A stretch of 61,992 bases of DNA, the filler included, from Dirinaria sp. TL-2023a (lineage: Eukaryota): the NCBI GenBank assembly GCA_051941275.1. It is 8 parts of 8 records of this genome, joined end to end, with 100 filler letters (N's around TTAATTAATTAA, not from the genome) between each part and the next. Parts side by side here need not be neighbours in the genome. Positions count along the whole stretch, not along the records: positions 54,363 to 61,992 come from JAVEBF010001289.1; 7 more parts are not named here. One strand, given 5' to 3'. Numbering within the stretch: the first letter of the stretch is position 1; each line of letters begins with the position of its first letter. This document shows, piece by piece, positions 1 to 61,992 of the stretch. The notes under the pieces are model-generated. The model saw only the letters and a program-made list of their open reading frames with translations, ran no database searches and was not told where the DNA came from. Both the position numbers and the translations under genes were made by a program.

Positions 1-250
1 GTGTGTGACCTGTGGCCTCCCCCCAATGGGTATCAGAAGTGACGCACCAACAAACGCCCGACATGCCATGCTTTATTTCTCAAAAAAGAGAAAAAAAAGA
101 GAAAAAAAAGAGAAAAAAAGGAACAAGATTCCGCAAATAAATTCGGTATCGTCCCCCGAAACCCAAAAAAAAAAAAAAGAAAAAAAACCAAATGTCTCTA
201 AGGATTGCTACAAAGAAAAGTTGCCTCCCTCAGTGTTCCAACATGATTGA

Positions 251-3200
251 TCATCTCCGGAAAGAACCAAGTCTCGAAGAAGGCTTGTTGACGGCTGCAG
301 GTAGAGCGGATGCGAAGCGGTCTCGCTCTATAGATTATCAATCATTAACTTCATGTTTCAGTGTGCGTCGAGGAGGGAGTGAAGAAGAGAGGGAAGGGTC
401 CTTTACCTGCTTCACTCTCAAACGCGATCGTGATATCGTCATGCTCACTGGGATACTCAGGCATGTCGAGACAGATAAAATCATTATTGTCCTCGGACGG
501 TTTCTTCGGCAGGGCGAATTTGGCATCCACGATCTTGACGCAATGCTGCTCCGACTTCTGGAATGCCTCAAACCGATCGGTGCTTTTGACGACGAAGTTC
601 ATGCAGCTGCCGAATTGGAACTCGTGGAAGAAACAGAGTAGTTGAGTCACCGAGCCCCGTTGGATGATCTGCAGACGCGCAAGACTCGCTTCCCAGCGCT
701 TGTTGATCGGCACCATCATCCGCCTGTGCGAGATGCTGAAGGTGCTTGCAAAGCTGGGATGATGGTCAGCTTTCACATTGGCGTATGCCGGGCTGTCGAT
801 AGGAGGAAGATATACCCTTCGTACAACACCGCGAAGCCTGTCACTGCCTTTTGAAAGGTATGGAGATCTGAGCCTCGTCAGCTACCAAACGTTCAGTTTG
901 GTGAAGCATTACATACCTTGCACGCTGTGGAAGCTATAACTTCGTTTTGAGGGTAAAGTACTGAGGGTCTGTACCGACTCGCTCAAGGCTTGAGCTCGGC
1001 TCGCTGATACGATATTGCTTGCGAAGGAGACCGTCATATCTTGTTGCGGAGAGCGCAGCAATGTGATCTCCGTGGGTTTGTCAGCAGCAAGGCTTATCTG
1101 CAGCTCGCCTGGCCCTGGTTGGTATCAGTATTGGTTTCTTAATGAGGCGCTTCGTCTGTCATACCAAGATTGATGCGATCAATAAAAGAGCCGGCATCGC
1201 ATTGAGCCCATAGACGGAGATTCTCTGATAAGACTGTCCTTGAAAGTCCATGCTCGCAGTACCGGGGATCTCTATTGAAGATTCGCACTTTGTGCCATCG
1301 CCACTGATTCAAAGAACCACGATGGACTGGAGCTGAGCTGTCGCCAGATGTTTCGACCTTCATGGCACTCAGCGATATGGCTTCAGTACAGGTTTCATCG
1401 TCCCCTAAAATAGTCCCTTCGAGCAAAGTCTGGAAGCGGCTGCGACTGGAAGGGTCGTTGAATGTAATGACCATCGTAGCAGCAGCAGCGTCGTTCTTCA
1501 AGAGTAGGGCAGGTCCACCGTCCTCGCCACGGACGAAACTGAACAGCATTGGGAATTGCTTGCCAAAACTTTGATTGATGCGATTGAGCGTTTTTACGCC
1601 TGGTGGTGTGACCACTACCAAACGGTGGCCATTGTAAAAGAGCCGTCGACCAGATCCTCCAGATATCGTAAGGGACTTCTCGAAAAGAAGAACATCACAA
1701 TCATGAACAGGCTCGGGAGGGAAAGTTTTTGCATCTGGTGTATCGATATAGTGCACGCATCGCACAGTTGTCTGAAAGGCCAGAGCCTCTCCGTCTCCAG
1801 CATGCATCTCGTTTCCAACCCTCTTTGTGTAATCATAGACACCCCATAGAGACCGGAAATTCTGCTCCTGGAAATGTATGTTTAAATCTAGGCCGTCGGC
1901 TAACGTTAAAATGATATCAGAAGATTCTGTTTTCCAACGTACATCCCTCCAAGTGGGGCCCGTTTTCCTATGCGACTGAATGACTAGGTTGAGTTGTCCA
2001 TCTTGACTCGCAAGCACCACCTCTAGCTCCCGGTGGGTTCTGTGCCGCAGAATTGTGAGAACACAAGATAAAGGGATTCTTGCCTGATCATCATCTGAGG
2101 AGCACAGAACAACATCCACGAATATACTGCCATAATTGAAATGGCGCGTCGTGTCACCAACCGGATAAGGAAACGAAACAAACCCTACTGAATCATCGTC
2201 TAGGAGACTTCGAGACGACTTGCCGGCGAGGATACCCGCGACGCCGGAGGCGAAGCGCGGAATCTCTACCCAGATTCGAGCATCAAGGCCTTGAGGTTCA
2301 AAATCGTGAGGCGGCATTCTGTTGTTCCTTTTCATGGACATTGCAAGCGCAAGCATATTGGCTGTGATCGCATCATGTATTTCGAGTAACTCAGCAAGCT
2401 TAGAGTCGCCAACATTCCTCACTAGAGAAATCAAGGAAGCTGTACTCATGTTACCGTACTTGCTAAGCTCTCTGTGGCTTGGCGTGATTTCTGTCAATAT
2501 CCACCGTCCTTTGGCGAGATTCAAATAAGCCTGCTTCAGTACCGAAGACAATACGACCTCAGGCCCGCGGCCATAGCGATCACGGCTCCCAGGCCGTCCA
2601 CGCACCGCACTCTCCAGCTCGGCCCTGCCTTTGAGAAACCACCAAGCTGCTGCACGAATCCATTGCGTAAACGAGATCTCGTCTAAGACCTTCCCGGCGG
2701 TTGCACCAAGTCTGAATATAGAATTGAAACGCTGTACCCGAACGGAGAATTCGTTTAGAGCATCTTCGCCTAGTCCTCGAGCAACATTCCGCAAAGAGAT
2801 GGCAGGAGGTTCCTTGGATGGCTTTGCGGGGTTTTTGCGTGTTAAGATTTCTTGATCACTCTGGTTACTGAAGGGCGCCTGATAGTGTTGGGTTGATGGC
2901 TCGGCCTGCCAAGTTGGAGGTTCCTCAACGGCATAGGTTGGCAGATGACCATAACTGGAAGGCAGCCCAGTTTGGGTATTCGCAGGCTTCGGGGAAGGGC
3001 TAGGTGTCAAAGAATTGTCCAAAGAAGGATCATTGTCCGGAGAAAATGGCTTTAGAGAAGAAACCGCTTTGGTGTCATCGAGGTTGGCCTGGTGGTCGAA
3101 GCGACCCTTGCTCGGCTGTTCTGATGTCTGTTCAATCACAACGTCAGGCGATAGGGGAGGAGATTGCGTGTATGAAGCGTAAATTGCTGATAGTCCTTCG

Positions 3201-3919
3201 GAGTTGGTGTCAGAGTATGGGCTTTGCAGTGACTCCTCCCCAGAAAGTTGACCTGGGACCGAGTCGTCTCTGCCTACGGTGTCCTGAATAGCTGCATGCG
3301 TTACATGTCTTGGCTGCGGTGCGTGAAAATCTGATAATTTACCCCGCAGCGGTGGAAATGTAGACAGATCCTCGTCACCGGCGAGCAATGCCCCTTGCAA
3401 TCCTTGGCGAAGGCTCTGTCGTATGTTGCGGCCATTCTCCACCGGCGGAGAGTACCTCCTAGGAATGGGAACTGCATCAGGTGCTCGTTGGTGTGTTCGC
3501 GAGTTTGCTGAAGCTTGCGAGCTGCGTACCTTGATAGGGGGCAACTCTGCTTCGTCCCCACCTTGGCCTATGATTACAGGAGAGGATGTATCGAATGTGA
3601 CATGAAGACCTTTCCTTCTAGCCGGTTTGGCCCTTGAAGAGCCCGTTGACTGGTTAGCCGGGCTCTCAACCACTGGCACCCGCGGCAACGGCGGTGTTGG
3701 TTTATCTGCCCCTCTTAGTACGCTAAGTTGCTGGCTCGGCTCTTTCTTCTTGGCCGGTGCCTCGAGGAATTCTGCAATATCAGTAGCCTGCCTTTGTTGG
3801 GCATCCTCGGTTCTTGAGGCCTTGTCATCGTTCGAGAATAGCTTTCCCCGCCAGGAATGCCTTTTGAAGAACTTGTGCTCTGATCGGGTGGACTCGGAGC
3901 TTGCGTCGTTATCCGGCAT
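251..3919 (-). CDS. Conserved fungal hypothetical protein (~1200 aa, 5 exons): low-complexity N-terminus, folded C-terminal domains
   Basis: ORF 1139-3970 continues through GT..AG introns (donors GTATGA ~1165, GTATGT ~916, GTATAT ~815, GTAAAG ~407) into ORF 351-776 and a final exon ERDRFASALPAAVNKPSSRLGSFRR*, with the stop at 251-253. ATG taken at MPDND (3919); 3970 is an alternative. Resembles a widespread Pezizomycotina uncharacterised family (from memory, not searched). Confidence 0.8.
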
Positions 3920-5526
3920 GATGGTTCTATGCGTCAGGGGAGGTTCTACATATTGGAGTGGGACGTGCATTCAATGCACTGGGCCAGAAGTAACAGGTTC
4001 GATCATGACGGTTGGATACCTGCATCAGCTTGACTCATCTCACCATGAATGTTCTATTGAGACTCCCACAGATCGCAGATGATAATGTTGCATATTCGAA
4101 TCCTTTAATTCTGCCATGCTAATTGCTCGTATCAGATCGATCTAATCAGTCACATTACGGAGTTTTATTGAGCCATTCATTAATTTATTCAACGTCCAAG
4201 GGGTCTAATGCAATGCCAAGGATAACAGCAGCGGGCGCTAGTAAGCGAACCGCTCGAGCTCGTTCGAGGCTGTCAGGACCCTCGACCCTTGAATCGGATG
4301 AGGTTGATCACGCCAGTCATGTTCGAGTCTTCCCAAGCTTCTACCCGTATCTTTGCTTCGGCTTCGGTACCCTATGCACCTAGTCATCTGGGTCGATTCA
4401 CGTATCACATTCTATGATAACTGTACATACACGACTCCGCAGTACCACCATGCCCGCCGGGCAATGTTGCATTTCTATCAGCAGCCAAGGCCATTTACTC
4501 CGTAGTGTGCTGCGCATGGTTCCTTGAATCCTTGGCGAGCTTAAGCAACGCAGCCAAGAAGTTGGGGGACCGGATGCTGAGCGTCATTCCAAAAAGCAAA
4601 AATGGGCCGTTAGGCAAGCTATCGAGCATCTGGAAAACGCCCAGTGGCTTCACGACTGCGCCCACGATTGGACGGCGCAGTGTCAGTGTGATTGGGGCAA
4701 TATCCTCAAGGATCAGCCTCGCTATTGTCACTGCCAATCAGGGGCAACAAACTCAGCCATGTTTGGCTGCGCCGGCGAATATTACGACGCTAAATTAGAA
4801 AATGGCAATCGAGCACACGAGCACACGGGAAACCTCTGCCTTGGCAGAACTACTAGTTACTGCTTTGCCCCCTCACGGATAAGCTTGGTGCGGAGTCCAC
4901 GTATGTAGATGTAGGATTCGGCGTCCAAGACTCCAAGGTGGTAGCCTGGTAGGTAATAATATTATAGAAGCACGTGCCCCTTTACTACAATCGGCAACTG
5001 CATGCCACGTTTCCTTTCTGGTGCCGTAAGGTACTTGTTTGGTACCGATCGCGTAATAAACATAAGCACCGATTATACTTATACCAACAATTGTACCTGG
5101 ATGTCGGTGAAGTGTAGTTAGGCTTACCTAGGATATCCAACATCAACGAGATCGAAACACAGGATCATTCCGCCTATCATTCGGCAAGAAATATTTTATT
5201 CACCAGATGCAAGGCGGGTAAAGCCGCCGAAGCCCCCCTTCACTTAGCGTCCATATCCCATCCTGTAAGATATTGCCGCATACCTTACCTTACAACCTTA
5301 CCTACCTTGCCTTAGATACGTACCTGAGGAATGTGAATTGTAAAATATCCGGCCGGGAACCCACAGGATCTAGCTCAGCTGAAACGTGATAATAATCATA
5401 CCAGATGTTGGTCTCCCTTAGATGCTCACTGCATCCACTCACTTTTCCCTTAAGACCGTGATCCATCCATCTCACTATGGGCGGTCACTTCCTCAACAAC
5501 CGACGAACACGCTCACCACCAGAACG

Positions 5527-7232
5527 ATGAATTCCAATGGAGAAAAATCCGCAAGCAGGTCGCGTTCATCTTCAATACCGCGTGGCATGCCACGCTTTCT
5601 CATAGGTCTGCCTTACCGTTCAAGCAGGGTCTGCAGTCGCATATTCTGACTGTCTCAATAGGATCGCCCCGTCGATTGGCGAGCATCGCTGGCTGGTTAT
5701 GTCTTTTCTACGTAGCCTGGCGCTACCTAGCATCCGTCTCAATCGACAGCTGGACCAGTTCGAACACATGCTTCCCACAACGATACCACTTATCAAAATC
5801 AATCCCCCTTCCAAAGACTCCAAACGTCGAGCTTCTCGAATCAACATGGCTGCAACTCGAATCAATCTTCCAAGTCCACCCGCCCCATCCAGAAAGTCTA
5901 CCCAAGATAATGATGCCCAGTGGCGCCAAAATGCCCTCGGAGGAGCTAATTAACAATTATACCGACCTTTCTCTTGAAGATGCTTCGCTCTCGCGTGAGA
6001 ATCACGCCAAGGTCGTCAAAGCACTCCCAGCATATCCCAAGAGAACCTTCTCAGGCCGTGGAATTATCATGCTTGCGGGCGGCCGCTACAACTTGTATGC
6101 GGCAACCGCACTTGGTGTTATCCGTGAAACTGGCAGCAAATTACCTGTTGAAGTTTGGATGAATGATACGTCAGAGGAAAAAGGGGGTTTCTGCGACGAA
6201 CTGGCCAAGGATGGAATGGTCTGCAAGCGGCTCAGCGATTACGTCGATGTCACAAAAGTGACAAATGGGTACCAGCTCAAGATCATGACCATGATGTTTT
6301 CCTCTTTCCAGAAATTCCTGTTCCTAGACGCGGATAACCAGCCGATCAAAAATCCAGACACAATCTTTGACTCAAAGACCTTCAAAGACAACGGCGCAAT
6401 ACTTTGGCCGGATTATTGGGACCACACGGGATCTCCGTTGCTGCCTCATGTCGTCGGACTCGAAGAGGGGCGATCTGAACTGTGGCGAGGCAACCGAACA
6501 GTAGAGTCAGGCCAAATCGTATGGGACAAGAAGAGACATTGGAAGGTATGTGCAGCCTTAAAATTGCTTGATCACTAGCGCCGACGGTCGCTAATATCGG
6601 TACCATAGTCCCTCTGCTTGGCAGCCTACTACAATTATTACGGCCCAAACTACTTCTACACCCTTATAACCCAAGGGTTCGCCGGATGGGGCGATAAAGA
6701 TACCTTCCCTCTCGCACTGAGAGCGCTCAAAGAAGACTACTACATGGTCCCGTTCGGCCTGAACACCATGTTCATCAACGGAACCACAACCGGCGTTGCC
6801 ATGATGCAAGCCGACCCGGCCAATCAGACCGGCTACCAACCCCTATTCCTCCACACCAACATCATCAAATGGAACCCTCGGGAATTCATGTGCATCGGGT
6901 GCGCCTCCGATGACGAGGATCCAATACCGGCCAGCGATATCGAGAGGAAAGGATCCTCCATCCACGCGCTTTTGATGGACCACACCAGGATATACAGTAA
7001 AGCCGTCCCGGACAAGCTGGGCGTAGACCCAGAGCCCCTCCTCTGGCGGAGCATGGAGCACAACGTGTGCAGAAGTGCATGGGCGAACAAGGACCTGTGC
7101 GGCCGAGTGCGAGAACACATGGCCGACGCCTTTGGGTACGAGTTCCGCAAACGGCCCGTCTCGAGAGTGTTTGGCAAAGGCTACGAGGTGGAGGAAGTGT
7201 GCATGACCAATACGAAACCCTCCGGACCTTGA
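5527..7232 (+). CDS. Alpha-1,2-mannosyltransferase, GT71 (MNN2/MNN5-like), type II membrane protein
   Basis: Introns 5606-5661 and 6546-6608 join the ORFs. Motifs GRGIIMLAGG, LPVEVW, FLFLDADN (DxD), LWPDYW, VESGQIVWDK and GWGDKDTF, plus an N-terminal TM segment. Confidence 0.93.
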
Positions 7233-7617
7233 AAAAAAAGTCAGATAAATTCGTTTCCGCCTATTATATATAGCGTTGGCATTCTTCTTTTTTAAAGTTC
7301 TCTTTGGTACTTTTTTTGGAGGAATTTACGATACCCACATCACGATATGCAAAAAGCATCGTTCACAGGCGCCGCTTTTCGATGTAAATATATATATTTC
7401 TAGACTTGTCCATTTTTTTTTTTTGGTGAAGTGGGGTCGGGGGAACCGTATTACGGTATATAAACTACCTACGGTCCAGAAAAAAAAAAAGAACTTCGAT
7501 CCAGATTACGCATTTGTCACCTTTTCCATCTTTCATTGATTCCAGGTTTTGCCGTGGAGAGAGAAGGTGGCGCAGGCTTGCTAAATCATGAATCATTCAT
7601 CACTCACACTTTATATC

Positions 7618-7620
<3 letters not shown>

Positions 7621-7682
<62 letters not shown>
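7621..7682. repeat. (TC)n microsatellite at contig end
   Basis: About 31 perfect TC units running into the linker; the likely cause of the assembly break. Confidence 0.98.
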
Positions 7683-7782
7683 NNNNNNNNNNNNNNNNNN
7701 NNNNNNNNNNNNNNNNNNNNNNNNNNTTAATTAATTAANNNNNNNNNNNNNNNNNNNNNNNNNNNNNNNNNNNNNNNNNNNN
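7683..7782. other. Artificial contig linker N44-TTAATTAATTAA-N44
   Basis: Identical 100-nt spacer whose core has stops in all six frames; recurs 7 times. Confidence 0.99.
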
Positions 7783-7963
7783 GTTACAAATTAAACGGAG
7801 TCGTGGCCGGCAGCACCGAAAAAAAAAGTATTTAAAACCCATTCGGGAAACGGAAACGATATAGGTTTGGTGGTGTACTGCAAATTTGCGCGCAACATCG
7901 AAACTCAACCCGATATTCTGCACCAGCGACGCACCGAGCTAGATCGGGAACGTCCGATTTCCC

Positions 7964-8305
7964 TTACTTCGGAGCGTCTTTGACCATCACAGAGCACAGC
8001 CATTTCGGCAGCCAATTCCCCTTCGGCGCCATAGGTGGATACTGCTTGCCCTCGAGCTCAATCCTAGGCTCGCAAGAACACCATTGCTCCTTAGGTAGGC
8101 CGTCCATGACGTTTGGAACGTGCTTACCGCAGCCCCACCAGGAGGAATTGTCTGTGGCACGTTTCAAATCAGTGAGTACCACCAACGAAGGATGAAAGGA
8201 AATATGATTCGGAAGACAAGATTTTTAGCGCAAATGCATCAGATGAAGAGGAGGGGATGCTGATGGGGACTCACGGCAATTGTGGCACGTTCCCTGTATG
8301 CACAT
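7964..8305 (-). CDS. Small Cys/His-rich putative zinc-binding protein (~72 aa, 2 exons)
   Basis: Exon 1 ATG 8305 (MCIQGTCHNC), intron 8152-8274 (GTGAGT..CAG), then HNSSWWGCGKHVPNVM...WCSCEP. Fits the conserved MCxxxxCxxCxxxxWWGCGxH small-protein pattern. Confidence 0.85.
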
Positions 8306-8883
8306 GATTTGATGTATCAGCTCCGGGAATCAGAAAGCTTGCATAGGCGCGTAGCTTATGATTGTATTTCTCGATATGTGATCACGGGATTATATCTCGC
8401 TCGAGAATCGAGGTGATTCTAGACGGGCGCAGGCGTGAGATGGTACTTACTTACAGGAGGTACCTTATCCGGTCTCTTTGAATATCCGAAAATGGCAAAA
8501 GTCTTGGCATTGCGTCATGTCGCCAAGATGCGATAGCAATCCCTTATCGCCTTCCCCTATTCGTCGTTAGAAAGAGCGCTAAACAATTGTCGAGTATGAT
8601 ACTAGGGCGTCATCCTGTAATTTGATCTCCTCGGGTTCTCATCATCGGGTTGTCATCAAACTTGAGGACGGTGAAAACTAGAATGTTTGAGATGAATATG
8701 GAAGTTACACATGCGACTCTGCCCAGAAACAGTCTGCACTTCCCTCGACTGATACAGAAAGTACACCTTTCTCCAGCACTGAATCGTCGCTATGGAATAT
8801 GCAGAAAGATAACGCCCATACCTTATCCCGAGTCCTTTTGAGGACTATCATCAATCCCTCGAGCCAGTAGTCTAATTCGAAGG

Positions 8884-9516
8884 TCACGACTGGACCAGAT
8901 CGACGAAATGCCGCTTCGCCGAAGCCCGACCAACCCTGAAATCATATCCACCGGCCGTGAAATTATGCATTCCACCCTCAGGCGTCGGGCCTACAGACAA
9001 TTTGAGGACCTTCCGAGGTCCAACGGGAATGAATCCTGAGGAAGGCCCGTAAACGCTAGCTCTGACGCACTTCGTAAACAGAGCTCGGAAATCATCCGCA
9101 ATCTGTACCAGCGCAAATTGATCCTCCGCGTCCCGGTCATCCAACACATCCAGCGTGATCATGCATGTCGTAGGCGCTGCGGAATAGGGGAGGAAGTTGT
9201 ACCCGGGCGGAGGCGGCCGGTCCCCGTGAGCCCGCTTCCAGTGCCATGCGACCTCAGCGATCATGGGGAAGTTGAAGAACTCGTTGGCCGTCTTGACGCA
9301 GTCTGTGGGAAATGTTCCAATGGTGTGCGGTGGTAAGGATGCGTTTGTTATATTGGCGTTCTCCAGATCGGTGCATATGGGTTCGGAGATTTCGTCCACC
9401 GCAAGTGAAGATGCCGGTCTGACGATAAGAGGACTTGCAGTGCAACAACGACTGTAAGTGAGGAAGAGGAGGATGGCGCACGCAGCACGCGTCACTCCGA
9501 TGCCTTTGGTGTACAT
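8884..9516 (-). CDS. Small secreted Cys-containing orphan protein (210 aa), effector-like
   Basis: Intronless ORF with signal peptide (AACAILLFLTYSRCCTA-SP) and four spaced Cys in the mature part. Confidence 0.8.
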   Translation of the reverse strand: MYTKGIGVTRAACAILLFLTYSRCCTASPLIVRPASSLAVDEISEPICTDLENANITNASLPPHTIGTFPTDCVKTANEFFNFPMIAEVAWHWKRAHGDRPPPPGYNFLPYSAAPTTCMITLDVLDDRDAEDQFALVQIADDFRALFTKCVRASVYGPSSGFIPVGPRKVLKLSVGPTPEGGMHNFTAGGYDFRVGRASAKRHFVDLVQS

Positions 9517-11262
9517 CTTGAGATTAGTCGGAATCGGAGCGTCGTCCAGGGAACGTGACTACCCTGTATGTGCTCTGTAATATTTGACTAGAACGATCAT
9601 ACTGGGCAGTCAATACTCAAAGTTGGAGGACTCGATATATACTTTGATGAGCAATAGTGCCTTATCTTTCAAATGTGATCGGCTCTATGGTGCATTGAGT
9701 CTTCCATCCAAAGGTTTCTTGAACAATAAGCGACATCCGGGTGTACTAGCGCCACCACATCCGTGGACTGGGTTCAGGATACATTCTTCGTAATCTCAGT
9801 GCGCGAGCAACGCCGGCCCAATCGCCATCCTCAATGTGAGATGGCTTACTGCAGATGCAACAGCAATGGCATACTTCCCATATGGAAGTAAACGCCTTAA
9901 TCTAAGAACAGTCATATCTTTGTTGTCCATGCTTGCGGTTAAATCAAGGAAAGCTTTAGCCCACGGAGCTCTTATCGAGCCTCTGGCCCAGCTTGTTCGA
10001 TAACCGAAAAACTAAGTACCAGATCTGTGCGCTCTAAGCGTGCAACTAATCAGTGAATAGGAGAATAGGTAACCCTGCACCCAAAACACTAATGAATCAC
10101 TCTAGATAGAGCTTGGCTTGGAAGAGAATATGCGCTGCCTCCTACCTTTCGGAACTGATCGCGTGTTAGGGACTCATCGGCTACACCTTTTCAATGCCGG
10201 TATAGATCTGCGTTTTCTCTCTCCAGTGACCATTTCCAGGGCGGCTTGTATTCGAGGCAACAGGATACTGATGCCGATGTATAGCATATTTTGATCGTAT
10301 GTTTTGCCTGCTTAACTCCTTAAGCGTTGATCAGTCCAGTAATAAATCCTTACGTACCCTACCCATATTTTGGGCTAACCCCAAGGACAACATACATATA
10401 TAGCATGATACTCTGAGCTAGGTCTCTCATTCCAACATATCATACGATATTCCCACTTCTCCCATCCGAGTTCTGGGAATGATATACTTAGCGACTGGAT
10501 CCTATCAAAATCATAGAGCTGTGGATGATTGCAGATACTTTTCGATGTGAATGTGGACCTTTGCAGTAGGTCAATATGTAGGCTTAGCACACTCACAACA
10601 CATATCGAAGAGCACTTTCCTGAAACGGGACGATGAAGCCCGATTAGCGCTCGTTAGACTCGTTACCAATTCCAGAGTTAAGGATGGGAGGGGTGGAGGA
10701 GAGAGTGCAAAAGGCATTGGAAGTAATGTAGGTACGGTACTTTAGTAAGCACCGTCGAAGATGAGGATGGCGTCATCGAGCTTCTTAATACACGCTGAGG
10801 GCACTCTTGCTAAGAGACTTATTTGAATATCTACAATTATCAACTCAAAAGCATTAGCTTCATAAAATCCGCAGCACTCATGTACACGGCACTCTATCAC
10901 TTAGCGCTAAGCGTATAGGTACCTGATCTAGTGGGGAGCCACGGAAAGAATGTAGCATATTCAGCTTCGAGCCACCAACATACCTATAAGCTTCACGATT
11001 ATAGTATCCTCAATTGATTTCGCACGAGGCGTACCTTCTTCAGTACTCGTATCTCTGGACTGCCTAATTAGTGCAATTTATTTTTGGTAGTCCGCCCCAG
11101 AATGCATTCGGTATCGATCGGCGATGCAACGACGAGGCTGAACCTCTGTACAAGCTGCTTGCATGCAGATCGAAAAGGCTGTGCAATGGGCTTAAACATT
11201 GTCGAAAATTCGTTTACATGCGCACTTATACCCTTTGTCTTGCGCAAGCTAGTTTCATCCTA

Positions 11263-13243
11263 ATGGACTTCTATGTTGTTCCGGCGAAAAGGGAGAGAAG
11301 GCGTATTTTTGCGTGGGATCCAAAGTTCAGTCAGAGGGCACGGCGCGCTAATCTTGCCGAAGACATCAAATTGGCTCCGGAGGCTCATCAAACAACTGTA
11401 GATGCTTTCTTCGCAGAGTTTGCCTCGCGCTTAGATCCACCTCAGTACAGCTACATGGCGCTTCGTAGATTTCTCAGCCAAGCCGATGAAAAGGACCTTC
11501 AACAGCCAAGTGCAACCTCATTAGATTCTCAAGGATCAGTCTTGCTGGACGATAGACGCGACAGCACAGGTTGGCTAGGCACTGACGGTGAAACATACTC
11601 GGCAAGAGATTGGGAGGGCTATTCCAGGTACCCTCCAGAGGGCGAGAATCCCGTCACTTTGCTTCTTGATATTCAAGGTCTGTACAAGAGGCAGCCGATC
11701 AGCGTTGGTCCATACACCTGGTATGGGTGGCCATGTTTTTAATATATCAGCAGAGAATAGCCAGTGGAGCTGAACGTCGTTTACTGTCCGTCTCTCCAGT
11801 CGTTGTATAGATCATGGGCTGATTGACCAGATATATTCCCAATCTCACCCCTCTTTGTGCAATCGCAATAATAGCAACGTCCGCAAGAGTCCGTGTTCCA
11901 ACATTTCGAGATTTTCTACAACGTTACATCATCCACCGTGTCTATTTCGGTGTTTCAATGGTACGCGCTCTGGAGGCTCTGACTTCCATTTTGGATTTTC
12001 ACATTATGGCTGTAGGATTTTGGTTTTGCCCTTGAATTCCACCTTCCCTATTACGCACTACGGCATGGCGTTTCCAGGAGATTCGACCTTCGTGGTTTAC
12101 GGCGATCCTACAAGTTCAGGTCTGGCTTAGTAGACGAGAATTTGCATGAGTATTTGTACGAAGCGCAGGTTTCTCTGCTTGTGACGGGGTCCGATGAGTG
12201 GTTCTGGACGGCATATTGCTGTGCAGAGACATACTTTGGGAGTGAGGAATCTGCCAAATACTACCACGAGAAACGCCTTGATGCTCCTAGCGGTGGAGAG
12301 ATATCATCTCGTTTGCCTGTTTGGAACCCGCGAGAATACTTCCTCTCAATCTTGTCACGACGTCTCAAACAAGTCACCAAAGAATGGAACAACACTGTGA
12401 AAGCTGTGGAGCAATGCCTGAAAGCTTATGTAAGTATGTTGCGCCTCACGCACAATACCTTTCTACTCACCCACATAGGAAGAGAGCATCTTTGGTGAGA
12501 CTGTGCAAGAGATGTCGCTGACCGACTATGTTAAGTTCAGCCGAACCAGGGAGTATACAACAACGATTGAACTGCTTCGTTTACTTCATAATACTCTAGT
12601 GAGGATAATAGAATCGTGGGAAGATTTTGATGGAGGAGAAATGCAGTACTTCGAAGCCCAAGATAATAAGCCTCTAAGCCAGAGATGGCAACTTTACTTT
12701 GCCAGTATTGAAAGAGACATGGCCGGATTGCGATATTTCCGACGATGTCTTCAACAGGAAATCGAGAATCTTGACAGCAAAAGAAACGGGGTAAGCTGCG
12801 CTTGACTCTAGTACTATGTAAGCTAACCACTAAAGCTCGTAAACGCTTCTACCATGGTAGAAAGTCGAGTAGCTACCTTGCAGGGTGATAACATAGGGAA
12901 ACTCACGCGGGTTACCGTGGTAAGCCAATAGAAGGCCTTTGTCACTGAAATATCTTGACATTACTCATACATAGAAGGTATTCCTGCCCTTAAGTTTGGG
13001 AACTGTGAGGAGCTTTCACTGTCTGAACGCGTTTACACCTGTACTGAGGTTTTGCAGGCCGTTTTCAGCATGATTATTATACCTCGAAAAGCATCCTGGA
13101 TAGCTTATGCGCTGTTGCTGGTGTTCCTCACAACTGCCACTATCGCGATCATGGTTCTTAATCCCAGAAAGGTTGTCCATCACGTCAGATACTTCTGGCG
13201 CAAAATGATGCACATGAGTGAATCATTGCAAGAAAGGCCATGA
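11263..13243 (+). CDS. Multi-exon fungal membrane protein with a CorA-like C-terminal two-TM module
   Basis: Exon pieces AERRLL/YIPNLT, FALEFHLPYYALR, YEAQVSLLVTGSDEWFWTAYCC and LQGDNIGKLTRVTV/VFLPLSLGT/AVFSM + TM, separated by short GT-AG introns (e.g. GTAAGT 12430, GTAAGC 12791 and 12920). Confidence 0.72.
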
Positions 13244-15454
13244 TGTAGAATGTAAAGCTTATTTTCTTCCGTCATAAGGTTATCGTGTCGAAGCTAAGCC
13301 ATGGAGCATCGGGCACATCTGCAGTGCATACATACTGGGCATTTTTCCCGCGAGATCTCTATACGATTAACGCTATAGCACTGGCACTTTGTCATATCAA
13401 TATATAGCAATAGTAGCTTACACCACACTCTGTACCAAGTATGCACTTACGCAATACCAAAGGTCCATTCCCGGTAGCCACTGATCCAGGCAATCTGCCA
13501 AATGACCGCATTGTGCACATTTGCGATGGCCACAGCTACTGCACTCGGGGCTGATAATTGTCGATTCAGTGGTGTTGGACGATTTGCAATCCGGATCGCA
13601 CTATCGTGGAAGCCAAAGTGTCAGCCCACAAGCCCGATCGGTTTTACTGTTACCTTGCATACTGACGCATTGCCATTTATATGTCCCTATTACCTGGGGA
13701 TACTCTTCGCCAACTTCAGCTGCAATTTTGTGAGCAAGGCATATGAAGTCCATGGTAGGTATGAATGTTAGGTGAGAAGAATGGTTGCAGCCTTGTTTGG
13801 AGGCAGGTCGTCCACGAACCCCGCACAGACTACTCAAGCACAACTTATCCGCACTACTCACGCTAGCTACCACTTGAGGTGTCGATTATTCTTGCCTATC
13901 GTTGCTCATTTCTCAAGGCAAGTGTCAACTGTCGACTCCATTAGCATTACTGTCGGACAAAATAAATCAGGATATACAGCAATAAGCATTCACCAAGTGC
14001 GGGGCTCCCTTTTGGCGCAATGTGAAAGATTTGCTGTCTGACAATTACCATATCAATAATCATCCTTCATCATAAGTGCATGTGCTGGAGTGCTCTTATA
14101 TCCACCGATTCTTCAATTTCATGGACGCCATCCCTTGTGCTTGCTCCCATCCAACTCCGACAATGCGATTCCATTTCCACCATATTGTAAGGGAATCTGT
14201 TGTAGATGGTCCATTTTCTGTCAAAAGGGCGACAGTCCTAGCATCAACAACCTCATTCCCCAGCTCCTGACCAAAGCCAATACTCTTCCAGCTTTGACAT
14301 TAAAGATCCTAAAATTCTCTCCCCACGATTTCCTCCATCATTCATTATCGAAACCTTCAGCGCTTCCGCTACTGCAACTACCACCCACCCAGCCGTCCGC
14401 TCTTTCTTTCACCAGGCACACTTCATCATTTGACAAATCCAACCTCATTTTTCACTCATTTTATTCTCGCACCAAATCCGGATAGCTGCCTACTGAGCAC
14501 CTTAGTATAAGATCTATAGCAATCAATCCTGATGTGATCAAGACGCGTATTCTTCGCTCTTCCGGTAGTTTGCGCTTGTGTGTCTATGACTGATATTTGA
14601 TATGCGTCGAGGGTAGCCATGCAAGAATGCCCATTGCAATGACATTGGCACTGTCGATACGGGGTGCTGCATTGGGATGAGTGAGATAAAACGGTTGAGA
14701 GAGCGCAATCATGTGTATGAGATTTGGAGAACCAAGGCTCTTTGACGGAGGACGTCCTACAATGAATGTCGTCTTTGGAGCTTATCCGCATCGAGGTTTT
14801 GCTTGACTCACTGTTGGGTGGCGCTCGCTCGTTGCAAAAAAAATCGGACACTATTCCCAAATAAGGTGCGTGCTACACAGGGCACCGGACTACTGTACAT
14901 ACACCTGCATGCGCTTTCCAGCCTTCTTACACGTACTCCGTAGCCTATATCTGAAGGTACCTTCTAGGCATACGAAAGAGCATTAGTCATGGCCGGTACT
15001 ACTGTGCAAAGTACAGTCGATTTCGGGTGTAATCACGTAGAGCGCACCTTGTTTGGAAGTATCCGAATGAATTTAAATTTTTTTGGGTTGAAATTCGCGA
15101 GGGTGGTCGAAGAAAAGCACAAAATAATGACAGCTATCACACTCAGCATCGTTGGCAAGCATCTTATTCTCCACTTCGAGTCAAGCACAAAAGATTTATC
15201 GCAGCAACTTGGTAGCTCCTTTTGTACACCGTCCATCGACTTATCTATGCTGGGTCCTGTTGTTGAGAACGTCCCTAAAGCAGAAATAAAGTCGTTCAAG
15301 TGCAACCCCTTGTCCATTCTAGCCTGCACTAACCCTCCCGAGAATCTCCTCCTTGGCAGCCACCAGCCAAGTATATGTCTCCCCAGGAGCAAGTAGCCTA
15401 GTGCGGTACTCTCAATTCACATGCAGCCAATGTCCGAACCAGCTCGAGACACAA

Positions 15455-15554
15455 NNNNNNNNNNNNNNNNNNNNNNNNNNNNNNNNNNNNNNNNNNNNTT
15501 AATTAATTAANNNNNNNNNNNNNNNNNNNNNNNNNNNNNNNNNNNNNNNNNNNN
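15455..15554. other. Artificial contig linker
   Basis: N44-TTAATTAATTAA-N44. Confidence 0.99.
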
Positions 15555-17662
15555 AGATTAGCTTCATTTCTTTCCTCATTCAGGAAAATATGTAAACAGA
15601 AACCCTTCAGAGAATAGTTACTGAAGCAGACCATTGCAGCGTACACTTTGAAAAAGGAAAATTTATGCCAGTCGACTTTATTTATGATTAGACGACGGAT
15701 TTTTATGAAGTTGCTAAGTCTACAACCTGAGCCCTCCTCGTTCCTTTCTTTCTTTGTCGCAACTTTGGTATCGGGCCATGTTGATTCTGCGCAGCGGATT
15801 TTTATAAAATGCGAGCATTCAACCTCCAAAGATCGAGCCAGAACGAACTTGCCAAGACCTCAAGAAAAAGAAATGGCGCCCGCTAAGAAGACATCCCCTT
15901 CCTGATTCCACCCCCTTTTTCCGCCTCCGACTTCACCCTCTTCCTCAACCAGTCAGACTTCCAGCATCGATCGATCGTGCGCTCTCTCATTTCTCAAACC
16001 AGTCAAGCCACACGTCATCAAGTCTATAGCAATATTATCTCAGCAATCATAACGCAGCTTTTAAAAATCAAACCATCCAATTCCTCGTCAGCAACTTCGA
16101 AATGATCTCAAATCAATTTTGAGCCGCGAGAATCGAGAGAACTTATGAAGTCGACTAGTGTCTCATTTATATCTCTGTCGCATACGTCATTTTCTTCTCG
16201 CAAGTTTCTACAGATATTGAGACGGACAGGAAATGCTCTTTAGAAGGGAAGTATAAGACGGTTGATCATGGAAATTTGAGAGAGATCGTGAGGGAGGAGA
16301 TGAGGAGATTAGGAGCTGGTGTGGAAATTAGGAAAGGGAAATGTGTGCTTAGCGGAGGTTCAAAAAAATCGTCGCAAAAAAACAAGAAGTCATTTCTCAA
16401 TACCATTATCCTCACTAACATATCTCATTTCCGTCACGTGATCGCCACTCTACTGACACACACCACTTACAGTCATCCATCAATATATTCTTCACCTCGA
16501 TACTTCATATTCAGATTTACAAATCCAACTTCTTCTTTCTTTTCAGCATCTTTCAAAAATCAACGATTGATCAATTCAATAGTAATACTTTCACGATGAA
16601 TCGATATTATCATCACTTTGTGAAATCGTGATTTTCATTGCATTTATCTCGTTATTCTGTCAAGTCAGAAGGAATGGATATATTTGATTCATCCTCCGTG
16701 GGGTAGGAAGGAGTCGGAGATGCTATTGATAGGATAGATGGAAATGAGTCATGGATGCTGGCGAGGGGTGATTGTGGCTGCAGAGTGGTAGACTGATGTG
16801 ACGGCTAATGTGGGCTGGCGCGTGCAAAAATCTTGGAATTCTTAGGTTTTCCATTATTCTTGTATCCAGTGATAGTCTGTTAATGTATGATTAGATTAAT
16901 CATCCCTTCTTCCCTACAAAAGACCTCGTCAGCCCAAAGTGCGGGAATAAATCTTCACGCCCCGCGCATAAACAATCTATCGTCACTCACACCCAAAAAT
17001 GCGCTTCCAATTCGTTTTCTCGGCGCGCAAAACTGGCGCTTATCCGCATGCCATCCACACTACTGTCCCGCGTTCCCGTGCTTCTTGGTTTCTTCTAGCC
17101 GCGAAACTGACTTTTGAAACGCTAATCGAATGATCTTTTAGGAGGAAGGGGGAGTACATCAGCAACAACAAGACTGTAGGTAAAGCATTATCCAATGTTA
17201 TTGACTTTACTCCAGAACAGGCTCAATCTGCTGAGTGATGCCACGGGCTTTAACCCATCATGCAAAGGCTTTCATAATTAGAGCCCTTTTGCGGATAGAA
17301 GTGAAGCTGCTTCTCATTACTGCCGGCCGCCCAGCCAAGAATCGGTTTCGGCAAACAGACAAGATGGCGGGAAAAAGGGTCGCATTTGGATGGTTCCTTG
17401 GGAGGAAGACGGTATCTGATTACTTGCGCGTTGCGACTCGGGAAAAAAAAGAAAGAGAATCTTCGTCCACATGCCGCGCCAGCCGGCCGGCCGGTTGCCC
17501 CAAAGTCAAAACTAGATATTGGAGGGGTGGGTAGATGTCAGGAATATTCACCTTCTCTCCTCGGATTGTGGCATACCTGTTGCAAGAACATTGAACCATC
17601 GTCGTTTTCGAATTTTTTTTTATTTTTATTTTTTCCGAATCAAATCTTCTATTTAGAAGAAG

Positions 17663-18520
17663 ATGCACAACAATGGCCGAACCTATCGAATGCACGCCTG
17701 CACCCTTTTCGCCCTGTGCATCTTTTCCATCCTCGCGACAGTTCTCCTCTTAAGCTCCCATGTCTCCATGAACAAGGCCGAACCCGCCGTCATCCCTCGC
17801 GCCGACACCGCTCGCGCTAACACGGGCAACGACGACTCCTCCTCCTCCTCCAACAGCAACAACAACAATAACGACGACGACGACGACGACGTAGTGAGCG
17901 TCTCTTCCGCGCAGGAGTCTCAGCTCGCGGCCCAAGACGCCGCATACGCATCTCATCAATCGCTCGCCAGTGCAGCTCTCGGACCGGCCGATTCTGCGAA
18001 GGTGGCCTCGGAATTCGCTCGATGGACGGCAAGTCAAGCTGCTGCGGCCGCCGCATCCGCAACGCCGATGATGAAGCCGTTGCAGGTCGTGAACGACAAT
18101 GCTGCGGACGCCATCACCTGCGTGAGCAAAAGTTCCGACCACGGCGAGAGCTTCAATACCCAGGACTGCACCGCAGCGATCCAGACCGCGTGCCGCAAAC
18201 TGTCGCAATCGAAGACGGGGGCGTATTTCTGGGACCAGTGGGTGTGGTCTAGTAACGGGGATTGCAGCATGGCGTATTGGCTGCCCGAGAGCGTGAGGAA
18301 CACGAGCGGTGTACCGAGCCAGAGGCAGTGCGCGGACGACGTTTTCGGGGTCATGAATACGGGATGTGGGAGCAAGAATGGGGGGAAAAGTGCTGCGAGT
18401 GTGAATGTGGCCAAGCTGCCGGATGGGAAAGGGAGTGTGGGGCAACTGGTTGATCCTGGGAAGGTTGGTTATCTCATGGCGGCTAGCCCATGGCGTTGTG
18501 ATTATGGGTGTTCGGATTGA
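17663..18520 (+). CDS. Secreted or membrane-anchored orphan protein (285 aa) with S/N/D low-complexity linker and Cys-rich C-terminal domain
   Basis: Intronless GC-rich ORF; hydrophobic N-terminus LFALCIFSILATVLLLS; eight Cys in the C-terminal domain. Confidence 0.8.
   Translation: MHNNGRTYRMHACTLFALCIFSILATVLLLSSHVSMNKAEPAVIPRADTARANTGNDDSSSSSNSNNNNNDDDDDDVVSVSSAQESQLAAQDAAYASHQSLASAALGPADSAKVASEFARWTASQAAAAAASATPMMKPLQVVNDNAADAITCVSKSSDHGESFNTQDCTAAIQTACRKLSQSKTGAYFWDQWVWSSNGDCSMAYWLPESVRNTSGVPSQRQCADDVFGVMNTGCGSKNGGKSAASVNVAKLPDGKGSVGQLVDPGKVGYLMAASPWRCDYGCSD
17827..17890 (+). repeat. Coding trinucleotide runs (TCC)n, (AAC)n, (GAC)n
   Basis: Encodes DDSSSSSNSNNNNNDDDDDD. Confidence 0.9.
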
Positions 18521-18884
18521 GAGCAATCCCACAGTACGCTTGACCTAGCATTTGAGTCAAATGTCTGTTTTTCAGTTGGCTAAACTCTTGCACCATGGCT
18601 CTGAATTATTCTTATCCTCTCATGTTTCTTAGCTCCTTGGTATTCTCTTCGTTTGATTATTTCGTGAGTGCTGCCGTGCTACTCAATGATGGTGAGAGAA
18701 AGTGATAGAGCACGAACAAGCGACCGCACTGGTTGGTAGGACATGTTCGATGCGCTCGATATGACTGTCTAGGCGATCTGCCAGATGCGACCGATCTAGC
18801 ACGTGGAGCGGTCAAAGCTGTCCCAGATGCTATATTACAGCGATTCCTTCTGATTATGCAGCTACAACCCTCTCTTTCGTAATC

Positions 18885-19799
18885 ATGGTACGGATCACGG
18901 CGTATGCTACTACCCTCAGCGCCTTGTGTGTGTTTGTTTTCTCATCCAATCTCACTGACTGGCAAGAAGCCGCGGGGTCAGTCGACAGACCATTATCTGA
19001 TTTGATCACTACCAATGCAACATGGAATAATTCAACCGCTTCACCGGGTACGAATGCCATGCAATATCTCTGTACCGACACTCGAGGCCTAGGGAGGGAT
19101 CTTTCTGTGCAAAGCTGCCTCGACGCCGTTCGTCAGCTCGACATCCGTTCGACGGCTCCGGGGATATGGGGAGAGCGCGACACCGGTGAATTTTACAACA
19201 TCTATCTTCCTCAGCGCTACATGAGCACGGATGGTAGATGCTTCGTTGAACCAGTACTGCAGGGCGAATATAAATCCGCGGCCATAAGCCAGCAGACCTT
19301 GGCCGGTGCAGGGATAGTACTCTCCCAGCGCTGTGCAGGCGGTCAACCTTCTACAGGAGGAATAGCCAGGCAGCTAGGTGCAGGCAACCGTATGGTACTG
19401 CTCCTCTCCAAGTACGAGCCCGCTGTGCATTGCTACGGCCAAACAAGTCGAAGTCCGGTGTTCAAGAAAAGCTGCCAGGACATCCTTGACAAGATGGATG
19501 TTTCCGAGAAAGACCAGAGATTTGGTCCGTCTTCGGATCCAGAAGGGGTGAATGTCGTGCTTCCGCTTACACTCAAGGCTGGCTATCTTGAACAATGCAA
19601 TTTAAGGGTTACGACTCTCGACAAGACGGATGTCCTGTCCATGATGGACGTCTGGGAGGTCGCCGTTGCCATCAATGCTATGTGCATAAGGGTGGGGAAG
19701 AAGGGAGTCTGGAATGGGTTGGGGCTGCATGATCGGCAGCTATCAGTCTCTGTCTCAGACTACTCTGGGTTTGGACCTTCGCTCGACACGATCTCTTGA
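18885..19799 (+). CDS. Secreted orphan protein (304 aa) with two tandem 4-Cys domains
   Basis: N-terminal hydrophobic segment. Internal duplication: C..SCLDAV..WG..LP..C....C..G versus C..SCQDIL..FG..LP..C....C..G. Confidence 0.82.
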   Translation: MVRITAYATTLSALCVFVFSSNLTDWQEAAGSVDRPLSDLITTNATWNNSTASPGTNAMQYLCTDTRGLGRDLSVQSCLDAVRQLDIRSTAPGIWGERDTGEFYNIYLPQRYMSTDGRCFVEPVLQGEYKSAAISQQTLAGAGIVLSQRCAGGQPSTGGIARQLGAGNRMVLLLSKYEPAVHCYGQTSRSPVFKKSCQDILDKMDVSEKDQRFGPSSDPEGVNVVLPLTLKAGYLEQCNLRVTTLDKTDVLSMMDVWEVAVAINAMCIRVGKKGVWNGLGLHDRQLSVSVSDYSGFGPSLDTIS

Positions 19800-20250
19800 G
19801 GCAAAAGGGGGCAAAAAACAATTCGAAGCTCAAGTATTGTAAAGAATCTTTTCAACAAGAATACGGGCCTGTTGGTTATACGGAGTGTGTTTTTTTTTTA
19901 TGTAGATTTGAAAGCTATACGGCATATCTTCAAATCCCGCAGCCTGCAGGCAGACAGTGCAACTAGCATGTAGCGAGACAGATCGCCCTTACATTTACCA
20001 AGCGAGGAAATTTCTCGATGTGGATATTAATGTCAGTAAACATCCTGTCAGTGATGCAAATCCTCTTCCCAATAATATGGATGAACAGCTCTAGTGAAGA
20101 CGGAACCACAGGCATGCAAGGGAAGACCACCATATGGATGTCTCTTGTCGTCGTTGCGATATTGAGAAAATTCCGCAAGTAGCAACGAAATATAGTATCC
20201 CCACCAATGAAGCTCCGATCCTCCAGAGAGCCTTTCCATTCGACTTCCGC

Positions 20251-20853
20251 TCAGTCATTATTATCAAAAAGCGGTAAATCTTGATTTGTCACACGATCAA
20301 TCACCCTCAACCAAACCAAGACCCCAGACTGTTGTGGGTCTTCCGGATCCAAATAAATAATGTCGTACGTCCCCGTATAACCCAAGAGCGTGGCGTTGAT
20401 CATTTTGGCCGCGAACGAAGCGACAAAGGACCACGGGATCCCATTCAATGACACAAAGCGAAGTCTTAGGTTCCCAAGTGTCACCCAGAGCTCTCGCTGC
20501 ATCGGACGAGTGCTCCACGGTCCTCGGGCTTGTCTTTCAAGAGCAGAGTAGAACAGCCAGAGGCTGCTGGCGGCGAACTGGATCGGTACGATCTGAGAAT
20601 AGCGTCTGGCGGTATGTATGGTGAGTGGGTTAGACCTTTTGTGAGCGGTGCTTGATAATGCTCTTGGTATGTTGGCGATAGGAGCTTTGTGATCGAAGAC
20701 TATTGGCGAGTCCAAGGATCTACATCCACGCTGAGGGGATGCCAGTCCTCCATAAGAGGACCTGCCGTAATTGCTCGCGAGATTGGCTGTGCTGAGACCT
20801 AGATGAATACTCAAGGAAAAGGCCAGGACAAAGGAGAAGAAATAGAATCGCAT
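20251..20853 (-). CDS. Secreted orphan protein (200 aa)
   Basis: Signal peptide MRFYFFSFVLAFSLSIHLGLSTA; KR Kex2-like site (AHKR/SNP); domain IVPIQFAA..FY...LGNLRLRF..IPWSFV..FA..M..T..GYTGTY. Confidence 0.8.
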   Translation of the reverse strand: MRFYFFSFVLAFSLSIHLGLSTANLASNYGRSSYGGLASPQRGCRSLDSPIVFDHKAPIANIPRALSSTAHKRSNPLTIHTARRYSQIVPIQFAASSLWLFYSALERQARGPWSTRPMQRELWVTLGNLRLRFVSLNGIPWSFVASFAAKMINATLLGYTGTYDIIYLDPEDPQQSGVLVWLRVIDRVTNQDLPLFDNND

Positions 20854-21885
20854 CTTCACCGGTGATGATTGCCATCGCTCTCTAATGTGCGTGCAAAGCC
20901 GACACACCTGCCATGATTGCAAGCCCAGTGCCAACGTTACTTCTGCTCATTCCTTTAAATATATCCACGACCTCCTATAAGTCACCCCACATGCGCGGCT
21001 ATTTGTCGAGCGGGATGCATACGGACTTGAGATCGGAAATCGCATCAAATACGCATTAAGTAGATACTGGACAACAATACTCTAGCGGTATCAGGCTTTT
21101 GCGCCGGCTATCAATATATCACTCGTCCTAATGAGGCGTGTATGATAGGTAGTTTAGTAGTCTCCATCGATGGATGCAGTCATACCACTTGGGATCACCC
21201 CTCGAGGAGCTAGGGTCAGCGTTAAAAAGTTACTCAACGGAGTATTGTGTTCTTCTGAGCTTTCAGAAACTCCGTGATAACGAACACATCGCATTCAACT
21301 AATGTCGCAATATGATATCTCAAATGAGTATCGCAGATGAGTGGAATTTTTGAGTGGAATTTTCGGGTACCTTATGTAAGAATCACCCGATGTGTAGCAA
21401 TGCCCTAACCCTATCTCTCGGACCAATAAGGTCTGTCGGACTTCGGGCTCCGCTTTCGTCCGACCCTTTATAACCCCTTCAGTTCCGACAAACCATCCGA
21501 CTACTAAGGCATAGATCAGCAACGATGAATCTAAGTTTAACAATGCAGAGAAAGTTTTTGCCCATGGAGTCGAGTCAACGCGGTAAGCGGAAATCTCACC
21601 TTTGAAGATTTTGTGCGCTGATCCTGCAAGCTGAAAGTCGAGGTTCGAGGAACCAAGTGGGGCTTCCTCCGACGGTTATGTAGGATTAATAATTGCAATT
21701 GAAGAACACGCCATCACGATAAGACATGGTCGGAGACAAGGGTTAACGGCGACATGGAGATAATGCGTTGGTCCGAGAATGAACCAGAAAAAATATATAA
21801 TGCTTGAACCCTTCAGCAGGTCTCCATCAAGCCACTTAAGATAGACTCGTGAAACGACAGTCAACTACCAATTTTTTCTACGACA

Positions 21886-22899
21886 ATGCCTCCTCCAAAA
21901 GGAACCCCGAATCCGCTAGAAGGACCTGGTATTTCGCCCGCCGCTTGCCTTTGTGAGTCCAGAAGCTGACGTGGCTCCAAGGCGATTTCATCACGGATCC
22001 AGTGCACAGTGACACCTACCCAGCCATTGACAGCAGCCAAGTCAACATCCATGGCAAAGCCGTTTTCATCAGCGGCGCGTCCAAAGGTATCGGCCGCTCT
22101 ATTGCGCTCTCCTTCGCAAAAGCTGGTGCGTCATGTATCGCCGTCGGCGCTCGCTCGGACATGACGGCCTTGGAGAATGAGCTTCACGAAGCGGCGAGAT
22201 CAGCGCAGAAGAGCGCACCGAAAGTCCTTCAGATCAAACTCGACGTCACCTCCCGAGAAAGCATCGACCGCGCCGCTGCGACCGTGGAGAAGGAATTTGG
22301 GAAGATTGATATCGTTGTTAACAATGCCGGTATACTTGGCCAGAAACAAATGATTGCCGACAGCGACCCGGACGAGTGGTGGAACACGTGGATCGTCAAC
22401 CTTCGCGGGCCGTATCTGATCACCCGAGCATTTTTGCCGTTGATGCTCAAAGGTGGGGATAAGACGTTTGTGACTATCAGTTCGGTCGGGGCGCATCTGA
22501 GAAATCCCACACTGAGCGACTATCAGCCGTCCAAGCTGGCCGTGTTACGCTTCACGGAATTCATCGCCGCGGAATATGGACCGCAAGGGGTGCTCGCCTA
22601 CGCCATTCATCCGGGCAACGTCCCCACAGATATCTTGGGCCCAGATGGTGCATCTGAAGAATTGAAATTTCGTACGCCTGCCCTTACTGAAAGTTATTAG
22701 TGACACAGAGCTAACATTCTCTCAAGTTTTTGTTGACACGACCGAACTATCAGCAGACACGATCGTATTCCTGACCAAGGAGAAGCGGGACTGGCTCAAT
22801 GGGCGGTACATCAACAGTTGTTGGGATATGCCGCAACTGATGGCGATGGAGGAGGAGATTGTGAAAGGAGACAAGTTGAAGGTTCGACTGGTAGTGTAG
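21886..22899 (+). CDS. Classical short-chain dehydrogenase/reductase (SDR)
   Basis: Introns 21929-21981 and 22672-22726. Motifs SGASKGIG, VVNNAG, YQPSK (YxxxK), IHPGNV and WLNGRYI..WD. Confidence 0.95.
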
Positions 22900-23225
22900 A
22901 GTGAGAGCTACTTCTGTGTGTCTATCTGTATAGATGGTGATCGACGACCTTATTCCGTACTCACGATGGCAATCGTTCATGACAGATAATTACAACATTG
23001 AATGTGTTCATATGAGCCAAACATCACAGAGTCACCTCAACACTACCTTGTATGATGCCAAGACCAGTGATGTCAATGGCCATTCACATGTCAACTTCGC
23101 CTAAGAAGCTCCAACTCCCACTCCAACTCCATTTGTTTCTACGAACCCGCTTCAATTTCTTTTCTTCTCCTTCTCACTTCATGTAAATACCTTATCTTAA
23201 CAAATGCCCCCCATCCTCTCCCTAC

Positions 23226-23325
23226 NNNNNNNNNNNNNNNNNNNNNNNNNNNNNNNNNNNNNNNNNNNNTTAATTAATTAANNNNNNNNNNNNNNNNNNN
23301 NNNNNNNNNNNNNNNNNNNNNNNNN
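23226..23325. other. Artificial contig linker
   Basis: N44-TTAATTAATTAA-N44. Confidence 0.99.
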
Positions 23326-23406
23326 ATATCCCATATCCCAAAAAAAAAAACAAAAAATTTTCCTTCATACATATAAATAGAAACAGCAGGGACATGACAC
23401 CATCCT

Positions 23407-26360
23407 TCACAACAGCGGCAAAAAACCCACCGGCACCATCATCGCCACCGTCAACGCCACCATTACTACTCCACTCAGCCGCTGCCTCCGCTTGCCTCTG
23501 AGCAGCGAGTTCCCCGCCGCTACAAACCCAGGCCCGGAGTAATTCCCATTATTGACGCCACCACTACCTGTTGGCGCAACTAACGCCTCCGTGGAGCCTG
23601 CTACGATAACCTCGCTCCCCCCTGACGAAGGGAGCGATACCGGTACTCCACTGATGGTGACGGCCGAGCCGCCTGGGACCAGGGTCTGGCTGCCGCCAAC
23701 CACATATTCGGAGCCCCCCGAGAGCGGGCGCGCGGTCACGAGATGCGAGGCGACGGTGAAGAGTTGCTCGGCGTTGGGTGTGTTGACGGATTGAGGAGAG
23801 GCGAGGTTGAGGGGGGAGGTGTGCCCGTTGATGATGATTGCGGAGGCGGAGGGGGCGAGGGAGTATGTCGAGCCTGAGATTGTGATGGCTGGGGAACCTG
23901 CTGCGAGGGTTTGGCCATTGACGATGAATTGAGTGCCGGCGCTGGCTGTTATAGGTTGAGAATTGATGGTGATGACTGGTGCGGGTTGGGGTGCGGCGAG
24001 AGGGGTTGTGTGTCCGTTGACGACGACCGCAGAGGCGGAAGGCTCGAGGGAGTATGTCGAGCCTGAGACTGTGATGGCTGGGGAGCCTGCTGCGAGGGTT
24101 TGGCCGTTGACGATGAACTGCGAAGCGGCGTTGGCTGTCACGGGTTGAGAAGCGATAGTGATGACCGGTGCTGGGTGTGGCGCGGCGAGAGGAGATGTGT
24201 GCCCGTTGACTACGACAGCGGAGGCAGAGGGCGCAAGCGAGTACGTGGAGCCGGAGACCACGATTGGGGACGAGCCTGGAGCGAGCGTCTGTGAGCCGAT
24301 GACGACTTGCGACGCTACGTTACTAGCGATCGATGGGATCGGTTCGGCATGGCTGCCGAAAGCACCAACGATGATGGCACCAAAGCCGGTGGAGGATGGG
24401 GGAGACGGAGACGGAGATGGTGGCTTTTGGTCGAGAGGCGATGCCTGCTCGCTTGATACCGGAGAGTTCGGGGCTGGAGAGGGTTTTGATATCGGGTTCG
24501 GCTGCTCAGCGCTAGCTCCTGCTGGGGAGGCTCCTTGTGATTTGGCGGCTTGAGAGGATGCTTGTTCTGGGACTACGGCGGCGGCGGAATTTGCGTTTCC
24601 TGATGCTTTTGGCGGTGAATTTTCTTTCGCTCCGGTGTTCACCGGTTTCTTTGGCGATCCACTTGGAGCAGCAGCCTTGGGAGAAGGTGAGCTTGCCGGT
24701 GGCGGGACTTCTGAACTTTGAGCGATGGGAATAGGTGCAATCGCGGACAAGGGATTCACAGAAGGCTGTGGTTGAGCGTTGCTTTGCTCTGGCAACGCCG
24801 CAACTGATGGCTCCGTGTTTGGAGAGCTCGTTGCTGGGGCAGATTTGGCGGCTTGCGCTGCTGGGAGAGCAGCAGGCTCTGCGCTTCCTGTGGCTGCAGC
24901 TGGGCAACTCCCCGGATGGAAGCATCCAAGACCCTTCACGGTGACTGCAGAGCCTGTCGTCAGATCCGGTACAATGCCTGCTGTAGCTGCAGCCGCATAC
25001 GTGCAGCCATCAGCAATACCAATTGACGGGCCTCCAATCACACATGATCCAAGATTGGGATACTGAGCAACGTAATCAGGTTGCTTCAGCAACCATGGTA
25101 TGATATCCGGAGGCAGAAACCCATACTCCACGTTGTCTACATGGGTAAGAGTGCTGTAGGTAGTCGTCGGGATGGGAACTGGAGTCACAGGTGCCGGAGT
25201 TACGAAACTGAATGTGGTAGAAGTCTTGGCTGCTCCAGGAATCGTGACTGGGTAAATCTGAACCTCCGGATCATCGACAGATTCAGTGGCAGCTTCAGGC
25301 GGAAAGTGGAGGAAAGGCGTAGAGAAGCTGATGACGGTAGTTGACGGATAGGCAGACGAATTCGTAGCAACGTGGCTCTCCGTCTCGAGAATTGTAGTGG
25401 CGACTGTTATCACACTCGGGCCTTGCTGGCCGCTGAAATAATTTTGTACGGCGCTGTTCATTCCTGAGATAACAGCGGACGCACGAACGGTTGAGACTTG
25501 AGTGGATGTTACAGATTCATCTGGACACAAAAGGCTCCAGCTCGAAGACGTCGTACAAGCTAGTTGGCCATTGGCCTGGGTAACAGCAGGCGCATGGATA
25601 ACCTTGACCGAAGGAATGACATAAAACCCAGCGGGAGACGTCACAACAGTGCCGTATATGGATGTAGCTGTGGCATTGATCATACTCGTTGTAGTGTAAG
25701 GCCCCTTTGCAGTGTTGTACGTGCCAACGTTGTCAACGCCGATTTGCCATGAAGTCACGTAGCTCGCGTTTTTTATGGTTGTCGTTGTTGCATCTGCAGT
25801 GTATGTTGGTTAGCTCATTGAGGGACAATGAGCTCACAAATGGTAGAAAAATAGCAGATGATCCACATGTAAACATCCTTGATGTTCTCGAAGAAGTAGG
25901 ACCGTACAAACGACCTTTCCTCCGGCAGGGAGATACAGAATGAGCAGGGATCAAACTTACAGTGCGTGATGGCGGTGTCAATATATTGCGTGATAGAGGA
26001 TATAATAGAAGTCACCCTTCTCAACCCATACCAAGTCGAGGTTGAGTAATGAGCCCAATAGTCGACACTGACAGTGTCCTGGATAAGGAAACAGCAGTCG
26101 CTCTGCGCATGGCTGGCGTTTGCATAGGGTGCCAATGAGCTAGCTGGCAATGCTGTAGGGCCAGCGACGCCAGTTGGGGGAGGAGTTATGGTGACATAGG
26201 AAGTGGTGATATACTCAGTCAGAGTAATACTCGAAGCTGATCCTCACGTGAGCTACTTTTTCGCCTGATATATGGAAAGTGCCATACTCAGGGTTGGCAA
26301 GTCATCCGAGCAGACAACTTGAAGCCAGGCGATCAGCGCAAAAACAGCGACACAATACAT
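23407..26360 (-). CDS. Secreted S/T/P/A-rich cell-wall or mucin-like protein with tandem beta-rich repeats, probable GPI/TM anchor
   Basis: Signal peptide MYCVAVFALIAWLQVVCS at 26360. Two introns (GTATGG..CAG and GTAAGT..CAG) link it in frame to the 783-aa ORF. Hydrophobic C-terminus. Confidence 0.85.
23810..24310 (-). repeat. Coding tandem repeat, ~2.7 copies of a ~62-aa unit
   Basis: Repeated unit PVITIxSQPxTAxAxxQFIVNGQTLAAGSPAITxSGSTYSLxPSASAxxxNGHTxPL. Confidence 0.9.
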
Positions 26361-27286
26361 TCGGACCTGATCGCAAGTGGGAATGTAGAACCTGACATTT
26401 GCCGGAAAGAAAGAAGAGGAAGCGAGAGAAGCCAAATTGATGAAGAGCAGAAATTGAAGGGAGGAGAGCTTGTCGTAGGATTCTTGCCTCGACATCCATC
26501 CTGCACGGGTAGGGCGTCGGCCATTCAGCAGATGGCCTGATGAATGTCCATCGTTATTGCTTTACTGTTAGGAGACTAGTACCTGCTGTAGCTTGAAGAC
26601 ATTTGACTCGTGAAGCCATTTTAGATTTACCCTGGACTTGCGGCTGGAAAACTCATTAACACATTCCGCGGGGGACCACGATGGACTGTCGGACACCGTC
26701 TTCACCATCCCTGTCAGACTTGTTTCATCTTCATTTCAGTGGGTCGGTTGATTGGTGAGCCTGGCGGAGCCGCGCAGTCTAGGCTCTGATCTGGATTAGT
26801 TTTTGCCTTGGTCCAGGATTCACAGGCGCGCTAGAGTCGCTAGTGTCGGTAGTCCTCGACGTCGTTGATGATAGTCACCACTCACCATGTGGGCTGTGCC
26901 GTTCATGCCAAAATGCTCGATGATCCAGGTGGGATGGAAGGATGGCAGTGCATGATTCTTCGTTGTCGTGGTCCCATGCGACCGGAAAACACACCTCTTC
27001 CACCATTGGCTCTGGGTGTCGAATCCCAACAATAATAATAGTAACCATAATGTTGCGCCTTACAAATACATACTTGATCTCCTTGACTGGGTAGTCCCAT
27101 GCTACGATCTACATGCTCCTACCGTTCTTCTTCCTCTTCAATTGTGTCTGATTGGCGGCATGACAAACGCAGGAACCGTGGGAGCCTTTCCTCCTTTATG
27201 ATTACTGCCTACCCTTGGCTAAACGATCGTGGTCCGCACATCATTTCGCAAATTTCTGTTCGTGAAGGTTGTGTCACCGCAGCGAA

Positions 27287-29158
27287 ATGTGGTCTCGCAA
27301 TGCATTTCTACTATTCTTATTCGAGTTCTGCTTCTGGGGCTTAACCAACGCTGGCATTACCTCTCAACTAGTACCTCGAACTTCCAACACCACCGCAGCG
27401 CCAGTTGTCGTCCCGGCAAGCCAGAACTTCGAGGGCAATGACGGACCGTGGTCAACATTCACCCTGAGAATCGGCAACCCTGCTCAAGATGTCACAGTCA
27501 TGGTCTCCACTACTGGCTACCAGACCTGGGCCGTCGTTCCTCAAGGTTGCCCTTCAGCTGAACCAGCAAATTGCGCCCAATTGCGCGGGGGTCTGCTGAA
27601 TGTCAACGACTCTACAACCTGGGTTCAGAATAACGTGTCCTCAAATGGAACCTTCACCCTGGGACTAGAGGAGAATTTAGGATATACCGGGAACGGTCTT
27701 TTCGGGTATGATACAGTGGCACTGGGATGGCAAGGGAGCAACGGCCCGTCACTCGATCAACAGATTGTTGCTGGCATCGCCACTCCCGAGTTTTACATGG
27801 GTACTTTTGGCGTAGACCCACGTCCTACGAACTTTTCCAACTACAACCATCCAGTCCCTAGCTACATGTCGAATTTGAAAGAGAAAAATATGATCCCTTC
27901 GTTATCCTGGGGCTACACAGCGGGAAACCAATACAGGCTGGATTCGGTGCTGGGAAGTCTCACATTAGGTGGCTACGATGCGTCGCGGTTCCAAGCCAAT
28001 AACGTTACATTTCCTTTCCATAACCAGGATATTCGGGCACTGACGGTCGGGATTTCTTCCATTCTCTACAGTACAGATTCTGTCCGGAGATCGTTACTTA
28101 ATGAGAGCATCTCGGCTTTCGTCGATTCCACGATACCCTGGATCTACCTGCCACTAGAAGTTTGCAAGCAGTTCGAGTCTGCTTTCGGGATCGAATGGGA
28201 CACTGACCATCAAGTTTACCTTGTCAACGACACTCTTCATACTAAGCTACAGGCCGAAAATGCCACAGTGACATTCACACTTCAGAGCCTGGGTCAGGCT
28301 GGATCAGTGGATATAGCGCTTCCATACGCCGCTTTTGACTTGATCGCTGAATACCCATTAGCCTCGAATCGAACGCGTTATTTCCCTCTCTCGCGTGCAA
28401 CGAATGAGACTCAATATACGCTTGGTCGGACATTCTTCCAAGAAGCGTAAGTACATTTTGGTTCCGCGACAATTACAATGCGAGTAGCTGCGCTTCTAGA
28501 ACATGCTTCCTGGGATAAGCTTCATGTATGGTATCATTTCTGACGTCTTCTTTTTCACGGTGTTTTTGTACCAATACTCCCTACTTTGCTCTTATGACTG
28601 AAGCTCCTCTTTCAAGAATTCGGCAAGTACTGATGGGGAATTTCCAGCTACGTCATTGCAGATTACGAACGACGAAATTTCTCAGTCTCACAGTGCACTT
28701 GGGACGCCAACGCTCAACAGCATATTCTCCCCATCAAATCACTTGCGGCTGGCGGTCATTCTTCCCACTCCCACAAACTTTCTGGAGGAGCCATTGCAGG
28801 TGTCGTTATTGGAAGCATTATCGGTCTCTCTGCTCTCGCGCTGCTGGGTTTCTTCAGCTACAAGAGATTCCGCAAACATGGAGATGATTCGCAAGATGAT
28901 GGACAAGCCGAACTTGATGCCGGAGAGAAACTACCGCCTGAACTCAAAGGCGACAAATATGTTGGGCCAGAAATAGATGGAAAGCGGCTCTTTGCACCCG
29001 AGGCTGATGGCAAAAGCCTTCCGGCCTACGAGCTGGGGGGGACGAAGGCCGGACATGAACTCGACAGTGGCGCCAACGTTGGACACGAACTTGATAGTGG
29101 CCAGACTGGTGCTGCAGAGATGCCTGCCGGCCGAACTCCGGTTGCTGAACTACCTTGA
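27287..29158 (+). CDS. Membrane-anchored peptidase A1 (aspartic protease-like) protein with non-canonical active site
   Basis: Signal peptide; GNDGPWSTF, GSLTLGGYD and YTLGRTFFQEA; intron 28447-28647; then YVIADYERRNFSVSQC, TM GAIAGVVIGSIIGLSALALLGFF and a cytoplasmic tail ending at TGA 29158. Confidence 0.9.
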
Positions 29159-30557
29159 AAGCCCACAATTCTTCGCATTCGACGACACCGAAGCCTCTCG
29201 CCGCCGAAGCTACCAACATGCTGGAAAGTCTCAGAACGTAAGCCCCGCGGAAGGCTCCAAAGTATAAAACAGGGATGACTCCTTGGCCCTAGGTAGCAAT
29301 ATACATCCCTTCCATCGTACTGGATGGGATTGTTAAGACGTCTGCAAAGCTGTGCAACACCGTAGTATGGTCTCGGTTATCCGCCAAAACAGCTTTGGCG
29401 CCTTTTCAGAAGTGCCCTCCTCAGGCTCATCCTAATTCAAGTCATCCAAATCGAGCTCTTTGGTGGTCACGTCTCAATGCGCGCAGCGCAGCAAGCATTG
29501 GACTTGCCACCATTGCATGCAAGCTATTTGGCTATAGTTTTCAAAGACTAGCTCCAACGTCATCCAACCTCCATTTCTCAACTTAGAGAGGTGTTACTAA
29601 AACAAATACCTCGATCGCATCATGTAGTTGGAGGAGAAGCTTAATATTGAGAGCGTTTATTCAAAATGCTTCAACGACCTTAGGAGCTTGTTTGCGACGA
29701 GATCATTGCATGCAGGTTGCATGTTTATGTTGTTTTTTATTTTGGAAAGCCGCTCCAATACTTTACGACATTTTATCGTTGTCTGGGGTTTGTCATCAAA
29801 CACTTTAACCGTTCGAAGATCATTCGGAGTGTGAAGCTTGCTTTGCAGGTAATCTTCCGACTACGAAGAATATCGATTCAGTTGATGCTTCTCTCATCGC
29901 ATTTTTCAATATCGAATGCTTAGCATGCAGACAATTCAGCTAGCTAGGAGTGGTTTTCAAAAGCACGTCTCGACCGTCCGTTGAATTTGAAAGAGCTCTG
30001 TCAGGCTCATTGGGCCAGTTTCGCCACTGTGTATGGAAGGTTTCTTTTAGTTTAAATCTATCATATCTTTCAGAGACAGCTTCAGGTAGCTTGGATGTAT
30101 TTCTAAGAAACCCCTCGACGATCTTGTGGGCTCGTTCACGAGAAAATTATTGCATCCAGAAGGCATAAAAATTTTTTTAAAGGAAACAGCCCTATTACCT
30201 TTATCGTTGTCTAGAAGTTTCCTATCAAACACTTCCATCGTTCAGCGCTCACTCGGAGTTTGAAATCCTCTTTGCAGACAATGATCCCAGGCAAACGCCT
30301 TGGCCCCGCTCGTCGTGTTCAACTACCAATCCTGAAATCATGCGACGCCCTCCACGTTGTCGGACGGGCTGTCTATGGTCTTAGTTGGAACATTCCTCAT
30401 GGTAGTGAACAAATGGAATATATGTATGCATTCAATGGCAGACTCCAGTCCTCTGAACAATACTTCCCCTCCGAGAGAAGTGATCTTCGAAAGAACAACG
30501 AGAGCATTGAAGAGTGGGCAAATATTGCTAATCAGCATGTCTTTTGGCGCTGAATCA

Positions 30558-30588
<31 letters not shown>

Positions 30589-30992
30589 GTGTTTGCAGAG
30601 ACTTCAAATTATAAGTCTTCAACATGACTTTTCGTTACCTTATAAGTACAGTCCGCTCTATCGCACGCTGTGCATGGAGTATCCTCTTCCAAGTCAAAGC
30701 CCAGAAGTGCAGAATTTTTTGGCGGCGCCGATCAGTTTATCTGGTGAGCCTAATTCTGCTATCTAAAATTCTATATGCTTTCTCATGGATGCATAGCACA
30801 ACCCTGGCTCCTCACTTTGCTGTTCCTCACTCATTCATTGAAGTCACACTCCTCTGATTCTTCAATTGGGTATCTTCTCCAAGATCAGATAATCACTATT
30901 TTACAAGTTCTTCCGCTTAATAGTTGCAACTCAAAAGCATATACAAGACCTTTCACCTATGTCCTCCTGTCCACAAAACCCAACCTTTATTC

Positions 30993-31092
30993 NNNNNNNN
31001 NNNNNNNNNNNNNNNNNNNNNNNNNNNNNNNNNNNNTTAATTAATTAANNNNNNNNNNNNNNNNNNNNNNNNNNNNNNNNNNNNNNNNNNNN
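30993..31092. other. Artificial contig linker
   Basis: N44-TTAATTAATTAA-N44. Confidence 0.99.
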
Positions 31093-31921
31093 TCCTCTAC
31101 CTTCCCCAAAAAAACCTTCCCTACCCCCCTCAATATCGCATTACAAACCTCCTCTTCCTTCCCACCCATCCAACGCCAAATACCAGCCGCAGAGGAGGTA
31201 GAAAGGAGCAGAGCAGCAAAGACCACATTTTTCGACGCGATTTCCGGTTTGTTATACAGCCACCCATGGGTGCCGGCGAGAGTTGGACCACGGGATAATA
31301 CCGCTTGTGATGACCCTGGTCCATGAGTAAACTTTCCCTTCTAAAAGAGATGGCAATGCCATGGGAAGAAACCAGAGGTACTAAAGAGTTTACCTTACAC
31401 GGAAAACCTCATGGATAAGGTGAAGTGGGATCGATGTCCGAATAAAGAATTTCGGGCAGCCCTCGGCTTTTAATTGCAGTTAGCCTAGGCGCCAAGGCGG
31501 AGTTAAGTAGGAACCGGGATGCCTGAGGCCCATCTTGCTTGCAAGCCTCGCGAAGAAAGAAAAAAGGTATATTCACGATGATATATGATGATTGATTTGC
31601 CGAGAGAAAAAAGCTTGCTACGTATCTACGTATCGGCACAAGGTTCAACAATGGTGTCGATACGACAAACAAACCGATGCTAGCAGCCTTGATCGAGAGA
31701 CTCAAGGTATGGTATGGATGTGCTGCTATGTATGACATCGGATCTGGTATATTATGGCTTGCTACAGTGCCCCACCTTACAGACAATTATGCCAGTATTG
31801 ATCTCTGCATGGACATACTTTCAGCTTCTTTCAAGGCCCCAATTTCCTCTTCCCTATACATTATCGTCCCACATACATCATCGCTCGGAACAACATCAAG
31901 ACAGATTTCCAGAAAGTATAT

Positions 31922-34900
31922 TCAGCCGGCATCGAACCCCGCTCCAATGTTCCACCACACACTGAACCCCTCGAGTAAAACCAGCAGCATATAATAAACC
32001 CAACTCACGCACTTCAACCCGGCCACACTCGACCCGGAAGCTTCGCTTTTATGCGTGGGTGAAGCTGCCGGGCTATTCGACCGCGAACTCGGAGCGCTTG
32101 TCTCAGAGCTCAAAGCGTTGGAGCCTGAAGTCTGGAAGGTGTTCGTCCTGAAACTGGTTCCACTGGTTTGAACCCCCGAGGTTCGATGCGCGGGGCCAAA
32201 AGTCTCGGTCCTGTGCCCGAAGACGAGGTCGGAGCTCCCCAAGGACACGGATGTGCCGTTCACGGTGACCGCTGCACCTCCGGGGATGATGGATTGACTG
32301 GCGGCGAAGATGGCCGAGGACCGAAGGGTGAATGTCTGGCTGCCGATGGCGAATTCGGAGGCCAGGCTGGGAAGCACCTGGTGTGTATCCGTGGACGTAG
32401 GCTGCGAGACAGCGGATTGATTGATCAAGGGTGTCGAAGAGCTGGATGTAGCGGTTTGCTCGGGACTAGGAGCAGAGAGGGATCGTGCGGTGGATTGGAA
32501 CTCCCGGGTATTATCATCTTGGCTGCTGGAGCTTCCTGTTACGGCAGAATTGAGGCTAGTCAGTGGCAGCGATGAAGAGCCAGGAGGGAGGATGTTTTCA
32601 GTATTAGTGGTACTCGCCGGTTGTAAAGCCGAGTTAGGCATAATGGTGCTACTGGGACTGCCATCAAGCATCACGCGAGAGCTTTGAGAAACGGTGAGCG
32701 CAGCGGTGGCGTCCATAGTTCGAGAAGAGCCAGCCAGGGAAGCTGCTGCAGACGAGAGGTCGCTTTTCTGGAGCGTTGCAGTGTCGTCACTCTTTACATC
32801 AAGGCCACCAGCCTTGACAAAAGCACGATTTGTTGTTACCGTATGAGAGGAGGGACGCAGAGACACCGCGGCATTGGCATCTGTAAGTTGAGAAGAACTA
32901 GGCAAAGCAGACACCGCAGACGAGCGATGGATCATGGATTGAGAGCTGCTCGGGAGCGTGGTGTTACTTTCACCTGCTACGACAACGCCACCAGCCTTGG
33001 TAGAAGTGCTGCTTGTTTCTAGAGTATGCAAAGAGCTCACTAGGTTTGTGGTTTCTATGTTAGTACTAGCAGTGAAACGAGATTTTGTAGCGGAAGTTTT
33101 AGGACCCCCAACCGCAATGCCAGAGCCTTCAGGCCTTCGATTTTGACTAGCGGTGCTAATAACCGACTCGGGGGCTGTTGAATCTTGCGCGTCGGTGGTG
33201 AGTACTGTCGACATCGATCTAGAAGCCTTGGTGATGGCCTGTGTCTGACTGAGTTTTGATGAGATATCTGTATGGGGTCCCAAGCCAGTGGCAAGGTTTG
33301 ACGTGACCGAACGCTGAGACCCAGATCGGCTCCGCGGCGCTGTCACCACAGGCTCCGTGCTAGCTGAGCTTTTCAACGAACTCGTCTTCACAGCCACGCT
33401 CGCCAAGTCTGATTGTGTTGTCGAAGCTACTGCTCCAACCGAAGGCTTCGATTCGGGGACTTTTGAGATCGACGCGATACTGCTCACTAAGCCTTGAGGA
33501 CTGGAGCTACCTGTAAACTTTGACCTTGTAGATGGAGCTGTAAAGGCTGGGTTCCCATGGCCTGTGTCTTTTTGCGAAGCTACAATCTGAGCTTTACTCA
33601 AATGGCTCGAGAGGCTTGTGGAAGTGATTTCATCAGAACTAGAACTAGAGCTGAGCTCTTCAGACGATGTAATGCCGCTCTTTGAGGTGTTAGGGATAGA
33701 TTTAGCTGAAGGCTGCGCCCCTTTAGATGAAGCTAGAATAGCTGAGTTTTCATGGGTTGTGCCTTCCCGCGAAGCTACAACCTGAGCCTTACTTGAATGC
33801 CTCGATAGATTTGCGGAAGTGACTATTTCAGAACTCGAACGAGGGCTAGGCCCTCCAGTTGACAGTATATTGCTCTTCGAGATGTGAGGGATAGAGCTAC
33901 TCACTTGCTCTGTCTCTCGAGGCGGAGATGAGACGGCTGAGGTTTTCACGCTTCTCTGCGAAGTTGAAATCTGGATCTTGCTTGTAAGGCTTGACAGAGC
34001 TGTGGGAGTGGTTCTGCTAGTGGCAGAACTAGACCCGGGCTCTCTTGGAGGAACAACAGTACCGCCAATCTGGCCTATGTTAGATAAGATGGCATGTGTT
34101 TGTAGAGCTAGCCTAGACCGTACAGAAGATCCAGCGCTACTAATTGCAGCGGGACTTGGCTTCACCGAAGTATGAGTGGATCCTCGCAGAGTCGGGATCA
34201 TTGTTTGCGTACTTTTGGTTTGAGGTGCTTGATCGATTCTCGTCGTGGGTCTACCGCTTGGTCTGATTGAGCCTGGTTTCTCATTTGTGATCTGGGTTCC
34301 CTTGGGGCCGCTCACACTTGGCACATGAGCATCGAGGTCGCTGATTTGCGAGCCTTGTTGGCTGTTAGGCGTAGATGCATGAGTAGCGACTACTGAATTG
34401 GAGACCCGTAATTTGGATTGGCGCTGCGCTTCCGTATTGGCTGGTATCGCTTTGGTCGAAGAGAGATCGGTTGTGGAAAGAGAGACTTGCGCTGAAACAG
34501 TTGGGCTGGATACTTTTGAAGTAATTTTAGGGTCAGAAATGGGCGTTGTCGATGACCCCCCCGTTTTCATATTAGGCGATGGAAGACGATCGCTATGAAT
34601 GGCAGATGTTGGTGGTGGAACTACGGTACTCTGTTCCGATGAAGTCGACTGCCCAGGAGTTGACTGAAGTGGCTCGGTGGAGCTTTTTGGAACTTTCGCC
34701 ACTAATACCGTAGATTTTGAAGAGATACTGTTGCTTAAATGCGGCTGCGGTGAAGATGTGGACCGCGGAGCCTCGATTGGAGTCTGCTTAGCGGTAGGTG
34801 GCGAAACCTGCTTAACAGAGGACGCTGACTCTTGTACAACGGATTGGCTCGGTTTGACAGCCCGACTACTTATGAAAGCGGATGTATGGGACGTAAATAA

Positions 34901-35824
34901 ACGCCTCGGTGACTCTGACGCAGTTGGTGATTGCTTAATAGACGATGCTGACTCTTGTACTTGTACAACGGGTTCGCTCGATTTGGAAACCCGACTGCCC
35001 ATGAGAGCGGATGCACGGGACGTGATCAAGGGGCTCGGTGAGTGAGACGCAGTGAACGCCACAGTTGCTAGTATAGCATCTAGAGATGAGGCCGTTCGAA
35101 ATAGAGAAGCTATGTATGCAGGCACTTTTGCACGATGAGCAACAGTTGTGGTTGCTAATTCAGAGCCGCCTCTCCGATCTGCAGTGATGTCGTCTGCTGA
35201 TACTGATATCTGTTGATGGGGAACTTTTCCAGCACTTATTGGTACGAATTGCGAGACAAGAGCTGTCGATGCAGGTTTAACAGAGGACCCGTGGAACGGT
35301 ATTGTGAGTTTCAACGTGTCGTTTGCAACCTCGCGCTTGGCGTACATCTCGTGCTTGGTAGCTTGTGTGGCTCTACGCTTTGCGTTGTATTGACTACGCA
35401 TTGAGTTGAACAGGTGTAACGATGAAGTTACTGCAGGTCTCTGATGATTTGAATCGTCCTGGAATTAATAAGAGATAATGTAGATTAGATAAGAAAAGAA
35501 AAGACCAACCAAAGCGGACGAGTCGTCAGCCAGAGAGTTTGAGTCGGCGCATTGGTCTGTGAACCGGGCTTTCGCGGTGGGTTCGCACCATCCCGAGACT
35601 GATACATACTCAGCAAAGTCTAGCCTTGGATATACCTTAGGCTGAGGCAGAAGACTACTGGATGTTTGGAGCGCAGTCTGCAATGGTTGAGTGATACGCC
35701 TCTGATATGGCTCCTCCATCGAGGCAGCAGCAGTCGATAGAGTATCAGAAGTGTTGGCAAGCAACATGTCCGACTTCGATAAACATACTAACCCCAGCAG
35801 ATGGACAATCACGAAGAAAAGCAT
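31922..35824 (-). CDS. Large Ser/Thr-rich mucin-like surface protein (~1283 aa), probable GPI anchor
   Basis: Signal peptide MLFFVIVHLLGLVCLS. Intron 35459-35509 joins it in frame to the 1159-aa ORF. Hydrophobic C-terminus VYYMLLVLLEGFSVWW. Confidence 0.85.
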
Positions 35825-36942
35825 GGTTGTGGATCGCGCACCGATAAAACAGAGTTATGAACTGCGTCATGTGGGCTGTGTTGGTAGCATACAAAGATCA
35901 CTCCTTTATCTGAGCACAGGCATAGTAAGATGTGGCGAAGACGGCAGATGTTGCATGGGACACATCATCGTTGAATAACTCAGAGAATCACCTACTGTTA
36001 AAGGCTATGTACGAGCGCGCGTAGGGCCGGCCCTATCTATCTAGCAATGATATCGAGGTCTTGAACGTGCCACGGCCAGTGGGTAAACTTGACAGACGAG
36101 GCAGATGCAAGATGATGCAGGGGCTCCAGCAAATAGGCAATTAGGACGCGGTGGCTCGCTCGCGACCCGTGCTGCAAGAGATCAGTTGCACTTGCGCAAC
36201 ATTTGAAAGGTACAAATGCCTTTGAATGCGGCCGTGCGCAAATGCAGAATCCAGTCTAAAGTCGATGTCTTGATGATCGGCCAGCGAACAGAGTCCCTAA
36301 AAAAAATTAGTGACAGTATCTAGAGTAGCGTAAGGTACCGGGCAACGAAGTACTGAGAGCGCTTGGAGAAATGTACAGTAGATGGTAAATGAGGGTCGCG
36401 TCGATATGTCGCTTGCGCGGCTAACAGACTAGCTTGTCTCATCCTTGAATAATGTAACCACCATGCCAAATATGTCTACCTCATAAAGTATACCAGTAGA
36501 TCCAAGCTTTTAGGTGTTTTTTTTTTTTGAGAGAGTCAATAATTGTTTTGATCCAACAGAGGCTTGAGCCGAGCCGAGGCGTTTATCCGTCCATCGAGCA
36601 TTCGAGCTCCCGTGGGGTCATCGCGCTAATGTTATGCTTTAGGTTGTGATTTGCCAGTCTGCTTGACCGCCAGCACGGGAGCTGCGTAGGCGTTTTCGGA
36701 TTTTTGTTTTTGGGACTAAAACATCTTCCTTCCTTTGCCAGGATCGTTGCCTAGGAGTGGTGCGTTACTCCATCATTGGCGTAACCATCTTTGTACCAAG
36801 CCGCGTTTGGTGAAAGTGCAATCTTTTCAACTGCGTAAGGCATCAAAGACGTTCGGCTGAAGCCCAGCGGCATTGTCCTGGGCAGACACAAGCCCGGTGC
36901 AAGACGGTCTTGAAGTGCCTTGCTTGCTTCGACCTGCCGCTT

Positions 36943-38148
36943 TCATATCCTCATAATGGAGAAATATAATCTCCTGGTGTTCTGGCCGGTAAAATATTTC
37001 TTCTCCTTCTTCTCGATATCGAAACCCTCATCCTTGCGGGTCTCCTTCCCAAAGTCTTCTGGAGCCTGAAATACTGCGTTTACCTTCAGCGGCACCCCTG
37101 CAGCTCTGCCCGCCTCCTGCCACAGCTTTTCAAAGGACTCCGGGTTATGCCTGTACACGGTCCTCTTTTCGCCATTCTCGAGGTCTGCGAAAGGAGGCTT
37201 TAAAGGTACCTCGCCAGGATCGCTACTTCCGGCTTGAGAGCCGAGGACGAGGCTCCCAGGCTTGTTCGCGAGAAGGCGAAGGATTCGGGTTGCGGCTTTC
37301 AGTTGGCTAGCCCGGTTGAAGAGGTGTAAGAACATGGTGATACTGATGATATCGCATTGACCGGGTCCTAGCTGCGTCATGAGCTTGCCTTTTGTGAATA
37401 TATCGTTTTCAGCCATCATGTCGTCTGCCAGGAAGTGTCCAGGCGGGACACGGTCGCGGTCACGCCACAGATCGTAACTCAGGTCTTCGTACTCATAAAA
37501 CAGATCAGAGGCGTAGAGATTGGATGCCGGAGCCCCATCGAATATGCACCGTCGGATGTCCTGGCCAAGACAGGAGCCGAGATCTAGGAGCGTGTTTCCT
37601 GATTTCAGTCGTGGGAGCACCATCGTATGGTAAAGGGGATGAAGGGAGAGACCGAAAGAGAGAAACCAAAATTCTCCAATACAGGGCCAGGGGAAGATGC
37701 CCCAAGCTTTGTCTCGCTAGTGAGCAAGAGGACGTTAGCTCCGACAGCTGAACAAGCGAGCATCTTACAGCGCGCCAAAGCAATTGTGTTGTAGCCAGGG
37801 CCTCCAACATGATGTGTCTAGCAGGACGGTATTGGGATGCAAGAAGACGGCTGCGTCATGATTTCTTTTGCAAGCCTACTACCGAAAGAGCATAATTGCA
37901 CAGGAAACCATGTCGAAGCTCACGAAGCACAAGATCCTGCCAGTTCAAGCCCACCGGACCGTAGAAAGTATACAGATACTTACAACACTATAGACATGTC
38001 CTTCCACGTCCTCTGGCCGAATGCCACTATATTCCTCCAGCATATGACGTGCTTGGGGCGTAAGCTCCTTATCCAGAACATGGTGATACCAGGGCCAGGA
38101 GACACTGCGGGAGCCTTCTGGTACCGGGCGGTCCAACATCTTTGCCAT
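36943..38148 (-). CDS. Class I SAM-dependent methyltransferase (AusD/Trt5-like fungal family)
   Basis: Intron 37717-37983. Motifs LEEYSGI, RDKAW..PWPCIG.F.FL, LLDLGSCLGQDIR, LYASDL and MFLHLF. Confidence 0.9.
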
Positions 38149-38560
38149 TTTCGGAGTCTGGATCGGTCACTGGGTTAATTGAATCAAAATGTGTTTGACG
38201 CACGCAAGCATAGGTTGATCGCGACTTTGAGTGGGGTGATGCGTTCCCTGAGGCAGTCACTCGGAAGATGCATCAGTCCAAATCCGGGCTGGGGGCGAAA
38301 TTTCGCATGCACCGATAACACCTTCCTCTATACCAGAGCCTGGTGAATAGCAGAGTTTCGGGCGTGGAACCGGCTATGCAGGAATTGGGGGTTGCGATCC
38401 TTTGCGTATAATCCTTTTCGTATTTGGACCAGGTAAGCTGACCGTTTCCGAGGAAGATGATGATGTTCTTGCCCAGGCCAAGTCACCGGTCCCTGCCAAT
38501 ATATTGAAGGCGTATCGTGGAACGGATTGCAGCCTGCATTGGCGCTGGTCGCATGCGTAG

Positions 38561-38660
38561 CAGGTATCTGCGTAAGAGGTATCACCGTACGAGGTATCAC
38601 CGTCAGAGATATCACCGGCAGAGATATCACCGTCAGAGGTATCACCGTCAGAGGTATCTA
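38561..38660. repeat. 15-bp tandem repeat (~6.5 copies, consensus GAGGTATCACCGTCA)
   Basis: Units start at 38561, 38576, 38591, 38606, 38621, 38636 and 38651; minus strand reads DTSDG/DISAG pentapeptides. Confidence 0.93.
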
Positions 38661-38754
38661 TCATGCTATCGCGCTTCAAGTTAAAATTCCGACGCAAAAT
38701 CAACCTCAGACAAGCAGACACTGATGACTAATCCCGTTTCAGTGCCCTCAGGAA

Positions 38755-38854
38755 NNNNNNNNNNNNNNNNNNNNNNNNNNNNNNNNNNNNNNNNNNNNTT
38801 AATTAATTAANNNNNNNNNNNNNNNNNNNNNNNNNNNNNNNNNNNNNNNNNNNN
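38755..38854. other. Artificial contig linker
   Basis: N44-TTAATTAATTAA-N44. Confidence 0.99.
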
Positions 38855-40023
38855 CCCCTCAGTCCCTGCCCTTTCTTCACTTTCCCCTCCCCGCTCTCCA
38901 GTTCCCTGATCTCCTTCCGTTTATAATCGAGCAAGAGCTCCAACTCGCGCTTCACGAGCGCGGGCTTTGATTCGTTTTCCCTTCTTCTTCTCCGAGATGA
39001 TGATGATGAGTTTGGGGAAGAAGAAGCCGCAGCCTCGATGCGCGCGATCTTCGCCTCGAGATCCGTCAGTTGGCGTTTCAGCCGCACTTCCTCCCAATCG
39101 GCCGAGAGCGGGGCGGAGGAGAAATCCGTGCCCTGGGAGGAAGGGGTGTGGCCCAGGCGCGAGAGGTATGTGTCTCCGAACTTCCCTTTGCGGGACGATG
39201 CCGTCTCCGGTTCTGCGGGTTTGTGGCTGGCAGAAGTGAGGTTGTAGTCGATGTTCCTGGTTTCGAAGCTGGCGCGCAGCGAAGCGGGGATGGTGCGCGG
39301 GATACGGTACCCTTCGTGGCGCTGGTTGAGGATGTGGAGGAAGGCGAGCGCGGCGTCTTTCCCGATCGCCGCTTCTTGGGACGGGTTCACCAGGTTCCAC
39401 GCGCTGCGGATATCGGTGTCTGGCACGTCGAGGCTGGCGTAGAGCGGTTCGAGGGAGGTGAAGGAGAGGGATCCGTGAGGTGATTTGTTCGCTGTGTAAA
39501 TCGATTCGTATTTCGATTTGTCGGAGGGGTTCATGTACCATGAGAAATCATCTTTGAGGCCCGGCTCGTCTTCTGACGACGGCGTGGGTGAGGGGGGTGG
39601 GATGTCAGAATGCCCCGCGAGAGCGGACGAGGCGGTTATGAGATGCGATTTGGAGGAGGGGACGAGGAATGAGGGAAGGGTGCTGGGCACGTCGGCGTAT
39701 TCCTAAAGCCCGTATCTTCGAATAAGTAATTATTATGAAGAGATTGGTTTTTGTTGGCGGATTGGGGGAGGCAGGATATTTACGCCATTGACAAGGTCGA
39801 AGATCAGGCGCATGGCCACACAGAATTCCTCGAAATCCAGATTGCCATCGTTGTCGATGTCGGCAATATCCCAGACACGTTCGAGTTGGTCGTCACGCAG
39901 GTTGCTATTTTTGAGGATGGGTGCTGCTTGGGCCCCGGTGAGATGGGTGCCGCCATTGGAGAGGGGAGCGAAAAGTGTCCAGTATTTTTCAACTTCCCAC
40001 TGTTCGATCTTCTTGTTCGACAT
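38855..40023 (-). CDS. END3: Actin cytoskeleton-regulatory complex protein End3 (EH domains), 3' end truncated by contig end
   Basis: [51 protein letters not shown]; intron 39703-39783; [11 protein letters not shown] and LLDYKRKE. Confidence 0.95.
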
Positions 40024-40358
40024 GGTTCTCAATGTAGAGAGGAGCTGAGGCTGGCATGAATTAGAAGTCAAGCGGAGTCACTCCAAGTATTGGAAGTTCT
40101 ACGGACTTTACGGGGATACGTCTCCGTAACATTACATTAAATAGAATACTGGTTCAATGGGTGAGCAAACCTATGAAGGGTGCAATATTTCAATGTATGA
40201 ACTTATTCGAGGCTGAATACTATCAGCATGCTCAGAAAGCGAACTTCAAAGCACCATGAATGCCTGAGCATGCACCAGCAACGCCGCAGCTAGTGGAGTC
40301 CGCATTTGATACTTTACCTAACACCTCAGCCATGCGCAAATCCTCAAGCTAACGTCTT

Positions 40359-42650
40359 TCAATGTCTGCTGCCTCCTTTCGCCATTACTTTTCTACTTTT
40401 TGCTAGACTTTCGCCCCCTTTGCTGTTCTCCTCGTGAGCAAGACGCTTGCCAAGCACGTTGGTTTGCTCCTTCGCCTGATAGCCAGCGTCAAAGGTTGGC
40501 GACCCTGCCATGCTTGACTGTAGCTGTGGTGTATTGGAACCAGATGGTGGGGCTGTTGGATTTCTCGACCTTGCCGGACTCGGTTGACCTTGGTATTGGA
40601 ATCCAGCTGGGTTGGATCCTCGTGCCACTCCATACGCAACATTAGAGGTACCTGGACGCTTAATTGGAACCATCGAACCGGACCGTTTCGGGAAGTCTTG
40701 AGACATCTCACCCACTAGAACTACTGGGTGGCGACCTTCGCCTATGGATCGCGACTCCCCAGGCGCTGGTCGAGGTGTGCTTTGCCCTTCAGCTGCCATC
40801 TTGTGCTGCGGTTGCTGATGAGCATCAGTATCTTTGTGTAAATCTTTCTCACCACGAGAAGAAGGGAAGCAGGTATTCTGGTCATGGCTGTCGTCTCTGG
40901 AGCCTACGTTTCTTAAGACGTCAGCATTATTCGGCTGCAGGACGTTTTTATGAGCCAATGGACCACGATGGCCATGCACAGTGGCAGAAGGATCTTTGGT
41001 CGGGTTTTGACCCACGCTCGAGTCTCGAATGATGGAACGAGGATGCGCCATAACTTCTTCTATAGACGCATCACTCTTCGCGTTAGGGCCTTTCAATTTT
41101 TGGTTTGCAGGTGGTGCGTCCGGAAGCCATGCTTGCCTCTGGGTAGAAAGTTGAGGCGGTAGCGAGAATGGAGCCGCGAGAGGCGGAATCTGGTAAGGCT
41201 CTTTGCTTGGTGGTCCTGATGTATCGGCATCAGGTTGGACCGAGTCAAGCTGTACTTCTTTTGGCGACTTAAGGGCGTAGGCTGGGCCCCCCTTTTCCAT
41301 TGGTATGGCTTTGCCTTGCGTACCAGGTATAGCAAGCGCGTCTTTCGCATGAGGGGGGCGACTTTGCCTTCTTGTAACTGTAGTGGGTGGCCTTGGCTTT
41401 TGATATATGTTGACCGGCGGAAGAGTAGGTCGAGGCAATGCCTTCGCATCTGCATTAATATCTAGAGGCAGAGTTGAGGGTGGAGCGGGTGTCGGAGAGA
41501 TATGTGCTTCCGTAGATCCACTATGCGTCTCTTTATCGTCTCCGTCATTCAAAAAACTCGTCCAGTGGTCGAGGATCTCTGGCTTGATTCCGCATGTTTT
41601 CAAGTATACTTTGGCCAGCGTCACATCCCTTCCAGTTGAAGTTAGGTAGTCGATCTTGCCATCGACAATGAAAAGCTGCCTCTTCATCTGCCGCTGATAT
41701 CCGCCATTGACTAAATGATCCACCTCCTTCTTGCTGCCCGTGAGCAAGCTGTTCTCAACCATCCTATGCAATGAGTCGATCACAGTCTCTTCAGCATCCA
41801 GGTACTGATTCCTTATCCGAAGCTGCTCACGCATTGACACTCGCTGGCGTAGTCGGAGCCGTAGCGCTTTGAAAGTCACTTCCAGATTTTCGTGGCCTTC
41901 TCCGACGGTATCAATGATATCCAGCTGAAGAGCGAGCGGGAGATGCTCCCATTGAGGGTTTGAAAGGTCAGCCTTCTATAATTACCATGTAAGCCTCTAC
42001 TATCTAAATTGAGGTGCAAAAAGCCTCACATGCCGTTCCCGAGGCCCATCGTCTTCATCTTCATCGCTTGTTTCCATCTCCGCTGCAGCCCATGCCTCAT
42101 CTGTGCGTTTGCTCAACTTCTCCAGAAGCTTCATGTTATTGACAAAGACAGGGTTTTCGGATCCGTTACTGCTCATTTCGCATGGTGGGCTTGGAGTTCG
42201 TGTCGGCGACATTGTGAGCCGTTGTGACCAAACCGCTTTATCAATTGAGGTATACATGTTGGAAACGTCAAAGATGGAATTCCCACTATGTGGCTGTTCA
42301 CACAAAGCATCAACTGACTGGACCTGGTTATTGGAGGTGGCCAGAGTTGTTGGAGTTTGGGGGTGCGGGTTTGGGGTTGATGATTCACTCGAGTCAGGGG
42401 CACTAGCTTCCTTTATGGTTGGTTCATCTTCCTCTTCCTTTTCTTCTTCCACCTCCTCCACCACCACCTGGCCCAAAGAAATCGTCGGAAACGCTGCTGG
42501 CCGTAAATTTGGGTTAAATTCGACGATTTTGCCCTTGTAAGCGGGTTTCACAGCCTTTGGGGAGGCACGGTACACTTCGTGCTGGTTGGGATCGTGGTAG
42601 TCTCGGTCATCATAGAAGGTGCGACGCTTGATACTTTTCCGCAGATTCAT
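40359..42650 (-). CDS. Hypothetical, largely disordered protein (~745 aa, 2 exons)
   Basis: ORFs 42000-42650 and 40359-41879 join in frame through intron 41976-42029 (GTGAGG..TAG). Contains EFNPNLRPAAFPT. Confidence 0.72.
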
Positions 42651-43205
42651 GGCTGCAATTTTGAGAAAATTCTCGGCACTGACACCAACACAACACTTTG
42701 CTTCGGACAGAGCAAAGACAGTCAGTTACACGCAGACGGTCGCGAGGTCGCGAGGTATCAGCGATGGATGCCAAGCTATGAAGGGTTCAGGGACCAAGTC
42801 TGAACTGGTGATGAAGGGGGGGGAAATGGATGGGTTCAAGTTTGGAGAGGAAGGTTGGAGGAATTCAAAGTCAAGGAGATCGCAGCTGCGAATCTTACTT
42901 GTATGTATAGACACATAAAGCAGTGATGGTCATGAGGACGACCCATTCACTTAGCGGGGCTTCCCAAGTGATGTGCCGATGCCTCACGCAAAATCACCAA
43001 ATAATCTCCAACCCAGCTTCGTCATCTCCTTCAAGCGACGATCAATAACTTTGTGCAAGCCAGTTTTGTAACTAGAGTGTTGCCGTTTTCGAACAATGAG
43101 AAGAAGCTAAATTGTTGACACCTAATCTGCCAAACTCCAACTGCCACATGTCAGGTGTCGTGCACTTGAACAGGTCTATTGTTGATGTGTAATTTTGGAC
43201 AATGA

Positions 43206-44171
43206 TCAATCCTCGAAGGGTGCAATGGCCGTCCTGTCCTCAAACCTTGCGCTGTCCTCATCGTTGTCCAGTTCCATCTCGTCATAGGTGTCGTTCAAAG
43301 TCCGCTTGCCATGCTGAAGAGGCTTTGCTCTATTTCCAGTATGATTTTCTATGGCGAAATGAGTAGACGACTCAGCGGCTCGCATGACATCACGCTTGGC
43401 TTTGAGTATAGCCTCATAAGTCTTGAGTAGATGCTTCATAGGGTCATTGATCGATACCGCAAATCGCTGGGCTTGAGTGAATTGCATTGCCTTAACGCAT
43501 TCCATGGAATACATTGCCATCAAGTACGCAACGATGAGTGCAGCCGAGCGCTCGTTGCCTGTCTCACAGAATACTAAGACTTTGCCCGGCGTTGACGTCG
43601 AAGGATCTAGCCCGATAGTTTCCAGAGGCTGGCCATGACGCGAATTGAACTGATCAGAAAGGTGCTGATTGATCAGTTCAATCGCAATTGGAAACGCAGC
43701 GATGAGCTCCTGGCTCCCAGCTACATCAACCGTACGCGACGGAATACCAAGCAACTCTGCGGCTTTAGAACCGAGGAGCCTTGCTTGCGCTGACAAAGTA
43801 TCGCGCACAGCCACCACCATGGTGATTCTTTCTCTCTGAAGAAAAGCAGAGTCCCGGGCTGCCATGTACGGGCCGAGAAATAAAAACGGTAGAATTTGCT
43901 GAGCCTGTCGTCGCCGCTCGTATTTCCAGTCTAGCAGCGCATTTGTTGTCACAAGATTGTCATAGGTGACAGTCTTCAAGAATTCGATATTTGCGAACCC
44001 GTTGCTTTCGAAATCTTGAGGGTTTTGGCTGAGCTGAAAATCCGGTATTCCCCGGGCGTTCAGGCGGGGAGGCGGCACATGAACACTAGGAGGTGAGGGT
44101 ACCCGATAACTCCAGGCTTGGGCTGGTAAGTGAGCACCCTCGGATCCTGGTGGCCGTAATGAATTGTCCAT
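43206..44171 (-). CDS. Dual-specificity phosphatase family protein (fungal STYX-like)
   Basis: WKYERRRQAQQILPFLFLGP and GKVLVFCETGNERSAALIVAYLM (CX5R); ATG at MDNSLRPP. Confidence 0.9.
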   Translation of the reverse strand: MDNSLRPPGSEGAHLPAQAWSYRVPSPPSVHVPPPRLNARGIPDFQLSQNPQDFESNGFANIEFLKTVTYDNLVTTNALLDWKYERRRQAQQILPFLFLGPYMAARDSAFLQRERITMVVAVRDTLSAQARLLGSKAAELLGIPSRTVDVAGSQELIAAFPIAIELINQHLSDQFNSRHGQPLETIGLDPSTSTPGKVLVFCETGNERSAALIVAYLMAMYSMECVKAMQFTQAQRFAVSINDPMKHLLKTYEAILKAKRDVMRAAESSTHFAIENHTGNRAKPLQHGKRTLNDTYDEMELDNDEDSARFEDRTAIAPFED

Positions 44172-45142
44172 TTTCGAAGGCGCTGGTAACAGTATGCCTT
44201 TGATGCCACTACTAAGCGGTGAGAAAGGACAATAAACAAGGCTGGGAAAATAGCTGCAGTTTTGCGAAGAAGAAAAAGCCCCACCCACTTCACTCTGTCT
44301 CCTTGGAAACCACACCTTCTTGCAGACAGCGCAGGAATTGCCCACAGTTGTTCATATTATCGCACATATTGACTTGCGGCTCATTCAAATCTCAATCACG
44401 ATCGTTCATGCTCGTAGGTGGCTGACTCATGAAGATATGTCCAGGATGTTTTTGTGAGAGGTCTTGAAGGTGACTGTCAAATGCTTGCTAGATTTTATTC
44501 CTGGGCAGCTCACTATCACTATAGACGAATCTTGTGCACCTGAATAGAATGTCTTTCATCAGAACTCGAAGCGCTTTTTGATACTGGAAATGATTCTTTA
44601 CAGTACAAGCGTCTTGCTGAGTAAGCCACTTACACTACCTTAAGGTAAAATAGTATTTCTTCTAAGCCCACATTTTAAACATCCGGATTCCGGTCCTCAT
44701 CATCAGCCTTTTCTTCCACTCAAAACTTCGCACTCAGCGTCTTTACTACTTTTTTGACCCTTTCATCCTTTTCGATACTAGATCACGGTTTGGACATCAT
44801 GCGCTGTTCTAGATCAGGTGTGTTTTTCTCCTGAACAACCAGCGTGTAAGCTTTTGAGGAGGCTTTCGAACATTCTCTGCAAAACAAATACTTTGAGGAA
44901 TTGGAAGACCGCTGCTTAAATAAAGATCCTAGCAAAAATTCCAGCACGAGAGAGTTCGAATACGGGAAAAGAAACCATTCTATAGTTGATCTATCCTATC
45001 GATGATGGCATACGTAGAGAAATCATCATAGCGCTGACTTAATGCCTCGCTCTCTGCCCCTGTCCCTAACAGCAAATGAAACTCTCTCCCCTGCTAAGCT
45101 GCTTCCTCTATACGGCTATTTATCGTCCTAGGGACCTACGCC

Positions 45143-45754
45143 TCATACTACAGTACAAACGACCGTGCTGTCAGGCTGCACCCCTGCGCGTAAATGCAAT
45201 TGATACCAGTCATGCTGATGCTGCAATAGATTGCCATTATAATACAGTTCAACCCTGGAAAGATCGGCGCATCCAACAAATTCACCTGCACGTCGACGCA
45301 GCTCACCGACTGTCGCAGAGCCGGCGAAGAATTGAAATGTCCAGAAACGTGTAATGTATTGATTCGGCCCATGCAGGATGAAAACTTTGATTGGCCGTTC
45401 TTCCCCGGCATTTGAGGGGCAAGTATTTGTACTGGTCTTGGCTTCAGGCTCAGGTGTAGGCGTCCGAGGTTCTGGGACATGTTGGGAAGCGGATGATGAG
45501 CCAGCAGCAGCCTCTTCGCCCTCGTCATTGTCTTCGGGATAGTCAGGTTCGTTGAAGTAATCCTCTTTAGCATCGTTTGCGTGAGATTTATTGCGGATAG
45601 TGTTCCCAAGGGAATGAGCCTTTTGGGTATCAGTTTGGAAGCTATCGTCGTCATGAGAGTTGGGTGCTTTAGACTTGATGCCGATGCCAGGTAGTGAGTG
45701 AAGTGTGCTGGAGGGTGTGGATGCAGTATTGACGGATAAGTCAGCAACGGCCAT
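45143..45754 (-). CDS. Hypothetical protein with acidic linker and C-terminal ubiquitin-like domain
   Basis: IKVFI...ATVGELRRR...VELYYNGNLL...GVQPDSTVVC resembles the beta-grasp Ubl pattern; no terminal GG. Confidence 0.6.
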   Translation of the reverse strand: MAVADLSVNTASTPSSTLHSLPGIGIKSKAPNSHDDDSFQTDTQKAHSLGNTIRNKSHANDAKEDYFNEPDYPEDNDEGEEAAAGSSSASQHVPEPRTPTPEPEAKTSTNTCPSNAGEERPIKVFILHGPNQYITRFWTFQFFAGSATVGELRRRAGEFVGCADLSRVELYYNGNLLQHQHDWYQLHLRAGVQPDSTVVCTVV

Positions 45755-46510
45755 TTTGTAGGTTGACCTAGAGGATAAGATGAGGTGATATGGCTCAGAC
45801 TCATGATTTTCCGGGTCATCACCTGTTTTTAATAGTGTCCTTGCACAAAGCCATGCCGCTAGACAACGAATAGCACCTGCAACCAACTTTAGCAAAGAAA
45901 GCAAACAGGACGTTGATGTTGTGTCTGTCAGTTCTCAAAGCAGTTTATGCACCTTTTGATCAGGAATACTGCATACCTTATCTTGCATCCAGCTTTGAAA
46001 GGAATCAAAGAACTTCCGACTTGGTAGCTGGAGACTGGATGCTTGGCAAATTGTCGCTCAATTCTCCTGATTTGTTAAGATAACGGAGCAACAAACCGTC
46101 AAAGAAAAAAGGAAAGGATTCCTCTGTTGCAGACAGCAAGCTCCGGTGCTTCATCTGTCTTGACACTGCCTGAGCTATCTTTAGAGCCCGACTGCCTTGA
46201 GAATTTTATATCGTAGCAAGAGAACCAATAGCTTCTAATCTCTTATGCTCGACGAGCAGAACTCATCTTGGGTCGCCTCTGCTATCGCAATGCTATAACT
46301 GTCGGTCAGCTCAGCAGCGAAATGATCCATAACTCTACGATATGGGTTAGATCATCGGCAGCTTCACAAAGACAAGATGATATTGGCCGTTCTCATATCC
46401 ACACCCTTCTTCATGACTGCAACCCCTTCGCCATTTTTTATCCCTTTTGCCTGAGCTTCTAATTGAACCATCCCGTTGTACTTCGGCAATCTTAAATTAC
46501 TGGCCACATG

Positions 46511-46610
46511 NNNNNNNNNNNNNNNNNNNNNNNNNNNNNNNNNNNNNNNNNNNNTTAATTAATTAANNNNNNNNNNNNNNNNNNNNNNNNNNNNNNNNNN
46601 NNNNNNNNNN
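46511..46610. other. Artificial contig linker
   Basis: N44-TTAATTAATTAA-N44. Confidence 0.99.
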
Positions 46611-46653
46611 TCCCCCACCCAATCCGATCCGTTTCTTGCTCCACACAACTCAG

Positions 46654-49600
46654 CTAGCTAAGATTGAATCCGGCGCCTGCATTGACACTGTAGAGCAATC
46701 TCTCCTTCAAGACCGCCTCGGACTTGTAGACGGGTAACTTGAGGAGGTTGACGCAGGTGCTCGTGGTCGGGAGGCGGCTCTGGTCATTGCCCGCGTCGCG
46801 GATACTGAAGCGGGGGTTGAGCATCTCGAAGCCGAGGAGCGGCGCGCGCGGCGTGCTCGTGACGAACTTCAGCACCTTCCGCCGATCCGCGTCTTCCAGG
46901 CCCGTGAGCACGGTCCAGAACAGGCGCACGGTGGGGTGTTCTTGGCCGTCGTCTCCGACGACGTAGACGCCGCCGTACTGGGTGTTGGCGCGGAGATCGG
47001 CGATGGAGATCTCGGACTTGGAGCCGGAGAGGAGGGTCTGGAGTTCGCCTTGGTTGAACATCGAGAGCCATGATGGCGAGACGATGTCGCCGAGGCCGCG
47101 CAAGAAGGCTGAGGTTTGGACACGGGGTTGGATTTGCAAGCGGTGCCGCGCGACGTCAGATATATAGACAGGACGGTTTTGGTTGGTCACGGGAATGGAG
47201 GACCCATTTGGTCGGAGCTCTCGTGTTATGGTTCGAGTCCCGGATTGAGAACTCGCGAGACGTTGAGAGATAGTATCGTCGATCTCGAAGGTAAGAGAAA
47301 AATCCTCGACGTTGCCGGGGTAGTTTTTGAGCTTGAGTAGGCCTTGGTAGAGGCCTTCGTCGAGATCACGTAGGTCGTTGATATTGGCCCGATAAGAGGA
47401 TTCGCCGGTTGCTGCGTTGGTGCCGCCAGTGAGAGCCCATTTGAGGAGGAAGAAAGGTGCAAAGTGGACATCTACGAGAATGCCCTCGTACAGACATTTA
47501 CCGACGATACGACCGAGAAACTCGTAGCGTTTTAGGAGATCGCGCATACTTGACGTGTACTCATGGTCGGTTTCCTTGAGGCCTGCAACCGTGAGGAAAT
47601 CACGCCGCTCATCGACAGCTGAAGGATTTGGGTAGAGAAGGTGCTGATCATTCTCAACGAAGAACTCGAGCCCACTGGTGGCGTTGAAAGTTTCATTGGT
47701 CACACTGGTGAGAAATTCCTTGGTCACGCCGCCACCATCGATACCCTCCTCCTCCGTCCCGAAACTGTCGACGAACTTGATCTGGATTGGCTCCTTTAGC
47801 CCTTCGCCCAAAGGAAAGAATTGCTCGAATGCGTCATCAAATATGCTATCTCGATGAACAGTAGCACGATGCCGGCTCATGTCGCGATTGTGGGTCATCA
47901 TATTGAACCGCCAATCATCGGGATCGTCGTAACCCCCCCTCCTCTTCTTCTGATCCATGTAAATGATTCGACGAAATATGTGTACACGTGTGGCAAATGG
48001 GATGAAGAAAGGCATGTTTTGCAGTATTTCAATCCTCGGCGTTACTGAAGCGAGATACCTCTGGCGAGCTCTTTGGTACTGTAGTTCGTCCAGACGCTGA
48101 CGATCTCTCAAACGTTGGGTTCTTGAAGTCCCAACCAGGTTGACGGCTTCGCGATCGTTATCGTCCGTCTGTGGGTTTTCAGAAGCTGTCTCATATGACT
48201 CTTCAATCATCTGTCTCTCCGCTTCTTCCCTTACCACCGCTGAAATGAACTCATCCATGTCAAAGTACTTTGTCATGAGCCAGTGTCCGCTGGGCAAAAA
48301 CTTACGTCTCGAATCGCGTTCGTATATCATGCGCAAAAGACCAGTCACCATGTCCTTCAAATACGCCAACGTCATTCCGGGCATACCTGCCAAGGATGAC
48401 TCCTCCGGTTTCAGGACCGAGTTCTCTTGACGGCTTTTGAACGCTTGATCACTCTTTGTACTGAAATACGCAGCTATACTGTCCCTATGATCTACGTCTT
48501 TGACGCCAAGTATCTCTGAGGTGTGCCAGTACATAGCGAAAGCTAGGTGCTTAAGAAAGACCGTCAAGTCTGATATCTGCTCGATGGCTAGAGCGCTCTG
48601 TCGAGTCCGCGACTCCTGGCCTCCAGAAGAAGCTGATCCCGAAAGAAACTCCTCATCATCCGTGATTCTGAGTACGAAAGCGTAAAGCTCCATAAAGATT
48701 AGAATAACTCGCCAATTCCGATTGCGCAATTCTATGGTTGATTTTGGGTTGCGGCTGCTCGCTCTAGAATCCGCTCGCAGCAGACTTATTGCCTCCTGAG
48801 GATCTTGCTTTATCGCAACGTAGACTTTGGAGCTGCGAATTGCTTCGTAGAAGAACTTGATAGCGGGAACCTTGTCATTGGAAACGCTTGTAGCGCCCCC
48901 GAAGAAGAGCCACATGCGAATGTCGTCTCCTCGACGCGGAAATACCCTCAATAAAGTCAATACGTATGTTGCTAATGCAGAAGTCTGCCTGGAAGCTTCT
49001 GATTCTTCATCAAGCGAGGTAGACATGGCTTGGAGATGAACGAGAAGGCTGCTAATGCTTTCTTGATTGACTAGGGACGAAAGTTGCTCTTCTACAAACG
49101 GCGATAATGGAGGAACTCGTTCCTTGCCAAGATTGTCGTCATCTTCTATGAAATTACGGTCCAATGCGAGACGTGATTCAATATCAGTTGCCAACACAGA
49201 GGTCATACTGGATATTACTTTGACATATTCTGCGTCGGGTTGCTGATTCCTTTTTTGGCGGCCGAAGTATATGAAATGTGCCAGAAGCCAGAGAAGTGAT
49301 TCATGATCCTCAGGTAACGAAGAGAGGGTTTCCACCATTGCTACAGTAAGGGTCTTATACGTAATCGATAATTTCCCGAGCTCAAGGTGTGTTGAAAGCT
49401 CTGGTATGGTAAGAACCTCTCTAATGAAAGCTTTATAAACTAACAGGCTGTTCTGAAAACTTAACTCCGTGCTTGACAACAGAGTTTGGGTTGCCGACTG
49501 AATTAGCCGGGAGTGTCGGTCAGTTTGCATCAGTACTCTTGTACGACGCACTTCTGTAGCTATAGCACGGTAGTATTCCAAGGGGGATATTCGAGCAGGT

Positions 49601-50262
49601 ATCGCAACGGCCATGTCACGGAGCATGCTCAGGAACTCTTCGCCGAACTCCGTGTAGATAGGGTTGTATTGTTTGCCCACGATGGAAGCCAGCAATCGCG
49701 CAAGAAGTGATAATGGAGTATCCCAAGGCCTTGCTAAAGGCTTTCCGGTTGGCCTTAACCAAGGGTCATATCTTGATTGAAAATGCAGCACACGAAGCAG
49801 ATCGTCCGGTCTATCCGGGGATGTAAACTGAACCAGCAATTTTAATTGTGCAAGGCATTGTTCTCCTGTTCGATAGGGTGGCCTCTCATGTGATTTACTT
49901 TCCGCCGAACGGATTGTCTCCTTGGCCGTATTCGGCTCAATGCCCATATCCTGATCGTGTGTTGATCGAAAATCAAGGTCTCTTTCTTCATTTTCGTCCC
50001 ACTGCTTTCTCCACTGATCCTTAACCGTATTACGTCCTCTATGCCCCCGCCAAACCTTCTGGATCTTGACCGCAGCAGGTGGGCGTTCGCGCTCCAGCTG
50101 CCTCTGGCGGCGCTCTCGTTGTGCTTGCACAACAGCATTGTTCGCAGATTGGGAGGAAGATGCATTAGGTGATGTTGAATGGACGGCAAAGGGGTTGCTA
50201 TTGCGTCCTGAGAGATTGACCTGGCGGCGAGGACGAGCACTGCCGGTAAACGAGGGTATCAT
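46654..50262 (-). CDS. HUL5: IQ and HECT domain E3 ubiquitin ligase (Hul5/UBE3C-like)
   Basis: FTGSARPRRQVNLSG, IQKVWRG (IQ), EEGIDGGGVTKEFL and LPTTSTCVNLLKLP (catalytic Cys); 1202-aa intronless ORF. Confidence 0.95.
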   Translation of the reverse strand: MIPSFTGSARPRRQVNLSGRNSNPFAVHSTSPNASSSQSANNAVVQAQRERRQRQLERERPPAAVKIQKVWRGHRGRNTVKDQWRKQWDENEERDLDFRSTHDQDMGIEPNTAKETIRSAESKSHERPPYRTGEQCLAQLKLLVQFTSPDRPDDLLRVLHFQSRYDPWLRPTGKPLARPWDTPLSLLARLLASIVGKQYNPIYTEFGEEFLSMLRDMAVAIPARISPLEYYRAIATEVRRTRVLMQTDRHSRLIQSATQTLLSSTELSFQNSLLVYKAFIREVLTIPELSTHLELGKLSITYKTLTVAMVETLSSLPEDHESLLWLLAHFIYFGRQKRNQQPDAEYVKVISSMTSVLATDIESRLALDRNFIEDDDNLGKERVPPLSPFVEEQLSSLVNQESISSLLVHLQAMSTSLDEESEASRQTSALATYVLTLLRVFPRRGDDIRMWLFFGGATSVSNDKVPAIKFFYEAIRSSKVYVAIKQDPQEAISLLRADSRASSRNPKSTIELRNRNWRVILIFMELYAFVLRITDDEEFLSGSASSGGQESRTRQSALAIEQISDLTVFLKHLAFAMYWHTSEILGVKDVDHRDSIAAYFSTKSDQAFKSRQENSVLKPEESSLAGMPGMTLAYLKDMVTGLLRMIYERDSRRKFLPSGHWLMTKYFDMDEFISAVVREEAERQMIEESYETASENPQTDDNDREAVNLVGTSRTQRLRDRQRLDELQYQRARQRYLASVTPRIEILQNMPFFIPFATRVHIFRRIIYMDQKKRRGGYDDPDDWRFNMMTHNRDMSRHRATVHRDSIFDDAFEQFFPLGEGLKEPIQIKFVDSFGTEEEGIDGGGVTKEFLTSVTNETFNATSGLEFFVENDQHLLYPNPSAVDERRDFLTVAGLKETDHEYTSSMRDLLKRYEFLGRIVGKCLYEGILVDVHFAPFFLLKWALTGGTNAATGESSYRANINDLRDLDEGLYQGLLKLKNYPGNVEDFSLTFEIDDTISQRLASSQSGTRTITRELRPNGSSIPVTNQNRPVYISDVARHRLQIQPRVQTSAFLRGLGDIVSPSWLSMFNQGELQTLLSGSKSEISIADLRANTQYGGVYVVGDDGQEHPTVRLFWTVLTGLEDADRRKVLKFVTSTPRAPLLGFEMLNPRFSIRDAGNDQSRLPTTSTCVNLLKLPVYKSEAVLKERLLYSVNAGAGFNLS

Positions 50263-51058
50263 GATATCCGGAGCTGATCTTCGGCGGGCGCGGGCTTTCG
50301 TACAGCGTTAGTCATTTCTCGAGAACATGGAATAAGATATAAGTCGTGGCGTATGGAACATGAAAGTGCAGGATTTATGGTTCGAAAGGGTCTATTAATT
50401 CCGTAGGGGTTTTTCCAGTGGAATTACTTTTGCGTTCTCCTCGAACTTTCTGCATCAGCCAGCAACGCAATTTAGCCGAGGATATTCCATTAGCGCGGTT
50501 ATGGGTACGGACGAGGGGGAGTACATGCATGTGCCTTTATGATTCATACTTATACGGCAATTGTCCGGTGTAAGAGCCACGGAGGGCATACAATAATTGT
50601 GAATGTCCTGTAATAACATGAAGAGCGAGTCAATTACATAGATGCAATGCGTCTGGAGGTGCCGAATAATTATATGTTTTGAGGCCTCGATGGTTCTCAC
50701 GTGCTCGAATAGGTTTTACGGATCTGGAGACATGGTGCCTCAGAAAGTTTGATTGCTACCTTAATGCATCAATATCTGCGACCTCATAGCTCCCACATAC
50801 GCTATCAAAAAAGACGGCCAGCCTTCGTTCCCTGCTGATGGACCAAGCCGGAGCGCCCGTAATGCCCGCTTTGTGTGTGTCAATATCCCTGCAGCATTTG
50901 CTACCCATACACTGTATTTAAAATGCGCAAGGTTTTTCTTCAACACCAACTTCGGCCTTGCTCTTTCAAAAGTATCCGCTGCGACTTCAGTAGGTGCTTC
51001 GCCAGATGTCGACGGTGATAATAGTAAGCTAGTGCTGCGGGCTCCAGCATTGGCCTTT

Positions 51059-51424
51059 TCAATTCACGCCATTCTCCTCTTTCCACCTCTCAAGGTACCT
51101 CGCTCCACTCAAAGGGCCTTTGCCATCCTCGCCTTTATACTCGCCGGCTGTAGGCTGCATGCGTTTCGTGACGAAAGGGGAAAGCTACCGGCATTAACTT
51201 TCACTTAACAACGAAGCAGTACTGAGGTATACCTTGCAGCTATCGAGATTTGCTGGAACAACATATGTCCGCACCTTGTCCCATTCGATTATGTAGTTGC
51301 CGTGCTTGGTATGTCGACCCATCGACCCGACCCTGTTCCCCTTGTAGTAGCCGCCATTGACTTGCTTCGTCGTGAGTGCGAGACGTCGGCGGTTTCTGTA
51401 GAGTGTTTGTGTTGGTTTAAACAT
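51059..51424 (-). CDS. MRPL27: Mitochondrial ribosomal protein mL41 (L27)
   Basis: [43 protein letters not shown]; intron 51185-51232; LSPFVT...[10 protein letters not shown]. Confidence 0.95.
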
Positions 51425-51668
51425 GGCTGCAAGAATTGGTAATGGGCACGCGTGCAATGCGACAGGTGGATAGACAATGATGAAGATGTAACGATAGCAG
51501 TCCCAGTCTGGATTGCGGCGAACAGGCTCTTTCCGGTTAGCTCCAAGGACCCCAGTCCGATGATCTACGAAACTTTTTCCATTATATTAGGCGACCCACA
51601 AGCCGAGTGGAACTTATTTCTAACGCATCGAATTCCTGTAATCGCCTTAAGCAAGGCATTTTTTAAAA

Positions 51669-54120
51669 ATGCCTGGAAGGCAATCAACAGGCCCGCCACC
51701 GACTTCTGCTCGTCCGAAGCAGCACAAGCGTAATCCAAAACGGACCCAAAAGCGCACATTGAATGCGCTAGCTATTGCAGAACAGGAACACCCATCCAAA
51801 ACCAAGCTTCGACAGCACCGTCTGGGAGTATCCGAGCAGGATAATGCCGAGCGAAAGAGACCGCCTGAAGAGCAGGACTCAGAAGAGGAAGATGATACAC
51901 GACCATCAAAGCGGCAGCGGGCAGGAGGGAAAGATCGCTACGGCAATCACATAGAAGGGGGTAGTGATAGTGAAGGCAATGAGTGGATGCTCGGCCATGT
52001 GGATAGTAACGATGATAGCGATCTGGACAGTGATGCAGCCATGGGTGAGAGCGATGAGGAGAAATTTGAAGGCTTCGTCTTTCGTGGAAGTTCAAGTAAT
52101 GGAACGAAGTCAAATGCACGTAAGATCGCTCAAAATCAGGTTCTGGAGGAAAATGGGTTTCCAGAAATTGATCTCGATGAGACCGAGGGCGGGCCAGCGC
52201 AAGATGGGAAAGATACAGATGAGCTAGGCGACGAGGCTGTTGATCTAGCAGATGTACTAGATGCTGACGAGGATGGTGAAATATCTGGGACCGATTCAGA
52301 CCGTGTATCAGAATCAGGAGAGTTCGGGTTTTCCGATGTCTCTGATCAGGAAGACACCAGCGATCCGAAGAAAATCGCTTTCCTTGGCGATATGATAGCC
52401 AACATGAATTCCGAAGACCCAAGCAAGTCGTCCGGGCGCAAATTGGTCAATGATTTACAGGAGTCTACCACACCTCCAACGTTCGGGATTAAAACGGATC
52501 AAAAGCTCACGCTCGCCGACCTCCAAGCTACCGTCACAGATCCGACGTTGAGGAAATCTCTCAAGCTGCTTGCTGACGACAAGTCCAACTCGTCTACCAA
52601 GCGGAAGGGCGTCCCGGGCAAATTACAAGCTCCTTTGCCAAAGAGACAACAGGACCGGTTGGATCGCGCAGCTGCGTACGAGAAAAGCAAGGAAACCCTC
52701 AATCGTTGGATCGATACTGTAAAGCATAACAGACGCGCAGAGCACCTTCATTTCCCGCTCAAAGACCCTAACTCAGCTGTGGCGCGAGGCGGCCATCGGA
52801 TGGTTCCAACTACCCAGTCAAAGCCAGTCACAGAACTGGAAAGCGTTATCCAGAATATCCTCGCCGAAAGCGGCCTTGGGACTACTGCTGCCAAAAGCAA
52901 CGAGGATGAAACCGACGACTTTGCCGATCTCCGTGACAATGAGTTGTCTCTGGAGGAAGTGCAAGCTCGCAGGGCAGAACTGAGACGAGCTCGCGATCTC
53001 CTCTTCCGCGAAGAGAAGCGTGCGAAGAGGATCAAGAAGATCAAAAGCAAGTCGTATCGTAAAGTGCACAGAAAAGAGCGTGAGCGCAATGCGCAGCGGG
53101 AGAAAGAAGCGCTGGTGGCCGCTGGAGTAGATGACTCTGAAGAGGAGCAAGAACGCAAGGACAGGACGAGAGCCGAAGAAAGAATGGGTCAGAGGCATCG
53201 AGAAAGTAGGTGGGCGAAGGGAGTGAAACAGAGTGGGCGAGCCGCTTGGGATGAAGAAGCGAGGGGTGGAGTTGCGGAGATGGCGAGAAGAGGGGAGGAG
53301 CTAAGGAAGAGGATTGAAGGAAAAAATGTAGGGAACGGCGACGACGACGACGAGTCCGCTTCGTCCGAAAGCGAGTCTGACGAGGACGACGATGAGGAAG
53401 CCGAATGCTCTGTCCGAAAACAGAAATCAAAGATCCTGAGCCGGTTGCAGCGCCTGGATGAAGGAGGTGAGGAGGGAGTCCGCGAAAAGCCCATGCTTTC
53501 CTCCATGCGCTTCATGCAGAAAGCCGATGCTGCTCGACGCGCTCACAACGACGCCGAGGCCGAGGCCATCCGCAGAGGATTGAACGACGAGGAGTCCGAA
53601 AGCGGGAACGAGCCAACAGAGCGCGCAGGCCGGAGATCATACGGGCCCTTGAAAACCAAACCCGCTGGCCCCTCGCCTACTACTACTGCTGCGCTCGAGC
53701 CAATAAGCGAATTCGAAGAAAGAGCTCATTCAGACGAAGAAGAAGCGGACGAGATCCGATTCGAAAATCCTGAGGCTGACGAGCCTGAATTCATTATAAA
53801 TGGTACCAACAAGGCGGGTCTACCCAAACCGCAAGAAAAAAAGCAATCCATCAGTCGGACCCATCTTCGGAAACCCGTCGCTCCACACCCTGAAGCGCCA
53901 CAGGACAACGACGATATAGACGACAACCCCTGGCTCTCGACCAAAAAGAAGAAGCAGAACCGCAAAGCTGCGAAACAAGATCCCCGTGCCGACGCCATCA
54001 TCACAACTACAGTCCCGCCATCATCACCGCCGCCGAAGCCACGCTCCGCACTCAAAGGCTCCCGTGCTGCTGCAGCAGCAGCAGCAGCAACAGCCGCCAA
54101 CCTACCTCCCTCATCAACCC
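51669..54120 (+). CDS. UTP14: U3 snoRNA-associated protein Utp14, C-terminus missing
   Basis: APLPKRQQDRLDRAAAYEKSKETLNRW, KRIKKIKSKSYRKVH and RAEERM..RH..SRWAK; divergent from MRPL27. Confidence 0.95.
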
Positions 54121-54262
54121 CCGCCGACATCGACAACGACAACCCCCTCGTGGCCGAGGAGCAGTTCGGACCGGCCCTGCCGATCATCCGCTACACGGAC
54201 GTCGACGAGGCCATCGCCATGGCCAACGGACTGGATGTCGGTCTCGGTGGCTCGGTGTGGAG
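54121..54262 (+). other. Bacterial-type aldehyde dehydrogenase fragment appended in frame to UTP14 (probable chimera)
   Basis: ADIDNDNPLVAEEQFGPALPIIRYTDVDEAIAMANGLDVGLGGSVW contains the ALDH EExFGP...AN..GL motifs; very high GC at third positions. Confidence 0.85.
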
Positions 54263-54362
54263 NNNNNNNNNNNNNNNNNNNNNNNNNNNNNNNNNNNNNN
54301 NNNNNNTTAATTAATTAANNNNNNNNNNNNNNNNNNNNNNNNNNNNNNNNNNNNNNNNNNNN
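54263..54362. other. Artificial contig linker
   Basis: N44-TTAATTAATTAA-N44. Confidence 0.99.
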
Positions 54363-54510
54363 GCTGGATGGGGTATAGATATAGGTCCATATATAAAGTA
54401 TCTATATAAAGTGTGTATGGTATATACAAAAAAGGCTCCCCCCCGACCGGGCGGCTCTTTTCTTCTCTTCGATTATCCATAATAGGGATGTATAGATCGC
54501 TCGCTCACTT

Positions 54511-55613
54511 TCAACACCGCCCATAAACCTGACAATAGCACTTTTTCTCGTCGGGACAACTAGAACCATATCACACATCACGGTCAGCCTACAGAGCCCA
54601 TAGAGTAAAGATAGACAAGCACAACCAGATAGACAAGCAGGGAAAAAAAAAAAAGGAAGGGAGGGGAAAACAAACTAAACAGGCCCCATTCCAAAAACAA
54701 CATGCCACAAAAACTCCATCACGCGCCCGCTCTGCGCATCGCTCTTCCCCGTCTCAACCACCCATTTCCGGAGCGCGACATAATCGCTGCGAGGACGTTT
54801 CAGGACCCTATCCCTGCTGACCGCGAACTGGGCGCAGCATGCCGCGGCGACTTGTTCTGGAACCTCCCTCCCCTCTTCCTCCCCCTTGCGCTGAAGAAGC
54901 AGCGGAGCAGATACATTCGCAAACACCTCCCCCCACACCTGCGGCGTCACATGCTTGTTCACGCGGTGCGCCGGCACGCAGCCCGGGTTCCAGTTGCAGC
55001 GCAGATTGACGTAGCCGTTTTCTTGCACGAAGGCGATGCGCAGGGTTGAGAGGGCGGCGATGTTGGAGTGCAGCGGGGTGTCGGTGTGCCAGGCTGTGAG
55101 AAAGCCGCTCGCGTGCGAGTGGATGAAGGCTAGGGTCGAGGGCAGGGAGGCGTAGTTGTCGATTATGTAGCTCAGGTAGGCCATGCTTTCGTGGCCTTTG
55201 TTGAGTGGGGTGGTGAGGGTTTTGGGTTTGTTGGTGGTGGTGGAGGAGGTAGAGGAGGAGGAAGGGTTCACGGTGTAGATTGCGTGCTGCCAGCTATTTA
55301 TTTTTTTGAGTTTTTATTTTGTTTTGGTTTTTGTAGGATGGGGTCGAAGAAAAGTGGGGGAGACGCACTCTGGAAGGTATTCCCCCACCCAGTCGGTATC
55401 CTCTGCCTCGAGCTTCGCCATGATGATGATCTTGTCGCCTGCCTTGGCTGGGATGGGAGGGACTTTATCGTGCGCGCCGGAGCGGAACGAGCTCTGGATG
55501 TAGGCTGTGACATTGTATTGGTTGCCTAGGTCTAATAGGTGCCGGATGAGGAGGAAAAACGGGATCAGGATGACGAGGGAGCTTCCGAGGGCGAGGCGGA
55601 GGGCCAGTCTCAT
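54511..55613 (-). CDS. DUF3431 family membrane-anchored protein (3 exons)
   Basis: N-terminal TM; EDTDWV, NKGHESMAYLSYIIDNY, FIHSH, GYVNLRC, CCAQFAVSR and GRVMEFLWHVVFG; last exon YCPDEKKCYCQVYGRC*. Confidence 0.92.
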
Positions 55614-56189
55614 CGTTCAGAGGGTTTATTCTCCAAAAGCATATTTGGATAAATTCTATGTTAACAATAGGTGTACTAACAATGAGGTGAAAAGCATTCA
55701 AGATAGTTACGAATGGAGATGGGTTAAAGGTGTTTAAGGTACCTATGTATGTAGCTTTTTCAAGGAAGGTTTGGATAATTTGACCAGATCAGCCTAGCGT
55801 GTTTTATTATAATTACCTTAGTTAAATCCAGCTCTCCCCAACGCTAGCACCAGTGCCTGACAAGCTGACCGTAGTATGCTTATTATAATTTGGGAAATAT
55901 GGGCGCTTGTGCGATATCATGTATTTCAGGAGAACATAAAGACTCCCTGCTTGTTATGTGCAAGCTCACTCGCATGCTGGCCCATTGAAAGGGTAATACT
56001 ACCTGGTCATTCCTGCGTGTCCATGCCGCCTCACCATACCCGCTTTTGACCTGCGCCAGAACCCATAGAATCTATGATACAAGATCATGAAGGAAAACCG
56101 CTGCCAGGCCTAGTCTCTCTCCATACCACGAGGCTCGAGCCAACCCTTGATGCCTGTTTCAATATCTGCGCACAAAACCCTACTAGGGT

Positions 56190-57033
56190 TCAAACAATCA
56201 TTTGTGCAACTCCCTGCCCACCTAGGGTCTTGCTTCCGACAAAGCCCTGCCCCTTGAGACCAGCAATAAAGAAACAGGCTGCTGTAAGCAAGAGCACCAC
56301 AGCCGCGGCTATCAGGCTCGTTCCGTGAGGGGGCACGATGAGACTGAGCCATTGGATCAAGCTCATAACGCCGTATATTGCAGCTCGCATGTAGTTCGTG
56401 GTGAACCTGCGGATGAAGGCATCAAAAGTGGAAGAAGTCGGGCAGATTCGAAGGAGGAGAGGTATTTCGACAAAGATGAGGACAAGGCCGGAGAGGCTGC
56501 AGCTTAGTATTAGCTACTGTCTACTTTAGATATAGCAAAGGCAAAATGAACTTACAGGCAAATTATGCTAAAGATGATGACGAGACTCACATGGAGTAGG
56601 TTTGCTATGCCAAGAGCGATGCAGAGTAATATGCATAGTACACCTAGCCTTCAAAGGAAAAGGGGTCAGTAAAGAACCTCACATTCTGTTCGATCACATA
56701 AAAAGCTTCGATACATTCAAAGCAGTAAAAGTATGTAACCCTCTTCTGCATTTCGGGTGTATGGATGCCAGCTTATGCATACGCCTCGGGATGCGCAGCA
56801 CAGATCCAGAAGCTAGGCTGTAGACTGATGGTATCTTTCATTGTGCATTAAAGTTCTCCTTATACAAGGATCCAATGGCCTTCTCTTTGAAGCCGCAAAT
56901 ATCTGTTGAATGTCCAAACTCACCATTGCCCATAAATACCTTTAAACACTGGATCAGCATGGTTCAAGAAGGCAGCAAACAGAGGCTTCTACTCACTGAA
57001 GTTGCGCGACCTAAACTCCTCCGCTATCGTCAT
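56190..57033 (-). CDS. TVP18: Golgi membrane protein Tvp18 (4 exons)
   Basis: Spliced product MTIAEEFRSRNFSIYGQWLGVLC..ALGIANL..FVEIPLLLRICPTS..FDAFIRRFTTNYMRAAIY..SKTLGGQGVAQMIV. Confidence 0.95.
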
Positions 57034-57820
57034 TCTGAGAGATTCAGACCACGCAATGCGTGATACCTGTGAGCAAGAAGCAGGAGCTTGATGGGGATAG
57101 CAGGTGGAGCTCTTCGTATTCTGTGTTTCAGTGATCAAGCCGGGACTGTCGTGAAGGTAGAGTTTCGTAATCTAGTCAGTCTTTGATGAGCGATGCCTTG
57201 CTCATTGCTTATCAGCTAAGATGTGATGCGTTGGATTAAGATGCTGCCTGGTTCATTGTCATCAATAGAGTGGCTTGCTTCAACTTGACAGCCTTTGCGA
57301 CAAAATAATGTCAGGGTCCAACCTAAGATCGATGCCAAGCAATGCTACTGTAGCTTGGCGAGCCTAATCCCAAAAGAGCCGAGGGGAGCATCGAGCCCTC
57401 GAGCGCCTTGAAGGTAATAATGTAGTTGGTAAGGTACCTTACGTTCAAGTCATCATTCTTTTTCTGTGCTGTCATAAGGAACACTTTTCTTTAATACATG
57501 GCTACTGTGCAGAACGGTGGGGTTCAAACTATTATGTGTAAGGATCGGATTTCCCACACAGTTGTCTACTTGGCCATGTCAGTATCAGGTTACAGCATTA
57601 GCAAATCACCCTTTGATACTGATGGCTGCGGGGAGGCAGAGCAAAGAGTACGACTGATTGCAGCTCTTTGTGGTTAGTCGCAATTGGGTCTAGCATACAA
57701 CCAACGCCCCACATGCATCAAGAACCGCTCCTGAAAGTCCTTCCGATCTTTTCTCGAAAAACAGAAAGCTCCTTGTTCAGGAGTCGGTCTGCTGAAACTG
57801 TCCAGACCGCTTACTCTCTC

Positions 57821-58563
57821 CTATCCGTATATTAATCGGAAAACATCATTGAATACAAAGTAACTCCCAGCGCCGTCCGGCAGCAGTTGGAAGACCTGGC
57901 TATAGTTCATGGGCCGTTGCTCTTCATCGACCTATAGGCACAGAATATTTCGATTAGTATATATGCTCTGCATCTGTCATACAGCTGAAGCAAGGGCATA
58001 CCAAGAGAGCGCCGGTCACCATTACCAATATTCCACCATTTTCATTTGACGGTTGAGCATCCTGCGTATTGATCTTGTGTATGACCTTCTTGAAAGGTAA
58101 TGACTGGGCCGGGTATGAGCATCGAAGTCCACAAGGACGTTGTTCTACCTACATCGAGTTTCTCAATAATCCCGGCGACACCTTGAATTGCTGAAGTTTC
58201 GAAGGTGAGCATCGATTGGTCGCGCTGGCAAGAAATGTCAAAGTCAGCGTCGCTAAAATAGCTGGCATTCATGCCGAGAACGTACATAAAGAGCTGCTAG
58301 GTTCTTTCGGTCATTGTCGAAGGTGTTGTAATAGAACTGGGTAAATTGCTCTAAGGAAGAATTAGGCTGTACGATCACAATAGGTGTATGTTTGTGCCTG
58401 CGCAGCTCTGGTGCGCCAGAGGGCTACCCACGTGCAATAGCATTGAAGTCTATCGACACTGTCAGTACATTCTCGATCTACCTTGATGTGGATGCGCTGG
58501 GAAGCCCAAGCATCTACCACCATGCGCAACAGAAAGGTTGGACGCATGAGGCTTACCACCCAT
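57821..58563 (-). CDS. NTF2: Nuclear transport factor 2 (multi-exon)
   Basis: Spliced product MGDFNAIAQQFTQFYYNTFDNDR..LYRDQSMLTFE..SLPFKKV..DAQP..VTGALL..PMNYSQVFQL..YFVFNDVFRLIYG*. Confidence 0.96.
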
Positions 58564-58970
58564 TGTATTCGATGTGTTTCAGATGAGATGGTGGACTGTT
58601 CGGCTTGATGCTCGAGTCCCTAAAGCGAAATGTACTTTGCAGATAGACAGGAACTTTGAAGGTTGAATCGCGGGATGATGAACGCCGCGGCAACAAGCGC
58701 GGGGTGTTCTCCGATTCGCCAAATGTGTGTTTTCTCAGCACTCCGACCAGGGCTTATTCAATCTCCCACTCAAAGTACCAGACCGCAATCCAGTGTTGTA
58801 GGTAGGGATTCAAGCTGTTTCGTAAGAAAAATGGCCGTCTTACGCGATGGTTTAGAATATTCAAGGGGATACATCAGGATCTCCATGTTAGGGCCCTACT
58901 CGGCCGACATACTGGTGAGCTTCCTGACACGTTAGACACTATCTCTGTTTGCCAGCAAACCTGCTTGCTG

Positions 58971-59056
58971 TTCTTATGATGACTCGTCTTCTAAACGATA
59001 ACTTCTGATTTCCATGAAGTATACAACTCAAATTCAAGCTCAACAGTCTGATTATT
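58971..59056 (+). ncRNA. Box C/D snoRNA with two rRNA antisense guides, intronic
   Basis: Box C ATGATGA 58976-58982; guide TAAACGATAACT 58992-59003 + D' CTGA 59005-59008; C'-like ATGAAGT 59014-59020; guide TCAAGCTCAACAG 59034-59046 + D CTGA 59048-59051. The guides complement 18S AGUUAUCGUUUA and 25S CUGUUGAGCUUGA. Confidence 0.9.
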
Positions 59057-59217
59057 ATCATCTATCTCTTCTGCGAATATCCTTGTACTACATGTCTACA
59101 TTTGTACTAATAAAGTCAGTAGTGGGATACTCGTCGTTTGGCAGAGTGTGTATGAGTCCTGCTCCACGTATGTAGAATCGGACTCAATGATTCGCAACAA
59201 CGCGGGAATAGAACGAG

Positions 59218-60076
59218 ATGGATGATCCAACCCGACCGTCAAGCGGATCGAAGACCCCTATTTCCACTTGTGATACAATCTATCTCCGTAACCTTCGCCT
59301 TTCCGCCAACGTCGAGCCGGATGCTTGGGGTCGCCGCGGAAAGAGCCAGCCGATCATTATCAATTTGCAGTTGCATTTGGACACAACGTGGTCTGGCATC
59401 TCGGATGACCTTCAACATTCGTTTAGCTATGGCCAAATGTGTAAAGATCTGATCTTCCACATCGACGCTGGGAATTTTGATTTTAATAGCTTGGGGGATC
59501 AGTTATTCCAAATTGCATCACGCTGGCCTGGAGAGTCAGTAGACTGCAAGCTTACGCTGCCAAAAGCGCTACTTCTGGTTGAAGAAGGCCTTAGCCTTCA
59601 ATTTCAGATTGTCAAGCGCGCTGAAGACATTTGGAAGTTCTCCAAAGTTGAATGGCACATCAAGGGTTTAGAGCCAGCATGTATAATTGGAGTCAATGCA
59701 CATGAGAGGCTGGAAAAACAGACGGTCAACGTTGAATTGCATTTCTCCGAAGAAGAAGAGCAGAACCCGTTCAAGTCACAACAAATTGACCCTTGGCGCT
59801 GGCGAAGTCTGGTCACGGAAGTGAACAAGGTTCATCAACAACAGATCAACCTTCTGCGGAAACCCTGCTGACAGAGCAAATCTCCAGGTTATTGAAGATT
59901 CTGCCTTTGAAACGTTAGAGGCTCTGGCTGCTTTGATTGCCAAGTCCTCTTTGATCAATATGCCTCTGTCCAGGGTCGAAGTAATGGTGGAGAAGCCTAG
60001 TGCATTACCTCACGTCGAGGCATCAGGCGTGAGGATCAGTCGGGATAGAAGATACTTCAGCCTTGGAAATCCGTGA
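59218..60076 (+). CDS. Stand-alone tandem-domain dihydroneopterin aldolase (two FolB-like domains)
   Basis: DTIYLRNL..PDAWGR.GKSQP, FSYG and CIIGVNAHERLEKQ; intron 59830-59887; FETLEALA..VEKPSA. Confidence 0.88.
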
Positions 60077-60570
60077 AGACCAAGCATTCGGAGCTCAATG
60101 TAAGAGTACATTATGGTAGTATGTTAGCCAAATAAAATTAATCTGGCCAAAGGTACGGAGTACTCGTACCCGTTCACGTCCAGGCGACTTAGTCAACGAG
60201 GAGCGTCTCAATCTCGATGTGTATTGAATATTCGATATCGTATAATTTGCCATCTCCTATCAGCTCGCTCTGAGAATCGGTGTACAAGTTATGAGTAGGT
60301 CCGAAGGGCCTGATATGTCATCTTACCACCAATCAAACAAACTCCGAGCTTACTAATTCGAGCAGAGGGACCTTGGCAGCTTAGTCAGGTGGTCGTCATT
60401 GCGTCCCGCAATCCGTTTGGTGGGGGTTGAAAAACCGCATGACAACCTAAGTCCGGCACTCAACGCTTTTCTTTTTCAACGATTGAGCGCTTCGAAGCAT
60501 ATTTAAGCCTCTTTCCTCCTAGAATTATCACTTCTCCAATCTTGATCTGTACTCTTACCAGACACTTACC

Positions 60571-61747
60571 ATGTCGAGTGCTCTAGATCAGCTAAAGGCC
60601 ACCGGCACCACCGTCGTCTGCGACTCTGGCGACTTCGCAACCATTGGAAAATACAAGCCCCAAGATGCCACAACGAATCCGTCTCTGATTCTTGCTGCAT
60701 CAAAGAAAGAAGAGTATGCCAAATTAATGGACGTTGCTGTTGCCTATGGCAAGGACCATGTAAGTCCGCCATGGCTGACTAGAGAGCAAACTCTTTCCAA
60801 GCAATCGGCATTGCATGGGTAGCGTGGGATAAAATACTGATTCATGTTGCAGGGCAAAGATATTGATGAGAAGGTCGATGCCACTCTCGATCGACTGCTA
60901 GTCGAATTTGGAAAAGAGATCCTGAAGATCGTCCCGGGCAGAGTCTCGACAGAAGTTGATGCCCGTTTCTCGTTTGATGTGCAAGGCTCCATTAATAAAG
61001 CTCTCCATATCATCGATGTAAGCTGCACAATGGTCCGCCATCATCACCGGATACTAATTTCCCCCAGCTTTACAAAGACCAGGGCATTGACAAGAGCCGG
61101 ATCCTCATCAAACTCGCTTCGACATGGGAGGGAATCAAAGCAGCTCATGAGCTGCAGAGCAAGCATAGCGTCAATTGCAATCTTACCTTGATGTTCTCCC
61201 TCCCACAAGCAATCGCTGCTGCCGAAGCCGGAGCCTTCCTTATCTCTCCATTCGTTGGCCGCATTCTAGATTGGTACAAAGCCGCAATGAAGAAAGATTT
61301 CGCCCCAGCCGAGGATCCGGGTGTCAAGAGCGTGCAAGACATCTTCAATTACTACAAGAAGTATGGCTACAAGACAATAGTGATGGGAGCCAGCTTTAGG
61401 AACGTTGGAGAAATCACGGAGCTGGCTGGCTGCGACTATCTTACTATTTCGGTCAGTCAATCTCATTGGCTTTGAAAGGCTTTAGACTAATAAATGATCT
61501 TTCGCAGCCAAACCTTTTGGAAGACCTCTATAACTCGCAAGACAAGGTCCCCCAAAAGCTGATCGCGAGCGACGCTAGCAGCCTCAACATCCCAAAGCGC
61601 TCCTACATCAGCGACGAATCGAAGTTCCGTTTCGACTTCAATGAGGAACAAATGGCGGTTGAAAAGCTTCGGGAGGGTATCTCGAAATTCGCAGCTGACG
61701 CCATTACCCTGAAGGGCATCCTGCAAAAGAAGATTGAGAGCGCTTGA
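60571..61747 (+). CDS. TAL1: Transaldolase (4 exons)
   Basis: [48 protein letters not shown] and VMGASFRN; introns at ~60760-60852, 61018-61067 and 61452-61507. Confidence 0.98.
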
Positions 61748-61992
61748 TTCGGGGATCTGGACAGCTGTGACGAGTGATGTTTGTGAATAAATTGGAACAT
61801 GCCTTACCATTAGATCAAAGAAATCGTTTACTGCAGATGCAATGGTCCGTTAATGTCGGTCCCAGCTTCAAACCCATTGAATTACCCTCATCACCTGATA
61901 ACGCTATCATGTTCTATACTAGTTCCAACTCGTTCATGGTTTTATCTCGGCCCACCTTCCATCCTCATTAAGGCCACTCCCCCACCTCTTCC

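Follow-up and report, generated by a model that had tools for sequence, protein, structure and literature searches.

The plus-strand segment 58976-59051 of the window, the whole 61,992-nucleotide stretch of Dirinaria sp. TL-2023a DNA analysed here, is most probably (about 85%) an intron-borne dual-guide box C/D snoRNA of the CD20/snR88/snoR58 family, predicted from its sequence to direct methylation of both 25S and 18S rRNA. The family and its 25S site are already published (PMC2780460). The parts that are possibly new are a conserved guide for 18S U111 and a turnover of D′ guides at a place in the genome anchored by the NTF2 gene. Statements drawn from papers cited by PMC number refer to the portions of text and tables covered here.

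The core measures 76 nt from C box to D box, an extent given by the boxes and not by RNA ends. It opens with the C box ATGATGA (58976-58982), followed by a 22-nt stretch whose last part is the 12-nt D′ antisense element TAAACGATAACT (58992-59003) plus one base, and then by the D′ box CTGA (59005-59008). A 5-nt linker separates the D′ box from a degenerate C′ box, ATGAAGT (59014-59020). The spacing from C′ box to D box (CTGA, 59048-59051) is a 27-nt stretch that ends in the 13-nt D antisense element TCAAGCTCAACAG (59034-59046) plus one base; all of these features lie on the plus strand. The segment therefore has what is expected of a box C/D snoRNA: a C box of the RUGAUGA type, a CUGA D box, internal D′ and C′ boxes, and guides of at least 10 nt that end 1-2 nt before D or D′. 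A first-pass annotation of this DNA had read the same C/D′/C′/D layout with antisense elements of 12 nt and 13 nt, and every part of it was found again in its place. When the guide duplexes were judged against N. crassa 26S and yeast 18S segments from published fungal rRNA, position 59000 (D′+5) faced yeast 18S U111, and position 59043 (D+5) faced the 25S U that corresponds to U2372 in N. crassa and U2410 in S. cerevisiae.

The 13-nt D guide is that of a known snoRNA. N. crassa CD20 (EU780944; Liu et al. 2009) is an intronic RNA of 75 nt that was cloned and was positive on northern blots, and its D guide is assigned to 26S-Um2372 through a 13/0 duplex (PMC2780460). Over the 18 nt that make up the D guide and D box, TCAAGCTCAACAGTCTGA, the window RNA is identical to CD20 at 18 of 18 positions. 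The two RNAs also have in common the C box with the C that follows it, the 13-bp 26S target at N. crassa Um2372, a location within an intron and nearly the same length (75 nt for CD20, 76 nt for the core in the window). They differ in the D′ region, where the 12-nt 18S antisense element is present only in the window RNA; in the part of PMC2780460 covered, CD20 has no annotated D′ target. Outside the boxes and the D guide, only a T/C-rich stretch close to the C box, containing CTTC, is common to both. This family comparison was made on the CD20 sequence. S. pombe snR88 and Arabidopsis snoR58 are linked to the window RNA through the homologues listed for CD20 in Table 1 of PMC2780460, which gives none for S. 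cerevisiae or human.

The equivalent nucleotide in S. cerevisiae was obtained from a neighbouring site. N. crassa Um2383 is the target of snR78 (PMC2780460 Table 1), and the snR78 target in S. cerevisiae is 25S-2421 (PMC5824354); the offset of 38 between them, which takes an 11-nt span of conserved sequence to be free of indels, makes the D target N. crassa U2372 the equivalent of S. cerevisiae U2410. An earlier assignment of the D guide to a 25S U at about U2410 in S. cerevisiae numbering is thus supported both by the snR78 offset and by the identity to CD20. The accompanying remark that budding yeast is not methylated at these sites agrees, for the 25S guide, with the lack of an S. cerevisiae homologue in Table 1 of PMC2780460. 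The novelty that was implied does not hold, since both the 25S site and the guide RNA are already in the literature as N. crassa CD20 with its snR88 and snoR58 homologues (PMC2780460). Nor is it exceptional for one snoRNA to serve both subunits, which we would regard as routine. N. crassa CD17, CD22, CD41, CD44 and CD49 are each assigned one 18S and one 26S target in the same table; they are likewise dual-subunit guides, with other targets and from other families.

The D′ guide was placed on 18S rRNA by counting along a published oligonucleotide. The oligonucleotide, described in the yeast Am100 paper as "complementary to A76 - T125 of yeast 18S rRNA" (PMC3938493), contains the 12-mer of the window, and a count from its ends pairs the D′ guide with yeast 18S 108-119, with U111 at D′+5. 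The same count lands A100 at its published place. The complement of the D′ 12-mer is also contained in a Candida albicans 18S 5′ probe. The oligonucleotide count bears out the target nucleotide proposed in the first-pass annotation, the second U of AGUUAUCG in 18S, and corrects the label attached to it: the site had been called the equivalent of human Um121, and by the count it is yeast U111. The human equivalent of yeast U111 would be approximately U110.

A search for published methylation at 18S U111 (Um107 to Um112 as whole words, and modifications of the Thermomyces 80S ribosome) found none among the literature matches listed. Neither target was found in the portion covered of the A. fumigatus Table 1 (PMC2377427) or in the T. 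rubrum Table 2 (PMC3890542) from below its first rows onwards. The main text of the fungal snoRNAome (PMC5824354), as far as covered, mentions neither CD_20 nor snR88 nor either site; a D′ target specific to some lineage may already be catalogued for this family in Supplemental Table S14 of that paper. Because N. crassa CD20 carries a different D′ region, for which the covered part of its publication annotates no target, the D′ guide is lineage-restricted.

The RNA evidence on the host transcript comes from four runs of a single sample labelled lichen metagenome; its contigs match at ~93-95% identity and represent a relative, not this organism. One contig (run X3, one of the four runs) joins 58796-58914 to 59133-59258 with 10 other letters between the two segments, and this join sets the donor exactly at the GTGAGC that begins at 58915. 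The acceptor is the TAG at 59120-59122 if the contig is read without gaps, or the CAG at 59117-59119 if the relative differs by 3 nt. The excised intron is accordingly ~205-208 nt long, lying on the plus strand within 58915-59122, and exon 1, part of the 5′UTR, reaches at least as far upstream as 58796 (58796-58914, plus strand). The branch sequence ACTAAT (59106-59111; CTAAT, 59107-59111) is one that other introns in the window, themselves confirmed, use as well. Of the intron bounds proposed earlier, the donor at 58915 is confirmed by the spliced contig of the relative, and the acceptor ending at 59119 is possible, with 59122 as the alternative. The D box had been put about 55-60 nt from the branch point; the distance measured to the branch A is 58-59 nt, and the median in the family is 56-57 nt. 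The RNA contigs leave 58972-59105 uncovered, and they derive from a type of library that is unable to show a mature snoRNA.

Exon 1 contains an ORF that starts at ATG 58831 and runs for 28 codons before the splice (58831-58914). Beyond the splice it either ends immediately or continues for 10 more codons, according to which acceptor is used. A frame that closes so soon is an upstream ORF, which places the intron in the 5′UTR. The upstream ORF might affect translation of the downstream coding sequence; it is not conserved in the alignment of the L019 group, which is described below.

The exon that follows the intron starts at ~59120-59123 and carries the first coding exon of a dihydroneopterin aldolase gene (FolB/DHNA; 59218-59827, plus strand, ATG at 59218), recognised by Pfam PF02152 FolB with an E value of 9.4e-14. 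Contigs of the relative span 59133-59827 and then splice over 59828-59885. On the other side, the NTF2 coding exons (57800-58366, minus strand) are arranged head-to-head with the host transcript, and their minus-strand introns are confirmed by RNA contigs. The snoRNA had been described as sitting in an intron upstream of DHNA and divergent from NTF2, and the spliced contig of the relative, which enters the DHNA exon, agrees with that description. Contigs of the relative also cover the sequence upstream of NTF2 (58367-58703, minus strand) as far as ~58703, and 58679-58833 carries a contig of low depth; taken together, these place the starts of the two divergent units within ~100 nt of each other or make the units overlap. 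A transaldolase-like gene, named from a reading of its ORF translation, is located 3′ of DHNA (60571-61750, plus strand), with introns at 60760-60852, 61018-61067 and 61451-61506 confirmed by RNA contigs.

Homologues were collected by scanning metagenome contigs with a pattern that consisted of TGATGA, a gap, and the D guide with its D box. The D′ region lay outside this pattern and the C box was part of it, so that conservation of the C box among the homologues is by construction. The scan yielded 110 loci, which represent 80 distinct sequences besides the window. They fall into three groups by what stands in the D′ slot: (i) class A, with the D′ element of the window or a near variant of it (26 distinct sequences from 35 loci, or 27 sequences with the window); (ii) class B, with the D′ element TTAAGAACGGCCA (28 distinct sequences from 40 loci); and (iii) the remainder (26 distinct sequences from 35 loci), which includes Neurospora-like forms and a few probable chance matches.

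The 18S guide of the window recurs widely in this collection. Of the 80 distinct homologues, 22 contain the exact 11-mer AAACGATAACT, 11 the 12-mer and 23 the 10-mer core. One base after the 10-mer, a D′-like box follows in all 23 (CTGA in 18, CCGA in 3, and ATGA and CCTA in 1 each). Within class A, mean pairwise identity is 0.84 for the C′ box, 0.41-0.59 for the linkers and 0.30-0.32 for the flanks; the value of 0.92 for the D′ guide is partly by construction, the class being defined by its D′ element. The four closest loci (L019, L030, L075 and L086) can be aligned with the window essentially across the snoRNA only. Two class A sequences, L017 and L059, have T for G within the D′ guide (AAACTATAACT) and lose one pair against a yeast-type 18S; this change may be covariation, given an A at the paired position of their own 18S.

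Class B sequences (L005, L009 and L029, for example) resemble the window in the D guide, in their placement within a short intron and in the head-to-head NTF2 gene. They differ in the D′ element, which is followed by ACTGA and whose complement is a 12-mer of universal 18S primers, as these are listed in the literature. By the D′+5 rule, the class B element would aim at another 18S site, a C. A further exchange is seen in L091 (295-382) and L105, where the U2410 D guide is paired with the D′ guide of snR61/Z1/Z11; L091 scores 61.1 bits with Rfam RF00476. From their sequences, we interpret L091 and L105 as guide modules recombining between families.

A short motif near the C box is also held in common. 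Of 81 distinct family members, 62 have CTTC within 20 nt after the C box (58986-58990 in the window); in a control segment, 2 of the 81 have it. By group, it is found in 23 of 27 class A sequences, 26 of 28 in class B and 13 of 26 of the others. It is complementary to a GAAG that precedes the 26S target by a few nucleotides, as deduced from the duplexes of CD16 and CD20 in N. crassa (PMC2780460). Extra base-pairing of snoRNAs with rRNA has been described (PMC3116282), and CTTC is a candidate for pairing of this kind.

The intron setting recurs in the family as well. A donor-like hexamer within 200 nt on the 5′ side together with a branch/YAG sequence within 200 nt on the 3′ side was found in 16 of 23 class A sequences (the window included), 19 of 25 in class B and 12 of 24 of the others; when the complementary strand of these segments was read as a control, the numbers were 2, 0 and 6, respectively. 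NTF2 exons lie upstream on the opposite strand in 44 of the 61 loci that have at least 1000 nt of upstream sequence (class A, 16/20; class B, 23/25; others, 5/16). The C box lies 436-696 nt from the NTF2 exon in class A and 610 nt from it in the window. Among the 21 class A loci whose downstream sequence extends for 900 nt or more, 3 (L019, L030 and L075) have DHNA downstream on the same strand, as does the short locus L086. The gene is convergent in L042, and in L005, L035, L065 and L067 the nearest downstream gene recognisable by Pfam is convergent. The conserved setting of the family, as judged from these loci, is a short intron head-to-head with NTF2, with DHNA as a lineage-specific coding part of the host. 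Conservation of the arrangement NTF2-snoRNA-DHNA had been named in the first-pass annotation as a check on its proposal, and here its two halves part: the NTF2 link is widespread, and the DHNA link is confined to the closest relatives.

The box pattern by itself is no rarer than chance would make it. In the whole window, the bare pattern has 2 matches where 0.54 are expected; 2 or more matches arose in 13 of 100 shuffles, and the excess is not significant. The guides with their boxes are far more specific: with up to 2 mismatches allowed, the D′ guide plus box and the D guide plus box each occur once in the window, with expected numbers of 0.01 and 0.02. The other match to the bare pattern is at 45741-45821 on the minus strand, and the stretch before its D box resembles the sense strand of the 18S segment addressed by class B. 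As a candidate for a second snoRNA it was rejected as probably a chance match, that stretch being sense-like and not antisense.

The predicted fold of the element is unremarkable, with an MFE z-score against shuffles of -0.76. No clear terminal stem is seen: the window has 2 contiguous flank pairs, and 0-2 such pairs are found in 66 of the 80 family members scored. A 6-bp hairpin (CAGCAA ... TTGCTG, 58953-58970) stands just 5′ of the C box in both the MFE and the centroid folds, but the closest relatives show no conservation of it.

Rfam at gathering thresholds, which had been suggested as a check on the snoRNA, returned no family anywhere in the window and, in 20 homologous loci, none over the family element. 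Permissive scanning of 58700-59300 brought up two matches, both below threshold and one of them on the wrong strand. RF00360 (snoZ107_R87, a plant box C/D family) scored 14.7 bits against a gathering threshold of 50, with an E value of 3.6. In the cmscan alignment the antisense stretch ATTCAAGCTCAACAG is common to this model and the window RNA, and the guide sits in another part of the model than in the window RNA. Membership in RF00360 was rejected on the score, and the likeness is that of RNAs targeting the same rRNA site.

There are other ways to read the locus. One is that the motifs are a chance arrangement or the remains of a decayed, functionless snoRNA pseudogene. The number of box pattern matches in the window, a terminal stem that is not evident and the fact that the mature RNA was unobserved (in contig libraries that could not show it) are all in keeping with such an explanation. 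It is nevertheless highly improbable, because the D guide and D box are identical over 18 nt to a snoRNA that has been cloned, the boxes and guides are kept in a further 26 distinct sequences of class A with flanks that cannot be aligned, and both the intron placement and the synteny with NTF2 are conserved. In another, activity would be limited to the D guide, on 25S, and the conserved D′ element would act in helper base-pairing or in snoRNP assembly, or would address some RNA other than 18S (an snRNA, tRNA or mRNA). N. crassa CD20 is indeed annotated as a single guide in the covered part of PMC2780460, and the D′ region is evidently interchangeable, given the 28 distinct sequences with another 18S-complementary element and the snR61 guide in L091 and L105. 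The frequent CTTC, moreover, could pair with the GAAG 5′ of the 25S target in the manner of PMC3116282. Yet the D′ element is an 11-12 nt sequence exactly antisense to a universally conserved 18S segment, with a U at D′+5, and a canonical CTGA follows it in 18 of 23 sequences before a conserved C′ box. From the antisense fit to 18S, the CTGA and the C′ box we infer an active C′/D′ unit, and it is because this unit is canonical and conserved that activity of the D guide alone is rather improbable.

A different kind of alternative concerns the host. The snoRNA could be carried by a non-coding or independent transcript divergent from NTF2, with the join to DHNA a lineage-specific read-through or a secondary capture. 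The distribution of neighbours speaks for this: the NTF2 link is present in 44 of 61 assessable loci, a same-strand DHNA gene in just 3 of 21 class A loci and L086, and DHNA or another nearest downstream gene is convergent in L042 and in L005, L035, L065 and L067. The upstream ORF of exon 1, which stops shortly after the splice, fits it too. We nonetheless consider it unlikely, as the contig of the relative that contains the exon 1 junction reaches 59258, within the DHNA coding sequence. It would, in any case, change the identity of the host and not the mechanism, the snoRNA being intronic either way.

For the preferred reading, an intronic snoRNA with two active guides, established box C/D snoRNP biology supplies a mechanism. 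The host pre-mRNA would start close to the divergent NTF2 promoter, and exon 1 (to 58914) would be spliced onto the exon with the DHNA start codon. The excised intron would be debranched and trimmed by exonucleases to the snoRNP-protected core, which is expected to accumulate as a small RNA in this organism, bound by Snu13, Nop56, Nop58 and the methyltransferase Nop1/fibrillarin. Within the particle, the D guide would form 13 bp with 25S and direct 2′-O-methylation of the U that corresponds to U2410 in S. cerevisiae (Um2372 in N. crassa), and the D′ guide would form 12 bp with 18S and direct 2′-O-methylation of the U equivalent to S. cerevisiae U111.

The finding leaves the general understanding of box C/D snoRNAs as it was, dual-subunit guides being routine (PMC2780460). 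Its more novel side lies in two further readings, an undescribed 18S Um site equivalent to yeast U111 and a turnover of D′ guides at the NTF2-anchored locus, which we offer tentatively, at somewhat less than an even chance. On the first, a broad range of filamentous ascomycetes would share the conserved 18S site, which S. cerevisiae and N. crassa would lack. On the second, the snoRNA gene would have occupied a short intron head-to-head with NTF2 over a very long span of time, with its 25S guide kept, and its D′ slot would have been refilled at least three times (with guides for 18S U111, for a second 18S site and of the snR61 type) and emptied in Neurospora-like lineages. The first reading predicts that fungi with AAACGATAACT have Um at the equivalent of 18S U111 and that N. 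crassa-like fungi do not. The snoRNA family is detected by no Rfam model and is missed by annotation pipelines based on Rfam, and its fixed place beside NTF2 provides an orthology anchor for tracing the swaps of D′ guides.
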